Source: an uncultured bacterium
GTDB taxonomy: Bacteria > Actinomycetota > Acidimicrobiia > Spongiisociales > UBA5794
Assembly: GCA_963801165.1 (NCBI GenBank)
Contig: CAWDDT010000011.1
Coordinates: 224,001-288,000 of the forward strand
Direction of reading: 5' to 3'
Length of the DNA stretch: 64,000 nt
Part shown: positions 1 to 64,000 of the stretch, one piece after another
How the letters are laid out: the number at the start of each line of letters is the position of its first letter
How positions within the stretch are numbered: position 1 is the first letter of the stretch
The notes under the pieces: generated by a model
The model's input: only the letters and a program-made list of their open reading frames with translations
The model's database searches: none
Told to the model about the DNA's origin: nothing
Translations under genes and position numbers: made by a program

Positions 1-1
1 T

Positions 2-202
2 CGGGCGCTCGATCTTCCCCCCGCCGGCGATGTCGACTTCTTCAGCGACGACAACGGAACGCTTTACGAGTCAGCGATCCAGAAGCTGGCGGCGGCCGGG
101 ATCATGCAAGGCTGCTCGGCCGACGACGCCACCCTCGTCTGTCCCAACGACCCGGTGACGCGGGGCCAGGCGGCTGCGTACCTCGTCCGCGCCACGGGCT
201 AG
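2..202 (+). CDS. C-terminal fragment of an S-layer homology (SLH-like) domain protein (5' truncated)
   Basis: Frame from nt 2 reads ...FSDDNGTLYESAIQKLAAAGIMQGC...CPNDPVTRGQAAAYLVRATG-TAG, the same SLH-type repeat as in the 1983-3500 protein. Confidence 0.75.
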   Translation, partial: RALDLPPAGDVDFFSDDNGTLYESAIQKLAAAGIMQGCSADDATLVCPNDPVTRGQAAAYLVRATG

Positions 203-269
203 GAGAGGGCGGTCGGGTACCACCGGTGATCCCGGTGCCGTCGAGACGCCTCTACGGCTTGCCCACGGC

Positions 270-312
270 GAGGCCCCCCGGGCCGTCCGAGGGGGGAAGG
301 ACGAGCGGCGAC
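270..312 (-). repeat. Partial copy of palindromic repeat family A (reverse orientation)
   Basis: ggccccccgggccgtccgaggggggaaggacgagcgg is the reverse complement of the unit at about 1550-1590. Confidence 0.8.
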
Positions 313-384
313 CACGCTGCCGACAATGAGCCAACATCGCGGCAACAACAGCGCAGCCAGCGTGGTCCCGATAATGTGGCGACC

Positions 385-1533
385 ATGAGTGAGCGCATTT
401 ATCTGTCACCTCCGTCGCAGTCGGGAAACGAGCAGGCTGCCGTGGCCCGGGCCATAGAAAGCAACTGGATCGCTCCGCTCGGGCCGGAGGTCGATGAGTT
501 CGAGGCCGAGCTGGCGGTGCAGTCGGGGGTCCCATTTGCGCTGGCGACATCGTCGGGGACCGCGGCCATCCATCTGGCACTGCTCGCTGTGGGCGTCAAA
601 CGTGGCGATGTCGTCGTCGCCCCATCGTTCACGTTCATCGGGACGGTCACCCCGGTGTCGTTTATCGGCGCCGAGACCTGGTTTGTCGACTCGGAGCAGC
701 AGTCGTGGAACCTCGACCCCAAGCTGCTCCAGGAGGCACTGGCCTCGGCACGATCCGAGGATCACCGCATCGGCGCCGTCATCGCCGTCGACCTGTTCGG
801 GCAATGTGGCGATTACGACCGGATCCAGGAGATCTGCGATCGGTTCAAGGTGCCGCTAGTCGAGGACGCTGCCGAAGCACTGGGAGCCACGTACAAGGAC
901 ATCCCGGCCGGGTCGTTCGGGCGGGTTGGGGTGCTGTCGTTCAACGGCAACAAGATCATCACCACATCAGGGGGCGGCGCCGTCGTGTCCGCCGACGAGC
1001 AACTGATCGAGCGGACGAGGTTTCTCGCCACCCAGGCCCGGGAGCCCGAGGTGCACTACGAGCACAGGGAGATCGGCTACAACTACCGCATGTCCAACCT
1101 GCTGGCCGCGGTGGGGCGGGCTCAGCTGTCGAACCTGGACCAACGGGTCAATGCGAGGCGGGAGATCTTCAACGCCTACGTGGCCCGTCTCAGCGATCTC
1201 CCCGGCGTCGAGTTCATGCCGGAAGCGCCCTGGGGCCGGTCGAACCGCTGGCTCACCACCCTCACCGTCGACCCCGACCTCTTCGGAGCCACCCGACACC
1301 AGATCATCGATGCCCTCGCCGCCGACAACATCGAGGCAAGACCGGTGTGGAAGCCGATGCACCTGCAACCGGTCTACGAAGACGCCCGGATGTTCGGCGG
1401 CGCCGTCTCGGCGCAGATCTTCAAGAACGGTCTATGTCTCCCGAGCGGCACCGACATGACCGAGGACGACATCGATCGGGTGGCCGGCATCGTCCGTTCG
1501 GTGCGGGACGATGGTCGACCAACGCCAGGGTGA
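385..1533 (+). CDS. DegT/DnrJ/EryC1/StrS family PLP-dependent nucleotide-sugar aminotransferase (PglE/EpsN-like)
   Basis: IYLSPP start, SSGTAAIHLAL, VEDAAEALG, SFNGNKIITTSGGG (PLP Lys), GYNYRMSN, GLCLPSG; ATG at 385. Confidence 0.92.
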   Translation: MSERIYLSPPSQSGNEQAAVARAIESNWIAPLGPEVDEFEAELAVQSGVPFALATSSGTAAIHLALLAVGVKRGDVVVAPSFTFIGTVTPVSFIGAETWFVDSEQQSWNLDPKLLQEALASARSEDHRIGAVIAVDLFGQCGDYDRIQEICDRFKVPLVEDAAEALGATYKDIPAGSFGRVGVLSFNGNKIITTSGGGAVVSADEQLIERTRFLATQAREPEVHYEHREIGYNYRMSNLLAAVGRAQLSNLDQRVNARREIFNAYVARLSDLPGVEFMPEAPWGRSNRWLTTLTVDPDLFGATRHQIIDALAADNIEARPVWKPMHLQPVYEDARMFGGAVSAQIFKNGLCLPSGTDMTEDDIDRVAGIVRSVRDDGRPTPG

Positions 1534-1539
1534 CCCGGC

Positions 1540-1950
1540 CAACGGCGAGCACCGCTCGTCCTTCCCCCCTCGGACGGCCCGAGAGGCCGCCCGATCCCCC
1601 CGAAATGGGGGGATTGCTGTAGCGGCCCTCCCCCGGCGGGAGGGCGGGGCCAGACCCGACCGCAGGGAGGGGACAAAACCAACGGTGGCCGCCGGTCGTC
1701 CTTCCCCCCTCGGACGGCCCAGAAGGCCGCCCGATCCCCCCGAAATGGGGGGATCACTGCTCTCCTCCAATCGCCGCTGGTACACCCGATCGGCGGTCAC
1801 GCCAGTAGCAGCCCTCCCCTTGCGGGAGGGCGGGGCCAGACCCGACCGAGGGAGGGGACAAAACCAACGGTGGCCGCCGCTCGTCCGGTCCCCCCTCGGA
1901 CGGCCCAGAAGGCCGCCCGATCCCCCCGAAATGGGGGGATCACTGCTTGC
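1540..1950 (+). repeat. Cluster of family A double-hairpin palindromic repeats (three right-hand units, two left-hand units)
   Basis: Recurring cccctcggacggcccN4ggccgcccgatccccccgaaatggggggat and gccctcccN4-5gggagggcggggccagacccgacc between convergent genes. Confidence 0.92.
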
Positions 1951-1982
1951 CTACCCCAAACGGCGACCGCCGCCCGGCCGAT

Positions 1983-3500
1983 CTACGGTTGTTCGATTGC
2001 GAAGCTGTCGCTGTAGCTCGTCGTGGAGCCAACGAATGTGACTTGCAGCGCCTCGGGAGTCATCGTCAACAATGCGTATCCCCGTCCCGCATCGGGTGAA
2101 TTGGCTCCGAGCCAGGTCGCCAGGTAACCCAGCTCGGGGTCGGACGCGTTGATGCTGTACATGTCGTTGCCGCCGGCGTTGCCGACGATCACAAACACAG
2201 ATCCCGCACCCTTTGTGTAGATGTTGTCGCTGCCGTCATCCACCACACACTCGGTGCGGAAGGTCCCGGGCGTGGCACAGGTGATCTGCTTGGAGCGCTG
2301 GTAGTTGTGTTCGTGGCCGTGCAGGATGAGATCGACCTTCTTGTCCAAGAGCAAGTCGTAGACGTCGCTGCCCACCTCGCAGCCCTTCACACCTGCCGTC
2401 ACGCATGGTTTGTGCATGCCGACGATCACCCATTCGATCCCCTTCGCCCGGGCGTCATCGATGGTCGCCTCCAGCCATTGATAGTGGCTGCTGCCCACCC
2501 CGTAGTCGTAGCTCTCGCCGTCGACCTGGTTGTCGGCCCCGATCATGATGATGCGAGCAAGCTTGTCGACATCGAAGTAATACTCAGCGGCATAGGTGCC
2601 GGTGGAGCTCATCCGATCGGGGAGACAGGCGGCGAAGTTGCCGATGTAGCCGTTGACCCGGTCGTCATCCTCGTGGTTGCCAACCAACAGCTCGACGGGG
2701 AATTCCGTACCGAGGTAGCCCTTGACGTAGTCGCACCACTGGGACTCGGTGAGATTGCTATATGAGAGGTCACCCAGGGCGAGCAGAAACTCCGCATCGC
2801 TCGCCGCCATCGACGTAAAGGTGGCATCGGTGAGGCTGGTCGCCCCGAAGTCACCGCCGGCGGCGAAGGTGACCCCGCCCGACCCGCTCAGGCCAAGTGC
2901 CCTGGCAAGGAAGGTCGCCATCTGTTCGCGTGTGACGAAATCGGCCGGGCAGAACCGATCGTTGACCGGCGGGTTACAGCCCTTGGTGATCCCGGACGCG
3001 GCCAATGCCTCGATGTCGGCTGCGAACACCGAGCCGTCGTCGTCGACAAACGCATTGCCGCTCTCGTCAGCGGCCAGCCCGAAGGCCCGCACCAGGAACG
3101 CGGCCATCTGGCCCCGGGTCACCACATCGCCGGGGCAATAGCGGTCATTGACCGGCGGGTTGCAGCCCCTGGTGACCCCCGCGGCGGCGAGACGAGAAAT
3201 GTCGGCGTCGAACACCGAGCCGTCGTCATCGACGAACGGATCAGCGGTAGCCGCCGACAGGCCGAAGGCTCGGCTCAAGAATGCAGCCATCTGACCACGC
3301 GTCACCACATCGCCGGGGCAGAAACGGTCATTGACCGGCGGATTGCAGCCCCGGGTGATCCCGGCGGCGGCAATCGCCTCGATAGACGGCTCATGTATGG
3401 ATCCGTCGTCGTCGCTGAACGTCCCGGTCGCCAGCGCCGGGCCGACGCTCAGCACTGAGGCGAGCACGACCAGCACAGCAATCGTCATCCGGAGACGCAT
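1983..3500 (-). CDS. Secreted SLH-domain metallophosphoesterase (purple acid phosphatase-like)
   Basis: Signal peptide; three F.DDDGS...GIT.GCNPPVNDR.CP...TR.QMA.FL.RA repeats; GDFG, GDLSY, GNHE, MH, GHEH calcineurin-like motifs. Confidence 0.88.
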   Translation of the reverse strand: MRLRMTIAVLVVLASVLSVGPALATGTFSDDDGSIHEPSIEAIAAAGITRGCNPPVNDRFCPGDVVTRGQMAAFLSRAFGLSAATADPFVDDDGSVFDADISRLAAAGVTRGCNPPVNDRYCPGDVVTRGQMAAFLVRAFGLAADESGNAFVDDDGSVFAADIEALAASGITKGCNPPVNDRFCPADFVTREQMATFLARALGLSGSGGVTFAAGGDFGATSLTDATFTSMAASDAEFLLALGDLSYSNLTESQWCDYVKGYLGTEFPVELLVGNHEDDDRVNGYIGNFAACLPDRMSSTGTYAAEYYFDVDKLARIIMIGADNQVDGESYDYGVGSSHYQWLEATIDDARAKGIEWVIVGMHKPCVTAGVKGCEVGSDVYDLLLDKKVDLILHGHEHNYQRSKQITCATPGTFRTECVVDDGSDNIYTKGAGSVFVIVGNAGGNDMYSINASDPELGYLATWLGANSPDAGRGYALLTMTPEALQVTFVGSTTSYSDSFAIEQP

Positions 3501-3540
3501 AGGAGCGAGCGTAGCCAAAGCGATGTTCCTACTCGTGCGA

Positions 3541-3752
3541 GTAGTAGCCCTCCCGTTACGGGAGGGCGGGGCCAGACCCGATCGAAGGGAGGGACTGAAC
3601 CGGGAGGGGGGCAAAACCAACGGCGACCGCCGCGCGTCCTCCCCCCTCGGACGGCCCGGGGGGCCGCCCGATCCCCCCGAAATGGGCGAATCACTGCTGC
3701 TCTCTCCCAATCGGCGGGGCCGGACCCGACCGAGGGAGGGGGGATCACTGTT
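3541..3752 (+). repeat. Family A repeat doublet plus partial unit
   Basis: gccctcccgttacgggagggcggggccagacccg...cccctcggacggcccggggggccgcccgatccccccgaaatgggcgaatcactgct. Confidence 0.9.
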
Positions 3753-3819
3753 TGCTCTTGCCGGAATCGGCGCTGGTACGCTCGCGGGGTTGGACCTGAT
3801 GCCCGTGGGAGGAGGCTCG

Positions 3820-4263
3820 TTGCAGGTCACAGTGCAGACCGAGATCGATGCGCCGGCGGATGCCGTCTTCGACTACATCGCCGATCTCTCCAACAACCCC
3901 AACTGGCAGAGCGGTGTCGAGACGACCATGTGGACCTCGCCTCCTCCGGTTGCGGTTGGATCCACCTGTGAGCAGACGCTCGACAGTGGGACGGTCGTCG
4001 AGTACGTGGTGACCGCGCTCTTACCCCGACGATCCATCACGATCGAAACCAGACGAGGCGCCGTGATCCCCACCACGGTCACCAGGACCGTCCAGGTCCT
4101 CAACGAAGCGAAGAGCCGCGTGCGGATGGACCTGACCGGCCACCCTCGCGGCTGGCGTCGTCTCACCGCTCCACTGGTGCCGCGGGCGATCCGGGGGGCG
4201 ATCGGCTCCGACTACCGCCGTCTCAAGCGAGTCCTGGAAGCTGCTCAGACACCGGAGGAGTAG
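3820..4263 (+). CDS. SRPBCC (START-like / polyketide cyclase) family protein
   Basis: TTG start after GGAGG; VQTEIDAPADAVFDYIADLSNNPNWQSGV...DYRRLKRVLE. Confidence 0.8.
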   Translation: MQVTVQTEIDAPADAVFDYIADLSNNPNWQSGVETTMWTSPPPVAVGSTCEQTLDSGTVVEYVVTALLPRRSITIETRRGAVIPTTVTRTVQVLNEAKSRVRMDLTGHPRGWRRLTAPLVPRAIRGAIGSDYRRLKRVLEAAQTPEE

Positions 4264-4296
4264 CCCGGTAGAGGACCTTTGTGTTCGGCGGTCCCG

Positions 4297-4941
4297 TCAG
4301 GACGCGCCCAGAACCCGGCGGATTTCGGCGGCAAGTGCCGCGCCGAGGCGCTTGTGGCTCTCGGCGTCGAGATGCACGCCATCGGCCGCGTCGACCGAGG
4401 CCACTGTTCCGGCATCGAAGACGGGGCAATCCCGAAGCTCACCGAGAGTCGTGTAGTGCTCAGCAAGGTGCAGAGACTCGTTACGCGCCTTGCCGAATCC
4501 CCACAGCAAGGATCGTCTCGTCGCCTTCCCCAACGGGGGCGGGGCAACAATCAGCACCGCGGGCGCCTGCCCGGCGGGGCCGCAGCCGCTGGAGAGGGCA
4601 ATATCCACGAGGGCGCCTACGCCGAGGGCGATCTCGGGGGCTTTCACCCGGAAGTAGCGCTTGAGGTCGTTGGTGCCGAGCATGATGACTACCAAGTCGA
4701 CCGGGGAATGCGAGGCGAGACAGGGGCCCAGATAGGAACGACCGTTGAGACCGGCGCCAAAAGGATCATCCCAGTTGCTCGTGCGACCCGGGAGACCCTC
4801 CTCGATCACGACGAAACCGGACCCCAGCGCCTGCTGCAACACGCCGGGCCAGCGGACGTCTCTCGGGAAGCGACCGCCGGAATCGACCACATACCCGTAT
4901 GTGTTGGAGTCGCCGTAGCAAAGGACCGTACGTGTGCTCAT
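4297..4941 (-). CDS. SGNH/GDSL hydrolase (arylesterase-like)
   Basis: CYGDSNTYG, EEGLPGRT, MLGTND, DGVH blocks. Confidence 0.92.
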   Translation of the reverse strand: MSTRTVLCYGDSNTYGYVVDSGGRFPRDVRWPGVLQQALGSGFVVIEEGLPGRTSNWDDPFGAGLNGRSYLGPCLASHSPVDLVVIMLGTNDLKRYFRVKAPEIALGVGALVDIALSSGCGPAGQAPAVLIVAPPPLGKATRRSLLWGFGKARNESLHLAEHYTTLGELRDCPVFDAGTVASVDAADGVHLDAESHKRLGAALAAEIRRVLGAS

Positions 4942-4990
4942 GTTTGCCTCCGGGATATGCCTCGAGCTCGGCTTGTTCCAGCGTAGGCGA

Positions 4991-5761
4991 CTACCCCAGC
5001 AGCAGCTTCTCTACGTCATCTCGTAGTGCCGCAGTGGTGGCGATGAAGCCGGGGACGAGCGGGTTTTCCTTGTTCCAGGTCGGCGTCGAGCCGTCCTTGA
5101 GCACTGCCCAGCCGCCGGCTGCGCGAAGCAGCGCGACGCCGGCGGCGAGATCCCACTCGTTCTTGGGCACGAGCGTCCAGGTGGCGTCGAGCCGTCCGGC
5201 GGCGACCAGCGACAACTTGTAGGCCACCGATCCCATCGGCACGACATGAAACGGGCCGCCCTCAAAGCGCTCCCACTCGCCCCGCCTCATCTCGGAACGG
5301 CTCGCCCCCACCCGCGCTCCCTCCAGGCTGGTCATGCCGGAAACGGGGTTGGGCCCGTTGTACACCAAACCGTCGTCGACCGTCCCGGTGATCCTCTCGC
5401 CGGTCGCCGGGTTGTGGATACCGCCTGCTACCGGCAACCCGTCTTCGATGAGACCGATCGACACACACCACTCCGGAATCCCCTCGACGAACTCCCGGGT
5501 CCCGTCGATGGGATCGACAATCCAGACCCGCTTTCTGCCGAGGCGCTCCTTGTCGTCGACGCTCTCCTCAGACAGCCATCCCTCCCCCGACTCGGGGAGG
5601 ACGCGCCGCATCTCGGCATCGACCAGCTCGTCGGCCTCGGTCACCGGATCGCCGCCTTCCTTGCGTCGAGCTGCGATCCGGCCCGGCGTGAAGTCGTCGA
5701 GCACGTCCAGTGCCGCGTCGAGCGCGGCGTTGATACGATCAAGATCTGAGGTGTGGCCCAC
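4991..5761 (-). CDS. Inositol monophosphatase / CysQ-like 3'(2'),5'-bisphosphate nucleotidase
   Basis: DPVTEAD, LSEE, WIVDPIDGTREF, EWDLAAG; GTG start overlaps upstream TAG. Confidence 0.88.
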   Translation of the reverse strand: MGHTSDLDRINAALDAALDVLDDFTPGRIAARRKEGGDPVTEADELVDAEMRRVLPESGEGWLSEESVDDKERLGRKRVWIVDPIDGTREFVEGIPEWCVSIGLIEDGLPVAGGIHNPATGERITGTVDDGLVYNGPNPVSGMTSLEGARVGASRSEMRRGEWERFEGGPFHVVPMGSVAYKLSLVAAGRLDATWTLVPKNEWDLAAGVALLRAAGGWAVLKDGSTPTWNKENPLVPGFIATTAALRDDVEKLLLG

Positions 5762-6438
5762 TAGTTCCCCTGTACGTTCTCGAGGCGCGCCATCCTGCCC
5801 GATGACCCCCAGCTGGCCACCACCAGCCCCGCGGCGTACGCGGTCAGCACCGCAAGCGCGGCCACCTGCCCGAAGTCCTCGGCAAACAACCACTCCCGGT
5901 TGATCCCGAACACGGAAATGGCGTTGACCGGGCCAACGAACACACCCACGACGAACAAGATCGCGATGAGGCGCACAACAACAGGGCGCTCTTCGAGCGA
6001 GGCGCTCCGATATGCCGCCAAAACCAATCCCCCGGCGATCACGGCCAGCGCCAGGAACAGCGACGCCAGATTGATGAACCCCGAGGAGACATGCAGGACA
6101 CTCTCCAGGCGCTGGGTAATCGGATTGGCAACGTCGTCCCACCAGCCGGCGTCGATCACGATGTGACCGAGTGTCAGCAACGACAACAGCAGCGCCAGCA
6201 CCCACATGCTCCGGCTACGGATCCTGTAGCCCACGTACACAAGAGCCACGATGCTGATCAGCTTGTACAGGATCGACAGGGCATTCAGCGGCCCCGCGTT
6301 TAGGCCGATCTCCGACGCATAGTCAACGCCGGCGGCCCACAGTGCCGCAGCCATGAGCGCCAGGCCGGCGGCCAGTGCCGCCTGGAGCGCTCGCCCTTGT
6401 AACCGCAATGATCCCCCCGAGGTGTCGAATTCGTTCAC
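5761..6438 (-). CDS. Hypothetical polytopic membrane protein
   Basis: About six hydrophobic segments; stop overlaps the start of the cysQ-like gene. Confidence 0.7.
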   Translation of the reverse strand: MNEFDTSGGSLRLQGRALQAALAAGLALMAAALWAAGVDYASEIGLNAGPLNALSILYKLISIVALVYVGYRIRSRSMWVLALLLSLLTLGHIVIDAGWWDDVANPITQRLESVLHVSSGFINLASLFLALAVIAGGLVLAAYRSASLEERPVVVRLIAILFVVGVFVGPVNAISVFGINREWLFAEDFGQVAALAVLTAYAAGLVVASWGSSGRMARLENVQGN

Positions 6439-6547
6439 GAGGCGCCAATGTACCGTGCGGTGGAGCCAACATCACTCGCCATGACCCATCGTCTGTCGGG
6501 TGCACTGCGCCACGGCCCCAGAGCCTTCTGCCACTATCGTCCACTCG

Positions 6548-7654
6548 ATGGAAGTGACGGTGCCCGATTACAACGGCGGATCCCTCGTCAACCTGATCGC
6601 CGAGCTCGAGTACCGGCTGATCGGTTCGGCGCAGTCTCCCCGGCTTCATCCCCGGCTGGCCGCCGAGATCGCCGACGCCGCCACATATGTGCTGTGTCTG
6701 TTCGACGGGCTCGGCTACATGCAGCTCGACCATCCGGCAGCGGGGGCGCTGCGGGAGTCGTGCCGGGCCGCGATCGACAGCCCCTTCCCGGCAACGACGA
6801 CTGTCAGCCTGGCGGTCCTCGCCACCGGACTGCCGCCCTCTCAACACGGTCTGCTCGGGTACCAGGCGTGGATCCCCGAGCTCGACACCGTCGTCAATAC
6901 GATCCACTGGACGACGCTGTGGGGGGAGAAGCTCGAGTACCCGTTCGCCGACTTCCTCCCGGCACCGAACCTAGCCGAGAGGCTGTCCGCCGCCGGGATC
7001 GATGTCGTCACTGTCCAACCCGCCAAGTTCGACAACACCCCGCTGACCCAGGTGCTGTTTCGAGGATGCCGGTTCGAAGGGGTGGAGAGCATCGGGGAGT
7101 GGCTGGATGCGGTGACCCAACTCGCCGCGCAACCCAATCGGCTCGTCGTGGCCTACCTACCCAATGTCGACTACGCCGCCCACGTTGGTGGGCAGAAGTC
7201 GCCTCAGTACAACGAAGCAGTCACGACGGTCGCCGCCGCCTGGGAGGGGGTGCGCAACCGGCTACCCAAGGGTGTCGTCGCCGTCGGCACCGCCGATCAC
7301 GGCCACGTCGACTTCCCCAAGCGAAAGCAGATCAAGATCGACAGACCGGACCACCAGGACCGAATGTTCTACGGTGATGGCCGGGCCATGTTCGTCAGGG
7401 GCGACGGAGAGTCGCTCGCCCGAAAACTCCCGGCGACGTGGATACCCGTCGCCGACATGATCCACTGGTGGGGCCCGGAACCACGTCACCCTCAGGTCGC
7501 CCGGCGTCTCCCCGACGGGGTTCTGCTCGCCGACGACGACGCATTGTTGCTCCACCGCTACTCCGACGACCGTATGGTGGGTAACCACGGTGCGCTCACC
7601 GACCCGGAGCGTCTCATCCCGCTCATGGTCTCCGGTCCCGGTGCCGATAGCTGA
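6548..7654 (+). CDS. Alkaline phosphatase superfamily protein (type I phosphodiesterase / nucleotide pyrophosphatase)
   Basis: LFDGLG, FPATT, TGLPPSQHGLLGY, DYAAH, TADHGH, GNHGALT. Confidence 0.88.
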   Translation: MEVTVPDYNGGSLVNLIAELEYRLIGSAQSPRLHPRLAAEIADAATYVLCLFDGLGYMQLDHPAAGALRESCRAAIDSPFPATTTVSLAVLATGLPPSQHGLLGYQAWIPELDTVVNTIHWTTLWGEKLEYPFADFLPAPNLAERLSAAGIDVVTVQPAKFDNTPLTQVLFRGCRFEGVESIGEWLDAVTQLAAQPNRLVVAYLPNVDYAAHVGGQKSPQYNEAVTTVAAAWEGVRNRLPKGVVAVGTADHGHVDFPKRKQIKIDRPDHQDRMFYGDGRAMFVRGDGESLARKLPATWIPVADMIHWWGPEPRHPQVARRLPDGVLLADDDALLLHRYSDDRMVGNHGALTDPERLIPLMVSGPGADS

Positions 7655-7679
7655 AAATCCCAAAACCCTGGAAGGACTC

Positions 7680-8501
7680 ATGCGGCGGCTCGCTCTCATC
7701 ATCTCCCTGGTCATGCTGACGGCGGCGTGCTCGAGCAACAGCAGCGACGAGACCACAAGGTCCGCGGCTGCACCGACAACGACCGTCGCCACTACCACCA
7801 CCGTCGCGACAACGACGACCACGGCAACAACAACCACAGCCGCCCAGGACACGACAACCAGCGCCGCTCCGGCTGGGGACCTCGCGTTTGAAACCATCAC
7901 CGGCACGCCCCCCGACGCGTTCGACAGCTTCTCCGCCACCATGACGATGAAGATGCACGCACAGGACCTCGACATCGAAGCCACCTCGGAGGGCGTGTGG
8001 ACGGCCGACGGTTTCCAGTGCACGATCACCTCTGCTCTCGGTGGATTGAACATCAGCGAATCGGTCATCGGCACACCGCAGCAACTCTGGTACGACCAGG
8101 GCAACGGCTACGAGCCGTCGGATCTCCTCGACCCGGGGGCGCAGAGCGTCATGTCGAGCTGCCCGACCTCTCCCCTGTTCTGGGCGAGCTTCACCACCGA
8201 CAACCTGGGTGACGTCACCGGCGCCGAAACCACCTACAACGGCAGAGCCGCCTACAAGGCCGACCTCTCCGACCTCCTCGGCGCACTGGGCGGTCTCGGC
8301 CTGGCCGATCTCCAGGGAGCCGACATCAATGACATGACGGTCTGGATCGACGCCGAGACCAGGACGATCATCGCACTCACGGCCGAGCTTCAGATGACCG
8401 CCGAAGCGCTGACGGGCGCCGCAGGGGACGCCGTCACGATGACGATGGAAGTCGCTCTGGACCAGTTCAACGACCCATCCCTAACCATCAACGAGCCCTA
8501 A
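7680..8501 (+). CDS. Lipoprotein with Thr-rich linker (possible LolA/LppX-like fold)
   Basis: Lipobox LTAAC, poly-Thr linker, beta-rich C-terminal domain; AAGGA RBS. Confidence 0.75.
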   Translation: MRRLALIISLVMLTAACSSNSSDETTRSAAAPTTTVATTTTVATTTTTATTTTAAQDTTTSAAPAGDLAFETITGTPPDAFDSFSATMTMKMHAQDLDIEATSEGVWTADGFQCTITSALGGLNISESVIGTPQQLWYDQGNGYEPSDLLDPGAQSVMSSCPTSPLFWASFTTDNLGDVTGAETTYNGRAAYKADLSDLLGALGGLGLADLQGADINDMTVWIDAETRTIIALTAELQMTAEALTGAAGDAVTMTMEVALDQFNDPSLTINEP

Positions 8502-8504
8502 CCA

Positions 8505-9001
8505 CAGCAAGCAGCAATCCCCCCTCGGGGGAATCGGACAGGCCTCCCGGGCCGTCCGAGGGGGAAGAACAAACAGCGGCCGCCGTTGATGTTTGCCCCC
8601 TCCCGGTCCAGCCCCTCCCTGCGGTCGGGTCTGGCCCCGCCCTCCCACAAGGGGAGGGCCACTACTCGCGCAACTGCCGATCTGTCGCTGAGAACAAGCA
8701 GCAATCCCCCCATTTCGGGGGGATCGCACGGCCCCCCGGGCCGTCCGACGGGGGAAGAACAAACGGCGCCCGCCGTTGATCGACGGCTCGTCTTGTGAGC
8801 CGGAACCAAGCAGCAATCCCCCCATTTCGGGGGGATCGCACGGCCCCCCGGGCCGTCCGACGGGGGAAGAACAAACGACGCCCGCCGTTGATCGACGGCT
8901 CGTCTTGTGAGCCGGAACCAAGCAGCAATCCCCCCATTTCGGGGGGATCGGACGGCCTCTGGGCCGTCCGAGGGGGGAAGGGCGAACAGCGCTCGCCGTT
9001 G
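8505..9001 (-). repeat. Family A repeat array (reverse orientation) including a 112-bp tandem duplication
   Basis: caagcagcaatccccccatttcggggggatcg starts at 8695, 8807 and 8919 (period 112); a further doublet at about 8510-8665. Confidence 0.93.
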
Positions 9002-9047
9002 TCCCGCTCCCCTTGAACACCAATCTCGGTCGCCGCATGCTGGTGAC

Positions 9048-9398
9048 ATGGACAAGAGACTCATCGCGTTCGCTCGCGAGCATCGCAAGAATCCCACGTG
9101 GGCGGAAACTACCTTGTGGTCAGATCTGCGCGCCGGGCAGTTCGGCCACAAATTCAGACGCCAACAACCGATCGGCCCCTACATCGTCGACTTCGTCTGC
9201 TTCGAGAAGCGCCTCATCATCGAAGTCGACGGGCTATCACACGACATAGATGACTCTCAACGCGACCGTATCCGACAACGGTGGCTCGAGGACCATGGAT
9301 ACGTGGTGCTCCGCTTCAACGACGACGAGGTCCACGACGAACGCGACGAAGTCGGTGATGCGATAGCGGCAGTGCTCGATCAAGAATCACCGACATAG
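9048..9398 (+). CDS. DUF559 / Vsr-like endonuclease domain protein
   Basis: AREHRKNPTWAETTLW, FRRQQPIGPYIVDF, LIIEVDGLSH, RDRIRQRWLEDHGYVVLRF. Confidence 0.9.
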   Translation: MDKRLIAFAREHRKNPTWAETTLWSDLRAGQFGHKFRRQQPIGPYIVDFVCFEKRLIIEVDGLSHDIDDSQRDRIRQRWLEDHGYVVLRFNDDEVHDERDEVGDAIAAVLDQESPT

Positions 9399-9450
9399 CG
9401 CCGGTCGGACAGAACAATCCGCCCCAACACCCGATCCATGTGGGCTGCGT

Positions 9451-9740
9451 CAACGGCGAGCGCCGCCCGTCCTTCCCCCCCGAACGGCCCGGAGGGCCGT
9501 CCGATCCCCCCGAAATGGGGGGATCACTTCTTGCAGCCCTCCACTGGAGGGAGGGCGGGGACAGACCCGACCGCAGGGAGGGACTGGACCGGAAGGGGGA
9601 CAAAACCAACGGCGGCCGCCGCCCGTTCTCCCCCCTCGGACGGCCCAGGGGCCGCCCGATCCCCCCACCTCGGGGGGATCACTACTCCCCGGCACCCGAT
9701 CCATCGCTACGCGAATAACCCTCCCCCGGAGGGAGGGTGG
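9451..9740 (+). repeat. Family A repeat array (forward orientation), inverted relative to 8505-9001
   Basis: 9451-9524 is a near reverse complement of 8928-9001; followed by another doublet and a ccctccc-N5-gggaggg hairpin. Confidence 0.92.
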
Positions 9741-9814
9741 GACGTGACGGCGGGCGGGCATTTCGAGCTTCGTAGCCGGGGGGCCGGGGTTCGTGGCATC
9801 ATGAGGTGGCTCCC

Positions 9815-11038
9815 ATGGAACAAACGACCCCACCTCAATCGCTGCGTGTCATTGCGTCGTCCGAGATCTACCTGAAATCCCGGCGCACCCGGCGTCACTT
9901 CATGCCGATCTTGCGCGCCAACCTGGAGGCAGCCCTGGGCGCCGCGGTTCCGGACGCGAAGGTGCGTCAGCGGGGCAACCAGGAGTTCGAGGTCAGAACC
10001 GGGGACCTGACCACCGCGGCTGAAGCCGCGGCGACAGTGTTCGGGGTCGACCGCATCGATCGCGTCCTGCCGATCGATGCAACCAGCCTCGACCAGATCA
10101 CGCGGGACGTGGTCCGGCTGGCGGCTCCTTCAGTGGACAACCGCAAGTTCGCGGTACGAGTGCGCCGCAGCGGCGACCACGACTGGCGCTCGCACGACGC
10201 CGAGGTGGCCATCGGCAGCGCCCTCATCGACAGATCCGCAGGGGTCGACCTCAGCAACCCCGACTTCACCGTGCGGGTACGTGTCGAAGGCACTGCCGGC
10301 GTCGTCGTTGCCGAGTCGTGGCGCGGTCCCGGCGGGCTGCCCGTGGGAACGCAATCGCCGTGCCTCGTCATGCTCTCCGGTGGCATCGACTCGCCGGTGG
10401 CGGCATGGATGATGATGAGGCGCGGCTGCCCGATCGACATGCTCCACTTCCAGCTCGAGTGCAACCAAGCCGACCATGCCCTCGCCGTCGGCCACCAGCT
10501 CGCCACCCGCTGGGGTCACGGCGCCGGCATCAACCTGCACGTCGTCGACTTCGAGCCCGTGAAGAAAGAACTCGGAGTATCGGCTCAGGCCAAGTACCGG
10601 CAGGTGCTGCTCAAGCAGCTGATGACAGAGGCCGCGCACCGGGTCGCCCGGGAGTTGCAGATCCCCCTGCTCGTTACCGGTGACTCGTTGGGCCAGGTCT
10701 CGTCCCAGACCGCCGCCAACCTCATCGAGATCGACAAATACGCACAGGCTCCCGTGCTCCGACCGCTGCTTGCCATGACCAAGCAAGAGATCGTCGATCG
10801 GGCGCGGGTGATCGGCACCTACGAGCTGTCGACCCGAGCCCGCGAGGTATGCGACCTCTCGGAAGGCAAACCCGTGGCAACCGCCGCCGCCACCTACCGG
10901 CTCCGCAAAGGGATGAGCCTTCTGCGCACGGGGCTGATCGACGATGCCATTGCCACATGGGAGTCGGTGCCGGCAGCCGACTGGTTCCCCAGTGTGCCGC
11001 TGACACCCCAAAGCAGCGCTTCCCGACAAAATCCTTGA
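9815..11038 (+). CDS. thiI: tRNA 4-thiouridine sulfurtransferase ThiI (THUMP + PP-loop, no rhodanese domain)
   Basis: EIYLKS, FAVRVRR, VDLSNPD, GPGGLPVG, LSGGIDSPVA, TGDSLGQVSSQT, LRPL. Confidence 0.9.
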   Translation: MEQTTPPQSLRVIASSEIYLKSRRTRRHFMPILRANLEAALGAAVPDAKVRQRGNQEFEVRTGDLTTAAEAAATVFGVDRIDRVLPIDATSLDQITRDVVRLAAPSVDNRKFAVRVRRSGDHDWRSHDAEVAIGSALIDRSAGVDLSNPDFTVRVRVEGTAGVVVAESWRGPGGLPVGTQSPCLVMLSGGIDSPVAAWMMMRRGCPIDMLHFQLECNQADHALAVGHQLATRWGHGAGINLHVVDFEPVKKELGVSAQAKYRQVLLKQLMTEAAHRVARELQIPLLVTGDSLGQVSSQTAANLIEIDKYAQAPVLRPLLAMTKQEIVDRARVIGTYELSTRAREVCDLSEGKPVATAAATYRLRKGMSLLRTGLIDDAIATWESVPAADWFPSVPLTPQSSASRQNP

Positions 11039-11093
11039 TCACAGGCGATCGAGCGCCGATCATCCCCCAAAGGGTTACCTACAGGACGGAACG

Positions 11094-12434
11094 ATGTCTT
11101 TCGGAAGCGCGCGTGCGAGAATTCTCGTTGTTGTCTGGCTGCTGCTTGTCGGAGCGGCAGTCGCGGTCGGCGTCACCAACGAGCAGAATGATCTGGGAAA
11201 CAAGGCGGAAGCGGCGCTCAACGGTGCCGGCGTTGCCGCAGAGGTCGACATTTCAGGCCGCGACGTCACCCTGGTCGGCACGGCGGAAAACGAGCAGCGA
11301 GCGACCGAGATCGTCGCTGCAATCGATGGTGTCCGGACCGTGAGCTGGCGGGCCGAGACGCCCGAGGCGGCGGCCGAGACGACCACAACCACCACACTGC
11401 CTGCCACAACCACGACCCCGTCGACTACATCCGAATCGACATCGACCCTTCCGCCGATCACCGAAGACGACCAGCCTCAGGTCGCCCATCTCGACGCCCG
11501 GCTCCAGAACGGACAGCTCACCCTGCGAGGAAGGATCCCCGATGCTGAGGCGGCTGCCAAGCTCGCTGCCGTCGCCGACCTCATCTACTCGCCGCTTCTC
11601 GACAACCAGGTTGTCGTCGATCCGGACATCGAGACCGCCTCATGGGTCGCAAACGTGTCAAACGTCGTCGCCGTTCTGCCCATCGTTGGGACGTCGGGGA
11701 TCACAGTGAACGGCGAGCAGGCCACCGTCTTCGGGTATGCTCCGCATCAGGAGCGTCTCGCCCAACTCGAGGGAGCGCTCGCCCAGGCACTCGGACCCGA
11801 CGTCACACTCGAAAGTGAAGTCGTCGTCACCGGCCTCGCCCCGCCCAGCATCAACGCCGCCGTCAACAACGACGGCATCCTCAGGTTGAGCGGCACGGTC
11901 CCCAACCAGGGTGTCGCCGCCTTCGCTCACCGTCTCGCGGCCGAGAGCTTCGGTGAGGACAACGTCGTCGACGAGATCGAGGTCGATCCGTCCGTCGACA
12001 CGACGTTCTCCCTGTTCCGGCTTCCCCTCGTCTTCCCGGCGTTCGCCCCGTTCCCCGAATGGCACGTCGAGATCTATGACAACGTCATCGGTGGTCAGCT
12101 CCTCAACGGCGCGAGCTTCCCGTCGGCCAGCGCCGAGCTGACACCGCAACTCGAACAGCTCATGCCGGTTGGTGTCGGAATTCTCACCAGGAACCCGAGC
12201 CTCGTGCTGACGGTCGAGGGACACACCGACAACGTCGGGTCCCCCGAGTCGAACCAGGCGCTGAGCGAGGCACGCGCCGAAGCCGCCAGGCAATGGTTCA
12301 TCGCCGCCGGCATCGCCCCCGAGCGGGTCTTCGCCGTCGGCTACGGAGAGACACGACCGATCGCCGACAATGAAACGCCCGAGGGACGCGCCATGAATCG
12401 GCGCATCGAGTTCAGACTGGGTCCGCCCGAATAG
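11094..12434 (+). CDS. Membrane-anchored BON + OmpA-like peptidoglycan-binding protein (ArfA-like)
   Basis: SGRDVTLVG and LTLRG/LRLSG BON-like repeats; VEGHTDNVG, NQALSEARA, GYGETRP, NRRIEF. Confidence 0.88.
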   Translation: MSFGSARARILVVVWLLLVGAAVAVGVTNEQNDLGNKAEAALNGAGVAAEVDISGRDVTLVGTAENEQRATEIVAAIDGVRTVSWRAETPEAAAETTTTTTLPATTTTPSTTSESTSTLPPITEDDQPQVAHLDARLQNGQLTLRGRIPDAEAAAKLAAVADLIYSPLLDNQVVVDPDIETASWVANVSNVVAVLPIVGTSGITVNGEQATVFGYAPHQERLAQLEGALAQALGPDVTLESEVVVTGLAPPSINAAVNNDGILRLSGTVPNQGVAAFAHRLAAESFGEDNVVDEIEVDPSVDTTFSLFRLPLVFPAFAPFPEWHVEIYDNVIGGQLLNGASFPSASAELTPQLEQLMPVGVGILTRNPSLVLTVEGHTDNVGSPESNQALSEARAEAARQWFIAAGIAPERVFAVGYGETRPIADNETPEGRAMNRRIEFRLGPPE

Positions 12435-12451
12435 CGAACCGGAGGAAAAGG

Positions 12452-12922
12452 ATGCTTTACGCGGTTGCAGAGATAGCCATCTTCATGGTGGTCGCCACCA
12501 TCGTCGGGTTCCTGCTCGGCCGGGTCACCAAACGTTCCGCATCGGGGGTGTCGGGCGACAACGACAGTGAGCTCACCAACGCCCAGACGGCGCTGCGCGA
12601 GATCGAAGCGGAGCGAGCCGACTTGAAGGAGCAACTCCGGGACGCCAAGGAGCGGACCCGGTTGCTCGCCTCCGAGGCAACAGCCGCGGAGAAGACCGAG
12701 GATTTCGCCGCAGCCAGGCGGAAGTGGCAAGAGAAGCTCGCGGCCGCCGAAGCTCAGGCGGACCGACTTCGGGCGACCATCGCTGAACGGGACAACAGGA
12801 TCGCCGCCCTCGCTTCCGGACAAGTCCCGGAGCACGATCCCGCGCTCGGCGACGTCGGCTACAGCCACAGCGCCGGTTCATTCGCCGAGACCAAGATCTT
12901 CTTCAGCGAAGACGACGAGTAG
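12452..12922 (+). CDS. Single-pass membrane coiled-coil protein
   Basis: GGAGG RBS; N-terminal TM helix followed by heptad-rich region. Confidence 0.75.
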   Translation: MLYAVAEIAIFMVVATIVGFLLGRVTKRSASGVSGDNDSELTNAQTALREIEAERADLKEQLRDAKERTRLLASEATAAEKTEDFAAARRKWQEKLAAAEAQADRLRATIAERDNRIAALASGQVPEHDPALGDVGYSHSAGSFAETKIFFSEDDE

Positions 12923-12990
12923 CGGCACCTTTCAGTTCCGGCGGATCTGCTGGCTGCCTGTAGGCACGGTGTACGCCGGAAGCGATGGGG

Positions 12991-14268
12991 TCAGGGACCA
13001 TCCTCGAGTGATTCCTCGTCGGCGGGTGACGCCTCGGTGCTGTCCGACCCCCGTGTGCCCGGGGCGAGCGGCGCATCCCAACCCAAGGGTGCCGGTATCG
13101 ACGTTGCGGTCTCCTTGAGCCTGGATCGAGGCAGGAGATCGGCCGCAACCGGCGTCTCCTTCCGTTGCTCCCAGATCGCGATCGCCCAGCCGCCGACCCC
13201 AACCGCAAGCGCCCCCAAATAGAGCGCAAAACCGAGAAACGGGATGAGCCAGATGCCGAGCCGCCACATGACCGCTCCCACGAAGAAAGCGGCGAACAGC
13301 CCCCACCGGTCGCGTAGCAGCTTCGACCCGATCGCGGTCACTGCCGGGATAGGGCCGAAGACCAGCAGCAGGACGTAGAGCAGAAGGACCGCGATCGCAA
13401 CGGGGACCCCGACAAGCGTCATCAGCAACACCACTATGAGCACCGGGATCAGGATGAGGGCACCCACCCCCACCAGGGAGGCACGCAGCGGGTGCTCGAC
13501 AACCGACCGCACCGCACGGGGTGACGTGCGCCGGAAGAGCCAGATGAGCACGATGCCTGCAAACAGGAACCCAAGGAAGCCGATGATCGTGGCGAGGGTC
13601 AACACCAACTCGACGGCCCATCCCCCGCGGGTCGGAAGCCGCTGGAACTGTCCTCCGATCCGGACCGTAGAGGCAACGCCGGCGTCGACGCTGGAGCGAT
13701 AGAGCACATCCCCGGTGACATTGGTGTCCCCGCCGAGGGTCAGCGTGGTGACCGCGATGTCCAGGTCATGCCCGATCTTGCCGTTGATGGAGGCCGTCAC
13801 CATCCGGCCGTTGACGTCACGACCCACCTCTCCGTCGATCTCGAGCGTGCCGCCGAAAACCAGGGCGTCCCGTGCCACTGTGCCCGAAATCCGGGTGGAC
13901 AGTGCAACCACGCTGAGATCGGCGCCGACGCTGCCTTCGAGGACAATGCTGCGGGCAATGCCGCGGAGCGAACCTCCGATGTCGCCGGTGACCTCGACGG
14001 AACCCTGGCTGAGCACGAGGACGTCACCGGTGACGGTTCCCGAGATCTCAACACTCCCCGCGCTCACGACGAGATCACCGTCGACGGTACCGTCAACCCG
14101 CGCCGTCGTGGCGGCCAGGTAGAGGTCCTCGGGTTGCACGTCGTCCGGCGCCTGGAGATAGATGTTCGTGGTGATGATCTCGCCGACGACCGCCCGCAAC
14201 GGCAGTGCCAAGGCCAGCAGGGTCACACCGAGAATTGCCGAGAAGAACAGGGGGCGGACACGCATCAT
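12991..14268 (-). CDS. Bactofilin-like (polymer-forming cytoskeletal) beta-helix repeats fused to a polytopic membrane domain
   Basis: Signal peptide, repeated (V/I)xGx(V/I)xGD motifs, then about six TM segments. Confidence 0.8.
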   Translation of the reverse strand: MMRVRPLFFSAILGVTLLALALPLRAVVGEIITTNIYLQAPDDVQPEDLYLAATTARVDGTVDGDLVVSAGSVEISGTVTGDVLVLSQGSVEVTGDIGGSLRGIARSIVLEGSVGADLSVVALSTRISGTVARDALVFGGTLEIDGEVGRDVNGRMVTASINGKIGHDLDIAVTTLTLGGDTNVTGDVLYRSSVDAGVASTVRIGGQFQRLPTRGGWAVELVLTLATIIGFLGFLFAGIVLIWLFRRTSPRAVRSVVEHPLRASLVGVGALILIPVLIVVLLMTLVGVPVAIAVLLLYVLLLVFGPIPAVTAIGSKLLRDRWGLFAAFFVGAVMWRLGIWLIPFLGFALYLGALAVGVGGWAIAIWEQRKETPVAADLLPRSRLKETATSIPAPLGWDAPLAPGTRGSDSTEASPADEESLEDGP

Positions 14269-14337
14269 GAAGACGCCAATCTACCGGGTATCCCAACGAA
14301 CACCTCCGCACCAGCGACCAGACCGGCCACCGGGCGT

Positions 14338-15846
14338 CTAGAGGACGTAGTGCAGGGCGTTGAGAAGCGGCCAGGGCAGGACACCGAGGAGGATCGTGAG
14401 GCCTGCGGTGAGCAGGATGACAAACCCGGAGCTGCGAGTCATCCGTGGTACCGCCGTCGCGGTCCCGGGTGCCTCGGCCAGCACCGGGTCCTGGAAGTAC
14501 ATCAGCACGACTACCCGCAGGTAGAAGAACAAACCGGCGATCGAAGCAACCAGAGCCACGATCACCAGCCACAGGTAGCCCGCCGAGATCGCCTGAGTGA
14601 ATACGGCGAACTTCCCGACGAACCCGGAGAAGAACGGGATGCCACCCATGCCGAGCATGAACACCGCCAACGAGCCGGCGACCCACGGTGATCGAGCGAA
14701 GAGCCCCTGGTACGAATCGAAGTCGGACCGTCCCGAACGCACCCCGCTGACCACGCCGACGACGGTGAACGCACCCACCAGCGCAATGACGTAGGTGATC
14801 AGGTAGAACATGATCGAGGGAATGGCAACCGCTCCGTTGACGAATGCGGTGAGCATGAAACCGGCGTGCGCGACACTGGAGTACGCCAGCATCCGCTTCA
14901 GGTCCCTCTGCCCGATGGCACCCATCGTGCCCACCACGATCGAGAGCACGGCGATCAGCGCCAGGATGGGCGCCCAGTCGTTGATCCGGCTCGCAAACGC
15001 CCCCATCAGGATCCGGATGAGCGCCCCGATGGCGGCGACCTTCACCCCGGCGGCCATCAGCGACACCGAGCCGGAGGCAGCGCCCTGATAGACATCGGGT
15101 GCCCACTGATGGAACGGCGCGGCCGAGACCTTGAACGCCAGCCCGACGATGATGAGCGCGATACCGACAAGGAGAATGCTCACGTCGAGCATCACCACCG
15201 GTTGGGTGGAGAAGAACGACCTGATCCCTCCGGTGCCGTAGATCGTCACCGATCCGGTGGCGGCATACACCAGCGCAACGCCGTAAATGAACATCGCCGA
15301 GGCGAACGACCCGAGCAGGAAGTACTTGAGCGCCGCCTCGTCCGAGTTGCGCTCGACCCGAACGAAACCTGCGATCACATACAGTGCGATCGACGCCGTC
15401 TCGAGACCCATGAACAACAGGACGAGGTTCGACGACATGACCATCATGTGCAGACCGGCCGCCGCCAGCAGAACCAACGCCACGTACTCGGCACCCCGCT
15501 TGCCCAGAGTCGTGACCAGCTCCCAATTGCCGACGACGGCGAGGAACGCAATCAGGTAGACGGTCATACCGGCCAAAGCCGAGAAACGATCCATGACGAC
15601 CATCGGGTTGCTGATCGTCGAGGTGACGCCACGGGCCGAGAACGCCAATTCCCGGGCCGAGCCCAGCGAGTCGAGCCGTAGCCACTGCAACAGCGAGAGC
15701 ATCGACGCCACGACAAGAGCTACTACCCCGACCACACCCCATTCGCGGCGTTCCTGTCCCAGGGCTACCGCGCTCATCAGCACGAGCACGGCTCCAACGA
15801 GAACGGCTATCTCGGGTGCGATGGGCAGAAAAGCAATGTTCTCCAC
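14338..15846 (-). CDS. nuoN: NADH-quinone oxidoreductase subunit N
   Basis: EAALKYFLLGS, FKVSAAPFHQWAPDVYQG, KRMLAYSSVAHAG. Confidence 0.95.
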   Translation of the reverse strand: MENIAFLPIAPEIAVLVGAVLVLMSAVALGQERREWGVVGVVALVVASMLSLLQWLRLDSLGSARELAFSARGVTSTISNPMVVMDRFSALAGMTVYLIAFLAVVGNWELVTTLGKRGAEYVALVLLAAAGLHMMVMSSNLVLLFMGLETASIALYVIAGFVRVERNSDEAALKYFLLGSFASAMFIYGVALVYAATGSVTIYGTGGIRSFFSTQPVVMLDVSILLVGIALIIVGLAFKVSAAPFHQWAPDVYQGAASGSVSLMAAGVKVAAIGALIRILMGAFASRINDWAPILALIAVLSIVVGTMGAIGQRDLKRMLAYSSVAHAGFMLTAFVNGAVAIPSIMFYLITYVIALVGAFTVVGVVSGVRSGRSDFDSYQGLFARSPWVAGSLAVFMLGMGGIPFFSGFVGKFAVFTQAISAGYLWLVIVALVASIAGLFFYLRVVVLMYFQDPVLAEAPGTATAVPRMTRSSGFVILLTAGLTILLGVLPWPLLNALHYVL

Positions 15847-17372
15847 TACTCACCACCTCCCACGCTTGCCAGATCCTGCGGCACACCGTATTGCGGCACC
15901 GTGTAGTCCGTCGATTGCTCGATGCGCTGCAGCACCTCGTTCACCGCCGGCTCGATGCGGTCGAGAGCCGGCTTCGGGTAGACACCCAGGACAAGGATGA
16001 GGACGGCGAGCGGAGCGATGATCAGCACCTCCCGCCTGTCGAGGTCGAGCAGCTTCTCGTTCTCCTTGTGGATCATCGGCCCGGTGAAAACTCGCTCGTA
16101 GGCCCACAGCAGGTAGACCGCAGCGAGGATCACCCCGGTGGCGGCGAGGACGGCGGCGACCGGGAATCGGAGGTAGGAGCCGAGCAGGATGTTGAACTCG
16201 CCTATGAACCCGTTGAGACCGGGCAGACCCGCCGAGGCGAAAACGGAGAACAGGAACAGACCGGCGAACACCGGCATCACCCTGGCGATGCCGCCGTAGT
16301 CGGAGATCTGCCTGGTGTGACGGCGCTCATAGATCATCCCGACAAGCAGGAACAGCGCACCGGTGGAGAGACCGTGATTGACCATCTGGATGACGCCACC
16401 GGTCAGACCCTGGCTGGTCATGGCAAAGATGCCGAGGATGATGAAACCGAGGTGGCTCACCGACGAGTATGCGACTAGTCGCTTCACATCTGGCTGGACG
16501 ATGGCAACCACCGCCCCGTAGATGATGCCGACGACGGCGAGAGCCGCCAGCCAGGGGGCGAAACGCACCGCGGCCTCGGGGAACAGGGTCAGGTTGAAGC
16601 GGATGAACCCGTACGTCCCCAGCTTCAGCAGGACACCGGCCAGCAGCACCGAACCGGCGGTGGGCGCTTCGGTGTGGGCATCGGGCAGCCACGTGTGGAA
16701 CGGGAAGATCGGCACCTTGACTGCGAAGGCGATGCCAAAAGCGAGGAACAGCCAGGTCTGCTGCGTCGAGGTGAGACCGACGTTGAGGATCTGGGTGAAA
16801 TCAAACGTACCGGCGATGACCCCGAGCCAGATGATGCCGGTGAGCATCAGCGCCGAGCCGAGTGCGGTGTATAGGAAGAACTTCACCGCGGCATAAACCC
16901 GGTTGCCGCTCCCCCAGATCCCGATCAACAGGTACATCGGGACGAGGGTGATCTCGAAGAACACAAAGAACAGCAGCAGGTCGAGCGCGACAAAGACCCC
17001 GAGCATCCCGGTCTCCAGTAGCAGCATCGCCACCATGTACATCTTCTGGTTCTTGGTGACCGACTTCGACGCTGCGATCGACAGGGGGAACAAGATGGCG
17101 GTCAGAGCCAGGAGCAGCAGCGAGATACCGTCGACACCGACGTTCCACGAGATGCCGAGCGGCTCGTACCACAGCACCTGCTGGGTGAACTGGTAGCCGG
17201 AAATGCCGACCTGGAACTCCCACAGCACGTAGCCGACCATCGCCAGCGGCAGGAAGCTGAGGGTCAGCGCCAGCGGGTAGACCAGCTCGGTGCGACGCTT
17301 GGGGATCAGGGCGACGACGAGCGCGGCGAGCGTCGGCAGCAACACCATGACGGCGAGAGTGGGAAAGGTCAC
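15846..17372 (-). CDS. nuoM: NADH-quinone oxidoreductase subunit M
   Basis: GVDGIS, VKVPIFPFHTWLPDAHTEAP, LLKLGTYG, AYSSVSHLG. Confidence 0.95.
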   Translation of the reverse strand: MTFPTLAVMVLLPTLAALVVALIPKRRTELVYPLALTLSFLPLAMVGYVLWEFQVGISGYQFTQQVLWYEPLGISWNVGVDGISLLLLALTAILFPLSIAASKSVTKNQKMYMVAMLLLETGMLGVFVALDLLLFFVFFEITLVPMYLLIGIWGSGNRVYAAVKFFLYTALGSALMLTGIIWLGVIAGTFDFTQILNVGLTSTQQTWLFLAFGIAFAVKVPIFPFHTWLPDAHTEAPTAGSVLLAGVLLKLGTYGFIRFNLTLFPEAAVRFAPWLAALAVVGIIYGAVVAIVQPDVKRLVAYSSVSHLGFIILGIFAMTSQGLTGGVIQMVNHGLSTGALFLLVGMIYERRHTRQISDYGGIARVMPVFAGLFLFSVFASAGLPGLNGFIGEFNILLGSYLRFPVAAVLAATGVILAAVYLLWAYERVFTGPMIHKENEKLLDLDRREVLIIAPLAVLILVLGVYPKPALDRIEPAVNEVLQRIEQSTDYTVPQYGVPQDLASVGGGE

Positions 17373-19249
17373 AAAACACCCCCCCGCAGGACCATGATCA
17401 AGATGATCCCGGCGGCACCGCCCAGAATCCCAAGTCCGTAGTTGCGAACGAGCCCGGTCTGGAGCGGCTTGGCGGCGGCAGCCAGCCGCTTCACCAGGAC
17501 GCCGACCCCGTTGACGACACCGTCGATGCCTTTGGCGTCGGCGGTGAAGGCCATCTGGTTGGCGGCAGCCTTGCCGGGAAGCACGAGCGTCTTGCCGTAC
17601 AGGTCATCGACGTAGTAGCCGTGCAGCACCGCGTCCCACACGCCGCCCGTCTCGGCGGGCGCCTCCCCGACCAGGAACCTGCGATAGGCGAAGTAGATGC
17701 CGGCCGCGGCGGCTGCCACCGAAGCTAGGGCCAGCACCCACGCCGTCGCCCCGTCGGGGGCGTTGGCCAGGTTGACGCCTTCGAAAGCCGGTTCCAGGAA
17801 ATGCTCCAGGCTCAACCGCCACGGTGTATTGATGAGCCCGCCCACCGCGGACAGAACACCGAGGGCGATGAGCGGAACGGTCATCGAGCCGGGCGACTCG
17901 TGCGGGTGGACCCCCTCGTCCCAGCGAGCCTCACCCCAGAAGGTGCGGAACATGAGCCTGCTCATGTAATAGGCGGTCAGACCGGCGGTGATCAGGCCGA
18001 TGGCCCACAGCACCACGAAATAGCCACCCTTGTTGAACGTGGCGCCGAGGATCTCGTCTTTGGACCAGAAGCCGGCGAACGGCGGTATACCGGAGATGGC
18101 CACCCAGGCAATCGCCATCGTGGCGAACGTCTTCGGCATGGCGCTGCGCAGCCCGCCCATCTTGTCCATGTCTTGCTCGCCGGACAGGGCGTGAATCACC
18201 GAACCTGCGCCGAGGAATAGCAGCGCCTTGAAGAACGCGTGGGTCATCAGGTGGAATATGCCCGCCGTATATGCGGCGACACCGACCCCCATGAACATGT
18301 ACCCGAGCTGGCTGATCGTCGAGTAGGCAAGCACCCGTTTGATGTCCTTCTGGGCGATCGCAATCGTGGCTGCGTACAGCGCGGTGATGGCACCGACGGT
18401 GGCGACCACCCCGGCCGAGAACGGGGCAAGCTCGAAGAGCGCCCCTGTGCGGGCGACCATGTAGACACCGGCGGTGACCATGGTGGCGGCATGGATGAGA
18501 GCCGACACCGGGGTCGGGCCTTCCATGGCATCCGGCAGCCACACATAAAGCGGCAACTGCGCCGACTTCCCGGTAGCCCCGAGCAGGAGCAGCAGCGTGA
18601 TCGCGGTGGCGGTCGTCCCCCCCGACTCGAGCAACCTGCCCGCGTTCGAGAAGACCGTGTCGAAACCGAGCGACCCGAAGGTGGCGAAGATCAGCATCAG
18701 CGCAATGATGAAACCGAAGTCGCCGATCCGGTTGACGATGAACGCCTTCTTCCCCGCAGCCGCTGCAGACGGCTTCTCGAACCAGAATGAGATCAGCAGA
18801 TAGGAGCAGAGGCCGACCAGCTCCCAGCCTATGAACAAGATGGCGAAGTTGGCGCCGAGCACGAGAATGAGCATCGATGCAAGGAACAGGTTCAGGTAGG
18901 CGAAGAAGCGCGGGTAGCGCTCGTCGCCGTGCATGTACCCGATCGAGTAGAGATGGATGAGCGAGCCCACCCCGGCGACGACCATCGCCATCACCGCCGA
19001 GAGGGGATCCCACAGGAACTCGGCCCTTATGCCCAGCCCCGGGATCCAGTCGAACAGGAACACTTGCTGGCCCTGGTGCCCGCCGGCGAAGAAGTCGGCG
19101 GCCGCGATGGCGATCACGACGAATGCGCCGGCGGCGAGCAACGTGGCGAGATAACCGGCACCAGGCTCCCCGATCCGCTTGCCGAACAGCAGGAGCAGAG
19201 CCGCCCCGAGAAGCGGGAGCGCCACCGCGATCCAGATGTAATCGACCAT
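17369..19249 (-). CDS. nuoL: NADH-quinone oxidoreductase subunit L
   Basis: KAFIVNRIGD, GKSAQLPLYVWLPDAMEGPTPVSALIHAATMV, HAFFKALLFL. Confidence 0.95.
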   Translation of the reverse strand: MVDYIWIAVALPLLGAALLLLFGKRIGEPGAGYLATLLAAGAFVVIAIAAADFFAGGHQGQQVFLFDWIPGLGIRAEFLWDPLSAVMAMVVAGVGSLIHLYSIGYMHGDERYPRFFAYLNLFLASMLILVLGANFAILFIGWELVGLCSYLLISFWFEKPSAAAAGKKAFIVNRIGDFGFIIALMLIFATFGSLGFDTVFSNAGRLLESGGTTATAITLLLLLGATGKSAQLPLYVWLPDAMEGPTPVSALIHAATMVTAGVYMVARTGALFELAPFSAGVVATVGAITALYAATIAIAQKDIKRVLAYSTISQLGYMFMGVGVAAYTAGIFHLMTHAFFKALLFLGAGSVIHALSGEQDMDKMGGLRSAMPKTFATMAIAWVAISGIPPFAGFWSKDEILGATFNKGGYFVVLWAIGLITAGLTAYYMSRLMFRTFWGEARWDEGVHPHESPGSMTVPLIALGVLSAVGGLINTPWRLSLEHFLEPAFEGVNLANAPDGATAWVLALASVAAAAAGIYFAYRRFLVGEAPAETGGVWDAVLHGYYVDDLYGKTLVLPGKAAANQMAFTADAKGIDGVVNGVGVLVKRLAAAAKPLQTGLVRNYGLGILGGAAGIILIMVLRGGVL

Positions 19250-19251
19250 CG

Positions 19252-19557
19252 TCAGCCCTTCATCGCCGACAGCTCGTCGACGCTTGCGGTCGACCGTTTG
19301 TGGAACACCATGACGATGATGGCGAGACCGACCGTCACTTCGGCGGCGGCAACCACCACGACAAACAGAGTCGCCAGCTGCCCGTCGAGGTTGCCCTGCG
19401 CCTGGCCTGCTGCGACGAATGTCAGGTTGACGGAGTTGAGCATCAGCTCGATCGACATGAACATGATGAGCGCGTTGCGCCGCAGCAGCAGCCCGGCAGC
19501 GCCGAGCACGAACAAGACGGCGGCCAGGCTCATGTACCAGCCGGCGGTTACGGTCAT
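19252..19557 (-). CDS. nuoK: NADH-quinone oxidoreductase subunit K
   Basis: [28 protein letters not shown]. Confidence 0.95.
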
Positions 19558-20141
19558 TGCTCACCTCCGGTCTCGACGGTTGGCTCGGCAGGGACGGCCT
19601 CCACCTCTGCCGGGGTTGGCTCGCCCTCATCTAGATCGCCGAGACGGCCCTGATAGCGGGCAAGCGCCACCGAGCCAACGGCGGCGACGGTGAGCAACAG
19701 GATGGTTGCCTGGAACGGGAGCATCCAGGTCCCGAACAAGGCGTCGGAGATCGCCTCGATGGTCCCCACCCTGGGCGGGAGACCCTCCTGGAGCACCCAC
19801 GCGCCGTGCCCGGCGATGAGGATCAGGATGATCAACCCGGCTGCGAGAACCGCGACAACGGGCCGCTGGAACGGGATCTTCTCGTCGGGGTCTTCGCGGC
19901 GATCAACGCCAATGAGCATGATGACGAACAGAAACAGGGTCATCACGGCCCCGGCATAGATGATCACCTGCACGGCGGCCACGAAGTGGGCATCCATCAA
20001 CACATAGAACACCGCCATCGACAACATCGTCAGCAGCAGACCCATTGCCGCGTAGACCGGGTTACGCGCCATGATGAGCGTCACCGCACCGATCAGGGCA
20101 GCAATGGCAAAGATGACAAAAACAAAGAGCTCAGCGTTCAC
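19554..20141 (-). CDS. nuoJ: NADH-quinone oxidoreductase subunit J
   Basis: [26 protein letters not shown]; GTG start at 20141 directly after the repeat insert. Confidence 0.9.
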
Positions 20142-20142
20142 A

Positions 20143-20475
20143 TTCTTCTCCCTCTGGGAGAAGTGCCGAGCGCAGCAAAGGCGAGCCACTCTTTCCTTCT
20201 CCCTCTGGGAGAAGTGCCGAGCGCAGCGAAGGCGATGAGGGCCTCGCGAAGAAACGCCCTCCCCGACCCGGCCTGCGGCCCGTCGACCCCCCCAAAGGCA
20301 GGATGAACCTCTGGGAGAAGTGCCGAGCGCAGCAAAGGCGAGCCACTCTTTCCTTCTCCCTCTGGGAGAAGTGCCGAGCGCAGCGAAGGCGATGAGGGCC
20401 TCGCGAGAAAACGCCCTCCCCGACCCGGCCTGCGGCCGATAGACCATCCCAAAGGGAGGATGAGGGTGAGGGCCC
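20143..20475. repeat. Family B palindromic repeat array (157-bp tandem duplication) between nuoI and nuoJ
   Basis: cctctgggagaagtgccgagcgcagc occurs four times; the block starting at 20151 repeats at 20308. Confidence 0.92.
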
Positions 20476-20492
20476 GCCAAAAGCTGCGCTCA

Positions 20493-21119
20493 TTATCCAC
20501 CACCCCCCTCGCTTTGCCCGTGCTCCGGCGGCAGGTCGCCGTGGGTGGCCGACGGGGTCCAGCCGACCACGCCTTCGAACGCTGCCCGGCCACTAGGTGC
20601 AGTTGCCCGCATCCACCCCGAACCGAGCTTCAGCTCGTTGAGATCGATGAGGCGGTTCGCCTCCTGGGCATGGTTTGGTGTGCCGTCGGGCTCCACCAGC
20701 AGCTCGTCCCTGGTGTAGATCGAGTCGTTGCGGTTGGTGACCGACATCTCAAAGAGGTGGGTCATCGTTATCGCCTCGGTGGGGCACGCCTCGACGCACA
20801 TCGCACAGAAGATGCACCGCAGCATGTTGATCTCGTAGATGAACCCGTAGCGCTCACCCGGGCTCACCGGATCGTCCGGCGGGTTGTCGGCGCCGCGGAC
20901 ATAGATACAGCGGGCCGGGCAAACGCCGGCACACAGCTCACAGCCGATGCACTTCTCCATCCCGTCCGGGTAGCGGTTGAGCACGTGGCGACCGTGAAAA
21001 CGCTGCGGCTTCTCTCGCTTCTCGTCGGGGTATGACCGGGTCAATCGGGGGCGGCTCATCTGCCGCAGCGTCACCGCAAAGCCCCGGAACGGCCCCAACA
21101 TGTCGGCAAACCAGCCCAT
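20493..21119 (-). CDS. nuoI: NADH-quinone oxidoreductase subunit I
   Basis: CIGCELCAGVCP and CIFCAMCVEACP. Confidence 0.95.
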   Translation of the reverse strand: MGWFADMLGPFRGFAVTLRQMSRPRLTRSYPDEKREKPQRFHGRHVLNRYPDGMEKCIGCELCAGVCPARCIYVRGADNPPDDPVSPGERYGFIYEINMLRCIFCAMCVEACPTEAITMTHLFEMSVTNRNDSIYTRDELLVEPDGTPNHAQEANRLIDLNELKLGSGWMRATAPSGRAAFEGVVGWTPSATHGDLPPEHGQSEGGGG

Positions 21120-21123
21120 TATC

Positions 21124-22194
21124 TCAACTCCATGGCAGGCCCAGATCTCGCACGCCGAGCGAAACCGCGATCAACACGATCCACAACAGGCTGAACGGGA
21201 TGAGTCTCTTCCAGCCGAAGGACATCAGCTGGTCGTAGCGCATCCGGGGCAAAGACGCCCGGATCCACACAAACACAAACACCAGCAGGAAGGTCTTCAA
21301 CAAGAACCAGAAGATCGGGAACAGCCACGAGATCCACGACGGTGTCCCGAAGTCTGGACCGAGCCAGCCGCCGAGAAACAGGGTCGTAGTCAGCGCCGAG
21401 ATGTTGAAGATGTTGGCGTACTCGGCCAGGAAGAACATCGCAAACCGGAAGCCACCGTATTCGGTGTGGTAGCCGCCGACAATCTCGTTCTCGGCCTCGA
21501 CCAGATCGAACGGAGCCCGGTTGGTCTCGGCAACACCGGAGATGAAGAAGATAACGAACGACGGGATCAGGATCAGGTTCCACGCCGGGACGAAAGACAA
21601 GAAGCTGCTGCTGGAGAAGTAGCTGCCCATCTGCGCATCAACGATCCCGGTGAACGACGTGGAACCGGCAAACATGACCACCGGGACCAGGGCAAGACCC
21701 ATTGCCGCCTCGTATGAGATCATCTGAGCAGACGCCCGGACGGCGCCGAGCAACGGATACTTGGACCCGGACGCCCAACCGGCGAGCACGACTGCGTAAA
21801 CCGCAATCGACGACATCGCCAGCACGTAGAGCAGCGCAATGTTGAGGTCGGTGCCGGCGAGATTGATGACTCGATCGCCCAGTGTGAAGGGTCGCCCGAT
21901 CGGGATGACCATGAAGATGAGGATTGCCGGCACGAGCGCAGCGATCGGCGCCACCATGTACAAGCCGTACTCGACCTTGCGGGGAACCACCGGTTCCTTG
22001 AGGAGTAGCTTGACCCCGTCGGCGACCGTCTGGAGGATCCCGTACGGCCCGGCACGCATCGGCCCGATCCGATTCTGCATGTCGGCAACGATCTTGCGCT
22101 CGAACCACACCAGGATGATCACGGTCAGCAGCACCAGGGCAAAGACGGCGACCGCCTTGATGGCGGCTTCGACGAGGAGTGCCCATCCGCTCAC
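21124..22194 (-). CDS. nuoH: NADH-quinone oxidoreductase subunit H
   Basis: ERKIVADMQNRIGP, ADGVKL, RASAQMISYE, ETNRAPFDL, RMRYDQ. Confidence 0.95.
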   Translation of the reverse strand: MSGWALLVEAAIKAVAVFALVLLTVIILVWFERKIVADMQNRIGPMRAGPYGILQTVADGVKLLLKEPVVPRKVEYGLYMVAPIAALVPAILIFMVIPIGRPFTLGDRVINLAGTDLNIALLYVLAMSSIAVYAVVLAGWASGSKYPLLGAVRASAQMISYEAAMGLALVPVVMFAGSTSFTGIVDAQMGSYFSSSSFLSFVPAWNLILIPSFVIFFISGVAETNRAPFDLVEAENEIVGGYHTEYGGFRFAMFFLAEYANIFNISALTTTLFLGGWLGPDFGTPSWISWLFPIFWFLLKTFLLVFVFVWIRASLPRMRYDQLMSFGWKRLIPFSLLWIVLIAVSLGVRDLGLPWS

Positions 22195-24611
22195 GACGCA
22201 CCTCCCGGAGTGACAGTGACCGCAACGGCAGCCCCGAGCGCGGCTGTCCCGGGGAGGTTGGCGGGCACATATACGGTACCGTCGCCGAGCGAGTTGTCGA
22301 CGGCGACGGGCAGGACGACGCTGCTGGCATCCCCGGCGATGGTCACCGGCGACCCCGGCTCGATGCCCAGAGCCTCGATCTCGGCTTGGTTCAGGTAGGC
22401 GGCCGCGTCGGGGATGAGAGCTGCCAACGACGGGCTCTTGCGCACCTTGACACCGTCGTCGTACAAGACACGGGCAAGATGCAGACCGAACCGGGCCTCG
22501 ACCGGCTTGATGCTCCCGCTGACCGGGATGTACTCGAGCGGTTGCTCGCCGTCTTCGAGCGGGAGCAGCAGACCTTCCCGACCCTCGCCCCAGTCGAGAT
22601 CGTCCCATGAGACACCGTGATAGGCGGGAGCCACGGTTGCTATCTCTTTGCTGATGGCCGCAGCCGACGTCGCTCCGAGGGTTCCACCCATGCGCCGGGC
22701 CAGGTCATCGAGAAGCGACCACGTCGGTCTGGTCTGACCGGGGCCGGGGACGAGCCGGTTCACCTTCTGGATCCGGCCTTCGATATTGGTGACCGTGCCT
22801 TCCACCTCAGCAAACCCGACGACGGGGAACACCACATCGGCGAGGGCGGATGAGTCGGTGAGGAAGGTGTCGATGGCAACGACAAAAGCAGCCGCCTCGA
22901 GACACGCTCTGGCCAGGGTGGGCTCGGGATGGTCTCGAACGGGGTCGGTGCCGAGCATGACCAGGGCCTGCAAATCACCGTCGCGAAGGCCTTCGAGAAT
23001 GCTGGTGGCGTTCCTCCCCAGACCTTCGGGGAGCGGCCCCCATTCGGCCTCGAGCGTGTGATGAGCGCTGGTCTCGGAGACGCGCCCCGGGAGCAAGGTC
23101 GGGGCCAGACCCATATCGAGGGCCCCCATGACGTTGCCCCGCCTGGCGAGCGGCAAGATCTTGCCATCGGTGAGGTCCCGGCCAAAGGCGGCGACCCCCT
23201 CGGCGAGCCTGGGGTCTTCGCCGAGCCCGGTCCGACCGACGATGGTGACGACCGGACCGTCGTTGAGCGCTTCCCGGATCACTCCGTAGTCTCCGCCGCC
23301 GGCGGCGAGCGCCTGCAGCACATCGGGCCCGGTGCCGGGACGGTAACGAACTTTGTGGGTGGCGACGTCGTCGAGACCGGTGCGCCGGGGGTGAACGACG
23401 ATGAGGGTGGCTCCCAGCTCGGCGGCAGCGCGGCGCACCCGCAGGTAGAGAACCGGGTATTCCTCCTTCAGGTCGGCCGCCCACAGGAGGATGGTCCTGG
23501 CGGTCTCCAGGTCGCTGATGGCGGCCCGCGGCGTCGCCCCGACGAGGAATTGTGGGTCGAGCCCATCGTCGAGCTGAGCATCGACGTGAGGGGTAACCAC
23601 GATCGTCCGGAGGAACTTGCCGAACATGAAGGCTTCCTCGTTGGTGCTGTTGGCGCCGCCGAGACCCGCCACCTGCTCGCCCGGATAGGAGGTCAGCCGC
23701 TCCGCTACCAGATCGAGCGCATCGCCCCAGGTCGCTTCACGGAACTCACCGTCTTGCTTGATCAGAGGTGTGGTCAGCCGATCCTCGCTGTGGATCGCCT
23801 CGAAGACGAACCGATCCTTGTCGGAGAGCCAACCCTGGTTAGTGGCGTCGTTGTCGACGCCGTCGATGCGAACCACGCGATTCTGGCTCGACTCGACCGA
23901 CACCCTCGAGCCGACCGAGTCGACCAGCGAAACGCTCTCGACGGCCTCGAGATCCCAGGGGCGTGCCTTGAACCGGTACGGCTTGGCGGTCAATGCGCCT
24001 ACCGGGCAGATCTGCACGGTGTTGCCGGAGAAGTAGGAGTTGAACGGCTCGCCCGGGAAGGTGAGGACCTGCACCTGGTTGGCACGGTCCTGGAACTCGA
24101 TCAGCGGGTCGCCGGAGATCTCCTCCGAGAATCGGGTGCAACGGGCACAGAGGATGCAGCGCTCCCGGTCGAGCAGCACCAGGTCGGAGATCGGGATCGG
24201 CTTCTCGAAATGCCGCTTCTCCTCAACGAACCTGCTCTCGCCCGGTCCGTAGGCGAGGGTTTGATCCTGGAGCGGGCACTCCCCTCCCTTGTCACAAACG
24301 GGACAATCGAGCGGGTGGTTGATGAGCAGATACTCGAGGACACCCTCCTGGACCTTCTTGACAACGGCGGACTGTGTGTCGACGACCATCCCCTCGTTGA
24401 CCCGGGCCGTACAGGAGGGCATCAACATCTTGCCGCGGGGCCCTTCGACCTCGACGAGGCACATGCGGCACATCCCGACCGGCTTCATTCGCGGGTGCCA
24501 GCAGAAATGGGGGATGTACACGCCGTTGTCCACGGCGACCTTGATCAGCACCTCGCCGGCGGGCCCTTGCATTTCGACCCCGTCGACGGTGATGGTCACC
24601 TGGTCAGCCAT
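22191..24611 (-). CDS. nuoG: NADH-quinone oxidoreductase subunit G
   Basis: IPHFCWH, CRMCLVE, NHPLDCPVCDKGGECPLQ, CILCARC. Confidence 0.95.
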   Translation of the reverse strand: MADQVTITVDGVEMQGPAGEVLIKVAVDNGVYIPHFCWHPRMKPVGMCRMCLVEVEGPRGKMLMPSCTARVNEGMVVDTQSAVVKKVQEGVLEYLLINHPLDCPVCDKGGECPLQDQTLAYGPGESRFVEEKRHFEKPIPISDLVLLDRERCILCARCTRFSEEISGDPLIEFQDRANQVQVLTFPGEPFNSYFSGNTVQICPVGALTAKPYRFKARPWDLEAVESVSLVDSVGSRVSVESSQNRVVRIDGVDNDATNQGWLSDKDRFVFEAIHSEDRLTTPLIKQDGEFREATWGDALDLVAERLTSYPGEQVAGLGGANSTNEEAFMFGKFLRTIVVTPHVDAQLDDGLDPQFLVGATPRAAISDLETARTILLWAADLKEEYPVLYLRVRRAAAELGATLIVVHPRRTGLDDVATHKVRYRPGTGPDVLQALAAGGGDYGVIREALNDGPVVTIVGRTGLGEDPRLAEGVAAFGRDLTDGKILPLARRGNVMGALDMGLAPTLLPGRVSETSAHHTLEAEWGPLPEGLGRNATSILEGLRDGDLQALVMLGTDPVRDHPEPTLARACLEAAAFVVAIDTFLTDSSALADVVFPVVGFAEVEGTVTNIEGRIQKVNRLVPGPGQTRPTWSLLDDLARRMGGTLGATSAAAISKEIATVAPAYHGVSWDDLDWGEGREGLLLPLEDGEQPLEYIPVSGSIKPVEARFGLHLARVLYDDGVKVRKSPSLAALIPDAAAYLNQAEIEALGIEPGSPVTIAGDASSVVLPVAVDNSLGDGTVYVPANLPGTAALGAAVAVTVTPGGAS

Positions 24612-25887
24612 GCGCCACCTCCTTGCCGACCCGTGCCTCGACTTCGTCACGGAAATACTTCATCAGCGACATCACCGGTGCCGTGGCGGAGGGGCCGAGC
24701 GGGCAGATGGTGGTCATGGCGGGCGGCCAGGTGAGCCCGGGGCTGATGCCGTCGGAGACGTCGAGAAGCAGGTCGACGTCTTCCGGGCGTCCCTGCCCGG
24801 TGAGGATCCGGTTGAAGATGCGCTCGAGCCAGCTGCAGCCTTCCCGGCAGGGCGTGCACTGGCCGCACGACTCGTGGGCGTAGAAGCGGACGATCCGGTG
24901 CGCCGCGGCGATGACGTCGGTGGTGTCGTCCATGACGATGATGGCGCCGGACCCCATCATCGAGCCGTTCTTGCCCACGTCGTCGATGGTGACGGGTGTA
25001 TCGAGGTGCTCGTCGGGCACGAACCAGGGTGCGGATGAACCACCGGGAATCCAGGCCTTCAGCCCCCGGTCCTCGCGGATTCCGCCGCCGATCCCGTAGA
25101 TGAGGTCACGCCAGCTCATCCCCATCACGATCTCGTAGTTGCCCGGATTCTTGACGTGACCCGAGAGCGAGATCATCCGGGTTCCGGCCGACTTCTCGGG
25201 ACCGATGGCGGCGTAGGCGAGACCGCCGTTGTTGACGATCCACGGCACGTTCGACAGGGTTTCGACGTTGTTGACGACCGTTGGCTTGGCGTAGAGACCC
25301 TCGACCGCAGGAAACGGCGGCTTCAGCCGGGGCTCGCCACGACGCCCTTCGAGACTGTTCAGCAGAGCCGACTCCTCACCACAGATGTAGGCGCCTGCGC
25401 CGAGATGGACCGTGATCTCGAGGTCGAACCCGCTGCCGAGGATGTCCGAACCGAGGTAGCCCTTCCCATACGCCTCGTCAACGGCGTGCTGCAACCGGCG
25501 TGCCGGCTTCGGATACTCGCCGCGGATGTAAATGAAGGCGTGATTCACACCGACGGCATACGAGGTGAGGATGACGCCTTCGACGAGCTGGTGTGGGTCC
25601 CTCTCCAGCAGCTGGCGGTCCTTGAACGTTCCCGGTTCGGACTCGTCGCCGTTGACGACCAGGTACGCCGGCTTGGCGGGGGCGAGGAACCCCCACTTGA
25701 CACCCGCGGGAAAGTTGGCACCGCCCCGACCGCGGATGTTCGAGGCCTTCACTTGTTCCGCAACCTTCTCCGGCGCCATCTCGAGCAAGCCCTTGCGCAG
25801 CGCGGTGTAACCGCCGGTCGCCTCATAACGCTCGATGGTGTGACTGTCGGTGCGGTTCGCCTCCATCCGCTCGGTGAGTATCTTCAT
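24604..25887 (-). CDS. nuoF: NADH-quinone oxidoreductase subunit F
   Basis: RGRGGANFP, NGDESEPGTFKD, GAGAYICGEE, ESCGQCTPCREG. Confidence 0.95.
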   Translation of the reverse strand: MKILTERMEANRTDSHTIERYEATGGYTALRKGLLEMAPEKVAEQVKASNIRGRGGANFPAGVKWGFLAPAKPAYLVVNGDESEPGTFKDRQLLERDPHQLVEGVILTSYAVGVNHAFIYIRGEYPKPARRLQHAVDEAYGKGYLGSDILGSGFDLEITVHLGAGAYICGEESALLNSLEGRRGEPRLKPPFPAVEGLYAKPTVVNNVETLSNVPWIVNNGGLAYAAIGPEKSAGTRMISLSGHVKNPGNYEIVMGMSWRDLIYGIGGGIREDRGLKAWIPGGSSAPWFVPDEHLDTPVTIDDVGKNGSMMGSGAIIVMDDTTDVIAAAHRIVRFYAHESCGQCTPCREGCSWLERIFNRILTGQGRPEDVDLLLDVSDGISPGLTWPPAMTTICPLGPSATAPVMSLMKYFRDEVEARVGKEVAHG

Positions 25888-25942
25888 CTTCCCTCTCCCT
25901 CTGGGAGAGGATGGCGAGCGAAGCGAAGCCAGGTGAGGGCCT
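25888..25942. repeat. Single family B unit between nuoE and nuoF
   Basis: cctctccctctgggagagg-atggcgagcgaagcgaagccag-gtgagggcc. Confidence 0.85.
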
Positions 25943-25951
25943 TGTGCGTAC

Positions 25952-26608
25952 TCATCCCACCTCCCTGGATGACCCGTATGGGCCGAAGGCGGGGATAGGG
26001 AGGAAGGAGCCTTCGGTCCCGGCGACGCCCCAATCGAAGGATCGCTTGCCACCGAAGAGTTGCTGCATCTCGTCGCCGTTGACCACGTCGGGGCCACCGT
26101 CGCGCAGCCAACGGACCAGCTCACGGGCCTTGTCCGGGGTGACACCCTCGATCATCTCGTAGTTGACCAGGACCACCGGGGCGCCGCCGCAGGCACCGTT
26201 GCATTCGACGTGCTCGACAGAGAACTTGCCGGCGCCACCGGTCTCGCCGTCGGGCACTCCCGATTCGTCTTCGATCGCGGCCAGGACGTCGTCGGCACCA
26301 ACCAGGAAGCACGAGATGGAAGTACACACCGACACCAGGTAGTCGCCGAGCTCCTCGCGTTTGTACATCGAGTAGAAGCTGGCAACGGATTGCACCTGGG
26401 CGCCGGTTAGCCCGGTCAGCACCCCGACCGCCTTCATCCCTGCCGCGGTCACGTATCCATGCTCGAGCATCGCGATGTATAGCAGAGGCATCACCGCCGA
26501 GCGGCGCACCGGGTACTTCCCCAGAATCTCGGCGGCGAGCCGCTGCGAGTCCTCGCTCCAGTCGCGGATCGCCTCGAGCTCCGCTGCCGTCAATTCGACT
26601 GCCTTCAT
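25952..26608 (-). CDS. nuoE: NADH-quinone oxidoreductase subunit E
   Basis: RSAVMPLL, VASFYSMY, CTSISC, ECNGAC. Confidence 0.93.
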   Translation of the reverse strand: MKAVELTAAELEAIRDWSEDSQRLAAEILGKYPVRRSAVMPLLYIAMLEHGYVTAAGMKAVGVLTGLTGAQVQSVASFYSMYKREELGDYLVSVCTSISCFLVGADDVLAAIEDESGVPDGETGGAGKFSVEHVECNGACGGAPVVLVNYEMIEGVTPDKARELVRWLRDGGPDVVNGDEMQQLFGGKRSFDWGVAGTEGSFLPIPAFGPYGSSREVG

Positions 26609-28041
26609 CGGTCCACATCTCCCAGGACGGGGTCGGTCGATGCGATGGTGGCCACGATGTCGGCGACGAGGGAGCCGGTCATCATGGTGGGGAGGGCCTG
26701 CACGTGATTGAAGGACGGCGTTCTGGCGTGCAGCCGCCAGGGTTTCTCCCGTCCGTCCGAGACGATGTACATGCCGAGCTCGCCGCGAGGCGATTCGACC
26801 GCGGCGTAGGTCTCGCCTGCAGGAACCTTATAGCCGCTGGTAAACAACTTGAAGTGGTGGATCAGCGCCTCCATGGATTCGTCGATCCGTTTCCGGGGCG
26901 GCGGGGTGATCTTGCGGTCGAGGGTGCGGTAATCGCCTGCGGGCATCGTCTCCAGCACCTGCCGCACGATACCGAAAGACTGTTTCATCTCCTCCATCCG
27001 CACCAGGTAGCGGTCCCAGACATCGCCGTGCTTCCCCACGGGAACCTCGAAGTCGTACTTGTCGACCCCGCTATACGGCAAGGCCTTGCGGAGATCCCAT
27101 TTGATACCGGAGGCGCGGGCAATCGGGCCCGTGACGCCGAGAGCCCGGCACTCCTCAGGGGTGATGACCCCGACGCCCATGGTCCGATCCTGGAAGATGG
27201 GGTTGCCGTTGAACAGCTCTTCGTATTCACCGATCCCCTGCCCGACCTTGTCGATGAGGGTCTCGATGTCGTCTTCCCAACCGTCGGGGAGGTCGGCGGC
27301 CACGCCACCGGGCCGGATGTAGTTGTGGTTCATCCGCAGACCGGTCGTCTTCTCGAAGAAATCGAGGATGTACTCCCGATCGCGGAAACCGTAGATGAGC
27401 ATCGATACGGCGCCGAGGTCGGTGCACTGGGTGGCGGCCCAGACCAGGTGGCTGGAGACCCGGTTCAACTCGGTCATGAGCACCCGGATCGCCTGGGCAC
27501 GCTCGGGTATCTCGATGCCCAGCAGCGATTCAACCGCCAGCGAGAAAGCAAGCTCCATGTGCAGCGGAGAAAGGTAGTCCATCCGGGTGACGTTGGTGGC
27601 GCCCTGCATGTAGGTCAGCGTCTCACCGGTCTTCTCCATGCCGGTGTGGAGGTACCCGATGATCGGCTTGACCCGGCGGATCGTCTCCCCGTCCAGCTCG
27701 AGTTGGAGACGGAGCACGCCATGGGTGGAGGGATGCTGCGGGCCCATGTTGAGGATCTGGAGCTCGTCAGGATCCGTGGCCTCTTCGAATTCGAAGTCGT
27801 CGTCGACAACCGTGCCCCGGGACAGCCGTAGCGCCGGGTCGCTGCCGGCGTCGAGCATCTCCTGCGACTGCTCGTCGGTGTAGTTGCCCATCCATTCCGG
27901 CTCTTCGGTACCGGCCACCCACAGGTCGTGGAGGTGGCGGCGCTCCTCGGCGCCGATCGACTCTGAGGTGCCGACTTCCTCCGGCTTGTCGATGCCGGTC
28001 GCCTCGAAATCTCCGGTTACTACGTTCGGCGTGTCACTCAT
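26605..28041 (-). CDS. nuoD: NADH-quinone oxidoreductase subunit D (with long acidic N-terminal extension)
   Basis: NMGPQHPSTHGVLRL, GYLHTGMEK, RMDYL, ESPRGE, DPVLGDVDR. Confidence 0.95.
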   Translation of the reverse strand: MSDTPNVVTGDFEATGIDKPEEVGTSESIGAEERRHLHDLWVAGTEEPEWMGNYTDEQSQEMLDAGSDPALRLSRGTVVDDDFEFEEATDPDELQILNMGPQHPSTHGVLRLQLELDGETIRRVKPIIGYLHTGMEKTGETLTYMQGATNVTRMDYLSPLHMELAFSLAVESLLGIEIPERAQAIRVLMTELNRVSSHLVWAATQCTDLGAVSMLIYGFRDREYILDFFEKTTGLRMNHNYIRPGGVAADLPDGWEDDIETLIDKVGQGIGEYEELFNGNPIFQDRTMGVGVITPEECRALGVTGPIARASGIKWDLRKALPYSGVDKYDFEVPVGKHGDVWDRYLVRMEEMKQSFGIVRQVLETMPAGDYRTLDRKITPPPRKRIDESMEALIHHFKLFTSGYKVPAGETYAAVESPRGELGMYIVSDGREKPWRLHARTPSFNHVQALPTMMTGSLVADIVATIASTDPVLGDVDR

Positions 28042-28532
28042 GTTGTCTTTGGTGATTCCTTGAAGCGGACCGGCACGGAGCCAACACCGTAGTCCTTGCG
28101 TAGCGGATAGCCCTCCCAGTCGTCGGGGAGGACGATACGGGTCAGGTCCGGATGCCCGGAGAACACGATGCCGAACAGATCGAAGGCTTCCCGCTCGTAG
28201 AAGTTGGCCCCGGGAAAGATCTCCGTGATCGAGGGAACGGTGGGATCCGCCGCAGGTACGCCGACCCTGATCCGCAGGCGGCACACATGCTCGTGCGAGA
28301 GCAGGTTGAGGACCACCTCGAACCGCGGCTTGCGGTGGAGGTAGTCGACACCACACAGGTCGGCGAACACGTTGAAGCCGACGTCGCGGGCCGCAGTGAC
28401 GAGGGGGACGTACTGCTCCAAAGATGGGCGAGCGACGTCCTGGTTGGAGTCGAGCACCTGCTCGAACGCGACGTCGGGAAAGCGGCCGCTGAGCCGGGTG
28501 ACCACGTCCTGGCTCATCCCGTCCTGGCTCAT
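28038..28532 (-). CDS. nuoC: NADH-quinone oxidoreductase subunit C
   Basis: [37 protein letters not shown]. Confidence 0.93.
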
Positions 28533-28999
28533 CGTACGATCTCCCCGGCCATCACTTTGTCTTGAAGCATGAGGATGCCGTGCATCAACGACTGCGGTCC
28601 TGGAGGGCACCCGGGAACGTAGACGTCGACGGGAACCACCTCGTCCACACCCTGGACGAGGGCGTAGTTGTTGAACATGCCACCCGTCGACGCACACGCG
28701 CCCATGGAGATGACCCACTTCGGCTCGGACATCTGGTCATATACCTGACGCAGCACCGGCGCCATCTTCTGCGACACGCGGCCTGCGACGATCATCAGAT
28801 CCGCCTGGCGTGGCGAAGCCCGGAAAACCTCCATGCCGAAGCGAGCTAGGTCGTTGTGGGCAGCACCAGTCGCCATCATCTCGATGGCACAACAAGCGAG
28901 GCCAAAGGTCGCAGCCCACATGGATCGGGTTCGAGTCCAGTTGATTGCGGCCTCGTAGGTGGTGAGGAGGAACCCCGAGGGACCGGATCTATGCGCCAT
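28529..28999 (-). CDS. nuoB: NADH-quinone oxidoreductase subunit B
   Basis: [32 protein letters not shown]. Confidence 0.95.
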
Positions 29000-29440
29000 C
29001 TATGCCGCTTCCTCCCCCGAGTCGCCACCGACGACAGACTCGGTCGGTGCGACTACCCGACGGTAACGCTGCCGCTGGGCCACGTTCCAGTCGAGAGCTC
29101 CTCGCTTCCAGACGTAGACCAGGGTCTCGATCACCAGCGCCACGAAGATGCCCATGGCCCCGATGCCTGCCCAGCCGAATTCCTGCCAGCGGACCGCCCA
29201 CGCAAACAGGAAGATGATCTCCACATCGAAGATGACAAAGAGCATCGCCACCAGATAGAACTTGACCGGGAACCGCTGGGCCGGCTCTTGGAGAGGGACG
29301 ATGCCGCACTCGTAGGGAGCGAGTTTCTCAGGCGTGGGCTTCTTGGGAGCCACCAGCCGCGAGATGGTGAGGCTGATGACGGCGAACCCTGCGGCCACGA
29401 CAAAGGCGATCGCGATCGGCAGATAGTCGGACAATGTCAT
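29000..29440 (-). CDS. nuoA: NADH-quinone oxidoreductase subunit A
   Basis: PYECG, FYLVAMLFVIFDVE, KRGALDW. Confidence 0.95.
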   Translation of the reverse strand: MTLSDYLPIAIAFVVAAGFAVISLTISRLVAPKKPTPEKLAPYECGIVPLQEPAQRFPVKFYLVAMLFVIFDVEIIFLFAWAVRWQEFGWAGIGAMGIFVALVIETLVYVWKRGALDWNVAQRQRYRRVVAPTESVVGGDSGEEAA

Positions 29441-29496
29441 TGCTCAGCTACTCCTTCCGGCTCGCAAGACTAGGAATCTCTCCGCGGCCATACAAA

Positions 29497-29560
29497 GCTA
29501 GTCCGCTGCGTCGCTAGTCCGCTGCGTCGCTAGTCCGCTGCGTCGCTAGTCCGCTGCGTC
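29497..29560. repeat. Perfect 16-bp tandem repeat x4 in the nuoA/MFS divergent intergenic region
   Basis: (gctagtccgctgcgtc)x4. Confidence 0.95.
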
Positions 29561-29690
29561 ACAGCCTATTGGTAACGAGCCGGGTGTGCTGACGGTCGCT
29601 CGCGTCCCGCGTGAGCTCGCCGGCTGGAGTTCTTAGAGCCGCAACCAAAGAGCACACGCGCAGGCAGCTCTGTCTATAGAGTCTCCTGCG

Positions 29691-31004
29691 ATGACCGGAT
29701 CGGTGTCTCAGCAGCACACCTCGCTGCGCTCGTTTTTCGTGGTGTGGGCGGGACAACTCGTCTCGATCACCGGGACGACGATGTCGGCGTTCGGTCTCCA
29801 GCTCTTTGTGTACTCCGAGACCGGGTCGGTCACCCGGCTGACCTTTGTCGCTCTCGCCGCCACCATCCCCGCCGTTGTCCTGGCCCCCGTTGCCGGTTCC
29901 GTCGCGGACCGGCTCAACCGGCGGTTGGTGATGCTGGCGTCGGACACCCTGGGGGGCATAGCAACCTTGGGTCTGTTCTGGCTACACGTCACCGGGAACC
30001 TACAGATCTGGCACATCTACGTCGCGGCCCTCGCCGGCTCAGTCGCCAACACGTTTCAAGAGCCGGCCTGGCAGGCGTCCATCCCGGTTCTGGTTCCCAA
30101 GGCGCAACTCGCCAGGGCCAACGGGCTCGTTCAGCTCAACCAGGGTGTGTCTATCGTCCTCGCCCCGGCTATGGCGGGAGCGCTGCTGGCTACGTTTGGT
30201 CTCGGAGGAGTACTGATCGCCGACGCCGTCTCGTTCCTCGCGGGTGTCGGGACACTCGCGGCGGTGCGTTTCCCGCCGTTCCGCGCCAGAGACACCGGAG
30301 CCCGGTCGGTGCGGGACGATGCCAGCTTTGCCTGGCGCTACCTGCGTGAGCGGCCCGGTCTGTTCGGGTTGTTGTGGATCTACAGTGGTGTCAACTTCAT
30401 GCTCTCGATGACCAACGTGCTCATCATCCCGCTCATCTTGTCCTTCTCGACGGAGGCCGCGGCGGGGACCATCCTGTCGCTGGCCGGGTTCGGGGCGGTT
30501 GTAGGGAGTGTCGCAGTTGGTGCTCTCGGTGTCCCCAAGCGTCTACTCCCCACCATCATGGGTGGCATATTCCTGACAGGGATCATCCTCGTCCTCGGCG
30601 GCAGCCGGGCATCGCTGGTCGTCATCGGCACCGCGACAGTGTTGTTGCTGTTGTTCAACCCGATCGTCAACAGCGCCAGCCAGGTGATCTGGCAGACCAA
30701 GGTCGAGGAAGGAGTCCAGGGGAGGGTCTTCTCGCTACGGCGGATGATCAGCCAGGCGGTGTCACCAATGGCGATCCTGCTTGCGGGACCTCTTGCCGAC
30801 CACGCCTTCGAGCCGCTCCTCGCCCCCGATGGGGGGCTCGCAGGCAGCGTCGGTGTGCTGATCGGGGTCGGCCCGGGCCGGGGCATCGGCTTGCTGTATG
30901 TCGTCGCCGGTCTCGGGACCATGGTGCTGGCGGTGGTGGGATGGTCCCGTCGGCACATTCGCAACATCGAGACCGAGCTGCCCGATCTGGCCGGGCGCGA
31001 TTGA
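29691..31004 (+). CDS. MFS transporter (MefA/DHA3-like efflux family)
   Basis: WAGQLVS, AGSVADRLNRR, QGRVFS; about 12 TM segments. Confidence 0.9.
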   Translation: MTGSVSQQHTSLRSFFVVWAGQLVSITGTTMSAFGLQLFVYSETGSVTRLTFVALAATIPAVVLAPVAGSVADRLNRRLVMLASDTLGGIATLGLFWLHVTGNLQIWHIYVAALAGSVANTFQEPAWQASIPVLVPKAQLARANGLVQLNQGVSIVLAPAMAGALLATFGLGGVLIADAVSFLAGVGTLAAVRFPPFRARDTGARSVRDDASFAWRYLRERPGLFGLLWIYSGVNFMLSMTNVLIIPLILSFSTEAAAGTILSLAGFGAVVGSVAVGALGVPKRLLPTIMGGIFLTGIILVLGGSRASLVVIGTATVLLLLFNPIVNSASQVIWQTKVEEGVQGRVFSLRRMISQAVSPMAILLAGPLADHAFEPLLAPDGGLAGSVGVLIGVGPGRGIGLLYVVAGLGTMVLAVVGWSRRHIRNIETELPDLAGRD

Positions 31005-31040
31005 TCGCCGGACGCGGGGGGTCCCCGGTACCCTGATCGG

Positions 31041-31733
31041 GTGACCGCTTCCCCACACATCGGCACACTTCGCGAAACACCACTACACGCCGCGCTGAAG
31101 CAGTGGTGTGCGGAGCCGGGAGATCGGTTCGAGGTCGCCGTCGACCGGTATGTCGTGGATGTGGTTCGCGACGATCTCCTCATCGAGATCCAGACGAGCG
31201 GGTTCTCATCCATGCGCAAGAAGCTGAGCCGGTTGCTCGAGCTCGACCATCACGTGCTCGTGGTACACCCGATCGCCGTCACCAAGACGATCGTCAGGCT
31301 CGGCACCGAGGGCGAGATCCTCGGCCGGCGCCGGTCGCCAAAACACCGCAGCATTCTCGACGTGTTTGCGGAGCTGGTGGCCATTCCCGAGCTCGTCGCC
31401 CATCGCGGTCTCGAGATCCGGTTGGTGCTCACCATCGAGGACGAGTACCGGGCCCACGACCCGGAGCGCGCCTGGAGACGGAAGGGCTGGGTGGTTCAGG
31501 AGCGCCGCCTGGTCGAGATCGACGACGTCGTCGATCTGCGCGGACCCGACGACCTTGCTGCGCTACTGCCCGCCGACCTCCCCGACCGCTTCACCACCGC
31601 GGATGTCTCACATCGGACCGGGTGCTCTCGGCGTACGGCCCAGCAGATGACCTACTGCTTGCGCAAGCTGTCCGTTATCGAGATGACCGGCAAGCAGGGC
31701 CGATCGATCGAGTACCGACGCGTCCAGGCGTAG
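31041..31733 (+). CDS. Hypothetical protein, probable PD-(D/E)XK nuclease-like fold with C-terminal wHTH
   Basis: ETPLHAALK, YVVDV...LIEIQT; C-terminal FTTADVSHRTGCSRRTAQQMTYCLRKLSVI. Confidence 0.6.
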   Translation: MTASPHIGTLRETPLHAALKQWCAEPGDRFEVAVDRYVVDVVRDDLLIEIQTSGFSSMRKKLSRLLELDHHVLVVHPIAVTKTIVRLGTEGEILGRRRSPKHRSILDVFAELVAIPELVAHRGLEIRLVLTIEDEYRAHDPERAWRRKGWVVQERRLVEIDDVVDLRGPDDLAALLPADLPDRFTTADVSHRTGCSRRTAQQMTYCLRKLSVIEMTGKQGRSIEYRRVQA

Positions 31734-31739
31734 CGGGTT

Positions 31740-32981
31740 TCATTTGAGCAGCGGGTCCGGGGCGATCTTGACGATGCGCTCGACGGCCCCGTAGATGCGC
31801 TCCGAGAGGCCCCGCTCCTCCGGCTCGAGAAGGTTGGCCATCACCTTGAGCGCCCACTCCATCAGCGGCCGGCTCCTCATCCCCAGGAACGTAAACGTCT
31901 TCATCATGGTCGGGTGACCGATGACCATGACAAAACGGCGCGCCACCCGCTGGTAGTCGTCGAAGATGTCGTCGAGCTCCTGGGTGTATCCCTGGAGCAC
32001 CGCCGGGTTCGCGGTGGCGATGGCGTCTGCGACGTAGCCGGCGGCCATCCGCCCCGTCTCGTAGGCGTAGTCGATGCCCTCGCCGTTGAACGGATTGACC
32101 GCACCGACGGCGTCGCCGACCGCCACCCAGTTGCGACCAAAGCGCGGCTGCACCGAGAGCGACATCGGCAGCTTGCCGCCGATCGGCCTGCGTACCAGCG
32201 AATCGTCGCCCAACTCCCAATGCCCGGGCAGACCGGCCACATAGGCCTCCAGCAGCTCGGAGGTGTTCAGCCCCGTCCAACCCCGGAACGACGACACGAC
32301 GCCGGCGCCGATGTTGATCTCGCCGTCGCCGAGCGGGAACACCCATCCGTATCCCGGCATCGACTTGCCGGTGCGGTCTTTGATCTCGAGCTGGCTCTCG
32401 ATGTACGCGTCCTGCGAGTTCGGCGACTTCCAGTATCCGCGCACCGCCAGCCCGAACGGGTAGTCCTTGCGCCGCCGGGTGCCGAGCTTGCGCCCGAACC
32501 GGGACAGGGAGCCGTCGGCAACAACGACATACTTCGGGATGACCACCTCGTCGTCCTCTCCGCGACGCCGCAACGTCACCGACGCGAGATCCCCCGCGTC
32601 GAGGTTGGGGACGGCTTCGGCGCCGGAGACGACCACAGCACCCTGCTTCTCGGCGAGGGCAGCGACCTGCATGTCGAGGTCGCTGCGGCGCACCACCGCA
32701 CCCCAATTGGGGTAGATGGTGTGCTCCGGCCACGGCATCTCGAGACGGGCATCTCCCGCATAGGCGCGCAACCCGATGATCCGGTGGTGCCCGTTGAAGT
32801 CGAATCCCATATCGATGAGTTGTCGCACCGCCCGGGGCGTGAGCCCGTCACCGCAGGCCTTCTCACGCGGGTAGTGCTTCTTCTCGGCGATCAGCACCGA
32901 CAGCCCGCGCCGGGCCAGCCAGTACCCGGCGGCGGCACCACCCGGGCCACCACCGACAACGAGCACATCAGGATCCGTCAT
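31740..32981 (-). CDS. Geranylgeranyl reductase family protein (menaquinone side-chain reductase, MenJ-like)
   Basis: VVGGGPGG, YPREKACGDGLTPRAV, GYGWVFP, GDAVGAVNPFNGEGIDYA; near nuo. Confidence 0.88.
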   Translation of the reverse strand: MTDPDVLVVGGGPGGAAAGYWLARRGLSVLIAEKKHYPREKACGDGLTPRAVRQLIDMGFDFNGHHRIIGLRAYAGDARLEMPWPEHTIYPNWGAVVRRSDLDMQVAALAEKQGAVVVSGAEAVPNLDAGDLASVTLRRRGEDDEVVIPKYVVVADGSLSRFGRKLGTRRRKDYPFGLAVRGYWKSPNSQDAYIESQLEIKDRTGKSMPGYGWVFPLGDGEINIGAGVVSSFRGWTGLNTSELLEAYVAGLPGHWELGDDSLVRRPIGGKLPMSLSVQPRFGRNWVAVGDAVGAVNPFNGEGIDYAYETGRMAAGYVADAIATANPAVLQGYTQELDDIFDDYQRVARRFVMVIGHPTMMKTFTFLGMRSRPLMEWALKVMANLLEPEERGLSERIYGAVERIVKIAPDPLLK

Positions 32982-33030
32982 AGACAGGCGAGCCTACCCG
33001 CTTCCGGCGTACTCAATGCCTGCATGTCGG

Positions 33031-34245
33031 GGCGGCTTCAGGTGACCAGCGCGACGGTGTGACCCTTGGAGGTGGGTTATGGGCCGTCCGAAGACTTCGT
33101 GGCTGGTAGCGCGGGAAGTGCTGTCAGCGTTGGCTCGTGGTGTGACGATTAGGGAGGCTGTGAGCGGGCAGGGTTGGGGACTCGCACGGTTGATAAGTTG
33201 ATCAGCGAGCATGGCCGGATGTGTTTTGCGATTGATTACAGGCCGCGTCGGGGTGTGTTGACTGGTGAGGAACGGGAGGAGATCCGGCTCGGTATCAGGT
33301 TGGGTGAGTCCGATACTGAGATCGCGTATCGTTTGGGAAGGCGTCGGTCGACGATCTGGCGGGAGATCGAGAACAATGGTGGCCGTCAGGGTTATTCGTC
33401 GTGGCGTGCTCACGAGCGTGCTGCGGTAAAGGCTCGCCGGCCCAGGGAACGCTGGTTTGAGAAACGATCGTGGTTGTGGGATGAGGTTGAGGAGCGTCTC
33501 AGGGAGGGTTGGTCTCCGCAGCAGATCTCAAAGCGGCTTCGCAAAGAGCATCCTGATGATGCATGCTGGTGGGTGTCACACGAGTCGATCTATCAAGCGG
33601 TCTTTGTTCAGGGTCGTGGCGAGTTACGTAAGGAACTCGGGCGATATCTACGGACCGGGCGGACCAAACGCAAACCCCGCGCTAAAGCGCAGAACGCTTC
33701 AGCAAACGGCAAGATCAAAGACATGGTCAACATGTCGCAGCGGCCGGCTGAGGTGGCAGACCGGGCTGTGCCGGGGCATTGGGAAGGAGACCTGATCATC
33801 GGTGCCACAGATTCCAAGTCGCAGGTGGCAACGTTGGTGGAACGCACTACCCGCTTCGGGATGCTGCTCCGATTGGAGAACCGCACCGCTGAACACGTCG
33901 CCGAACGTATCGTCGAAGAGATCGAGCGGCTGCCCCAAGAGCTGTTCAGATCGTTGACGTGGGACCAGGGCAAAGAGCTCGCCGGCCACGCCAGCTTCAC
34001 CGTCGCTTCCGGTATCCCAGTGTATTTCTGTGACCCGCATTCGCCGTGGCAACGGGGCACCAACGAGAACTGGAACGGATTGGTCAGGCAATACCTGCCC
34101 AAAGGAACCGACCTGTCGGTATACAGCCAAGACGAACTCCACGAGATCGCACGCAAACTCAACACAAGACCAAGAAAGACCCTCGACTGGGACACCCCAG
34201 CCGAACGACTAAACCAACTCGTCGCGACCAAACCTTGAAACCGCC
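33031..34245 (+). mobile_element. IS30 family insertion sequence (about 1215 bp)
   Basis: Imperfect 26-bp terminal IRs ggcggcttcaggtgaccagcgcgacg / ggcggtttcaaggtttggtcgcgacg (17/26), flanked by 3-bp direct repeat cgg (33028-33030, 34246-34248). Confidence 0.88.
33079..34238 (+). CDS. IS30 family transposase (apparent frameshift near 33160; long ORF 33174-34238)
   Basis: [61 protein letters not shown]; GGAGG-ATG at 33079 is in a different frame. Confidence 0.9.
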
Positions 34246-34275
34246 CGGCACCGTCTACGCACGAACGGAAGGCGA

Positions 34276-35361
34276 TCAGCCGCCGGCGGCGGTGAGGCCG
34301 CAGTTTGCCTCTTCGGTGATGGGGTCGGCGCCGCCAAAGGCAACACGCTCATATAAGACAACCGATGCAATCTGCTGGTCGGTGAGGGCGCCACTAAATG
34401 AGGGCATGGGTGCCCCCGAGAAGCCGAGCACCGGTTTATTCGTATCGCCGTAGGTCGGGTTCGGCCATGCCGCGGAACCCGTGGTGACCCAGGTGATTTG
34501 ATCGGTGCAGGCAGAGAAGGTCTGGAGCACGGCGCCGCCGTTGAACGCCGGGCCCACCCCGCCGCTGCCGTCTGCGCTGTGGCAGGCGACGCACTTCTGG
34601 GTGTACGTGGCCATGCCCTGGGTGAAGAAAACGCTGCCGCTGCCACTGCAGGATTGCGTCTCACCGCTGACCGGGTTGACCGCCAGTTTGCCGGAGGCAC
34701 CACAGTTGGGTCCGTTGGGAGCGAAACCTGCGTAGAGCAGGGCGATCATGGGGATGATGACGAAGGAGGCCGCTAGCCAGCGCGGGAACCCGGCAAGAAC
34801 CCGTTCCGGTTCCTGTTCCGCCTGCGGCTCGGTCGTCTCCGCCGGCTCTGCCGCGTCCGCGGGTGTGCCCGCGGCCGGGGCGGTGGAAGGAGTCGGAGCT
34901 CCGGCCGACGGAGCTGCGGCCGAGGATACGGCCGAAGCCTCGCTGGGTGCCCCTTCCGGGCTCAGCCCCATCTCCGCCAGTACTTCATCGAGAGGTCTGC
35001 CTTCGCGCTTGGCCTTTGCGGCCGCCGAACGGCGCAACAACTTGTCGGGGAGCTTGCCGGCGCCGGCTTCCGCGGCGGGTGCAGCAGGAGCCGCCGGAGC
35101 CGCAGCCTCGGGCGGAGCAGGTGCGGCGGGAGCGGGAGCCGCAGCCTCGGGCGGAGCGGGTGCTGCCGGAGCCGGTGCTGCCGGAGCCGGTGCTGCCGGA
35201 GCGGGTGCGGCAGGAGCCGCAGGAGCCGCACCGCCTGCCCAACCGGCGACAAGTGCCTCGACGGCAATGCCCTGTGACGCAGCACGCGCCTTGGCGGCGC
35301 GCTCGAGCAGCGCTGCGGGGACACCGGTTTGTTCCGCGACTTGATTCAGCTGTTCATCCAT
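34276..35361 (-). CDS. Membrane-anchored monoheme cytochrome c with Ala/Pro-rich N-terminal region
   Basis: TM helix then CVACH, distal MPSF; N-terminal APAAP repeats and two copies of a helical motif. Confidence 0.85.
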   Translation of the reverse strand: MDEQLNQVAEQTGVPAALLERAAKARAASQGIAVEALVAGWAGGAAPAAPAAPAPAAPAPAAPAPAAPAPPEAAAPAPAAPAPPEAAAPAAPAAPAAEAGAGKLPDKLLRRSAAAKAKREGRPLDEVLAEMGLSPEGAPSEASAVSSAAAPSAGAPTPSTAPAAGTPADAAEPAETTEPQAEQEPERVLAGFPRWLAASFVIIPMIALLYAGFAPNGPNCGASGKLAVNPVSGETQSCSGSGSVFFTQGMATYTQKCVACHSADGSGGVGPAFNGGAVLQTFSACTDQITWVTTGSAAWPNPTYGDTNKPVLGFSGAPMPSFSGALTDQQIASVVLYERVAFGGADPITEEANCGLTAAGG

Positions 35362-37355
35362 TACTTGAACCCGTTGACATAGGTGGCTAGGGCATCTAGC
35401 TCATCGGCCGAAAGGTAATCGTAGGAAGGCATCGTCGACCAGGGCCTGTCCGTGCGAGGGTTGGCCAGATGGTCGACCGTCGTCCCACCGCGAGCCGCCA
35501 GGTGCATCAGGTCGGGCCCCATCCGGGCTACGCCCAGGAGAACGGGCTCCTCGTGGGCATAATCTCCCGCTTCCGACACCGGCCCCAAACCGACATCGGT
35601 GACGATCGGACGCACCGACTGGGTGTGACAGTACATGCAACCCTCGCGGATGTAGATGTCGCGCCCGATGGCGGCGTCGCTGCCGGCCGCATACAGATGG
35701 GCGTCGTCGGCAAGGATGGTCGGAGTCGCCGCGTCACTGTCGAGCGAGGGAAGGAACACTACGAGCAGGAAAGTGCCGATGCCTACTGCGAGGGCAAAGA
35801 TGCCGACCCGGAGCGCGGTAGGCGTCTCGTCTGCGCCCACCGCCAACTCATCGTTGACTTCCTGACCGCCTGCATCCAACTGGGGATCGGCAGCGAGCAC
35901 GTCGCTCCGGTTGTCGGCAAGGAACCACGCCGTCGTCGCGTAGGAAACGAGCAGCGCCTGAGCGACGGCGTAGATCATCAGGCCGACCATGCGAACGATG
36001 GCAAAACCGTAGTTCCACATCGCATCGGCGGTGTTCTCCCAACCGTTGCCGGCGGCGACCACACCGCCCGCATCGCTCCCCGCCCAGGTGAAACCGGTGA
36101 CGACGCCACCAATGAGCATGGCGAATCCGGCCACGGCCAGACCGAGCACCGTCAGCCGGCCATGCCAGCGTTGCACGCGAACGGCGTCGGCCGTCACCAT
36201 TGGCGGCGCGACATGGAACACGTAGGCGAACAGCCAGGCACTGAAGGCGCCGAGAACGGCGATCAGCTCGACGCCATATACCCAATCGGTGAAACCGACG
36301 ATGCCTCCCGACGCCCGCAAAGCTGATGCGAGGTTGAGCACGGGGAGAGCGGCAAACAGGCCGAGGCCGAGGTAGACGAGGTTGAGCGAGTAGCGGTCCT
36401 TAGCGGCCACCTCGTCACGCCGGCCTCGCAGGAATGTCATGACGTCGGCGACGATGGTCGCCACCGGGAGCAGCAATGCCATCGAGAACATGACACCGAT
36501 GGTCTGCAACCAATTCGGTATCGCGGTGTACGTCAACTCGGCCGAGCCCGTCATGGCCCACGCGGCGCCGAGACCCCAGAATCCGACGACGGACATTCGG
36601 GTTGGCTTGAACGTGGTCAGGCCGACCAGACGCGGAACGAGGAAGTAGACGACACCGACACCTGCAGAAGCCGCCCACAATCCCATGATGCCTGCGCGGT
36701 AGAACGCAGCCAGGACCGCGGTGTTGATCCCGTGCAGCGCCGGTGGCTGCGAATAGACGATCGTCGCCAACAGAGTCAGCATGTTGAGATTGCCGATGAT
36801 GTGGAGACCAACGAGCGACAAGACCGATGCGAGGATGAACCACTCGGCCGGGCTGCGCTCCCGATCGTTGCGCTTGGCGATGGTGCGTGCGATTGAATGC
36901 GCCGTAGCCGCGAGCCCGAGCAGCACGATGAGGTCGGCCAGCGGTGGGGCCTCGAGGTAGCGCAAACCTTCGCTCGATCCCGCCAGGATGCCAAGACCGC
37001 CGATCGCATACCCGATCGACAACAAGGAGAAACCGATCTTGGCGATGATCGGATCGGTAAGCACCTCACCGACGAGCCGGGGCACCGCGTAGTACATCGC
37101 ACCGATGAGCCCGAGCGTTAGCCAGCCGTAGAGCAGAAAATGGACCGCGGCGGGGCGGAGCCGGCCGTACGACAGCCAGTTCGATCCGCTGAGCAGGTCG
37201 GGTGAGACGTATTGCACGCTGGCGATCGCCAGCATTGCCACACCGACGATGAGGAAGACGAGCGACGCCCAGAGGTGGTAGCGAGCGACGCTCTGTGAGG
37301 AAGCGGCGGGTGACACGACGCCCGCGCTGTCGTCTTGCGAAACTTCGGCGGTCAC
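35361..37355 (-). CDS. Fusion of a degenerate cbb3-type oxidase subunit I (CcoN-like, His ligands missing) with subunit II (CcoO-like monoheme cytochrome c)
   Basis: SYGRLRP, IPNWLQT, FTDW in a polytopic domain; C-terminal GRDIYIREGCMYCHTQSVRP, RMGPDL, HLANPR, STMPSY. Confidence 0.82.
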   Translation of the reverse strand: MTAEVSQDDSAGVVSPAASSQSVARYHLWASLVFLIVGVAMLAIASVQYVSPDLLSGSNWLSYGRLRPAAVHFLLYGWLTLGLIGAMYYAVPRLVGEVLTDPIIAKIGFSLLSIGYAIGGLGILAGSSEGLRYLEAPPLADLIVLLGLAATAHSIARTIAKRNDRERSPAEWFILASVLSLVGLHIIGNLNMLTLLATIVYSQPPALHGINTAVLAAFYRAGIMGLWAASAGVGVVYFLVPRLVGLTTFKPTRMSVVGFWGLGAAWAMTGSAELTYTAIPNWLQTIGVMFSMALLLPVATIVADVMTFLRGRRDEVAAKDRYSLNLVYLGLGLFAALPVLNLASALRASGGIVGFTDWVYGVELIAVLGAFSAWLFAYVFHVAPPMVTADAVRVQRWHGRLTVLGLAVAGFAMLIGGVVTGFTWAGSDAGGVVAAGNGWENTADAMWNYGFAIVRMVGLMIYAVAQALLVSYATTAWFLADNRSDVLAADPQLDAGGQEVNDELAVGADETPTALRVGIFALAVGIGTFLLVVFLPSLDSDAATPTILADDAHLYAAGSDAAIGRDIYIREGCMYCHTQSVRPIVTDVGLGPVSEAGDYAHEEPVLLGVARMGPDLMHLAARGGTTVDHLANPRTDRPWSTMPSYDYLSADELDALATYVNGFK

Positions 37356-37670
37356 CGTTCCCTAGACCCTTCCTCTTTCGGCGCTCGATCGTGCTGCGAC
37401 GCGGGCAGAATAGCCAGATCGCTCCGACATTCCCGAAATCCAAATCCGCCTGCTCGACGATTCTCCATACATGGAACGGGCGGCACTGTAATCGCCCGAT
37501 ACGTGTGGTGAGAGGACCATCCGACAATCTGTCGGGCGAGCAGCGGCGAGAATGCGGCACGCCCCGTTCGAGCGCACTATGGTGCGGTCGCCAGGGGCCG
37601 GTAGGCGCCCGGGCAAAGCCGCCTAGGCTTACAATACGCGCCGTCTTGAAGAGACAAACCGGGACCATTG

Positions 37671-38282
37671 ATGGCTGAACCGAGAGACAAGAACTTCGTC
37701 CGAGGCATCATCGCCATCGGTGTCGGTGTCCTGCTGACGCTGGCCGGAGCTCTTTGGGCGCACTTCACCGGAGCGGACGAAGTCAACAGCGTCGGCCAGA
37801 AGATCTACACGCTCTTCCCCAGAGGATGGGCGTACGTGCTCCTCGGACAGCTCGTATCGATCGGCGGAGTATTCGTGGCCCTCGGAGGCGTCACGTTGGC
37901 CTTCCTCTACGAGAAGAAGATGACCTGGGCACGTGCGGCCATCGGCGCTTTCCTGTTCACGGCTTCGATGATCATCCTCTTCGGTGTGATCCCGAACCAG
38001 TGGCTCACATACGCCAGGAGCGTCTGGCAGTGGACCGACCAGAAGATCGTCGTATCGATTCCCAGCGCTTTGATCGGCGGCAATCAGGTCAGACTCTCGG
38101 CCGCGGCGCTCACGGACATCGTCAACGGTACGTATGTGGTGGTTCTCACGGCGGCGGTTGCAACCGTCATGATTCGCTATCAGAAGCGTGACGAGATCCG
38201 GGCGAGCCGCCAGCAAAAGCAGCAGGCATCCGCAGACAACACGAGCGCGTTCGGCCGACCACTGCGGAAGGTAGAGCGCTGA
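37671..38282 (+). CDS. Hypothetical membrane protein, first gene of the Rieske/cytochrome b operon
   Basis: About four TM segments; TGA overlaps ferredoxin ATG. Confidence 0.75.
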   Translation: MAEPRDKNFVRGIIAIGVGVLLTLAGALWAHFTGADEVNSVGQKIYTLFPRGWAYVLLGQLVSIGGVFVALGGVTLAFLYEKKMTWARAAIGAFLFTASMIILFGVIPNQWLTYARSVWQWTDQKIVVSIPSALIGGNQVRLSAAALTDIVNGTYVVVLTAAVATVMIRYQKRDEIRASRQQKQQASADNTSAFGRPLRKVER

Positions 38283-38725
38283 TGGCGGGCGACCCCTGGA
38301 CCGAGCTGATCCACACCCGTGACGACTATCAACTCGCCATGGTCGACGGCTCGTACCTCACCGCCGCGGTCAAGCCCAAGCAGTTTCTCCACATCAACGA
38401 GGCCGAATGCATCCTGTGCGAGGGGTGCGTCGACATCTGCCCGTGGAAATGCATCCACTATCTGTCGATGGACGCCATAGCCGAGGCGGATGGGGTCGAC
38501 GACCCGCACGACGCACCGGAGAACGGTGGCTTCTTCATTGTCGACGAGGACGCGTGCACCCGGTGTGCCTTGTGCATCGACCGGTGCCCCACCGGTGTCA
38601 TCTCGCTCGGCAAGTTCGCCGGGTCGGTTGCCGCACAGGCCGAGCAGTTCGACTCCAAGCCATGGGAGTACGACACCGGCGACCGGGATTGGAAGAACGG
38701 CTATATGTATGGAATCCGCTGGTAG
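38282..38725 (+). CDS. 2x[4Fe-4S] dicluster ferredoxin
   Basis: CILCEGCVDICP and CTRCALCIDRCP; no signal peptide. Confidence 0.92.
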   Translation: MAGDPWTELIHTRDDYQLAMVDGSYLTAAVKPKQFLHINEAECILCEGCVDICPWKCIHYLSMDAIAEADGVDDPHDAPENGGFFIVDEDACTRCALCIDRCPTGVISLGKFAGSVAAQAEQFDSKPWEYDTGDRDWKNGYMYGIRW

Positions 38726-38753
38726 CGGTTGAGAGATTGAGGGAGAGAACAGG

Positions 38754-39530
38754 TTGGCAAACGGAAACGGACGGGTAGGGCTGAAGGATCGCCTCTCCCA
38801 GACCGGTGATCGCATCCGCAACAGCCAGCTCTGGTCGAGCATATTCCGGCCTGGGTCACCGCTACGGCACGGCTATACGGACTCGCCGCGGAACCGCTCC
38901 TACGTCATCATGAACAACGTGCTCTATCACTTGCACCCGGTGAAGGTGAAGCGGCACGCCGTTCGACTCTCTTATACATTGTGTCTCGGTGGCCTCAGCT
39001 TCTTCCTCTTCATCCTGCTGACGATCACCGGCATCTTCCTCATGTTCTACTACCGGCCGACGTCGCCGCAGGCCTACCTGGACATCCAGGCTCTCTCCAC
39101 CGACGTTGCCTTCGGCCAGTTGGTGAGAAACATGCACCGGTGGGGTGCCCACCTCATGGTGCTGACGGTGTTCTTACACATGGCCCGCGTCTTCTACCAC
39201 GGCGCTTATAAACCACCCCGCGAGTTCAACTGGGTGGTGGGCATCGTGCTGCTGCTGCTCACCCTGCTGCTCTCCTTCACCGGCTACCTGCTCCCCTGGG
39301 ACCAGCTGGCGTTGTGGGCAGTGACGGTCGGCTCCAACATGGCGGGTTACTCCCCGGTCATCGGGAGCCAGGTGTCGTTCGCCCTGGTCGGGGGGGTGCA
39401 GATCACCCCAAGCACGTTGCTGCGATGGTACGTACTGCACGTGTTGTTCTTACCGTTCATTATCGTCGTCTTCATGGCCGTACACTTCTGGCGGGTCCGT
39501 AAGGACGGCGGGATCTCGGGGCCGCTCTAA
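38754..39530 (+). CDS. Cytochrome b6-like (split cytochrome b, N-terminal part) of a Rieske/cytochrome b complex
   Basis: LCLGG (heme ci Cys position), RNMHRW...[17 protein letters not shown]-x13-HF, GISGPL end. Confidence 0.9.
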
Positions 39531-40465
39531 TGGCGGGACTACCTGATCACATACTGCGTCGCTCCGCCGAGGCACGAGCCAAAGCGGAAGGTCGTGACGT
39601 CGAAGAGGTGTTCGCCGAGATGAAGGGGGAGGCGCCTCCCCAACCAGCGGCACCCGCAGAACCAGCAGCGACACCGGCAGAGACCGAACCAACGCCCTCC
39701 GTGGCGGAACCAGAGCCACCGGCGGTCGCCGAGCCCGCGTCGGTACCGGCGGCCGGCAGCGCGGCACGCGACCTCGAGGCCGAATCGAAACAATACGGAG
39801 TGCCGGTCCGGATCTTGCAGCGAGCCATGGAAGCCCGCGCCCGGCGGGAAGGCCGGGAGCTGGTAACGGCAGGGGCACCGGCAGCGCAAGCTGCCACGGC
39901 AGCGGCCGCGACCCCAACCGGCCCGGCCGCGTCAGCCGCGGTCGCGGCGGCACCGGTTATCCCCGAGGGTGTGACCACCCAGCGTTTGCTAACGGTGGTC
40001 AAGGCCGGAGCGATCCAGCAGGTCAAGAGCACCCCGACCGACAAGGTCAGCGTGTGGCCTCACCTGCTTGCGATCGAGTTCGTGGCGCTCATGGTCGTCC
40101 TGGGCGGTCTCATCGTTTTCTCGGTGTTCGTCAACGCTCCGCTTCTCGAGCTCGCCAACTTCAACGAGCAGCCCAACCCATCAAAGGCACCGTGGTACTT
40201 CCTCGGTCTTCAGGAGATGCTCTCCTACTTCGACCCGCAGGTCGCAGGTGTGCTCATTCCCGGTTTCGGTCTGGTGGCATTGGGCATGATCCCCTATGTG
40301 GACAAGAACCCTGCGGTCAAACCATCCGACCGAAAGCTCGCGATCATGATCTTCAGCTTCTTCCTCTTCGGAGCCTCGATTCTCACCATCTACGGTTCGT
40401 TTTTCCGGGGCCCCGGTTTCAACTTCGTGTTCCCGTGGCGGGACGGGATCTTCTTCGACTTCTGA
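39530..40465 (+). CDS. Subunit IV (PetD-like) of the Rieske/cytochrome b complex with long N-terminal extension
   Basis: VWPHLL, PNPSKAPWYFLGLQE, IPYVD; three TM; TAATG coupling to cytochrome b. Confidence 0.85.
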   Translation: MAGLPDHILRRSAEARAKAEGRDVEEVFAEMKGEAPPQPAAPAEPAATPAETEPTPSVAEPEPPAVAEPASVPAAGSAARDLEAESKQYGVPVRILQRAMEARARREGRELVTAGAPAAQAATAAAATPTGPAASAAVAAAPVIPEGVTTQRLLTVVKAGAIQQVKSTPTDKVSVWPHLLAIEFVALMVVLGGLIVFSVFVNAPLLELANFNEQPNPSKAPWYFLGLQEMLSYFDPQVAGVLIPGFGLVALGMIPYVDKNPAVKPSDRKLAIMIFSFFLFGASILTIYGSFFRGPGFNFVFPWRDGIFFDF

Positions 40466-40481
40466 GTAAAGGACCAGGCAA

Positions 40482-41318
40482 TTGGATGCAACGACAATCC
40501 TGACAATCGCCCTGATCGGCGTCGGGGTCGTGGTCGCGGCCGGGGTGGTTGCAGTGGCCTGGCGCCGCGGGCCGAGTGCGTCGCCGATCGTAGGCGAGTT
40601 CGACCGAGCTGCCGCCAAGCGCGACGTGTCCGCACAGGCCGCCATCGAGACCCAGGACGAGGCCACCGTGGTGGCGGAACATGTCGAGGACGAGCCGATC
40701 ATCATCGCCGACAACCGCAAGGTCGTATCCCCCGAGGAGCTCGGTGTGACCCGCCGGATGTTCCTCAACCGGTCCGCCTTCGGGCTCTTTGTCGGCGGGT
40801 TCTTCGCGACACTCGGTATATCGATCCTCGACTTCATGTGGCCAAAGCTCAAGGGCGGCTTCGGCACGAAGGTCAACCTTGGCCTGCTCGATGACCTACG
40901 GACGCAGGTCCTGCCGGGCGACGGCACCATTCACCCACTGTTCGTGCCCGAGGCGCAGACGTGGCTCGTGCCGATGGACGCAAAAGACATCCCCGGATCG
41001 TCGTTCGAGGGTCTGCCGGTGGTTGTCGGCACCGACGGTGGCAACACCGGGCTGATGTCGCTGTGGCAGAAGTGCGTCCACCTCGGCTGTCGGGTACCCG
41101 ATTGCTCGTCCTCGCAGGGTTTCGAGTGCCCGTGTCACGGCTCCAAGTACAACTACCACGGTGAGTACGAGGCGGGGCCGGCACCGCGCAATCTCGATCG
41201 GTTCACCGTCTCGGTCGACGATGCCGGCAACATGATCGCCGACACCGGAGCGGTGATAAAGACGCCGCGAGCCAAGCACAAGACCATCGCCTATCCCCAG
41301 GGGCCGTCCTGCCTGTGA
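40482..41318 (+). CDS. Rieske [2Fe-2S] protein
   Basis: Internal Tat motif VTRRMFL, CVHLGC, FECPCHGSKY, GPAPRNL. Confidence 0.92.
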   Translation: MDATTILTIALIGVGVVVAAGVVAVAWRRGPSASPIVGEFDRAAAKRDVSAQAAIETQDEATVVAEHVEDEPIIIADNRKVVSPEELGVTRRMFLNRSAFGLFVGGFFATLGISILDFMWPKLKGGFGTKVNLGLLDDLRTQVLPGDGTIHPLFVPEAQTWLVPMDAKDIPGSSFEGLPVVVGTDGGNTGLMSLWQKCVHLGCRVPDCSSSQGFECPCHGSKYNYHGEYEAGPAPRNLDRFTVSVDDAGNMIADTGAVIKTPRAKHKTIAYPQGPSCL

Positions 41319-42913
41319 GCGCACATCTCGCACCACTCATCGCAACTGCAGAATCTCAGCCCGCGGGACCGGTCCACGTCGGGCTCGGGTCGGTTGTGCT
41401 CCTCATCGCCGTCGTCTTCTTCCTGACCTGGGTCGGCTACGGCATCATCAACTCCCGCCGGCGTATCCGGGCCTCGGAGAAGCCGGCGCCAAACCAAGAG
41501 TTCTTCATGGACAACGCCCGGTTGGAGAACGACCGGCTCACCCGGGTCTTGACCGCGGCCGTCATCGCCGCCGGCGTCCTCGCCATCGTGCTGCCCCTGT
41601 ACTTCGTCAACGAGACCAACCGCCAGGCCGCAGCAGCGTCTGATATCGCCGACCAGAACGTCGAGGCAGGGGCGCAGTGGTGGTCCAAATTCAGCTGCAC
41701 CACGTGCCACGGCCCGGACGCCGGAGGTGGCGGCGCCACAATCGCAGAACCGCGCTCGGGCCTGAGCGTCAGCTGGGCGGTACCGTCGCTCAACGATGTC
41801 TTCTACCGGTACGACGAGTCCGAGGTGCGGCATTGGATCACATACGGCCGAGCCGGAACCCCCATGCCGGCCAACGGTCTCGAAGGTGGCGGCGCGATGA
41901 CCGTCCAGGAGATCGACCAGGTCATCGCCTATCTGCACAGCATCCAGATCGACCAGGCCGACGCGGTGGCGAAGGCCGACAGCATTGTCGAGACCGCACT
42001 CAACCGGATGGCCAATGCCGAGGACACCATCAACACCAGGATCCTGATCGAGCAGACGAAGCTCGACGACATTCTCGATGGTCCTCGCCGGTTCGGTGTC
42101 ATCCAGAGCATGCCCGACGACATCATCCAGCTGCTCAGCGGAGACGGGACGTGCACGAGCGCCTCAGCGGCGCTGGTCGGCAAGACCTGCGGCTCTCCCG
42201 GCTTCGACGCCGACCGTGACGGCCTCAGCGACGAAGCCGAGACCGGGCTGACCGCGATCGCACAGAAGGCATTTGCCGAGATCGTCACACACACGGTCGA
42301 CACAGCCAATGCCAACGCGATCATTGAGGTCACTGACAAGGGTTTCGATCTGACCTTCGACCCCGCATCCGGGTACACGATGACCGACTCATCGGGAAGC
42401 CCGCTGGCCGACGTGGATGGAGTCAAGGGGATGATCACGCTCATCGATGCCAAGCATCTCGAGCTGTCGCTGCTCAACGATCGCACGGACCAGTTCGCCC
42501 AGCCGGTGCGTGACGGGCTCGCTTTCCTACAGAAGGCACTGGAGCAACGGGCCTGGGACGTCGACTTCGCCGCGGTATCCGACGAGATAGGACTCAGCGA
42601 GGACCAGGCCAAGCGGGCCGTCGGCCTGTTCAACGGATACTGTGCCCGCTGCCACACAGCCGGTTACAACGCCGGTGTTGCCTATGAGCAGGCACCCGGT
42701 TCGGGTGCATGGGCGCCGGCGTTGACCCAGGGACGTGCTATCACCCAGTTCCCGGACGAGCAGGACCACATCAATTTCGTCATCAACGGAACGGAGGCTG
42801 CCAAGGAGTACGGCGTCAACGGGATCAGCAGCGTCGGCGGCATGCCGGGATGGGGAGCTCTGCTTTCTCAGGATGACATCGATTTGATCGTCAAGTATGA
42901 GAGGTCGCTGTGA
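41315..42913 (+). CDS. Membrane-anchored diheme cytochrome c
   Basis: Two TM; CTTCH...TPMP and CARCH...GMP; DADRDG motif in the central insert. Confidence 0.88.
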   Translation: MSAHLAPLIATAESQPAGPVHVGLGSVVLLIAVVFFLTWVGYGIINSRRRIRASEKPAPNQEFFMDNARLENDRLTRVLTAAVIAAGVLAIVLPLYFVNETNRQAAAASDIADQNVEAGAQWWSKFSCTTCHGPDAGGGGATIAEPRSGLSVSWAVPSLNDVFYRYDESEVRHWITYGRAGTPMPANGLEGGGAMTVQEIDQVIAYLHSIQIDQADAVAKADSIVETALNRMANAEDTINTRILIEQTKLDDILDGPRRFGVIQSMPDDIIQLLSGDGTCTSASAALVGKTCGSPGFDADRDGLSDEAETGLTAIAQKAFAEIVTHTVDTANANAIIEVTDKGFDLTFDPASGYTMTDSSGSPLADVDGVKGMITLIDAKHLELSLLNDRTDQFAQPVRDGLAFLQKALEQRAWDVDFAAVSDEIGLSEDQAKRAVGLFNGYCARCHTAGYNAGVAYEQAPGSGAWAPALTQGRAITQFPDEQDHINFVINGTEAAKEYGVNGISSVGGMPGWGALLSQDDIDLIVKYERSL

Positions 42914-43419
42914 GCCTGCGGAGCTTCACCAGGAACCTGGCCAGCGATGAACGCGGCATGAGCACCCTCGAGAAGATGGGTCTGTTCTCCGCCGTCTTCG
43001 TGATTCTGATCTTCATCCCCGCGGTGCGCCACGTCTTCGGCAGCCTCTTCAACGTGACCCTCGGCCAGGTCGACGCTAACGGGGATCTCACGGGCGCCGC
43101 CGTCGCGATGCGGGGCATCCTCATCGTGGCGGTCGCGCTGGTCGCCTTTGCCGGCTCCGGGATCCTCCTGCTCTACACGAACCTGGGAAAACGACTTGCC
43201 TTCCTGATCGCCGGCGCTGCCACCTTCGGTTGGATGGCCATAGGCTCCACCTTGTTCATCGTCTATGCGCCCCGCGCCCTGCGCCCCGCCAACCTGACAG
43301 GTCTAAACGCGTTCCAGTTCCGTGTCCCGGCAATCGCGCTCACTCTGGGGACATTCATCCTGTTCTTGATGTTCGTCGCGGCCCTGGACCGGTACGACAA
43401 GGAACAGGGCGACGTCTGA
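42910..43419 (+). CDS. Membrane protein with Flp/prepilin-like N-terminus
   Basis: SDERG-MSTLE followed by a hydrophobic helix; about four TM; GTGA overlap with the cytochrome c gene. Confidence 0.7.
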   Translation: MSLRSFTRNLASDERGMSTLEKMGLFSAVFVILIFIPAVRHVFGSLFNVTLGQVDANGDLTGAAVAMRGILIVAVALVAFAGSGILLLYTNLGKRLAFLIAGAATFGWMAIGSTLFIVYAPRALRPANLTGLNAFQFRVPAIALTLGTFILFLMFVAALDRYDKEQGDV

Positions 43420-43477
43420 TCGTCGCCTTCGGTGGCGATCAGATTCGAGATCCGCTTCGCTGAACCCGGTTCGTAGG

Positions 43478-44803
43478 TCAGCGCCTCGCCTGCTCGATGA
43501 TGGGCCGCAGCAACTCTTCCAGCGACGGGCCCTTCCTCACCTCTAGCTCGTAGAAGACCCGGGTCCGGGGGACGTCACCGAGGTCGACGACACCGGCCAG
43601 ATCGATGGGGGTCCCGATGACGATGCCTTCGGGCGCTGCCGCGGCGATCGTCTCCTGCAGCTCCTTGCGTTGCACGTCGCTGTAGCCCATCGCCGGCAAC
43701 ACCGCGCCGATGTGGGGGTACTTCTCGAATACCCCGACCAGCGAGCCCACCACAAAAGGTCGCGGGTCGATGAGCTCGCCGGCACCGTGTTGGCGGGCGG
43801 CGACGACACCCGCACCGAACGGCATCTCACCGTGAGTGATGGTCGGCCCGTCGTCGAGGACCAGCACCCGCTTGCCCGTGATCACCGATGGATCGTCGAC
43901 GGCGATCGGTGAGGCAGCCTCGATCACTGTGGCACGGGGCGCCAGCGCGGCAACGTTGCGACGCACCTCGGCGAGCCCGTCGGCCGGTGCCGAGTCGACC
44001 TTGTTGATGATCACGACGTCTGCTCTACGCAGGTTCGCCTCGCCCGGCCAGTAGCGCAGCTCGTGCCCGGCCCGGAACGGATCGACGACACAGAAACCGA
44101 GGTCGACGTGATAGAAGGGCAGATCGTTGTTGCCGCCGTCCCAGACGATCACATCGGCTTCCTGCTCGGCGGCCGCAAGGATCTCGCCGTAGTCGACCCC
44201 GGCGAAGATGACCGCCCCCTGACGGACGTACGGCTCGTATTCCTCGCGCTCCTCGATCGTGACGTCGGCGGCATCGAGATCGGCGAACGAGCCGAACCGC
44301 TGCAGCCTTTGCGCGTTCAGATCGCCGTAGGGCATCGGGTGCCGGATGGCCGCCACCCGGATCCCGGCGTCGGTCAGGATTGTCCTAATGAGCCGGCTCG
44401 TCTGACTCTTGCCGGCACCGGTCCTCGTCGCAGTGATGGCCACTACAGGTTTGTTCGACCGTATCAGTGCCGCGTCACCAGGGACACCAAACGATGCCCC
44501 CGCAGCGACGGATCTGGCTGCAAGATGCATCACGTGCTCGTGAGTGACGTCCGAGTAGGAGAACAAGACGTGATCGACGTCGAGTTCTCCGATCAGCCGT
44601 TCCAGGTCGTCCTCGGCGAAGATCGGGACCCCTTCCGGATAGAGACGACCTGCCAGCTCCGGCGGGTAGATCCGGTCGGTGATGTCGGGGATCTGAGTTG
44701 CGGTGAACCCCACGACGCGGTAGTCGGGATTGTCCCGGTAGAGCGTATTGAAGTTGTGGAAGTCACGTCCGGCCGCACCAAGAATCAACACCCGAGTCGT
44801 CAT
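43478..44803 (-). CDS. Cyclic 2,3-diphosphoglycerate synthetase-like P-loop NTPase
   Basis: GAAGRDFHNFN, RTGAGKSQ, RHPMPYG, TIEEREEYE, WDGGNND, INKVD. Confidence 0.85.
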   Translation of the reverse strand: MTTRVLILGAAGRDFHNFNTLYRDNPDYRVVGFTATQIPDITDRIYPPELAGRLYPEGVPIFAEDDLERLIGELDVDHVLFSYSDVTHEHVMHLAARSVAAGASFGVPGDAALIRSNKPVVAITATRTGAGKSQTSRLIRTILTDAGIRVAAIRHPMPYGDLNAQRLQRFGSFADLDAADVTIEEREEYEPYVRQGAVIFAGVDYGEILAAAEQEADVIVWDGGNNDLPFYHVDLGFCVVDPFRAGHELRYWPGEANLRRADVVIINKVDSAPADGLAEVRRNVAALAPRATVIEAASPIAVDDPSVITGKRVLVLDDGPTITHGEMPFGAGVVAARQHGAGELIDPRPFVVGSLVGVFEKYPHIGAVLPAMGYSDVQRKELQETIAAAAPEGIVIGTPIDLAGVVDLGDVPRTRVFYELEVRKGPSLEELLRPIIEQARR

Positions 44804-44922
44804 CACGCCTCCTGCGCTCTATACATTTATGCAGTATGGCACGATGGAGGGGGAAAGGGAACGGGCCATAAGGCCCTTTGCCCGGATCGTCAGGGTGAGA
44901 GTCTGAACCGCTCCCACGGGAT

Positions 44923-45561
44923 CTACTCGCTGTGCACGTAGTCGCCGACGCTCAAGTGGTAGGCGAGGATCTGGAGCTCCGTTGACAGGTCGACCCTACG
45001 TACATGCGCCTCACCACAAACCTTGAGGACAGCGGGCGCGAAGTTGAGGATCGATAGGACGCCGGCCGCGACCAATCTGTCGGCGACACCCTGGGCAGCA
45101 GCGGCCGGTGTGGCGATGATTCCAATCGAGACGTTCTGGTCACGAACCGTCTGCTCCAGATCCTCCATCGAGGAGACCAGGACCGAGTTCACCAGATCCC
45201 CCACCTTCATCCCGTCGATATCGAACAGCGCGACGATCTCGAAGCCGCTTTCCAGGAAGCCCGGATAGACGGTCAACGCACGGCCCAGATTGCCCGCACC
45301 GACAATCGCAACGCGGTAGCACCTGGTCAGGCCGAGCTCGCGGCGGAGCAGGTTTCGCAACATCGAGCGGTTGTACCCGACGCCGCGCACACCAGGTGCG
45401 GCGAGATACGAAAGGTCTTTGCGAACCTGCGCAGGGTTGACCCCGGCGAGAAGCGCCAGGTCATCTGACGAGCATGTCGTCCGATCGGCGTCCATCTCGA
45501 TCAGCGAGCGCAGATACAACGGCAATCGCGCCACGGTCGCCGCGGGCAGGCTTCCCTTCAT
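44923..45561 (-). CDS. rex: Redox-sensing transcriptional repressor Rex
   Basis: ATVARLPLYLR, QVRKDLS, GVRGVGY, VGAGNLGRAL, ILNFAP. Confidence 0.93.
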   Translation of the reverse strand: MKGSLPAATVARLPLYLRSLIEMDADRTTCSSDDLALLAGVNPAQVRKDLSYLAAPGVRGVGYNRSMLRNLLRRELGLTRCYRVAIVGAGNLGRALTVYPGFLESGFEIVALFDIDGMKVGDLVNSVLVSSMEDLEQTVRDQNVSIGIIATPAAAAQGVADRLVAAGVLSILNFAPAVLKVCGEAHVRRVDLSTELQILAYHLSVGDYVHSE

Positions 45562-45727
45562 GAGGTTGAGGGTAGTGGCGCGCACGTTGGGCCAAATCCC
45601 GGCAGCGACAGCGCACGAGGTCCACGCCCATCGGGGACTTTCGGCCCTAATGCGCCAATGCGCATACCACTATTTTCGCTGCCGGGTGCTTCTGCGCCAG
45701 GTGGAATGAGACCGTGGGGAAGAGACC

Positions 45728-46135
45728 ATGCCAAGGAAACTGCTGATTCTGATCGCCGTAGCGGCACTCGCTTTCGCCTCGTGTGGCGGGGGCGACAAGG
45801 ACGCGGACGACTCGGGCGGTGCCAGCGACGCACCCCCGGTTTCGGTAGCGGCACCCGACGCGGGCCATGGCGAGGAGCTGTTCGAGGCGACGTGTCTGGC
45901 TTGCCACGGTCAGCGCGGTGTAGGGATTGCAGGTCTCGGCAAGGACATGCAGACGAGCACGTTCATCAGGGGCATATCCGATGAGGATCTCGTCGCGTTC
46001 GTCACCAAGGGCCGGCCCACAAGCGATCCGCTGAACACGACAGGTGTCGAGATGCCGGCGCGAGGCGGAAACAAGGACCTCAGCGATCAGGATCTGTTCG
46101 ACATCGTTGCGTACATTCGGACGGTGCAGTCGTAA
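45728..46135 (+). CDS. Monoheme cytochrome c lipoprotein
   Basis: Lipobox FASC; CLACH; MPARGG. Confidence 0.88.
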   Translation: MPRKLLILIAVAALAFASCGGGDKDADDSGGASDAPPVSVAAPDAGHGEELFEATCLACHGQRGVGIAGLGKDMQTSTFIRGISDEDLVAFVTKGRPTSDPLNTTGVEMPARGGNKDLSDQDLFDIVAYIRTVQS

Positions 46136-46202
46136 CCACAACGCATTATGAGACCGTTGAAGAACCCAAGTTCAGGCGCGCGGCCGCCGGCCCTCTGTTG
46201 CT

Positions 46203-46472
46203 TCAGGACCGCCACAAGGCCCAAACCAGCTGCGCCGTAGTAAACGTCCCCTCCGCAACGACCCGGCCGCGTTGGTCGAGCACGACCGGGATTCTCAGGT
46301 GGTACTCATCCTCGAGAGCGCGGTCCGTGCTGACGTCGCTCACCACTACGTCACGCCGGAGCCAGCGACACACCCGGCGGACCCTGGGCAACGCCTCGTC
46401 GCACAGCCCGCACCCGGGACGGGTCAGGAACACGATGTGCCTGCGCCGCCGACCCGCGCTCGGAGCATCCAT
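46203..46472 (-). CDS. Glutaredoxin-like (DUF836) protein
   Basis: TRPGCGLCDEA, EYHLRIPVV. Confidence 0.8.
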   Translation of the reverse strand: MDAPSAGRRRRHIVFLTRPGCGLCDEALPRVRRVCRWLRRDVVVSDVSTDRALEDEYHLRIPVVLDQRGRVVAEGTFTTAQLVWALWRS

Positions 46473-46541
46473 TAGGGTGTCCCGACCATGCGACCCGCCA
46501 CAGCCGCCGTGCTCCTCTTCCTCCTCGTGCTCATCCTCGGC

Positions 46542-47405
46542 TCATCGCTGATCTGGATGACCAGGAGCTTCTGAGACACCCGCGATCCGCAGCGAGGGCA
46601 AGCCGGAGCGGATGGTCACCGCCGTCTTCTCCCCCACCGGGAACGAGTCGACCGCTCTCCCATTGCGGACCGCTACCGCGATCTGGCCATAGCTGTCCAC
46701 GTGGAGCAGGCCCTCCCCCTCCTCGACATCGCCGTAGGCGGCGACCCAATCGATCGCGAACTCCGCAGCTCCCACCTTCAAGACCGCGGCGGTTCGCATC
46801 CCGATGCCGACGAGCTGCAGATCATCGGGCGTGATGTTGAGCTGTGCATTTCCGAAGTGGTCGACCCACAACACCTCCCCTGTCACGCTTCTCTCTTCGT
46901 GCTGGACGAGCGGCAACGTCATCGGGGTCAGCGCGTTGGTGTCGACTGCCGGTCCGAGCTCCTCCAGTGTGGCCTGGCCGCCGGCGATCACGGCCGCCGC
47001 AGGACCAAAAAGGTCACGCCCGTCGAACGTCGCTCCCGGCGCAGGCAACTTGACCTCAGGGTTCTCGATCGAGACGGCGCGGCGCGCCCCGCCCGCCATC
47101 GCCGCCGCGGGAGCGAGGACGCCGTTGTCGGGTCCGATCAGCACCCCCCACTCAGTGTCCACCGCAATCGCCTTCCGGCCGGTTCCCACTCCCGGGTCGA
47201 TGACGACGAGTGCCACCCCCTGCGGCAGGTATTGGATCGCCCGCATCAGGGCCAGTCCGCCGGCGCGGACATCGCCCTGAGCAAACTCGTGACCGATGTC
47301 GATGACCCTCACCTCGGGGGCGATGCGGGCGATGACGCCATGGACGACACCAACAAACTCGTCGTCGTGGCCGAAGTCCGACATGAAGGAGATGGGAACG
47401 TTCAT
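46542..47405 (-). CDS. SAM hydroxide/halide adenosyltransferase family (DUF62)
   Basis: SDFG, VIDPGVGTGR, GPDNG, TFDGRDLF, VDHFGN, DSYG. Confidence 0.9.
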   Translation of the reverse strand: MNVPISFMSDFGHDDEFVGVVHGVIARIAPEVRVIDIGHEFAQGDVRAGGLALMRAIQYLPQGVALVVIDPGVGTGRKAIAVDTEWGVLIGPDNGVLAPAAAMAGGARRAVSIENPEVKLPAPGATFDGRDLFGPAAAVIAGGQATLEELGPAVDTNALTPMTLPLVQHEERSVTGEVLWVDHFGNAQLNITPDDLQLVGIGMRTAAVLKVGAAEFAIDWVAAYGDVEEGEGLLHVDSYGQIAVAVRNGRAVDSFPVGEKTAVTIRSGLPSLRIAGVSEAPGHPDQR

Positions 47406-47430
47406 CGGCCCGATCCTAGGAGTGCCACGA

Positions 47431-47832
47431 TCAGGTGGTCACGGTCAGCTCCACCTTGATGCGGTCGGGATCCTCGAAGAACACCGCATAGCTGTCACCA
47501 CCCCCGGCATTCGGATGCCGGTCCGGATAAAGGATCGTGATGCCCCGCTCGATGAGCTGAGCCGTCAGGGCATCAACGGCCTCGCGGCTCCCGGCGTGAA
47601 ACGCCACGTGGTTGAGACCAACCCGCTTTCGGTGATAGCCCGGCGTGGCGAACTCGTCGTCGACCTGCACCAACACCAGGTACATCGCGCCGAGCCGGTA
47701 GCTGACACCACCGTCCCACTCCTGGTATCTGACGTAGCCGAGCTCGCCGAGCAACCACTCCCAGAACTTCGCCGACCGCTCGAGATTGCTCACATACAGC
47801 TCGATGTGGCTGAGCGTTCCGCGGTCCGGCAT
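47431..47832 (-). CDS. VOC/glyoxalase family protein
   Basis: HIELYV, GLNHVAF, FEDPDRIKVEL. Confidence 0.88.
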   Translation of the reverse strand: MPDRGTLSHIELYVSNLERSAKFWEWLLGELGYVRYQEWDGGVSYRLGAMYLVLVQVDDEFATPGYHRKRVGLNHVAFHAGSREAVDALTAQLIERGITILYPDRHPNAGGGDSYAVFFEDPDRIKVELTVTT

Positions 47833-47993
47833 GGTGGACAAGCTACTGCATCCCTGCGACAGCTCGGAGCACGGCTGCCCGCATGGCAGAAACTGGCGTC
47901 GATGTGCCGTTGCGGATGCACCCGCCCGCCGAAAACGCTACCTTTGGCTCCCTGGCAGCTCCGGCTGCCCACAAGGAAGGCAGGAGGCAATCC

Positions 47994-49739
47994 ATGAAGA
48001 CAGCTAGACGTTTAGCCGTGTTGCTGTTCGTGCTCGCCCTCGTCGCAGCCGCGTGCGGTGGCGACGACAACGGTTCTGCGGGCACCACGACAACCAGCGC
48101 GGAAACAACGACCACTGCGATGGTCGAGCAAACCACGACCACTGCAATGGTCGAGCAAACCACGACCACTGCGATGACCGAACACACCGGCGGCACGATC
48201 ATCATCGGCACCACCGATACGATCGCTTCGCTCGACCCGGCCGACGCTTACTCGATCCACGACTGGGAGCTGCTCTCGAACATCAACGAGGGTCTGCTGA
48301 AGTTCAAGCCCGGTACGGTTGATCTCGAGCCCGCGCTCGCAACCGACATGCCGACGATCTCCGACGACGGTCTCACTTACACCTTCACCCTGAAGGACGG
48401 GATCATGTTCGGTGACGGCACGCCACTGACTGCGACCGACTACGCGGCACAGCTCAACCGGCTGCTGGCCCCAGGCCCAGGTCCCGATTGCCCCAACGGG
48501 GTGGCCGGCGCACTGGCGCAGCCGTTCGTGGAAAGCATCACGGCTCCCGACGCCAGCACGATCGTGTTCCAGCTCACCCGACCGGTGGGTTTCTTCAACG
48601 ACATCGTGGCCCGTCCGACCTACTTCCCGGCCGACCCGAACATCTACCCCGCCGACGAGTGCGTGCTGTTCCCAGAGGCACCCGTGTACGGAACCGGGCC
48701 GTGGTTCATCAGCGAGTACACCCAGAACGAGCAGGCAGTCCTGGAGCCGAACCCCTATTACACCGGGGACCTGAAGCCCCAGGCTGACCAGATCATCGTC
48801 CGCTACTTCTCGGATCCGCAGACAATGGCGCTGGCGATCCAGAACGGTGAGATCGACATCGCATGGCGGTTCCTCGGTCCCCAGCTGATCGGTCAGCTGC
48901 AGGACGCCGGTGGGCTCAACATCGGTACCGTGTCGGGTGGTGGGATCAGGTATCTGATCATCAACCACACGATGGCTCCGTTTGACGACCCCAACGTGCG
49001 CAAGGCGGTGGCCTCGCTCATCGACCGTGACGAGATCGCCGACGTCGTGTTCGGTGGCCAGGTCGACCCGCTCTACACCATGCTCCCCGATGGGTTCCTC
49101 GGCCAGAAGCCGTCCTTCGACGACATCTTCGCCGCCCCCAACGTGGACGCAGCCAAGACGTTCCTCGCAGACTCCGGTTACGACGAGAACAACCATCTGC
49201 AGATCGACCTGTGGTACCCACCTGAGCACTACGGAGCGGAGACGGCCGACTGGATGGCGCTGATCCAACAGCAGCTCGAAGCGAGCGGCGTGATCGACGT
49301 CAACCTCCAGTCCCAGGAGTGGAGCACCTATGTGACCAACCTCACAGGGGGCGACTCCTACCCGGCCGGAGTACTCGGATGGTTCTTCGATTACCCGGAC
49401 CCCTCCAACTATCTGGAGCCGTTCGTGTTCAACGGAGGTGAGGGGACCAACGTCACGGATGCCGACACCAACGAGCCGCTGACGGACGACGCAAGTCAGT
49501 TGGTTGACCTGCTCAATCAGGCGTCGACGGAGACCGACACGGCGGCAAGGGCGGATCTGTACGGTCAGATCCAGGACCTGTACGCCAACATGGTCGTAAC
49601 CCTGCCGATCGTCATCGTGTCCGAACACGTCGTGTTCCCGGACTACATCTCAGGGGCTGCCGACCAGGCCACTCCTGACACGTTGAACATCGGACCGGCG
49701 TTCGACCTCAACTACTCGCTGCTCAGCACGAGTAAGTAG
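47994..49739 (+). CDS. ABC transporter substrate-binding lipoprotein (family 5, DppA/OppA-like)
   Basis: GGAGG RBS; lipobox VAAAC; SLDPA, EPALA, SDDGLTYTFTLK, GTGPW. Confidence 0.92.
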   Translation: MKTARRLAVLLFVLALVAAACGGDDNGSAGTTTTSAETTTTAMVEQTTTTAMVEQTTTTAMTEHTGGTIIIGTTDTIASLDPADAYSIHDWELLSNINEGLLKFKPGTVDLEPALATDMPTISDDGLTYTFTLKDGIMFGDGTPLTATDYAAQLNRLLAPGPGPDCPNGVAGALAQPFVESITAPDASTIVFQLTRPVGFFNDIVARPTYFPADPNIYPADECVLFPEAPVYGTGPWFISEYTQNEQAVLEPNPYYTGDLKPQADQIIVRYFSDPQTMALAIQNGEIDIAWRFLGPQLIGQLQDAGGLNIGTVSGGGIRYLIINHTMAPFDDPNVRKAVASLIDRDEIADVVFGGQVDPLYTMLPDGFLGQKPSFDDIFAAPNVDAAKTFLADSGYDENNHLQIDLWYPPEHYGAETADWMALIQQQLEASGVIDVNLQSQEWSTYVTNLTGGDSYPAGVLGWFFDYPDPSNYLEPFVFNGGEGTNVTDADTNEPLTDDASQLVDLLNQASTETDTAARADLYGQIQDLYANMVVTLPIVIVSEHVVFPDYISGAADQATPDTLNIGPAFDLNYSLLSTSK

Positions 49740-49745
49740 AACCCA

Positions 49746-49778
49746 GCGAGGGGGCGGGCCGACGGCCCGCCCCCTCGC
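49746..49778 (+). terminator. Perfect GC stem-loop after the substrate-binding protein gene (attenuating/stabilising hairpin)
   Basis: gcgagggggcgggcc-gac-ggcccgccccctcgc, 15-bp stem, no U-tract. Confidence 0.75.
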
Positions 49779-49800
49779 CCAACGCCACACCCCATAAATC

Positions 49801-50898
49801 GTGTCGCCACTCGCCCTAATCTTTCTCATTGTCGGTATCCCGGCACTGGCCGGGCTGATCTACATATTTGTCAGAGGCTCCTCGGGGCTCCGCCGCTTCA
49901 TCATCACCCGCATCGCGCTCACCCTGCCCATGGTGTTCATCCTGGCGAGCCTCGTCTTTTTCGTGATGCACATACTGCCGGGGGACCCCATCACCTCAGC
50001 CCTCGGTCCCAAGGGCGACCCCGCCACCATCGCCCGGATTCAGGACCAGCTTGGCCTCAACGACCCCCTCGTTGTCCAGTACGGCCGATTCCTCGGCGAT
50101 GTGGTGACCCTCAACTTTGGTGATTCACTCACCGGGGGCCATCGACCCGTCCTCGACGAGATGAGCGAGCGCTTCCCCGCCACTTTGGAACTGGTGATCC
50201 CGGCCGCGCTACTCGCCCTCATCCTGGGCATCGTCGGCGGTGCGCTTGCGGCGTCGCGGCGAAAACGGACCACCGACTACGGGCTACGCATCTATTCGGT
50301 GGTGATCTACTCAATTCCTATCTTCTGGCTAGGTCTGATGCTCCAACTCATCTTTGGCCTGAAGCTCGGGTGGTTCCCTATCTCCGGGCGGATCGACGCG
50401 GTGGTGTCCACAGGTCTGCACCGGGTGACCAACATTCTCCTCATCGACTCGATACTGGCCTGGAACTGGACCGCGTTCCGCTCCGTGGTGTGGCACCTGG
50501 TGCTCCCCACGGCCACTCTCGGCTTGATCCTGTCCGGGGTCTTCGTCCGTCTCACCCGGATCAACGTGATCGAGACCCTGCAGATGGACTACATCGAAGC
50601 CGCCCGCGCCCGCGGCATCCGGGAACGGGTCGTGGTGTACAGCCACGCCCTGCGCAACGCCCTGATCCCCGTGGTGACCCTGATCGGCCTACAGGTCGCC
50701 ATCCTCCTCGCCGGGGCGGTCCTCACCGAGACCGTCTTCTCCTGGCCGGGGATGGGCCAGTACCTGGTGCAGCGGATCTCGGCCCGTGACTACACCGCCG
50801 TGCAGAGCGTGATCACCATGTTCGCCCTGATGGTGGCCGTGATCAGCCTGGCGATGGACATCGTGTACTCCCTGGTCGATCCGCGAGTCCGGTACTAA
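49801..50898 (+). CDS. ABC transporter permease (DppB-like)
   Basis: LPGDP, RFPATLEL, EAA loop DYIEAARARG, ETVFSWPG, DPRVRY. Confidence 0.92.
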   Translation: MSPLALIFLIVGIPALAGLIYIFVRGSSGLRRFIITRIALTLPMVFILASLVFFVMHILPGDPITSALGPKGDPATIARIQDQLGLNDPLVVQYGRFLGDVVTLNFGDSLTGGHRPVLDEMSERFPATLELVIPAALLALILGIVGGALAASRRKRTTDYGLRIYSVVIYSIPIFWLGLMLQLIFGLKLGWFPISGRIDAVVSTGLHRVTNILLIDSILAWNWTAFRSVVWHLVLPTATLGLILSGVFVRLTRINVIETLQMDYIEAARARGIRERVVVYSHALRNALIPVVTLIGLQVAILLAGAVLTETVFSWPGMGQYLVQRISARDYTAVQSVITMFALMVAVISLAMDIVYSLVDPRVRY

Positions 50899-50912
50899 GA
50901 GGAGGTGAGACG

Positions 50913-52187
50913 ATGAGCGCCCAAGAGCCAGAGGTGGAAGAGAAACAGCAGTGGGAGGAGGAGCTCGCCCGCGTGGGTCTCGTCCGTCGCCTGCTGCGCG
51001 CCCGGCGCTGGTACGGGGCCGACTGGTGGTTCGTGGCCATCTCGGGCGTGATGGTGCTCGGATTCCTGATCGTCGCCTTCCTCCCCGGTCTGTTTGCGCG
51101 ATACGCACCAGACCAGCAAGTGGGACCACGCTTTCTCGCACCCGGCGCTCATCCGGCAGTCCCCATCCTCGTCGCTGCCTCCGGGTCGGGCTTGGTCAAC
51201 CTCGAAGACCTTGCTGTGGGACCGGATGCAGAGGTGTCCCGGCCAAAGGTGGCGGTGGTGCGCGGTTTGCCGACTGCGGGTGCGTTGCGGGAGCGCGCGC
51301 AGGTCATCGACGACCAACTCCAGGTGACCGGAGACCTCAGGCTGCGGCCGTCGATCGAACGCTACGACACGCTCGACGAAGCCCTGCAGGCGGTCGCCGA
51401 TGGCGACGTGGTGGCAGCGGTGGTGGGTTCGGACCTGTTCGACGCAGACGCCGCCAAGTTCCCAACCCTCGCCGCAGGCAACGACATCACCGGCGAGCAA
51501 GCCGCCGCCGGCGGCTTCTTGCTCGGAACCAACCAGATCGGCCAGGACCTCTTCAGCCGTCTGGTCTGGGGGACGCGGGTGGCACTGCTGATCGGGTTCG
51601 CCTCGGCGGGAGTGGCCCTGGTGGCCGGAGTTCCGTTGGGGCTCATCGCCGGATATGCGGGAGGGAAGCTCGACCGGCTGCTCACGCTGCTGATGGATAG
51701 CCTCTACGCCTTCCCCGGTTTGATCCTCGCCATCGCCATCACCGCGGTGCTCGGGCCTTCGATCCTCAACGTGATCGTTGCCATCGCCGTGCTCTACGTA
51801 CCCACCTACTACCGGATCGTGCGCGGCCAAACACTGTCGGTGAAAGAAGACGTGTATGTGGAGGCTGCGCAGTCCATTGGAGCTACGTCGGGGTCAATCC
51901 TGCGTCGCTACATCTACCCGAACGTCATCCCGTCGATTTCGATCATCTTCTCGGTGAACATCGCCGACGCCATCCTCACCGGCGCCGGCTTGTCCTTCCT
52001 GGGACTGGGGCTCCCGCCCAACACCGCCGACTGGGGCATCGACGTCGCCCGCGGTCAGGAGTTCATCCAATCTGCCTGGTGGCTCGTCACCTTCCCCGGC
52101 CTGGCGATCATGATGGTCGTGCTCGCCTTCACCATGATGGGTGAAGGATTGACCGAGATCCTCAACCCTAAGCTCAGGGATCGCTGA
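50913..52187 (+). CDS. ABC transporter permease (DppC-like) with inserted extracytoplasmic domain
   Basis: LLGTNQIGQDLFSRLVWG, YVEAAQSIG, LSFLGLG; about 105-aa insert after TM1. Confidence 0.9.
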   Translation: MSAQEPEVEEKQQWEEELARVGLVRRLLRARRWYGADWWFVAISGVMVLGFLIVAFLPGLFARYAPDQQVGPRFLAPGAHPAVPILVAASGSGLVNLEDLAVGPDAEVSRPKVAVVRGLPTAGALRERAQVIDDQLQVTGDLRLRPSIERYDTLDEALQAVADGDVVAAVVGSDLFDADAAKFPTLAAGNDITGEQAAAGGFLLGTNQIGQDLFSRLVWGTRVALLIGFASAGVALVAGVPLGLIAGYAGGKLDRLLTLLMDSLYAFPGLILAIAITAVLGPSILNVIVAIAVLYVPTYYRIVRGQTLSVKEDVYVEAAQSIGATSGSILRRYIYPNVIPSISIIFSVNIADAILTGAGLSFLGLGLPPNTADWGIDVARGQEFIQSAWWLVTFPGLAIMMVVLAFTMMGEGLTEILNPKLRDR

Positions 52188-53185
52188 TGAGCTCTCCCCT
52201 CTACTCGATCAGGAACCTGACGGTCGAATACAAGACCCGCACCGGCCCGGCGCGTGCGGTCGACGACATCTCGCTCGACATCATGCGCGGGGAGATCCTG
52301 GGTCTGGTCGGGGAATCCGGCTGCGGGAAGTCCACCCTGGGCAAGGCGCTGATGCGGCTGCACACGGGGCCAGCCCGCATCACCGCCGGCGAACTGTGGT
52401 TCAACGACGAGAACTTGATGGAGCTGTCCTCCCGGAGGATGCGACAGCTTCGGGGCAGCAAGCTCGGGATGGTCTTCCAGGACCCGATGACCTCGCTGAA
52501 CCCGGTGCAGCGGGTCGTCGACCATCTCACCGAAACCATGCTGACCCACGAACCGGAGTGGACCAAGAAGGCAGCCCGGGAACGGGCCGAAGAGCTGGTG
52601 GAGAGACTGGGCATTCTGCCGGAGCGGATCGACGACTACCCACACCAGATGTCGGGCGGGATGCGGCAACGGGTGATGATCTCGCTGGCGATCGCCCTCA
52701 ACTGCGATCTAGTCATCGCCGACGAGCCCACCACATCACTCGACGTGATCGTTGAAGCGAAGTTCCTCGACCTGCTCAAGGAGCTGCAACGGGACTTCAA
52801 CCTGACGATCCTCCTCATCACGCACAATATCGGGGTGGTTGCCGAGGTCGCCGACCGGGTGGCGGTCATGTATGCGGGCAAGCTGGCCGAGGTGGGCGAC
52901 ACTTTCGAGGTCTTCGCTGCACCCCAACACCCGTACACCCAGGGTCTGCTGCGTTCCGTCCCCAACATCAAGCTGGACGGCGCCGAGCTGTACAAGATGG
53001 AGGGGACGCCGCCCAACCTGCTCCACCCCCCCAGCGGATGCCGTTTCCATCCCCGCTGCCCGAACGTGATGGACATCTGTTCCGTGCAGGAGCCGGGCTT
53101 CGACCCTCTGCATCCCGGAGACCCGCACCGGGTTGCCTGCTGGCTGTACGAGGAGCAACCGGTGAAGGTGGTGGGCGATGTCTGA
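52187..53185 (+). CDS. ABC transporter ATP-binding protein (DppD-like)
   Basis: GESGCGKS, FQDP, MSGGMRQR, ADEPT, GCRFHPRC. Confidence 0.93.
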   Translation: MSSPLYSIRNLTVEYKTRTGPARAVDDISLDIMRGEILGLVGESGCGKSTLGKALMRLHTGPARITAGELWFNDENLMELSSRRMRQLRGSKLGMVFQDPMTSLNPVQRVVDHLTETMLTHEPEWTKKAARERAEELVERLGILPERIDDYPHQMSGGMRQRVMISLAIALNCDLVIADEPTTSLDVIVEAKFLDLLKELQRDFNLTILLITHNIGVVAEVADRVAVMYAGKLAEVGDTFEVFAAPQHPYTQGLLRSVPNIKLDGAELYKMEGTPPNLLHPPSGCRFHPRCPNVMDICSVQEPGFDPLHPGDPHRVACWLYEEQPVKVVGDV

Positions 53186-54272
53186 CGCGATGATCGAGGC
53201 GACAGGAGTGACCGGTGGGCCGGCCCCCGACGGCGATGCGCTGGTCCAGGTCCGTGGTCTCGTCAAGCACTTTCCCCTCCAGAGCGGCTTCCTCGCCTCA
53301 CTGCTCAACCGGGGAGAAGTGCCGGCGGTGCAGGCAGTCGACGGGATCGACTTCGACATCCGCCGCGGCGAGGTGTTCGGTCTGGCGGGTGAATCGGGCT
53401 CGGGGAAGTCCACCGTGGGACGGCTCATCCTCAACCTGCTCGAGCCCACCGCAGGCCGCGTCAGCTTTGACGGCGTCGACCTCTCGACCCTGAGCGCAGG
53501 CGACATGCGGCGATTGCGCTCGCGGATGCAGGTCATCTTCCAGGACCCGCTCGCCTCGCTCAACCCGCGGATGACAATCGGTGAGACGATTGCCCATCCC
53601 TCCGAGATCCACCAGCCGGAGCTCAGCGCCGCCGAACGCCGCCGGGTGGTGTTCGAGATGCTCGACGCCGTCGGCATGTCTCCGCCGGACAACTTCGCCG
53701 ACAAGTACCCCCACCAGATCTCGGGCGGCCAGCGCCAGCGGGTAGTCATCGCCCGAGCTCTCGTGACCCGGCCCGACCTGATCGTCGCCGACGAGCCCAT
53801 CGCCATGGCCGATGTATCAGTACGGGCATTGCTCCTGGACCTAATGATGCGGCTCAAAGATGAGTTCGACCTCACCTACCTTTTCATCACTCACGACCTG
53901 GCCACCGCCAAGTACGTATGCGACCGCATCGCCGTCATGTACCTCGGCAAGATCGTCGAGGTGGGCCCACTCACCAGTGTCTACCGCGGGCCACTCCATC
54001 CTTACACTGAGGCGTTGCTGGATGCGGTGCCGGTACCCGATCCCCTTCACCGCCGGACCGAGCCGTTGCCACGCGGCGAGATCCCGAACCCTATCAATCC
54101 CCCACCCGGTTGCCGCTTTCATCCTCGGTGCCCTATCGCGGTCGCGGGCGTGTGCGATGCGGAGGAGCCGTATCTCGCCGGCCCCAACAGTGACGAAGGG
54201 CACCTGGCGGCGTGTCATCTGCGTACCGGGGCCCATCAGGATCTCGACTCGGCCCGGTTCCGGCCCGCATAG
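53178..54272 (+). CDS. ABC transporter ATP-binding protein (DppF-like)
   Basis: GESGSGKS, ISGGQRQR, ADEP, GCRFHPRC. Confidence 0.93.
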   Translation: MSDAMIEATGVTGGPAPDGDALVQVRGLVKHFPLQSGFLASLLNRGEVPAVQAVDGIDFDIRRGEVFGLAGESGSGKSTVGRLILNLLEPTAGRVSFDGVDLSTLSAGDMRRLRSRMQVIFQDPLASLNPRMTIGETIAHPSEIHQPELSAAERRRVVFEMLDAVGMSPPDNFADKYPHQISGGQRQRVVIARALVTRPDLIVADEPIAMADVSVRALLLDLMMRLKDEFDLTYLFITHDLATAKYVCDRIAVMYLGKIVEVGPLTSVYRGPLHPYTEALLDAVPVPDPLHRRTEPLPRGEIPNPINPPPGCRFHPRCPIAVAGVCDAEEPYLAGPNSDEGHLAACHLRTGAHQDLDSARFRPA

Positions 54273-54281
54273 ACAGGCCGC

Positions 54282-55628
54282 TCACCACGCCAGGTTGTCC
54301 ACGAAGCCATCTACGGCGACCTTGTCACCGGTTGGGCTTATCAGGCTGCCGTCCGTGGTGATGAGCGCGTCCCCGTTCCTGCTCACCGCGATGCCGGTGA
54401 CCCATCCGTCGACCGGCAGTGTGCTGGTCGCGCCATCGTCGCTCCGGGCGACCTGTTCGACCGTCGAGCGATCATTGCCATAGTCGATGAACCACATGCT
54501 GTCGGCAGTGACTGCTGCAAGATTCGATGCCCGGGACGGGTACTCGACGGCGGCGGAGTCCAGCGCCGTCGTTGCGTCGTACCGGATTCTCCGCACCGAT
54601 CCGTCGACAAGTGACGCCAGGAGGTCCCCATCGGTTGCCGGATCCCAGAATACAGCAGTGACACCCTGCGGGTCGTCATAGGTGGTCGGCGGTGTTCCGG
54701 GACGGAGCACGTACTCGGGCGTGGAGTCGCCGTCGGTGAGGTCGTACACCTCGACCTGGCTGCCGGGTGTGATGACCCACCCGCCCACCTCCGGATCCGG
54801 ATAACACTGCGAGGCAGCCACAATCGCAAGCCACCTTCCGTCCGGCGATATCGCCGGATCCCAGCCATCGGAGAAGGTCTCCTCGACACCCGTGCCCAAA
54901 TCGAGCCGCCGGATCTCGCCGCGGTCGCTGTCACACGAGTACCAGGAGTCCTCCCAACCCAGGCCAAAGAAGAGCTCCCCTCCATCTGCGGTCAAGTTGA
55001 AGCGCGTCGGGAACTCGCCCTCATCGTGGAAGTTGCGGTCGAAGGTCGCCAGGACCTCGCCGGTGACGACATCAAGCGCCACCAGCCGCCCGTTGACCTG
55101 GGCGAGCGCCGCTCCCTGGTCGAGCAGTTGCGCAAAGCTGTAGCCGAGGTAGCGGGGGTAACACGCGAGCGACGAGTCGAGATCCTGTGGGCACCCCAGG
55201 CCGGCTTCGGACCGGCTGCCCCACTCGCCCGAGTACACCACCCAATATCCGTGATTCAGCGACGGGTAGTCATCGGAGAGGAACACAGCACCTCCGTCGA
55301 TAGTCGCGGAGAGCGCTTCAGCTTCGGTTCGGTCATGTGTCGTCGTGTCGAGCGATGCATAGATGAGCGTCCACGCATCCCACGGTCCCGCAGACGGCGT
55401 GGCCGCAACAGCAGGAGTCGTCGTTGTCGTGGAGTTGGTGGTCGTGGAGGTCGTCGGCGCCGTAGCGGTTGCCGTGATGACTGAGGTCGTTGTGGTAACC
55501 GGGCTGGCCGCCACCGCTGTTGTCGTCGGGGTGGTTGCGGGCGTCGTGGCCGCTCCTACCTCGGGATCGGTACAGCCGCTCAGTGCCACCAATACCGCCA
55601 GGAGCCCGATCGTCCCGCCCCGTCTCAT
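54282..55628 (-). CDS. Lipoprotein with Thr-rich linker and probable beta-propeller (TolB-like) region
   Basis: Lipobox LSGC; poly-Thr; SDDYPSLNHGYWVVYSG; PAISPDGRWLA. Confidence 0.7.
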   Translation of the reverse strand: MRRGGTIGLLAVLVALSGCTDPEVGAATTPATTPTTTAVAASPVTTTTSVITATATAPTTSTTTNSTTTTTPAVAATPSAGPWDAWTLIYASLDTTTHDRTEAEALSATIDGGAVFLSDDYPSLNHGYWVVYSGEWGSRSEAGLGCPQDLDSSLACYPRYLGYSFAQLLDQGAALAQVNGRLVALDVVTGEVLATFDRNFHDEGEFPTRFNLTADGGELFFGLGWEDSWYSCDSDRGEIRRLDLGTGVEETFSDGWDPAISPDGRWLAIVAASQCYPDPEVGGWVITPGSQVEVYDLTDGDSTPEYVLRPGTPPTTYDDPQGVTAVFWDPATDGDLLASLVDGSVRRIRYDATTALDSAAVEYPSRASNLAAVTADSMWFIDYGNDRSTVEQVARSDDGATSTLPVDGWVTGIAVSRNGDALITTDGSLISPTGDKVAVDGFVDNLAW

Positions 55629-55724
55629 CACCGCCGCCTCTCTCGATCGGAACATTCTCCGACTCGTGACAACAACGTCCGGGGTGCGATGGACCGTTCC
55701 CGCGTCCGACCGGGAGTGCCCGGG

Positions 55725-56537
55725 TCAGACGAGATGGTAAGAGGTTCTTCGTGCGCCCCGCTCGGCGCGGATCATTCCCTGACCTTCGAGCTCCAGCAGG
55801 GTCGCTTGCACCTGGACCGGACCTACGAAGGGACCGCGACCGAACCGCAACCGCAGATCATCGAGGATCGTGAAGCCGTCTGCATGGCCGGTGCGTGCCA
55901 GCGCGTCGACAACCCCGCGTTCCAGATCGGGCGACTCGACGTGACCGAGCAGCCCCGTGACTGCCCGCCCGATCACGGTCCCCCAGCCGAGCAGCAAGCG
56001 GGGACCGACGAGCCAGAACATGAGGCTGATGGGAACGAACAGGAGCGATTCTGCGACCGTGTCGATTGTCAACGACCCGATCTCGGTCCGGGCACCGAGG
56101 GAGACCAGAACCGGCTGGGCGAAGCCGGCCACCATCAACCAGACGATGGTCACAGCCACTGTGAAGCCGATCACGCCGAGGGGGAGAGCGAGCAGTGCGA
56201 ACCACAACTCACCAGCCGCGGCGGGCCGGGTGAGCAGGCTCCGCAGCCGCTGCCAGAAAACGCCGCCCCCGGGAGACGGTCCCGATATCGAGCGGGGCAT
56301 CGGCGCATCGAGCAGCGTCCAGGCCAGCCGGCGCTCCAGCCGGGCAAAGGAGGCGGCGAACAGCAGCGTGACCACCAACACCGGTATCCCGGCCAGCGTT
56401 ACCAGCAGCCCGGCTCCCGCCGCCAGTCCGGTAACGACGATGGTGAACCCGACGACCCCCAGCGGCAGCGCCAGCAACAGATAGGCCAGACTCGTGTAGG
56501 TGCGGCTATCGACGTAGGCGTCCAACAACCAGCGCAT
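55725..56537 (-). CDS. Putative 'sensor' membrane domain fused to a C-terminal winged-helix-like domain
   Basis: AYLLLALPLG...GIPVL...ARLERRLA (actinobacterial sensor domain); C-terminal GFTILDDL...LLELEGQGMI...RRTSYHL. Confidence 0.7.
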   Translation of the reverse strand: MRWLLDAYVDSRTYTSLAYLLLALPLGVVGFTIVVTGLAAGAGLLVTLAGIPVLVVTLLFAASFARLERRLAWTLLDAPMPRSISGPSPGGGVFWQRLRSLLTRPAAAGELWFALLALPLGVIGFTVAVTIVWLMVAGFAQPVLVSLGARTEIGSLTIDTVAESLLFVPISLMFWLVGPRLLLGWGTVIGRAVTGLLGHVESPDLERGVVDALARTGHADGFTILDDLRLRFGRGPFVGPVQVQATLLELEGQGMIRAERGARRTSYHLV

Positions 56538-56875
56538 CAGGGTGACACCGGCCGGCGGGCCGCGGCCAGTGCGGTCGTGCCGAGTAGCAGCGGGATCAAC
56601 ACGCCATAGCTGAGCGAGCCGACCGCTGTCACCGCGAGGGTGACCACATGGACAACCGCAGAGACAGCAACCTGCCAGGAGGACAACACCGCTCCGACCA
56701 ACCCCGCCTCCACCCGAACCGGCGCCGCACCCAAGATCATCAACCGCCTAACACCCGATGCCGGCAAGTCCGCGATGGAGACGAGAACGACGACTGCCAA
56801 CACCAGAATCGGCAGACGGACGGTCCTCGCCGTGAGGGTGCGGCTGGTTGCAGGGGGTTCGGGCTGCGGGCTCAT
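56537..56875 (-). CDS. Small hypothetical membrane protein
   Basis: ATG overlaps the upstream stop (ATGA), TGA overlaps the downstream ATG; hydrophobic. Confidence 0.6.
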   Translation of the reverse strand: MSPQPEPPATSRTLTARTVRLPILVLAVVVLVSIADLPASGVRRLMILGAAPVRVEAGLVGAVLSSWQVAVSAVVHVVTLAVTAVGSLSYGVLIPLLLGTTALAAARRPVSP

Positions 56876-57150
56876 TGCGGCTTGTCCCCGCTCCGTGCCT
56901 CTCGCTCGAGCATGATCTGCTCGGGAGTCCGCACCACGAAGGCGAACACGGCGTGCGCTGCCACCAGGGTGCCCCAGCCAAACAGCGGGAAGATGAACCA
57001 CGGATAGGTGGCAGAGCTGAGGGCCCACACTATGGCCAGAAACACCTGGATGACGGCGAAGACCGCAAAGTGCAACCAGAACCATTGGCGGCGGGCAATG
57101 CGCCTCGCCTCGCTTTCCCGGTTGGCAAGCTCGGCAAACTCATCCATCAT
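56872..57150 (-). CDS. 2TM domain-containing protein
   Basis: FWLHFAVF...YPWFIFPLFGWG.LVAAHA. Confidence 0.82.
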   Translation of the reverse strand: MMDEFAELANRESEARRIARRQWFWLHFAVFAVIQVFLAIVWALSSATYPWFIFPLFGWGTLVAAHAVFAFVVRTPEQIMLEREARSGDKPQ

Positions 57151-57608
57151 TCTTCTCCTTCTTTGAGTGCTTGCTCGATCTCGGCGCCCGTCCGCTCGAG
57201 GATCGATTCGATTCGGGCTCGTTCGGCTTCACCGGCGAGACGGCGCCGTATGGGGAGACGGGAGGCGAAGTCGTCGAGGAGGGTCCCGACGGCGACCCGG
57301 TCCTCACCGGCCTCCGCTCGTGCCTCCAATGACGCCCAGCGTCCTGCGGAACCGGCTTTCTCTGCGGCGGCGAGCCCCGCCTCGGTCAGCCGGTAGATAC
57401 GGGTTCCGTCACTTTCATTGGTGGTGACGTGGCCCGTTTCGACCAGGGCCAGCAATGCCGGGTAAATAGCACCCGGACTGGGCTTCCACCCGCCACCGAC
57501 CCTCGTCTGCAGCTCGCTCATGATGGCGTAGCCGTGGGCCTCACCGAGGTCCCTGAGGACCACGGCAATGGCTATCTTCAGCTCGCCTCGTTTGAACACT
57601 CGACTCAT
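57147..57608 (-). CDS. PadR family transcriptional regulator
   Basis: RGELK, HGYAIM, WKPSPGAIYPAL, YRLTEAG. Confidence 0.92.
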   Translation of the reverse strand: MSRVFKRGELKIAIAVVLRDLGEAHGYAIMSELQTRVGGGWKPSPGAIYPALLALVETGHVTTNESDGTRIYRLTEAGLAAAEKAGSAGRWASLEARAEAGEDRVAVGTLLDDFASRLPIRRRLAGEAERARIESILERTGAEIEQALKEGEE

Positions 57609-57647
57609 AACGTAAGTTACGTTAAATGAAAACGTAACTTACGTCAA
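57608..57647 (-). promoter_or_regulatory. Sigma70-type promoter overlapped by two palindromic operator sites upstream of padR
   Basis: Minus strand TTGACG-17 bp-TAACGT-10 bp-ATG; ACGTAA-N-TTACGT palindromes at about 57610-57622 and 57632-57644. Confidence 0.8.
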
Positions 57648-57726
57648 GAGGAAGATGTGACCTAACCGAAGACGATTGTGGAAGCACTGCCCGAAGCCGC
57701 GGTGGGTACTGGCCGGCATCGAATTA

Positions 57727-59544
57727 ATGCGCCGTAACATCCAGGCGATGCGAGCAATGCGGCGCCCACCGATACAAACCACCGAGAAACAGCCCAGACT
57801 CAACCGCGACCAGATGACGCAGATCAGACGCCTGTTCGTCTTTGCCCGGCCCTACAGAGCAAAGATCCTGTGGGCGACGCTGGCGGTCGTCTTCTCCAGC
57901 GCGCTCGGTCTGGTGTTCCCACGCATCATGGGCGACCTCGTCGACTCCGCCCTCGGAAAGATCGATGGAGCGAACAACGCGTCTCTCGACAGATACGCCC
58001 TCATTCTCGTCGGTGTGTTCCTACTCCAGGCCATATTCAACTTCATCCGCACCTACTGGCTGTCCGTGGCCGGGGAAGGCGTCGTCGCCGATCTTCGCCG
58101 ATCGGTGTTCGATCGGGTGATCCGGCTGGGAGTCCCTTTCTTCGATCAGCGCAAGACAGGGGAGATCACCTCCCGACTGACCGCAGATGCCGCTGTCGTC
58201 CAGCAGACCGTCTCCACCGCGGTGGCGCAGGCCCTCGGCCAGGCCATCACGCTGATCGGCGGGGTCATTCTGCTGTTCATGCTGAGCTTCCGTCTCTCGC
58301 TGACGGTGCTGATCGTGGTTCCCGTCGCCGTAATCGCCGCGTTCGTCTTCGGACGGAAGCTTCGCCGTATCTCGACCGCGTTCCAGGATCGGCTGGCGAT
58401 TGCCAACAGCCTCGCCGAGGAAGCCATCTCTTCGGTCAGGGTTGTCAAGTGGTTCACCGCCGAGGAGGAAACGGCCCGGCTGTACGACCGCGACATCAGA
58501 GAGTCGTATGCGATTGCCGTACGCCGGGCCCGGGTGCGTGCCGTGTTCGTGCCTTCTGTGACCTTTGCGATGTTCAGCACCCTCGCACTCGTTCTGTGGC
58601 AGGGCGGGCATCAGGTGATTGCAGGCAACCTTACGGCCGGCAACCTCGTGACATTCCTGCTGTACTCCCTGACCGTGGCCGGAGCAGTGGGTACGTTCAC
58701 CGGCCTCTATGCGCAGCTCCAGGAAGCGCTAGGTGCCTCGCGCCGGATCTTCGAGCTCCTGGACGAGCCGCCCGAGGTGGCTGCCGTCAGCGAGACTGTA
58801 AACCCGGAGCCGGTAGGCACGGTCGCCTTCGAGGATGTCCACTTCTCATATGCCGGGCGGGAGCAAGAGGTCCTGAGCGGTATCAACCTCGAGGTCGGTA
58901 AGGGAGAGGTCGTCGCCCTCGTCGGGCCTTCGGGAGCGGGCAAGACGACCATGGTGCAGCTGATCCCTCGCTTCTACGATGTCGTCTCGGGCCGCGTTGT
59001 AGTCGATGGTGTCGACGTCCGCGACCAGGACATCGATCAGCTCCGGGACCGGATGGCGGCGGTCCCCCAGGAAATCGAGTTGTTCTCCGGGACCATCGCC
59101 GAGAACCTGCGGGTGGCCAAAGCGGAGGCGACCGAAACCGAGCTGGTAGAGACGTGCCGCGCCGCAAACGCCCACGAGTTCATCATGAGTTTCCCCGAGG
59201 GATACGACACCATCGTTGGCGAACGAGGCATAAAGCTCTCCGGGGGGCAACGGCAGCGGGTTGCCATAGCCAGGGCGTTGCTGGCCGATCCCAAGCTGCT
59301 GATACTCGACGAGGCGACCAGCTCACTGGACGCCGAATCCGAGGCGCTGGTCCAGGCCGCTCTCGAGGTGTTGATGCGCGACCGCACCACGGTGGTCATC
59401 GCCCATCGGCTGAGCACCGTCCGTCGCGCTGACCGCCTCGTCGTACTGGCCGAAGGGCGGATCATCGAGGAGGGAAACCACGACGAGCTCGTCGCCAAGA
59501 AGGGCCTCTATTCGCAGCTCTACGGACGCCAGCTACAGACCTAG
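57727..59544 (+). CDS. ABC exporter, fused permease/ATPase (MsbA/Atm-like)
   Basis: GEITSRL, GPSGAGKT, VPQE, LSGGQRQR, ILDEATS, IAHRLST; exact start uncertain. Confidence 0.92.
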   Translation: MRRNIQAMRAMRRPPIQTTEKQPRLNRDQMTQIRRLFVFARPYRAKILWATLAVVFSSALGLVFPRIMGDLVDSALGKIDGANNASLDRYALILVGVFLLQAIFNFIRTYWLSVAGEGVVADLRRSVFDRVIRLGVPFFDQRKTGEITSRLTADAAVVQQTVSTAVAQALGQAITLIGGVILLFMLSFRLSLTVLIVVPVAVIAAFVFGRKLRRISTAFQDRLAIANSLAEEAISSVRVVKWFTAEEETARLYDRDIRESYAIAVRRARVRAVFVPSVTFAMFSTLALVLWQGGHQVIAGNLTAGNLVTFLLYSLTVAGAVGTFTGLYAQLQEALGASRRIFELLDEPPEVAAVSETVNPEPVGTVAFEDVHFSYAGREQEVLSGINLEVGKGEVVALVGPSGAGKTTMVQLIPRFYDVVSGRVVVDGVDVRDQDIDQLRDRMAAVPQEIELFSGTIAENLRVAKAEATETELVETCRAANAHEFIMSFPEGYDTIVGERGIKLSGGQRQRVAIARALLADPKLLILDEATSSLDAESEALVQAALEVLMRDRTTVVIAHRLSTVRRADRLVVLAEGRIIEEGNHDELVAKKGLYSQLYGRQLQT

Positions 59545-60446
59545 CGGCCGGTCACCCAGTCGCCTGCCTTGCCCAGCGCCGAGGGGAGCTCCTTGCCCAG
59601 CCGATCTCCGAGCCAATGCCCGGTCTCGATGAGCAGCCTCAGGTCGAGACCAGTGTCGTAACCCATCCGATGCAGCGTGTAAACGACATCCTCGGTGGCC
59701 ACATTGCCCGTGGCATTGGGGGCGTACGGGCAGCCGCCGGTCCCCCCGACCGATGCGTCGATCACCCGCACACCCGCGGCGACCGCAGCAACCACGTTGG
59801 CGATGCCCGTGTTCCGGGTGTCATGGAAGTGACAGCGCAAGGTAGCGCTGCCGGCTACCTGCCGAACCGCCGCGATCCGCCCGGCAACGTCGCTCGGCAC
59901 GGCAACACCGATCGTGTCCCCGAGTGCAATCTCTCCAGCACCGGCTGTGGCGCTGCGACCGGCAAGCTCGGCAACCGCCCCAATGGCGACCTCTCCGTCA
60001 TACGGGCACCCGAACGCCACCGATATGGTCACGGTCGTCTGCCGCCCCGCGCGGTGTGCGGTCGGTATCATCGCCTCGATCGCTTTCATCGTGTCCTCGA
60101 CCGCCGAGTTCTGGTTGGCCCGGTTGAAACCCTCGCTGGCACCGACAACGAAGTTGATCTCATCGACGTCGGTGACCAAAGCCCTATCCAACCCGCGCTC
60201 GTTGAGCACGAGCCCGATGCGGGACATGCCGGCAGCTCCCGGCACGCCGGCGAGCACCGCCTCCGCGTCCGCCATCTGTGGCACCAAGCCGGGGTGAACG
60301 AAGGACGCTGCCTCTACCCGGGATGCCCCCGCAGCCGCCACGCGTCGGATCAGCTCGACCTTGTCGGCGGTCGACACCAGGGTGGTCTCGTTCTGCAAAC
60401 CGTCCCTGGGTCCCACCTCCACGACATGAATTGTTTCCACCGACAT
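59541..60446 (-). CDS. Hydroxymethylglutaryl-CoA lyase
   Basis: EVGPRDGLQNE, FGCPY, DTIG, HFHDT, GGCPYAPNATGN. Confidence 0.92.
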   Translation of the reverse strand: MSVETIHVVEVGPRDGLQNETTLVSTADKVELIRRVAAAGASRVEAASFVHPGLVPQMADAEAVLAGVPGAAGMSRIGLVLNERGLDRALVTDVDEINFVVGASEGFNRANQNSAVEDTMKAIEAMIPTAHRAGRQTTVTISVAFGCPYDGEVAIGAVAELAGRSATAGAGEIALGDTIGVAVPSDVAGRIAAVRQVAGSATLRCHFHDTRNTGIANVVAAVAAGVRVIDASVGGTGGCPYAPNATGNVATEDVVYTLHRMGYDTGLDLRLLIETGHWLGDRLGKELPSALGKAGDWVTGR

Positions 60447-60709
60447 GTAACGCAGCGTAGCGACGAGGTGACGATTCGGAGGGAACTAGTCACCTGCCGC
60501 CACTCTCCGCATTCGCGTGACCACGAAAATGACTAGTCCATCCTGAGTCAACTAAAACCCTCCTACCGGCCATACCCATTCCTCATTACTGTCAGAACTG
60601 TTGGACGCCCGGCCAAGGGCGCCAAGTACAGGGCCAGTTGGGAACCAAGGGGGTTCGAGACGATGACTGTTTGCTTGCGTGACGGGGCCAGAACTCGAGG
60701 GGGTCGAAT

Positions 60710-61426
60710 ATGACTGCCCGAAATGGAACCGGGACCGTGGTGGTACCGCTCCAGGAACTGCTCGAAGCAATGACCGATGGCGTGCTCATCACCGATGAGA
60801 ATGGACGCTGCACATATTCCAATCCGGCGCTCGACGAGATCGTCGGCGGCCGAGCTTGTGAGCTCGCCCGAACCGAGGATGCGCCGATGTGGATCAGCAA
60901 TCCGCATCGGGTCGAGTACCGCCGATTGATAACACGGGCGCTCAACGGAAGGATCCCGCGCCGCCCCCAGTCTGTGACGTGGGATCTAGTGAGCGTGCGC
61001 GGCGAGACGATCGCGACCAGCACCAAGATCATACCGATGCACAACGGGACCGGGCCGTCTGCGGCTCTGCTGTGGATCATCAGCCCGGCACCGGGTGAGG
61101 TGCGGGTTATCCAGGATCCCCGCCGCCGCGAGCTCGAGGACGCCATGAGGCGTATCTCCGACGAGCTGGGGAGAATCGGGTTGGCCAATGGCAACGCACC
61201 GGCCGAGCCGACGCACAGCCATCCCGACCTCGACCTGCTCTCCCGCCGTGAGCGTGACGTGGTCACCCACCTGCTCCAGGGGCATCGGGTTGTGTCAATC
61301 GCCGAGCTGCTCGACGTGAGCGAGCACACGGTGCGCAACCACCTGAAGTCGATCTTCCGCAAGCTGGGGGTCCACTCGCAGGCCGAGTTGGTCGATCGGC
61401 TGCACAGCATCTCGCTGGCGTCGTAA
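60710..61426 (+). CDS. PAS-domain LuxR family transcriptional regulator
   Basis: DGVLITDENGRCTYSN (PAS); LSRRERDV...IAELLDVSEHTVRNHLKSIFRKLGV (LuxR HTH). Confidence 0.9.
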   Translation: MTARNGTGTVVVPLQELLEAMTDGVLITDENGRCTYSNPALDEIVGGRACELARTEDAPMWISNPHRVEYRRLITRALNGRIPRRPQSVTWDLVSVRGETIATSTKIIPMHNGTGPSAALLWIISPAPGEVRVIQDPRRRELEDAMRRISDELGRIGLANGNAPAEPTHSHPDLDLLSRRERDVVTHLLQGHRVVSIAELLDVSEHTVRNHLKSIFRKLGVHSQAELVDRLHSISLAS

Positions 61427-61535
61427 CAGCGGTCAAGGGCTCGGTCGGGCAATCGCTCGACCGAGACAGCGACCAACGATCGTGGTGCACTAGCCTGCAG
61501 GTCGTGAACGCACGCGTACGACCCACGACAATCTG

Positions 61536-62531
61536 ATGGCGCGCCTGCGGCTCTTCGCCAACCTGCGTGAAGTAGCCGGCACCGGTACCGCCGAGTTCCC
61601 CGGCACAACCGTAGCCGAAGTGCTAGAAGCGGCCACGACCGCCTACGGCGCCGAGTTCGGCCGCAACCTCGCCATCGCCAAGGTCTGGGTGAACGGTGAC
61701 CCTGCCGAGCCCGGACACGCCGTCACCGACCGCGACGAGGTAGCGCTCATCCCGCCCGTGAGCGGCGGAGCGCTCGCAGCCGGTCTCAGCAGTGGCTCCG
61801 GGGCGTTGCTCGTGATCGCGTTGCTGGCGGCACTCGTGATCTCGAACCTGATAACGACCAACAGCGCGCCATTCGTGTTCGTGGTCGTCGGTTCGGCGCT
61901 CGCCTGGCTGTGGGACGTCAGCGATGTGCTGCGACTTCGCTCGATCGCGGTGAATCCGATGCCGCTGATGGTCGGCGCAACCGCGGCCGCCAACGGCGCA
62001 TACACCTGGGGTGCCATTGGGTTCGCCGGAGGTGTCGCCGTCGCCATTGTCTTCGTTCTCGCCTGGTCCGTCCTCGACCCGGCGCAGCGATCGGTGCGAG
62101 CTGTGGCATTGGCGGTTGTGCTCGGCCTGGCGGCATCGCTTGCATCAGGAGCGCTCACCCTCACCCACCTTTACTCGCTGCCAATGGTGTTTGCCGCGCT
62201 GGCCGTCGTTGCGGCAGCGGGTTTCGCCGCCTGGGGTGTTCAGCAATCGGGCGGCGAACTGGGTGCTCTCGACCCGAACCTGGGCATGGTGCTTGGAGCC
62301 GTCATTGCCGGGCTGATCAGTGGCCTCGCCGCAGACACGCTTGATCTGACAACGATGCTGCTGGCATCGGCCGCGGGTGCCGCAGGGCTGATCGCCGGTC
62401 GAGCCCTCGGCTCGCTGGTACGTACCGGTTCGGTCATCCACACCGCCCGCGCTCCCGGATTGCTGACGATGTTTGACGCAGCGATCCTCGGTGTCCCTGC
62501 CTTCTGGGCGGCGATCTGGATCTTCGGCTAG
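61536..62531 (+). CDS. MoaD/ThiS ubiquitin-like domain fused to a polytopic membrane domain
   Basis: LRLFANLREVAG...VWVNG...DEVALIPPVSGG followed in frame by about 250 hydrophobic residues. Confidence 0.82.
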   Translation: MARLRLFANLREVAGTGTAEFPGTTVAEVLEAATTAYGAEFGRNLAIAKVWVNGDPAEPGHAVTDRDEVALIPPVSGGALAAGLSSGSGALLVIALLAALVISNLITTNSAPFVFVVVGSALAWLWDVSDVLRLRSIAVNPMPLMVGATAAANGAYTWGAIGFAGGVAVAIVFVLAWSVLDPAQRSVRAVALAVVLGLAASLASGALTLTHLYSLPMVFAALAVVAAAGFAAWGVQQSGGELGALDPNLGMVLGAVIAGLISGLAADTLDLTTMLLASAAGAAGLIAGRALGSLVRTGSVIHTARAPGLLTMFDAAILGVPAFWAAIWIFG

Positions 62532-62603
62532 ACGCCGCCTGAGCTTCGCTCAGGTTTGAGTTGGGCCTCGCCCAACTCAGCCACGCACCCAGAGGGGGAG
62601 AGA

Positions 62604-62998
62604 GAATTCATCCTCCCTCTGGGAGGATCGACCGGCCGAAGGCCTGGTCGAGGAGGGCCTTCGCACTCCACACCACCCCCGGCCAACACCCCCGCACTCC
62701 CACAAGGCCCCCATCGCCATCGCTCCGCTCGACACTTCCCCCAAAGGGGGAAGAAAGAAGTTGGCCCGGCATCGCTCGCTCGGCACTCCCCCCAGATTGG
62801 AATTCATCCTCCCTCTGGGAGGATCGACCGGCCGAAGGCCTGGTCGAGGAGGGCCTTCGCACTCCACACCACCCCCGGCCAACACCCCCGCACTCCCACA
62901 AGGCCCCCATCGCCATCGCTCCGCTCGACACTTCCCCCAAAGGGGGAAGAAAGAAGTTGGCCCGGCATCGCTCGCTCGGCACTTCCCGGAGGGGGAGG
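62604..62998. repeat. Family B repeat doublet duplicated in tandem (period 196 bp)
   Basis: gaattcatcctccctctgggaggatcgaccggccgaaggcctggtcgaggaggg starts at 62604 and 62800. Confidence 0.93.
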
Positions 62999-63040
62999 TA
63001 GGGCTCAAGGCACAACTATGCTTTGTCGATCATGGGGTCT

Positions 63041-64000
63041 ATGCGACATGTGCGCCGTCTCGTTCCACTCATCGTCATCTCAATACTCGGTCTCATCCCG
63101 GTGACGGCGTCGGCCCAGACCGCGACGATCGACAAGGCCAAAGAGGCCAAGAACACGGCCTACGACCAGTGGCTGGCAGCCCAGCAGCAGGTGGATGATG
63201 CCGTTGCCGTCCTGGAAGACATCGAGGCCCAGCTCTCCGACCTCAACTACCGCATCGACCACATGGAAGGGCGCATCAGCGAGGACGAGGGCACTATCTC
63301 CGACTTGCGTAGAGCGGCACAGGACCTCGTCGTCAACGCCTATATCAACAGCGGGAGCAGCTCGCTGGAATCGGCGCTCGACGCCGCCAACATCCAGGAC
63401 ATCCTGACGGCGCAACACATCATCAACCGCGCTCAGGACAAGGGAATCGCCACCCTCGACCGGCTCGACGCGATCACCCGCGATCTCGCCAGGCAATCGG
63501 CATTGCTCGATACGGACCGCCAGCAGGCTACCGAGCTCGAGCAGCAGCAAGCCCAGGTCGTCGCCAACCTCGATCAGCTCGCCGCCGACGCCCAGGCGCT
63601 CTACGTCGAGGCCAAGAATCAGTATGCGGCCGAGGTTGGAGCATGGGAGGCGGCGGAGCGGGCTCGCAAGATCGCAGAAGCGGCCAGACGGAGCGGCGCC
63701 GCCGCCGGTCTTCCGCCCGGAACAATTCCCGATTTCATCTGCCCGGTCGCCGGCCGGGTCACGTTCCGCAACGACTGGGGTGAGCCACGCTCGGGCGGCC
63801 GTACCCACAAGGGCACCGACATGTTTGCTGCCCGCAACACGCCGGTGGTTGCCGTCGTGGACGGAACGATCCGGTTCAGCAACGGTGGTCTCGGTGGGAT
63901 CGCGGTCTGGGTCAACGGCAAGGGCGCCAGCTTCTACTACGCCCACCTCGACCATCGGGCCGAAGGCCTCACCCCCGGCGCTTATGTCACCCGGGGCACC
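63041..64000 (+). CDS. Coiled-coil M23 family peptidase (EnvC-like), 3' truncated
   Basis: Not in the ORF track because it has no stop. Signal peptide MRHVRRLVPLIVISILGLIPVTASA, coiled coil, CPVAG, RTHKGTD, YYAHL. Confidence 0.88.
   Translation, partial: MRHVRRLVPLIVISILGLIPVTASAQTATIDKAKEAKNTAYDQWLAAQQQVDDAVAVLEDIEAQLSDLNYRIDHMEGRISEDEGTISDLRRAAQDLVVNAYINSGSSSLESALDAANIQDILTAQHIINRAQDKGIATLDRLDAITRDLARQSALLDTDRQQATELEQQQAQVVANLDQLAADAQALYVEAKNQYAAEVGAWEAAERARKIAEAARRSGAAAGLPPGTIPDFICPVAGRVTFRNDWGEPRSGGRTHKGTDMFAARNTPVVAVVDGTIRFSNGGLGGIAVWVNGKGASFYYAHLDHRAEGLTPGAYVTRGT

Follow-up and report, generated by a model that had tools for sequence, protein, structure and literature searches.

Why does a small nuclease gene stand alone between inward-facing copies of a hairpin repeat that is scattered over the rest of the same genome? 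The question arises from one locus of the window, the whole 64,000-nt stretch of DNA that was analysed, in which the ORF at 9048-9398 (+) is a stand-alone, YcjD-like DUF559 gene (PF04480) for a 116-aa protein with the Vsr-fold PD-(D/E)XK architecture. The gene is intergenic, between a lipoprotein gene and thiI, and not in an intron, an intein or a conserved target gene, and no methyltransferase gene stands beside it. The repeat units around it follow one design, a pyrimidine arm, a loop, a purine arm and a mirrored purine block (the third block), with a second hairpin inside loop 2. Loop 1 is 3-5 nt long, loop 2, itself a hairpin, is 20-26 nt long, and a purpose-written hairpin finder marked the three-block design in all units of the locus.

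Two inner units of ~85 nt face inward to the gene with their third blocks on the gene-facing side, one at 8919-9003 (+), which is the left end of the cassette, and the other at 9451-9533 (-), which is inverted to the first and is the right end; the inverted-repeat finder reported the inner units over 39 nt at 92% (I6) and over 30 nt at 87% (I9). The left spacer (9004-9047, +) is unique in the genome and presumably carries the start signals of the gene, and a scan found no sigma-70-type promoter near the gene, a result that says little in this phylum. The right spacer (9399-9450, +) is unique except for one 21-nt match elsewhere on the contig. Four units are stacked on the left side, with starts at 8508, 8695, 8807 and 8919, and two on the right, at 9451-9533 and 9607-9686. 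The second and third left units (8695-8918, +) are 112 nt each and form a tandem duplicate (8695-8806 and 8807-8918, 99%), each consisting of hairpin 1 (ATCCCCCC-loop-GGGGGGAT) and hairpin 2, together with a G-block and a tail of two small hairpins. Outside them lies a composite doublet (8508-8665, +), in which a TCCCCC-arm hairpin at 8518-8532, its third block rightward, faces a CCCTCCC-arm hairpin at 8640-8658, its third block leftward. Its inverted copy is the outer right doublet (9536-9686, -), with hairpin 1 at 9659-9679, and the two composites are 86% complementary over 114 nt (I1, 8546-8659 and 9536-9649). A further CCCTCCC-arm hairpin at 9719-9737 (+) directly precedes the conserved thiI upstream motif. 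The PF04480 match and the inverted-repeat finder thus confirm the arrangement described in an earlier note on this DNA, a DUF559 gene between inward-facing repeat copies with further copies on both sides.

With Watson-Crick hairpins modelled, the unit at 8695-8806 folds at -30.8 kcal/mol (z -2.6) and the inner left unit at -27.1 kcal/mol (z -4.7), and none of 200 shuffles of the latter folds as well. A 12-mer present at 9428 and 9693 was considered as a target-site duplication around the right array and dropped; the genome has five copies of it, units elsewhere are followed by a similar stretch, and the 12-mer probably belongs to the unit tail.

In E. coli, repeats of the BoxC/PIT/triplex-motif class have been on record since the 1990s. 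The accessible text of Holder et al. (2015, PMC4666352) places BoxC, PIT (potential intrastrand triplex) and the TMECO triplex motif in both E. coli and over 260 further genomes. As described there, these elements resemble our units in the three-block design, in being intergenic, dispersed and multi-copy at unstable loci and, sometimes, in forming inward-facing inverted pairs of two subtypes. The match to this published design had been missed by the earlier note. The arms differ, being TCCCCCC and CCCTCCC here, and so do the extra tail hairpins and the long tandem arrays. Section 15 of the paper, as available, gives loop limits of 0-10 nt for PIT (Hoyne's search) and 1-6 nt for ITxF, which loop 2 exceeds, so that by the published search rules the units are a variant of the design and not a member. 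The accessible part also says that a mobility function had never come to light in the vicinity of these repeats, and it contains no occurrence of ycjD or of a nuclease.

The 116-aa protein matches the PF04480 profile with 116.2 bits (E 8.4e-34; cut-off 20.6) over positions 2-108 of 109, which places it in the DUF559 family. Another profile, PF18741, matches weakly, and the profile search found no match of the protein to the Vsr profile PF03852 or to GIY-YIG. To our knowledge, DUF559 is a very widespread family whose structure has been solved and whose function is not known. Two further members of the family with this size are YcjD of E. coli and NGO0050 of N. gonorrhoeae (PDB 3HRL); we know of no function for either, and a literature search returned nothing on their repeat context. 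The predicted structure (pLDDT 84.8) aligns to 3HRL with a TM-score of 0.85 (sequence match E 1.8e-18), the second-best structural match is the I-Bth0305I catalytic domain (3R3P; E 1.8e-4, TM-score 0.78 on the target, 25% identity), and Vsr itself (1VSR) is matched with an E-value of 0.016 and a TM-score of 0.55 on the query. According to this model, the protein shares the restriction-endonuclease-like fold of the solved DUF559 members. D48, E59, D61 and H65 are invariant in an alignment of 18 sequences, and by analogy with Vsr they are candidate catalytic residues. By these residues and the predicted fold, the protein looks like an active nuclease.

What is the repeat doing in the rest of the genome? 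The hairpin-1 pattern is not a product of chance: it occurs eight times in the window, where 100 shuffles give an expectation of 0.00, and 48 times genome-wide, and the repeat unit gives 59 blastn matches across the genome. Pyrimidine-arm/purine-arm hairpins occupy 265 sites at 141 loci, dispersed, intergenic and multi-copy, and short repeats make up 1.44% of the genome. Only about 20 of the 141 loci hold at least four hairpins, and four of these are the four flanks of the two full-length DUF559 genes, paralogues of 48% identity that sit in hairpin arrays of differing families (TCCCCCC/CCCTCCC arms at C11, CTTCTCCC/CCTCTCCC arms at C7). The extra arm types CTTCCCCC and TCCTCCC occur without a DUF559 gene of their own.

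The units of the locus itself recur at about 25 gene-less loci, and away from the locus the copies keep a single orientation per array. In the window, a gene-less array of the same repeat family (1540-1949, -) alternates three TCCCCCC-arm units (-) with two CCCTCCC-arm hairpins (+), forming inward-facing doublets, and a single gene-less doublet (3548-3698, -) combines a CCCTCCC-arm hairpin with a slightly decayed TCCCCCC-arm unit. The earlier note had described doublets at about 1625-1755, 1810-1945 and 3547-3690 as one unit facing itself; they are real inward-facing pairs, but each consists of two hairpin types, CCCTCCC-arm and TCCCCCC-arm. No decayed DUF559 was found beside the gene-less arrays (tblastn with E up to 50; profile against all six frames), the only hits being the two full-length genes themselves and a pair of long fusion genes. 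As for other candidate partners, this 98%-complete genome holds no PF01797 (Y1_Tnp) match that would indicate a RAYT, and its GIY-YIG matches are frames of 583 and 615 aa.

The units might instead be transcribed and act as structured small RNAs. An Rfam scan of 8300-9900 gave sub-threshold matches only, two of which overlap units, whalefall-1 (25.6 bits, gathering 37) and COG2908 RNA (24.1, 58.7). Since both fall under the curated thresholds and the units are found in either orientation, are arrayed in tandem and behave as insertion polymorphisms, we regard an RNA role as scarcely credible.

We surveyed 80 DUF559 loci from many phyla, scoring their gaps with the pyrimidine-arm/purine-arm hairpin finder. 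This finder replaced flank-versus-flank blastn as the general test; with their short and diverged ends, only 8 of 25 loci had yielded long repeats to blastn. Hairpins were present in 112 of 133 gaps adjacent to DUF559 and in 11 of 331 other gaps of the same loci (odds ratio 155), an enrichment for which the earlier note had proposed to test, and 74 of 78 loci were hairpin-positive. Of the closest upstream copies, 34 in 52 loci are directed at the gene, as are 33 in 50 of the closest downstream ones; an inverted inward pair surrounds the gene in 26 of 55, and an inverted pair facing the gene is the usual layout. The two ends agree in arm class in 45 of 69 loci (11.3 expected). The earlier note had also proposed to compare repeat subtype with the phylogeny of the protein, and arm class does follow it, with 51 changes on the DUF559 tree; the lowest count among 300 within-phylum shuffles was 54. 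Copies that flank DUF559 in other phyla bear almost the motif of E. coli. By contrast, none of 10 long AbiEi-DUF559 fusion genes has such a hairpin within 300 nt.

The hairpins lie close to the matched DUF559 region (median 59 nt before and 31 nt after), and a scan of our region gave 8 terminator-like sites where 1.4 were expected. Both observations would suit cis-acting signals, that is, terminators, insulators or stem-loops that stabilise mRNA, acting as a shield around a potentially toxic nuclease gene, with the likeness to dispersed repeats being secondary. Such signals would hardly account for the same units at the gene-less loci here or for discrete insertions in E. coli, and a terminator needs neither a mirrored third block nor conservation of a DNA motif across phyla. 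Moreover, earlier work cited in the accessible text of PMC4666352 saw neither promoter nor terminator activity in PIT elements. We consider a purely cis-acting role very improbable.

The survey bears equally on the possibility that the repeats gather at unstable, permissive sites, or are moved by another enzyme, and that DUF559 is an unrelated small gene for repair or defence, carried like the cargo of a composite element. Mere carriage leaves unexplained why DUF559 is the enclosed gene in nearly all of the 78 loci, over many phyla, with hairpins in so few of the other gaps, why the two ends share an arm class, and why the long fusion genes are hairpin-free. It draws support from repeat-rich genomes that lack the gene. 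Among the relatives, the median number of pattern matches is 30.5 in DUF559-positive genomes (n = 26) and 8 in the others (n = 35), a correlation of copy number with DUF559 that the earlier note had proposed to look for and that is confounded by shared descent. Four repeat-rich relatives, G029, G039, G050 and G054, with 36, 428, 199 and 277 matches, yielded no stand-alone DUF559 (PF04480). Such genomes had been named in the earlier note as evidence against a partnership, as had a RAYT or GIY-YIG partner in its place; the former were thus found in part, but neither a RAYT (Y1_Tnp) nor a small GIY-YIG gene was detected in the four, and GIY-YIG matches in the genomes searched were only frames of 537-806 aa. 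Because the four are drafts, 87-95% complete and with arrays at contig ends, a DUF559 cassette could be missed in them. Five ORFs beside the G054 arrays were scanned for a rival partner enzyme; three encode ordinary proteins (BioY, MOSC, glyoxalase), and the other two matched no family. The sampled neighbours therefore offer no rival enzyme. Carriage of an unrelated gene would further agree with the variable content of the thiI-upstream site over the genus, with the persistence of BoxC in E. coli without ycjD, and with the report, in the accessible text of PMC4666352, that triplex-motif loci are rearrangement hot spots. On balance we think it decidedly unlikely.

E. coli K-12 contains both partners side by side. 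A TMECO stretch (1351169-1351259) lies ~150 nt downstream of the stop of ycjD (1351407-1351760), so that ycjD adjoins BoxC, and the stop itself falls within a degenerate TMECO copy. All 5426 E. coli genomes carry at least one copy of BoxC and 2048 of them are without ycjD, indicating that the enzyme is not needed for short-term persistence of the repeat. In a spread sample of E. coli, the median number of BoxC places is 20 with the ycjD locus (n = 37) and 7 without it (n = 22), and this correlation, too, is confounded by shared descent. Two gene-less inserts of K-12, of 74 nt and 183 nt, occupy sites that are both empty in a ycjD-less strain, and one of them is bordered by an 8-nt direct repeat; the gene-less copies in E. 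coli are discrete insertions. According to the accessible text of PMC12817139, ycjD takes the place of eefRABCD in phylogroups A, B1 and C as well as in a further two sequence types, which its authors read as at least two independent losses of eef. The same paper has ycjD present independently in the ST69 and ST182 lineages.

At the Acidimicrobiia locus, the cassette is gained or lost as a unit, and its site is empty in relatives. Empty sites in close relatives, which the earlier note had proposed to look for, were found in seven members of the same genus and in a sibling strain. In the seven relatives, the lipoprotein gene adjoins thiI with neither DUF559 nor such a hairpin between them; in a further relative, G005, a repeat unit is at the same site and the gene is absent. 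Metagenome contigs of the sibling strain, with flanks ~99.3% identical, join 8714 to 9670 and skip 955 nt (8715-9669), namely what remains of unit 1, both units 2 and 3, the gene and the right unit, plus one half of the right doublet. The joints were 8714 to 9670 in run X2 and 8701 to 9657 in run X6, and in runs X5 and X6 the gene body had a depth of 0 with the flanks covered. The breakpoints lie inside copies of hairpin 1 (8704-8724 and 9659-9679), and a single hairpin is left after joining. A doublet is already at the site in the empty allele.

This presence/absence polymorphism with conserved flanks resembles that of homing genes such as I-Bth0305I. The DUF559 gene with its ends might be a mobile unit whose nuclease cuts intact hairpins, break repair then copying the gene in, so that the gene-less repeats would be targets and not products. 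Exactly one intact hairpin at the empty-allele junction, the doublet already in place and the gene-less unit of G005 are consistent with homing, as are the fold near the I-Bth0305I catalytic domain and, in the accessible text of PMC12817139, the presence of ycjD in place of eefRABCD in several E. coli lineages. However, genomes hold only one to a few diverged DUF559 copies, as with the two paralogues here, and there is no sign of recent spread of the gene within a genome into the many available hairpins. The gene-less units of E. coli, being discrete insertions, one with its 8-nt direct repeat, also need a mobility source of their own. Unlike I-Bth0305I, the DUF559 gene is free-standing between repeats in intergenic DNA and its product has no extra DNA-binding domain. 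Homing is unlikely in our estimate.

We lean, with modest confidence, towards a repeat-DUF559-repeat cassette in which the nuclease most likely recognises the folded repeats on its own flanks and cuts them. The gene for a small Vsr-fold nuclease, bracketed by inward-facing BoxC/PIT-like (triplex-motif-like) hairpin repeats, would then encode an enzyme that acts on these repeats, as RAYT does on REP and the GIY-YIG nuclease Ssn on NTS. Such cutting would account for the lasting association of the gene with its repeat family, and for the dispersal and instability of those units, doublets and arrays of the family that lack the gene. The earlier note had proposed a unit-nuclease-unit element with dispersed derivatives; its layout holds across phyla, and gene-less copies and doublets are indeed scattered. 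The action of the nuclease on the hairpins we infer, together with the position of the cut and an outcome that may be repeat spread, movement of the cassette or destabilisation of the site only. What was observed is the architecture and its recurrence across phyla, the gene-less dispersal, the indel polymorphism with its breakpoint in hairpin 1 and the copy-number correlations. A RAYT-like role of the protein is suggested by association alone, and we know of no obvious route by which a hydrolytic PD-(D/E)XK nuclease could achieve strand transfer unaided.

A wider idea, which we offer as a tentative possibility, is that DUF559/YcjD proteins are the missing enzymes of BoxC/PIT/triplex-type repeats throughout bacteria and cut at the first hairpin, with hairpin-to-hairpin joining excising or inserting the segment between; the 955-nt polymorphism suggests such excision or insertion. 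If true, this would give DUF559/YcjD a function and BoxC/PIT/triplex-type repeats an origin, and would explain how the repeats spread and why their loci are unstable. With both partners present in E. coli K-12, and with natural lineages that lack ycjD, a test of the idea would cost little.

Among known systems, RAYT-REP (REP/REPIN/BIME; REPs bear a GTAG or CGTC tag) has the same layout, a low-copy gene between inverted copies of its own dispersed hairpin repeat, with gene-less singlets, inverted doublets and arrays elsewhere and with two paralogues each having a repeat family of its own. The enzyme here is a PD-(D/E)XK (Vsr-fold) hydrolase and not an HUH Y1 transposase, and our repeats are pyrimidine/purine hairpins with a mirrored block. 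Vsr is alike in fold class, but the DUF559 protein lacks a PF03852 match and its gene a partner cytosine methyltransferase gene. We found no paper that links DUF559 to BoxC/PIT-type repeats. The accessible text of PMC11893778, in which neither DUF559 nor Vsr occurs, describes Ssn as a single-domain GIY-YIG site-specific ssDNA nuclease that cuts folded single-stranded DNA beside a hairpin and is encoded in the layout NTS-ssnA-NTS, with NTS/SRM hairpin repeats. NTS has hundreds of dispersed copies, and different Ssn homologues go with different variants of the repeat. Ssn and DUF559 belong to different nuclease superfamilies and their repeats differ in design, but in both, as far as that text goes, a small single-domain nuclease gene is flanked by its own hairpin repeat, and by this analogy Ssn-NTS is the closest precedent in print for the working of such a pair. 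Given a specific partnership, DUF559 could also become a source of practically useful nucleases that are specific for a structure or a sequence, as was the case with Ssn. If our reading is true, DUF559 would add a third enzyme class to the systems of a domesticated nuclease plus a dispersed hairpin repeat, a PD-(D/E)XK-based nuclease-repeat partnership beside RAYT-REP and Ssn-NTS.

The window lies on contig C11 of a 4.55-Mb host genome (64% G+C, 13 contigs, 98% complete), and the product of the DUF559 gene (9048-9398, +), 116 aa long, matches Pfam DUF559 from end to end (E 8.4e-34). Repeat comparison placed four units to the left of the gene, starting at 8508, 8695, 8807 and 8919 (+), and two to its right, at 9451-9533 and 9607-9686 (-); the inner units are oriented toward one another across the gene, and the outer composites (114 nt, 86%) are likewise inverted. 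Each unit consists of a pyrimidine arm, a short loop, a complementary purine arm, a second hairpin and a G-block mirroring the purine arm. The pattern of hairpin 1, the first hairpin of the unit, has 8 matches in the window versus 0 expected, and 48 genome-wide. Coordinates, pattern counts and the Pfam match agree with the arrangement described in the earlier note, a DUF559 gene between inward-facing repeat copies with more stacked outside. The short doublets, taken there for paired units of the same design, do face inward, but their partners are two hairpin types, one with a CCCTCCC arm and the other with a TCCCCCC arm. The predicted single-stranded fold of the inner left unit, as DNA, is a pair of neighbouring hairpins (-27.1 kcal/mol, z -4.7). 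That the units act as structured RNA we regard as extremely unlikely. Two sub-threshold Rfam matches overlap repeat units, one to the whalefall-1 RNA at 9625-9681 (-) (25.6 bits vs 37) and the other to the COG2908 RNA at 9699-9742 (-) (24.1 bits vs 58.7), and some metagenome-derived 'RNA motifs' may be DNA repeats like these units.

A hairpin finder requiring a perfect stem of at least 6 and a pyrimidine arm, with an optional mirrored block within 45 nt, marked 265 sites at 141 loci genome-wide, 33 of them with at least 3 sites. The arrays are mosaics of few arm types, and short repeats (depth of at least 3) make up only 1.44% of the genome. The unit itself has 59 blastn matches at ~25 loci, with a single orientation inside each gene-less array. 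The ~20 largest arrays include four that constitute all four flanks of two DUF559 genes. It is very unlikely that the units are cis-acting signals. The window has further arrays of triplex-type hairpins, at 20145-20371, 25892-25910 and 62611-62949. Family 2 (CTTCTCCC / CCTCTCCC arms), present in the window, is the one on either side of the second DUF559 gene (contig C7), and a third array type, in which TCCTCCC alternates with CTTCCCCC, has no DUF559 gene of its own in the host genome. The many ~520-bp repeat blocks seen in the genome self-comparison are coding; one, at 2867-3427, falls inside an ORF (1983-3830, -) whose 615-aa product has S-layer homology (SLH) and metallophosphoesterase domains, and the blocks are therefore probably an SLH module common to a family of paralogues.

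The lipoprotein and thiI genes are neighbours in seven relatives from the same genus, and both DUF559 and a triplex-type hairpin are missing between them. The gap measures 79 nt in G014, contains a decayed unit of the other repeat family in G005 and carries a small reverse-strand ORF in five other same-genus relatives. The gap of L127 (from G010) holds a tandem array of ~55-nt units of unrelated sequence. This intergenic site is a general hot spot for repeat DNA. A CGTAGCC ... TCGTGGCATCATG motif just 5' of thiI (9770-9805 in the window, and in the relatives' stretches L122-L127 and L132) is conserved across the genus, possibly as a promoter or leader, and marks the right-hand boundary of the variable region. 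The gene-bearing allele is present in the metagenome runs X1 and X2. A 787-nt contig from X2 joins 8714 to 9670, with a short side of 42 nt and 11 letters that fit both sides, and in a 696-nt contig from X6, a run from a different habitat and study, the joint runs from 8701 to 9657 and is weaker, with a short side of only 27 nt. Each joint omits 955 nt. Gene-body bins in X5 and X6 have a depth of 0 to 0.3 while the flanks, which differ from the window by ~0.7%, are covered 5- to 9-fold. Both breakpoints fall within hairpin 1, one in a + unit and the other in an inverted - unit, and joining leaves one complete hairpin. The empty sites sought in relatives thus exist, both in the seven genomes and in the X2 and X6 contigs, and DUF559 with its repeats forms a block inserted or deleted as a unit; the allele lacking 955 nt may be an excision, a deletion or an unfilled target.

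D48, E59, D61 and H65 are invariant in an alignment of eighteen relatives of the 116-aa protein, whose nearest solved sequence is 3HRL (E 1.8e-18). In a structure search the AlphaFold model (pLDDT 84.8) matched 3HRL with a TM-score of 0.85 and the homing endonuclease I-Bth0305I (catalytic domain) with 0.78; the Vsr match was weaker. The I-Bth0305I likeness speaks for a homing-type variant, which we consider doubtful. Three genes of the host genome match DUF559. Besides the window's gene there is a second full-length one, on C7, which shares 48% identity with it and has on either side hairpin repeats of another family, found at 43 loci. In the third, the match covers the C-terminal part of a 346-aa AbiEi_4 fusion protein, near whose gene no triplex-type hairpin was found. 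Likewise, all 10 long fusion-type genes in a control set (eleven examined, one dropped for having no open frame) lack triplex-type hairpins within 300 nt. Since the examined genes have no hairpin repeats nearby, the long fusion proteins are set apart as a separate branch of the DUF559 family. Long proteins of this kind, 300-350 aa and ending in a partial DUF559 match, lie in L114-L120 (seven, from the unpublished genome G039) and at 5409-6446 (-) of L002 (the one in the host genome); a Pfam scan, of L002 only, placed an AbiEi_4 domain at the start.

Within the order, a single-protein search gave a DUF559 match (E <=0.001) in 33/61 genomes, the window's included, many of the matches lying at contig ends; by our reading of the match table, 26/61 carry a stand-alone gene (E <=1e-10). 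Long flank-to-flank repeats were present in 8 of the 25 loci examined, and the flanks, judged by eye, carry C-run/G-run hairpins of varied sequence. The cassettes of L005, L012 and L013 (G008, G001 and G012) seem, by eye alone, to lie directly beside a tRNA-like stretch, a hint that sites close to tRNAs may be preferred. A profile-guided scan with one genome per species yielded 598 relatives, and we studied the best 80, from many phyla, with a crude gene calling that greedily took the longest ORFs, and with every intergenic gap of the same loci as the control. Perfect hairpins of at least 7 bp occur at 5.7 per kb in gaps next to DUF559 versus 1.4 in other gaps. Pyrimidine/purine hairpins occupy 112/133 and 11/331 of these gaps, respectively (odds ratio 155; 74/78 loci positive), which bears out the proposed enrichment of hairpin repeats beside DUF559. 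The layout is regular: the third block, the mirrored G-block, points toward the gene in the nearest upstream copy at 34/52 loci and in the nearest downstream copy at 33/50, an inverted inward-facing pair surrounds the gene at 26/55, and both ends share an arm class at 45/69 loci versus 11.3 expected. On a quick 101-protein tree, arm class changes 51 times; the lowest counts among 300 shuffles of each kind were 57 when labels moved freely and 54 when they stayed within a phylum. The expected match of repeat subtype to DUF559 phylogeny is only suggestive, because related, non-independent rows carry the same labels.

Repeat number follows DUF559 presence among the 61 order genomes. The median count of a loose hairpin pattern is 30.5 in the 26 genomes with a stand-alone gene versus 8 in the other 35 (p 2e-4), in line with the predicted correlation, with counts inflated by overlapping matches and related genomes not independent; leaving out the window's genome and two unpublished ones (25 vs 33 genomes) gives p 3e-5. 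Split at 30 matches, a threshold picked after seeing the data, the proportions are 13/17 and 13/44. Some DUF559 matches are partial or contain a stop codon (G003, G015, G042 and G053). Repeat-rich genomes without the gene, which the earlier note had named as counter-evidence, do occur: the Pfam model found no stand-alone DUF559 in the incomplete drafts G029 (36 matches), G050 (199, unpublished), G054 (277) and G039 (428, unpublished, with only long fusion forms found). In G054 the hairpin arrays are real, many of them at contig ends. These genomes, incomplete as they are, count against strict dependence; the replacement partner named with them, a RAYT or small GIY-YIG gene, was found in none of the four. 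The host genome likewise lacks Y1_Tnp/RAYT. Passive co-location, or carriage of the gene as cargo, is unlikely.

In E. coli, the BoxC triplex-motif repeat was reportedly first recognised close to envM (fabI), which adjoins ycjD. The ycjD stop codon of K-12 lies inside a decayed motif copy, followed by a partial ycjD 3'-end duplicate and a full TMECO. The duplicate (4262-4407 of the K-12 stretch L113, between ycjD and the full BoxC copy) looks like a scar left by a past rearrangement at this repeat. The TMECO stretch occurs at 21 places in K-12 and, across 5426 genomes, at a median of 17; ycjD is present in 3378 of these genomes. In APEC O2-211, a ycjD-less example, the eefRABCD operon occupies the fabI-sapF interval in place of ycjD, a general rule according to a portion of PMC12817139, and the edge of the K-12-specific segment lies ~25 nt from TMECO. 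In an evenly spaced sample (one plasmid-sized record dropped), BoxC/TMECO places number 13-29 (median 20) in 37 records with the ycjD locus and 1-16 (median 7) in 22 chromosomes without it (Mann-Whitney p 1e-9), a contrast that tracks phylogroups and so does not represent independent events. Of three K-12 TMECO loci checked, a ycjD-less strain has one filled and the other two empty; the K-12 inserts at these two measure 74 nt, with an 8-nt direct repeat on the flanks, and 183 nt, holding an inward-facing doublet. Because of these empty sites, gene-less copies are discrete insertions.

The association, architecture and polymorphism are solid. By analogy with the RAYT-REP and Ssn-NTS systems, the DUF559 nuclease would act on its own flanking repeats, a partnership that we favour at somewhat better than even chances; the homing, co-location, cis-signal and RNA readings together take the remainder. 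A role of DUF559 in spreading the repeats is a tentative extension, perhaps half as probable as the partnership itself. We found no report in the open-access literature linking DUF559 or YcjD to triplex-type repeats. A section of PMC4666352 (Holder et al. 2015) finds no mobility functions near TMECO sites, and 'ycjD', 'nuclease' and 'endonuclease' are all absent from its text. The nearest precedent is the Ssn-NTS pair, as presented in part of PMC11893778. In repeat design, the units of the window share the three-block order of the BoxC / PIT / triplex-motif (TMECO) repeats set out in a section of Holder et al. 2015 (PMC4666352), whereas their loop 2 of 20-26 nt lies beyond the limits defining those motifs; we therefore term the units triplex-motif-like, with no claim of triplex folding.
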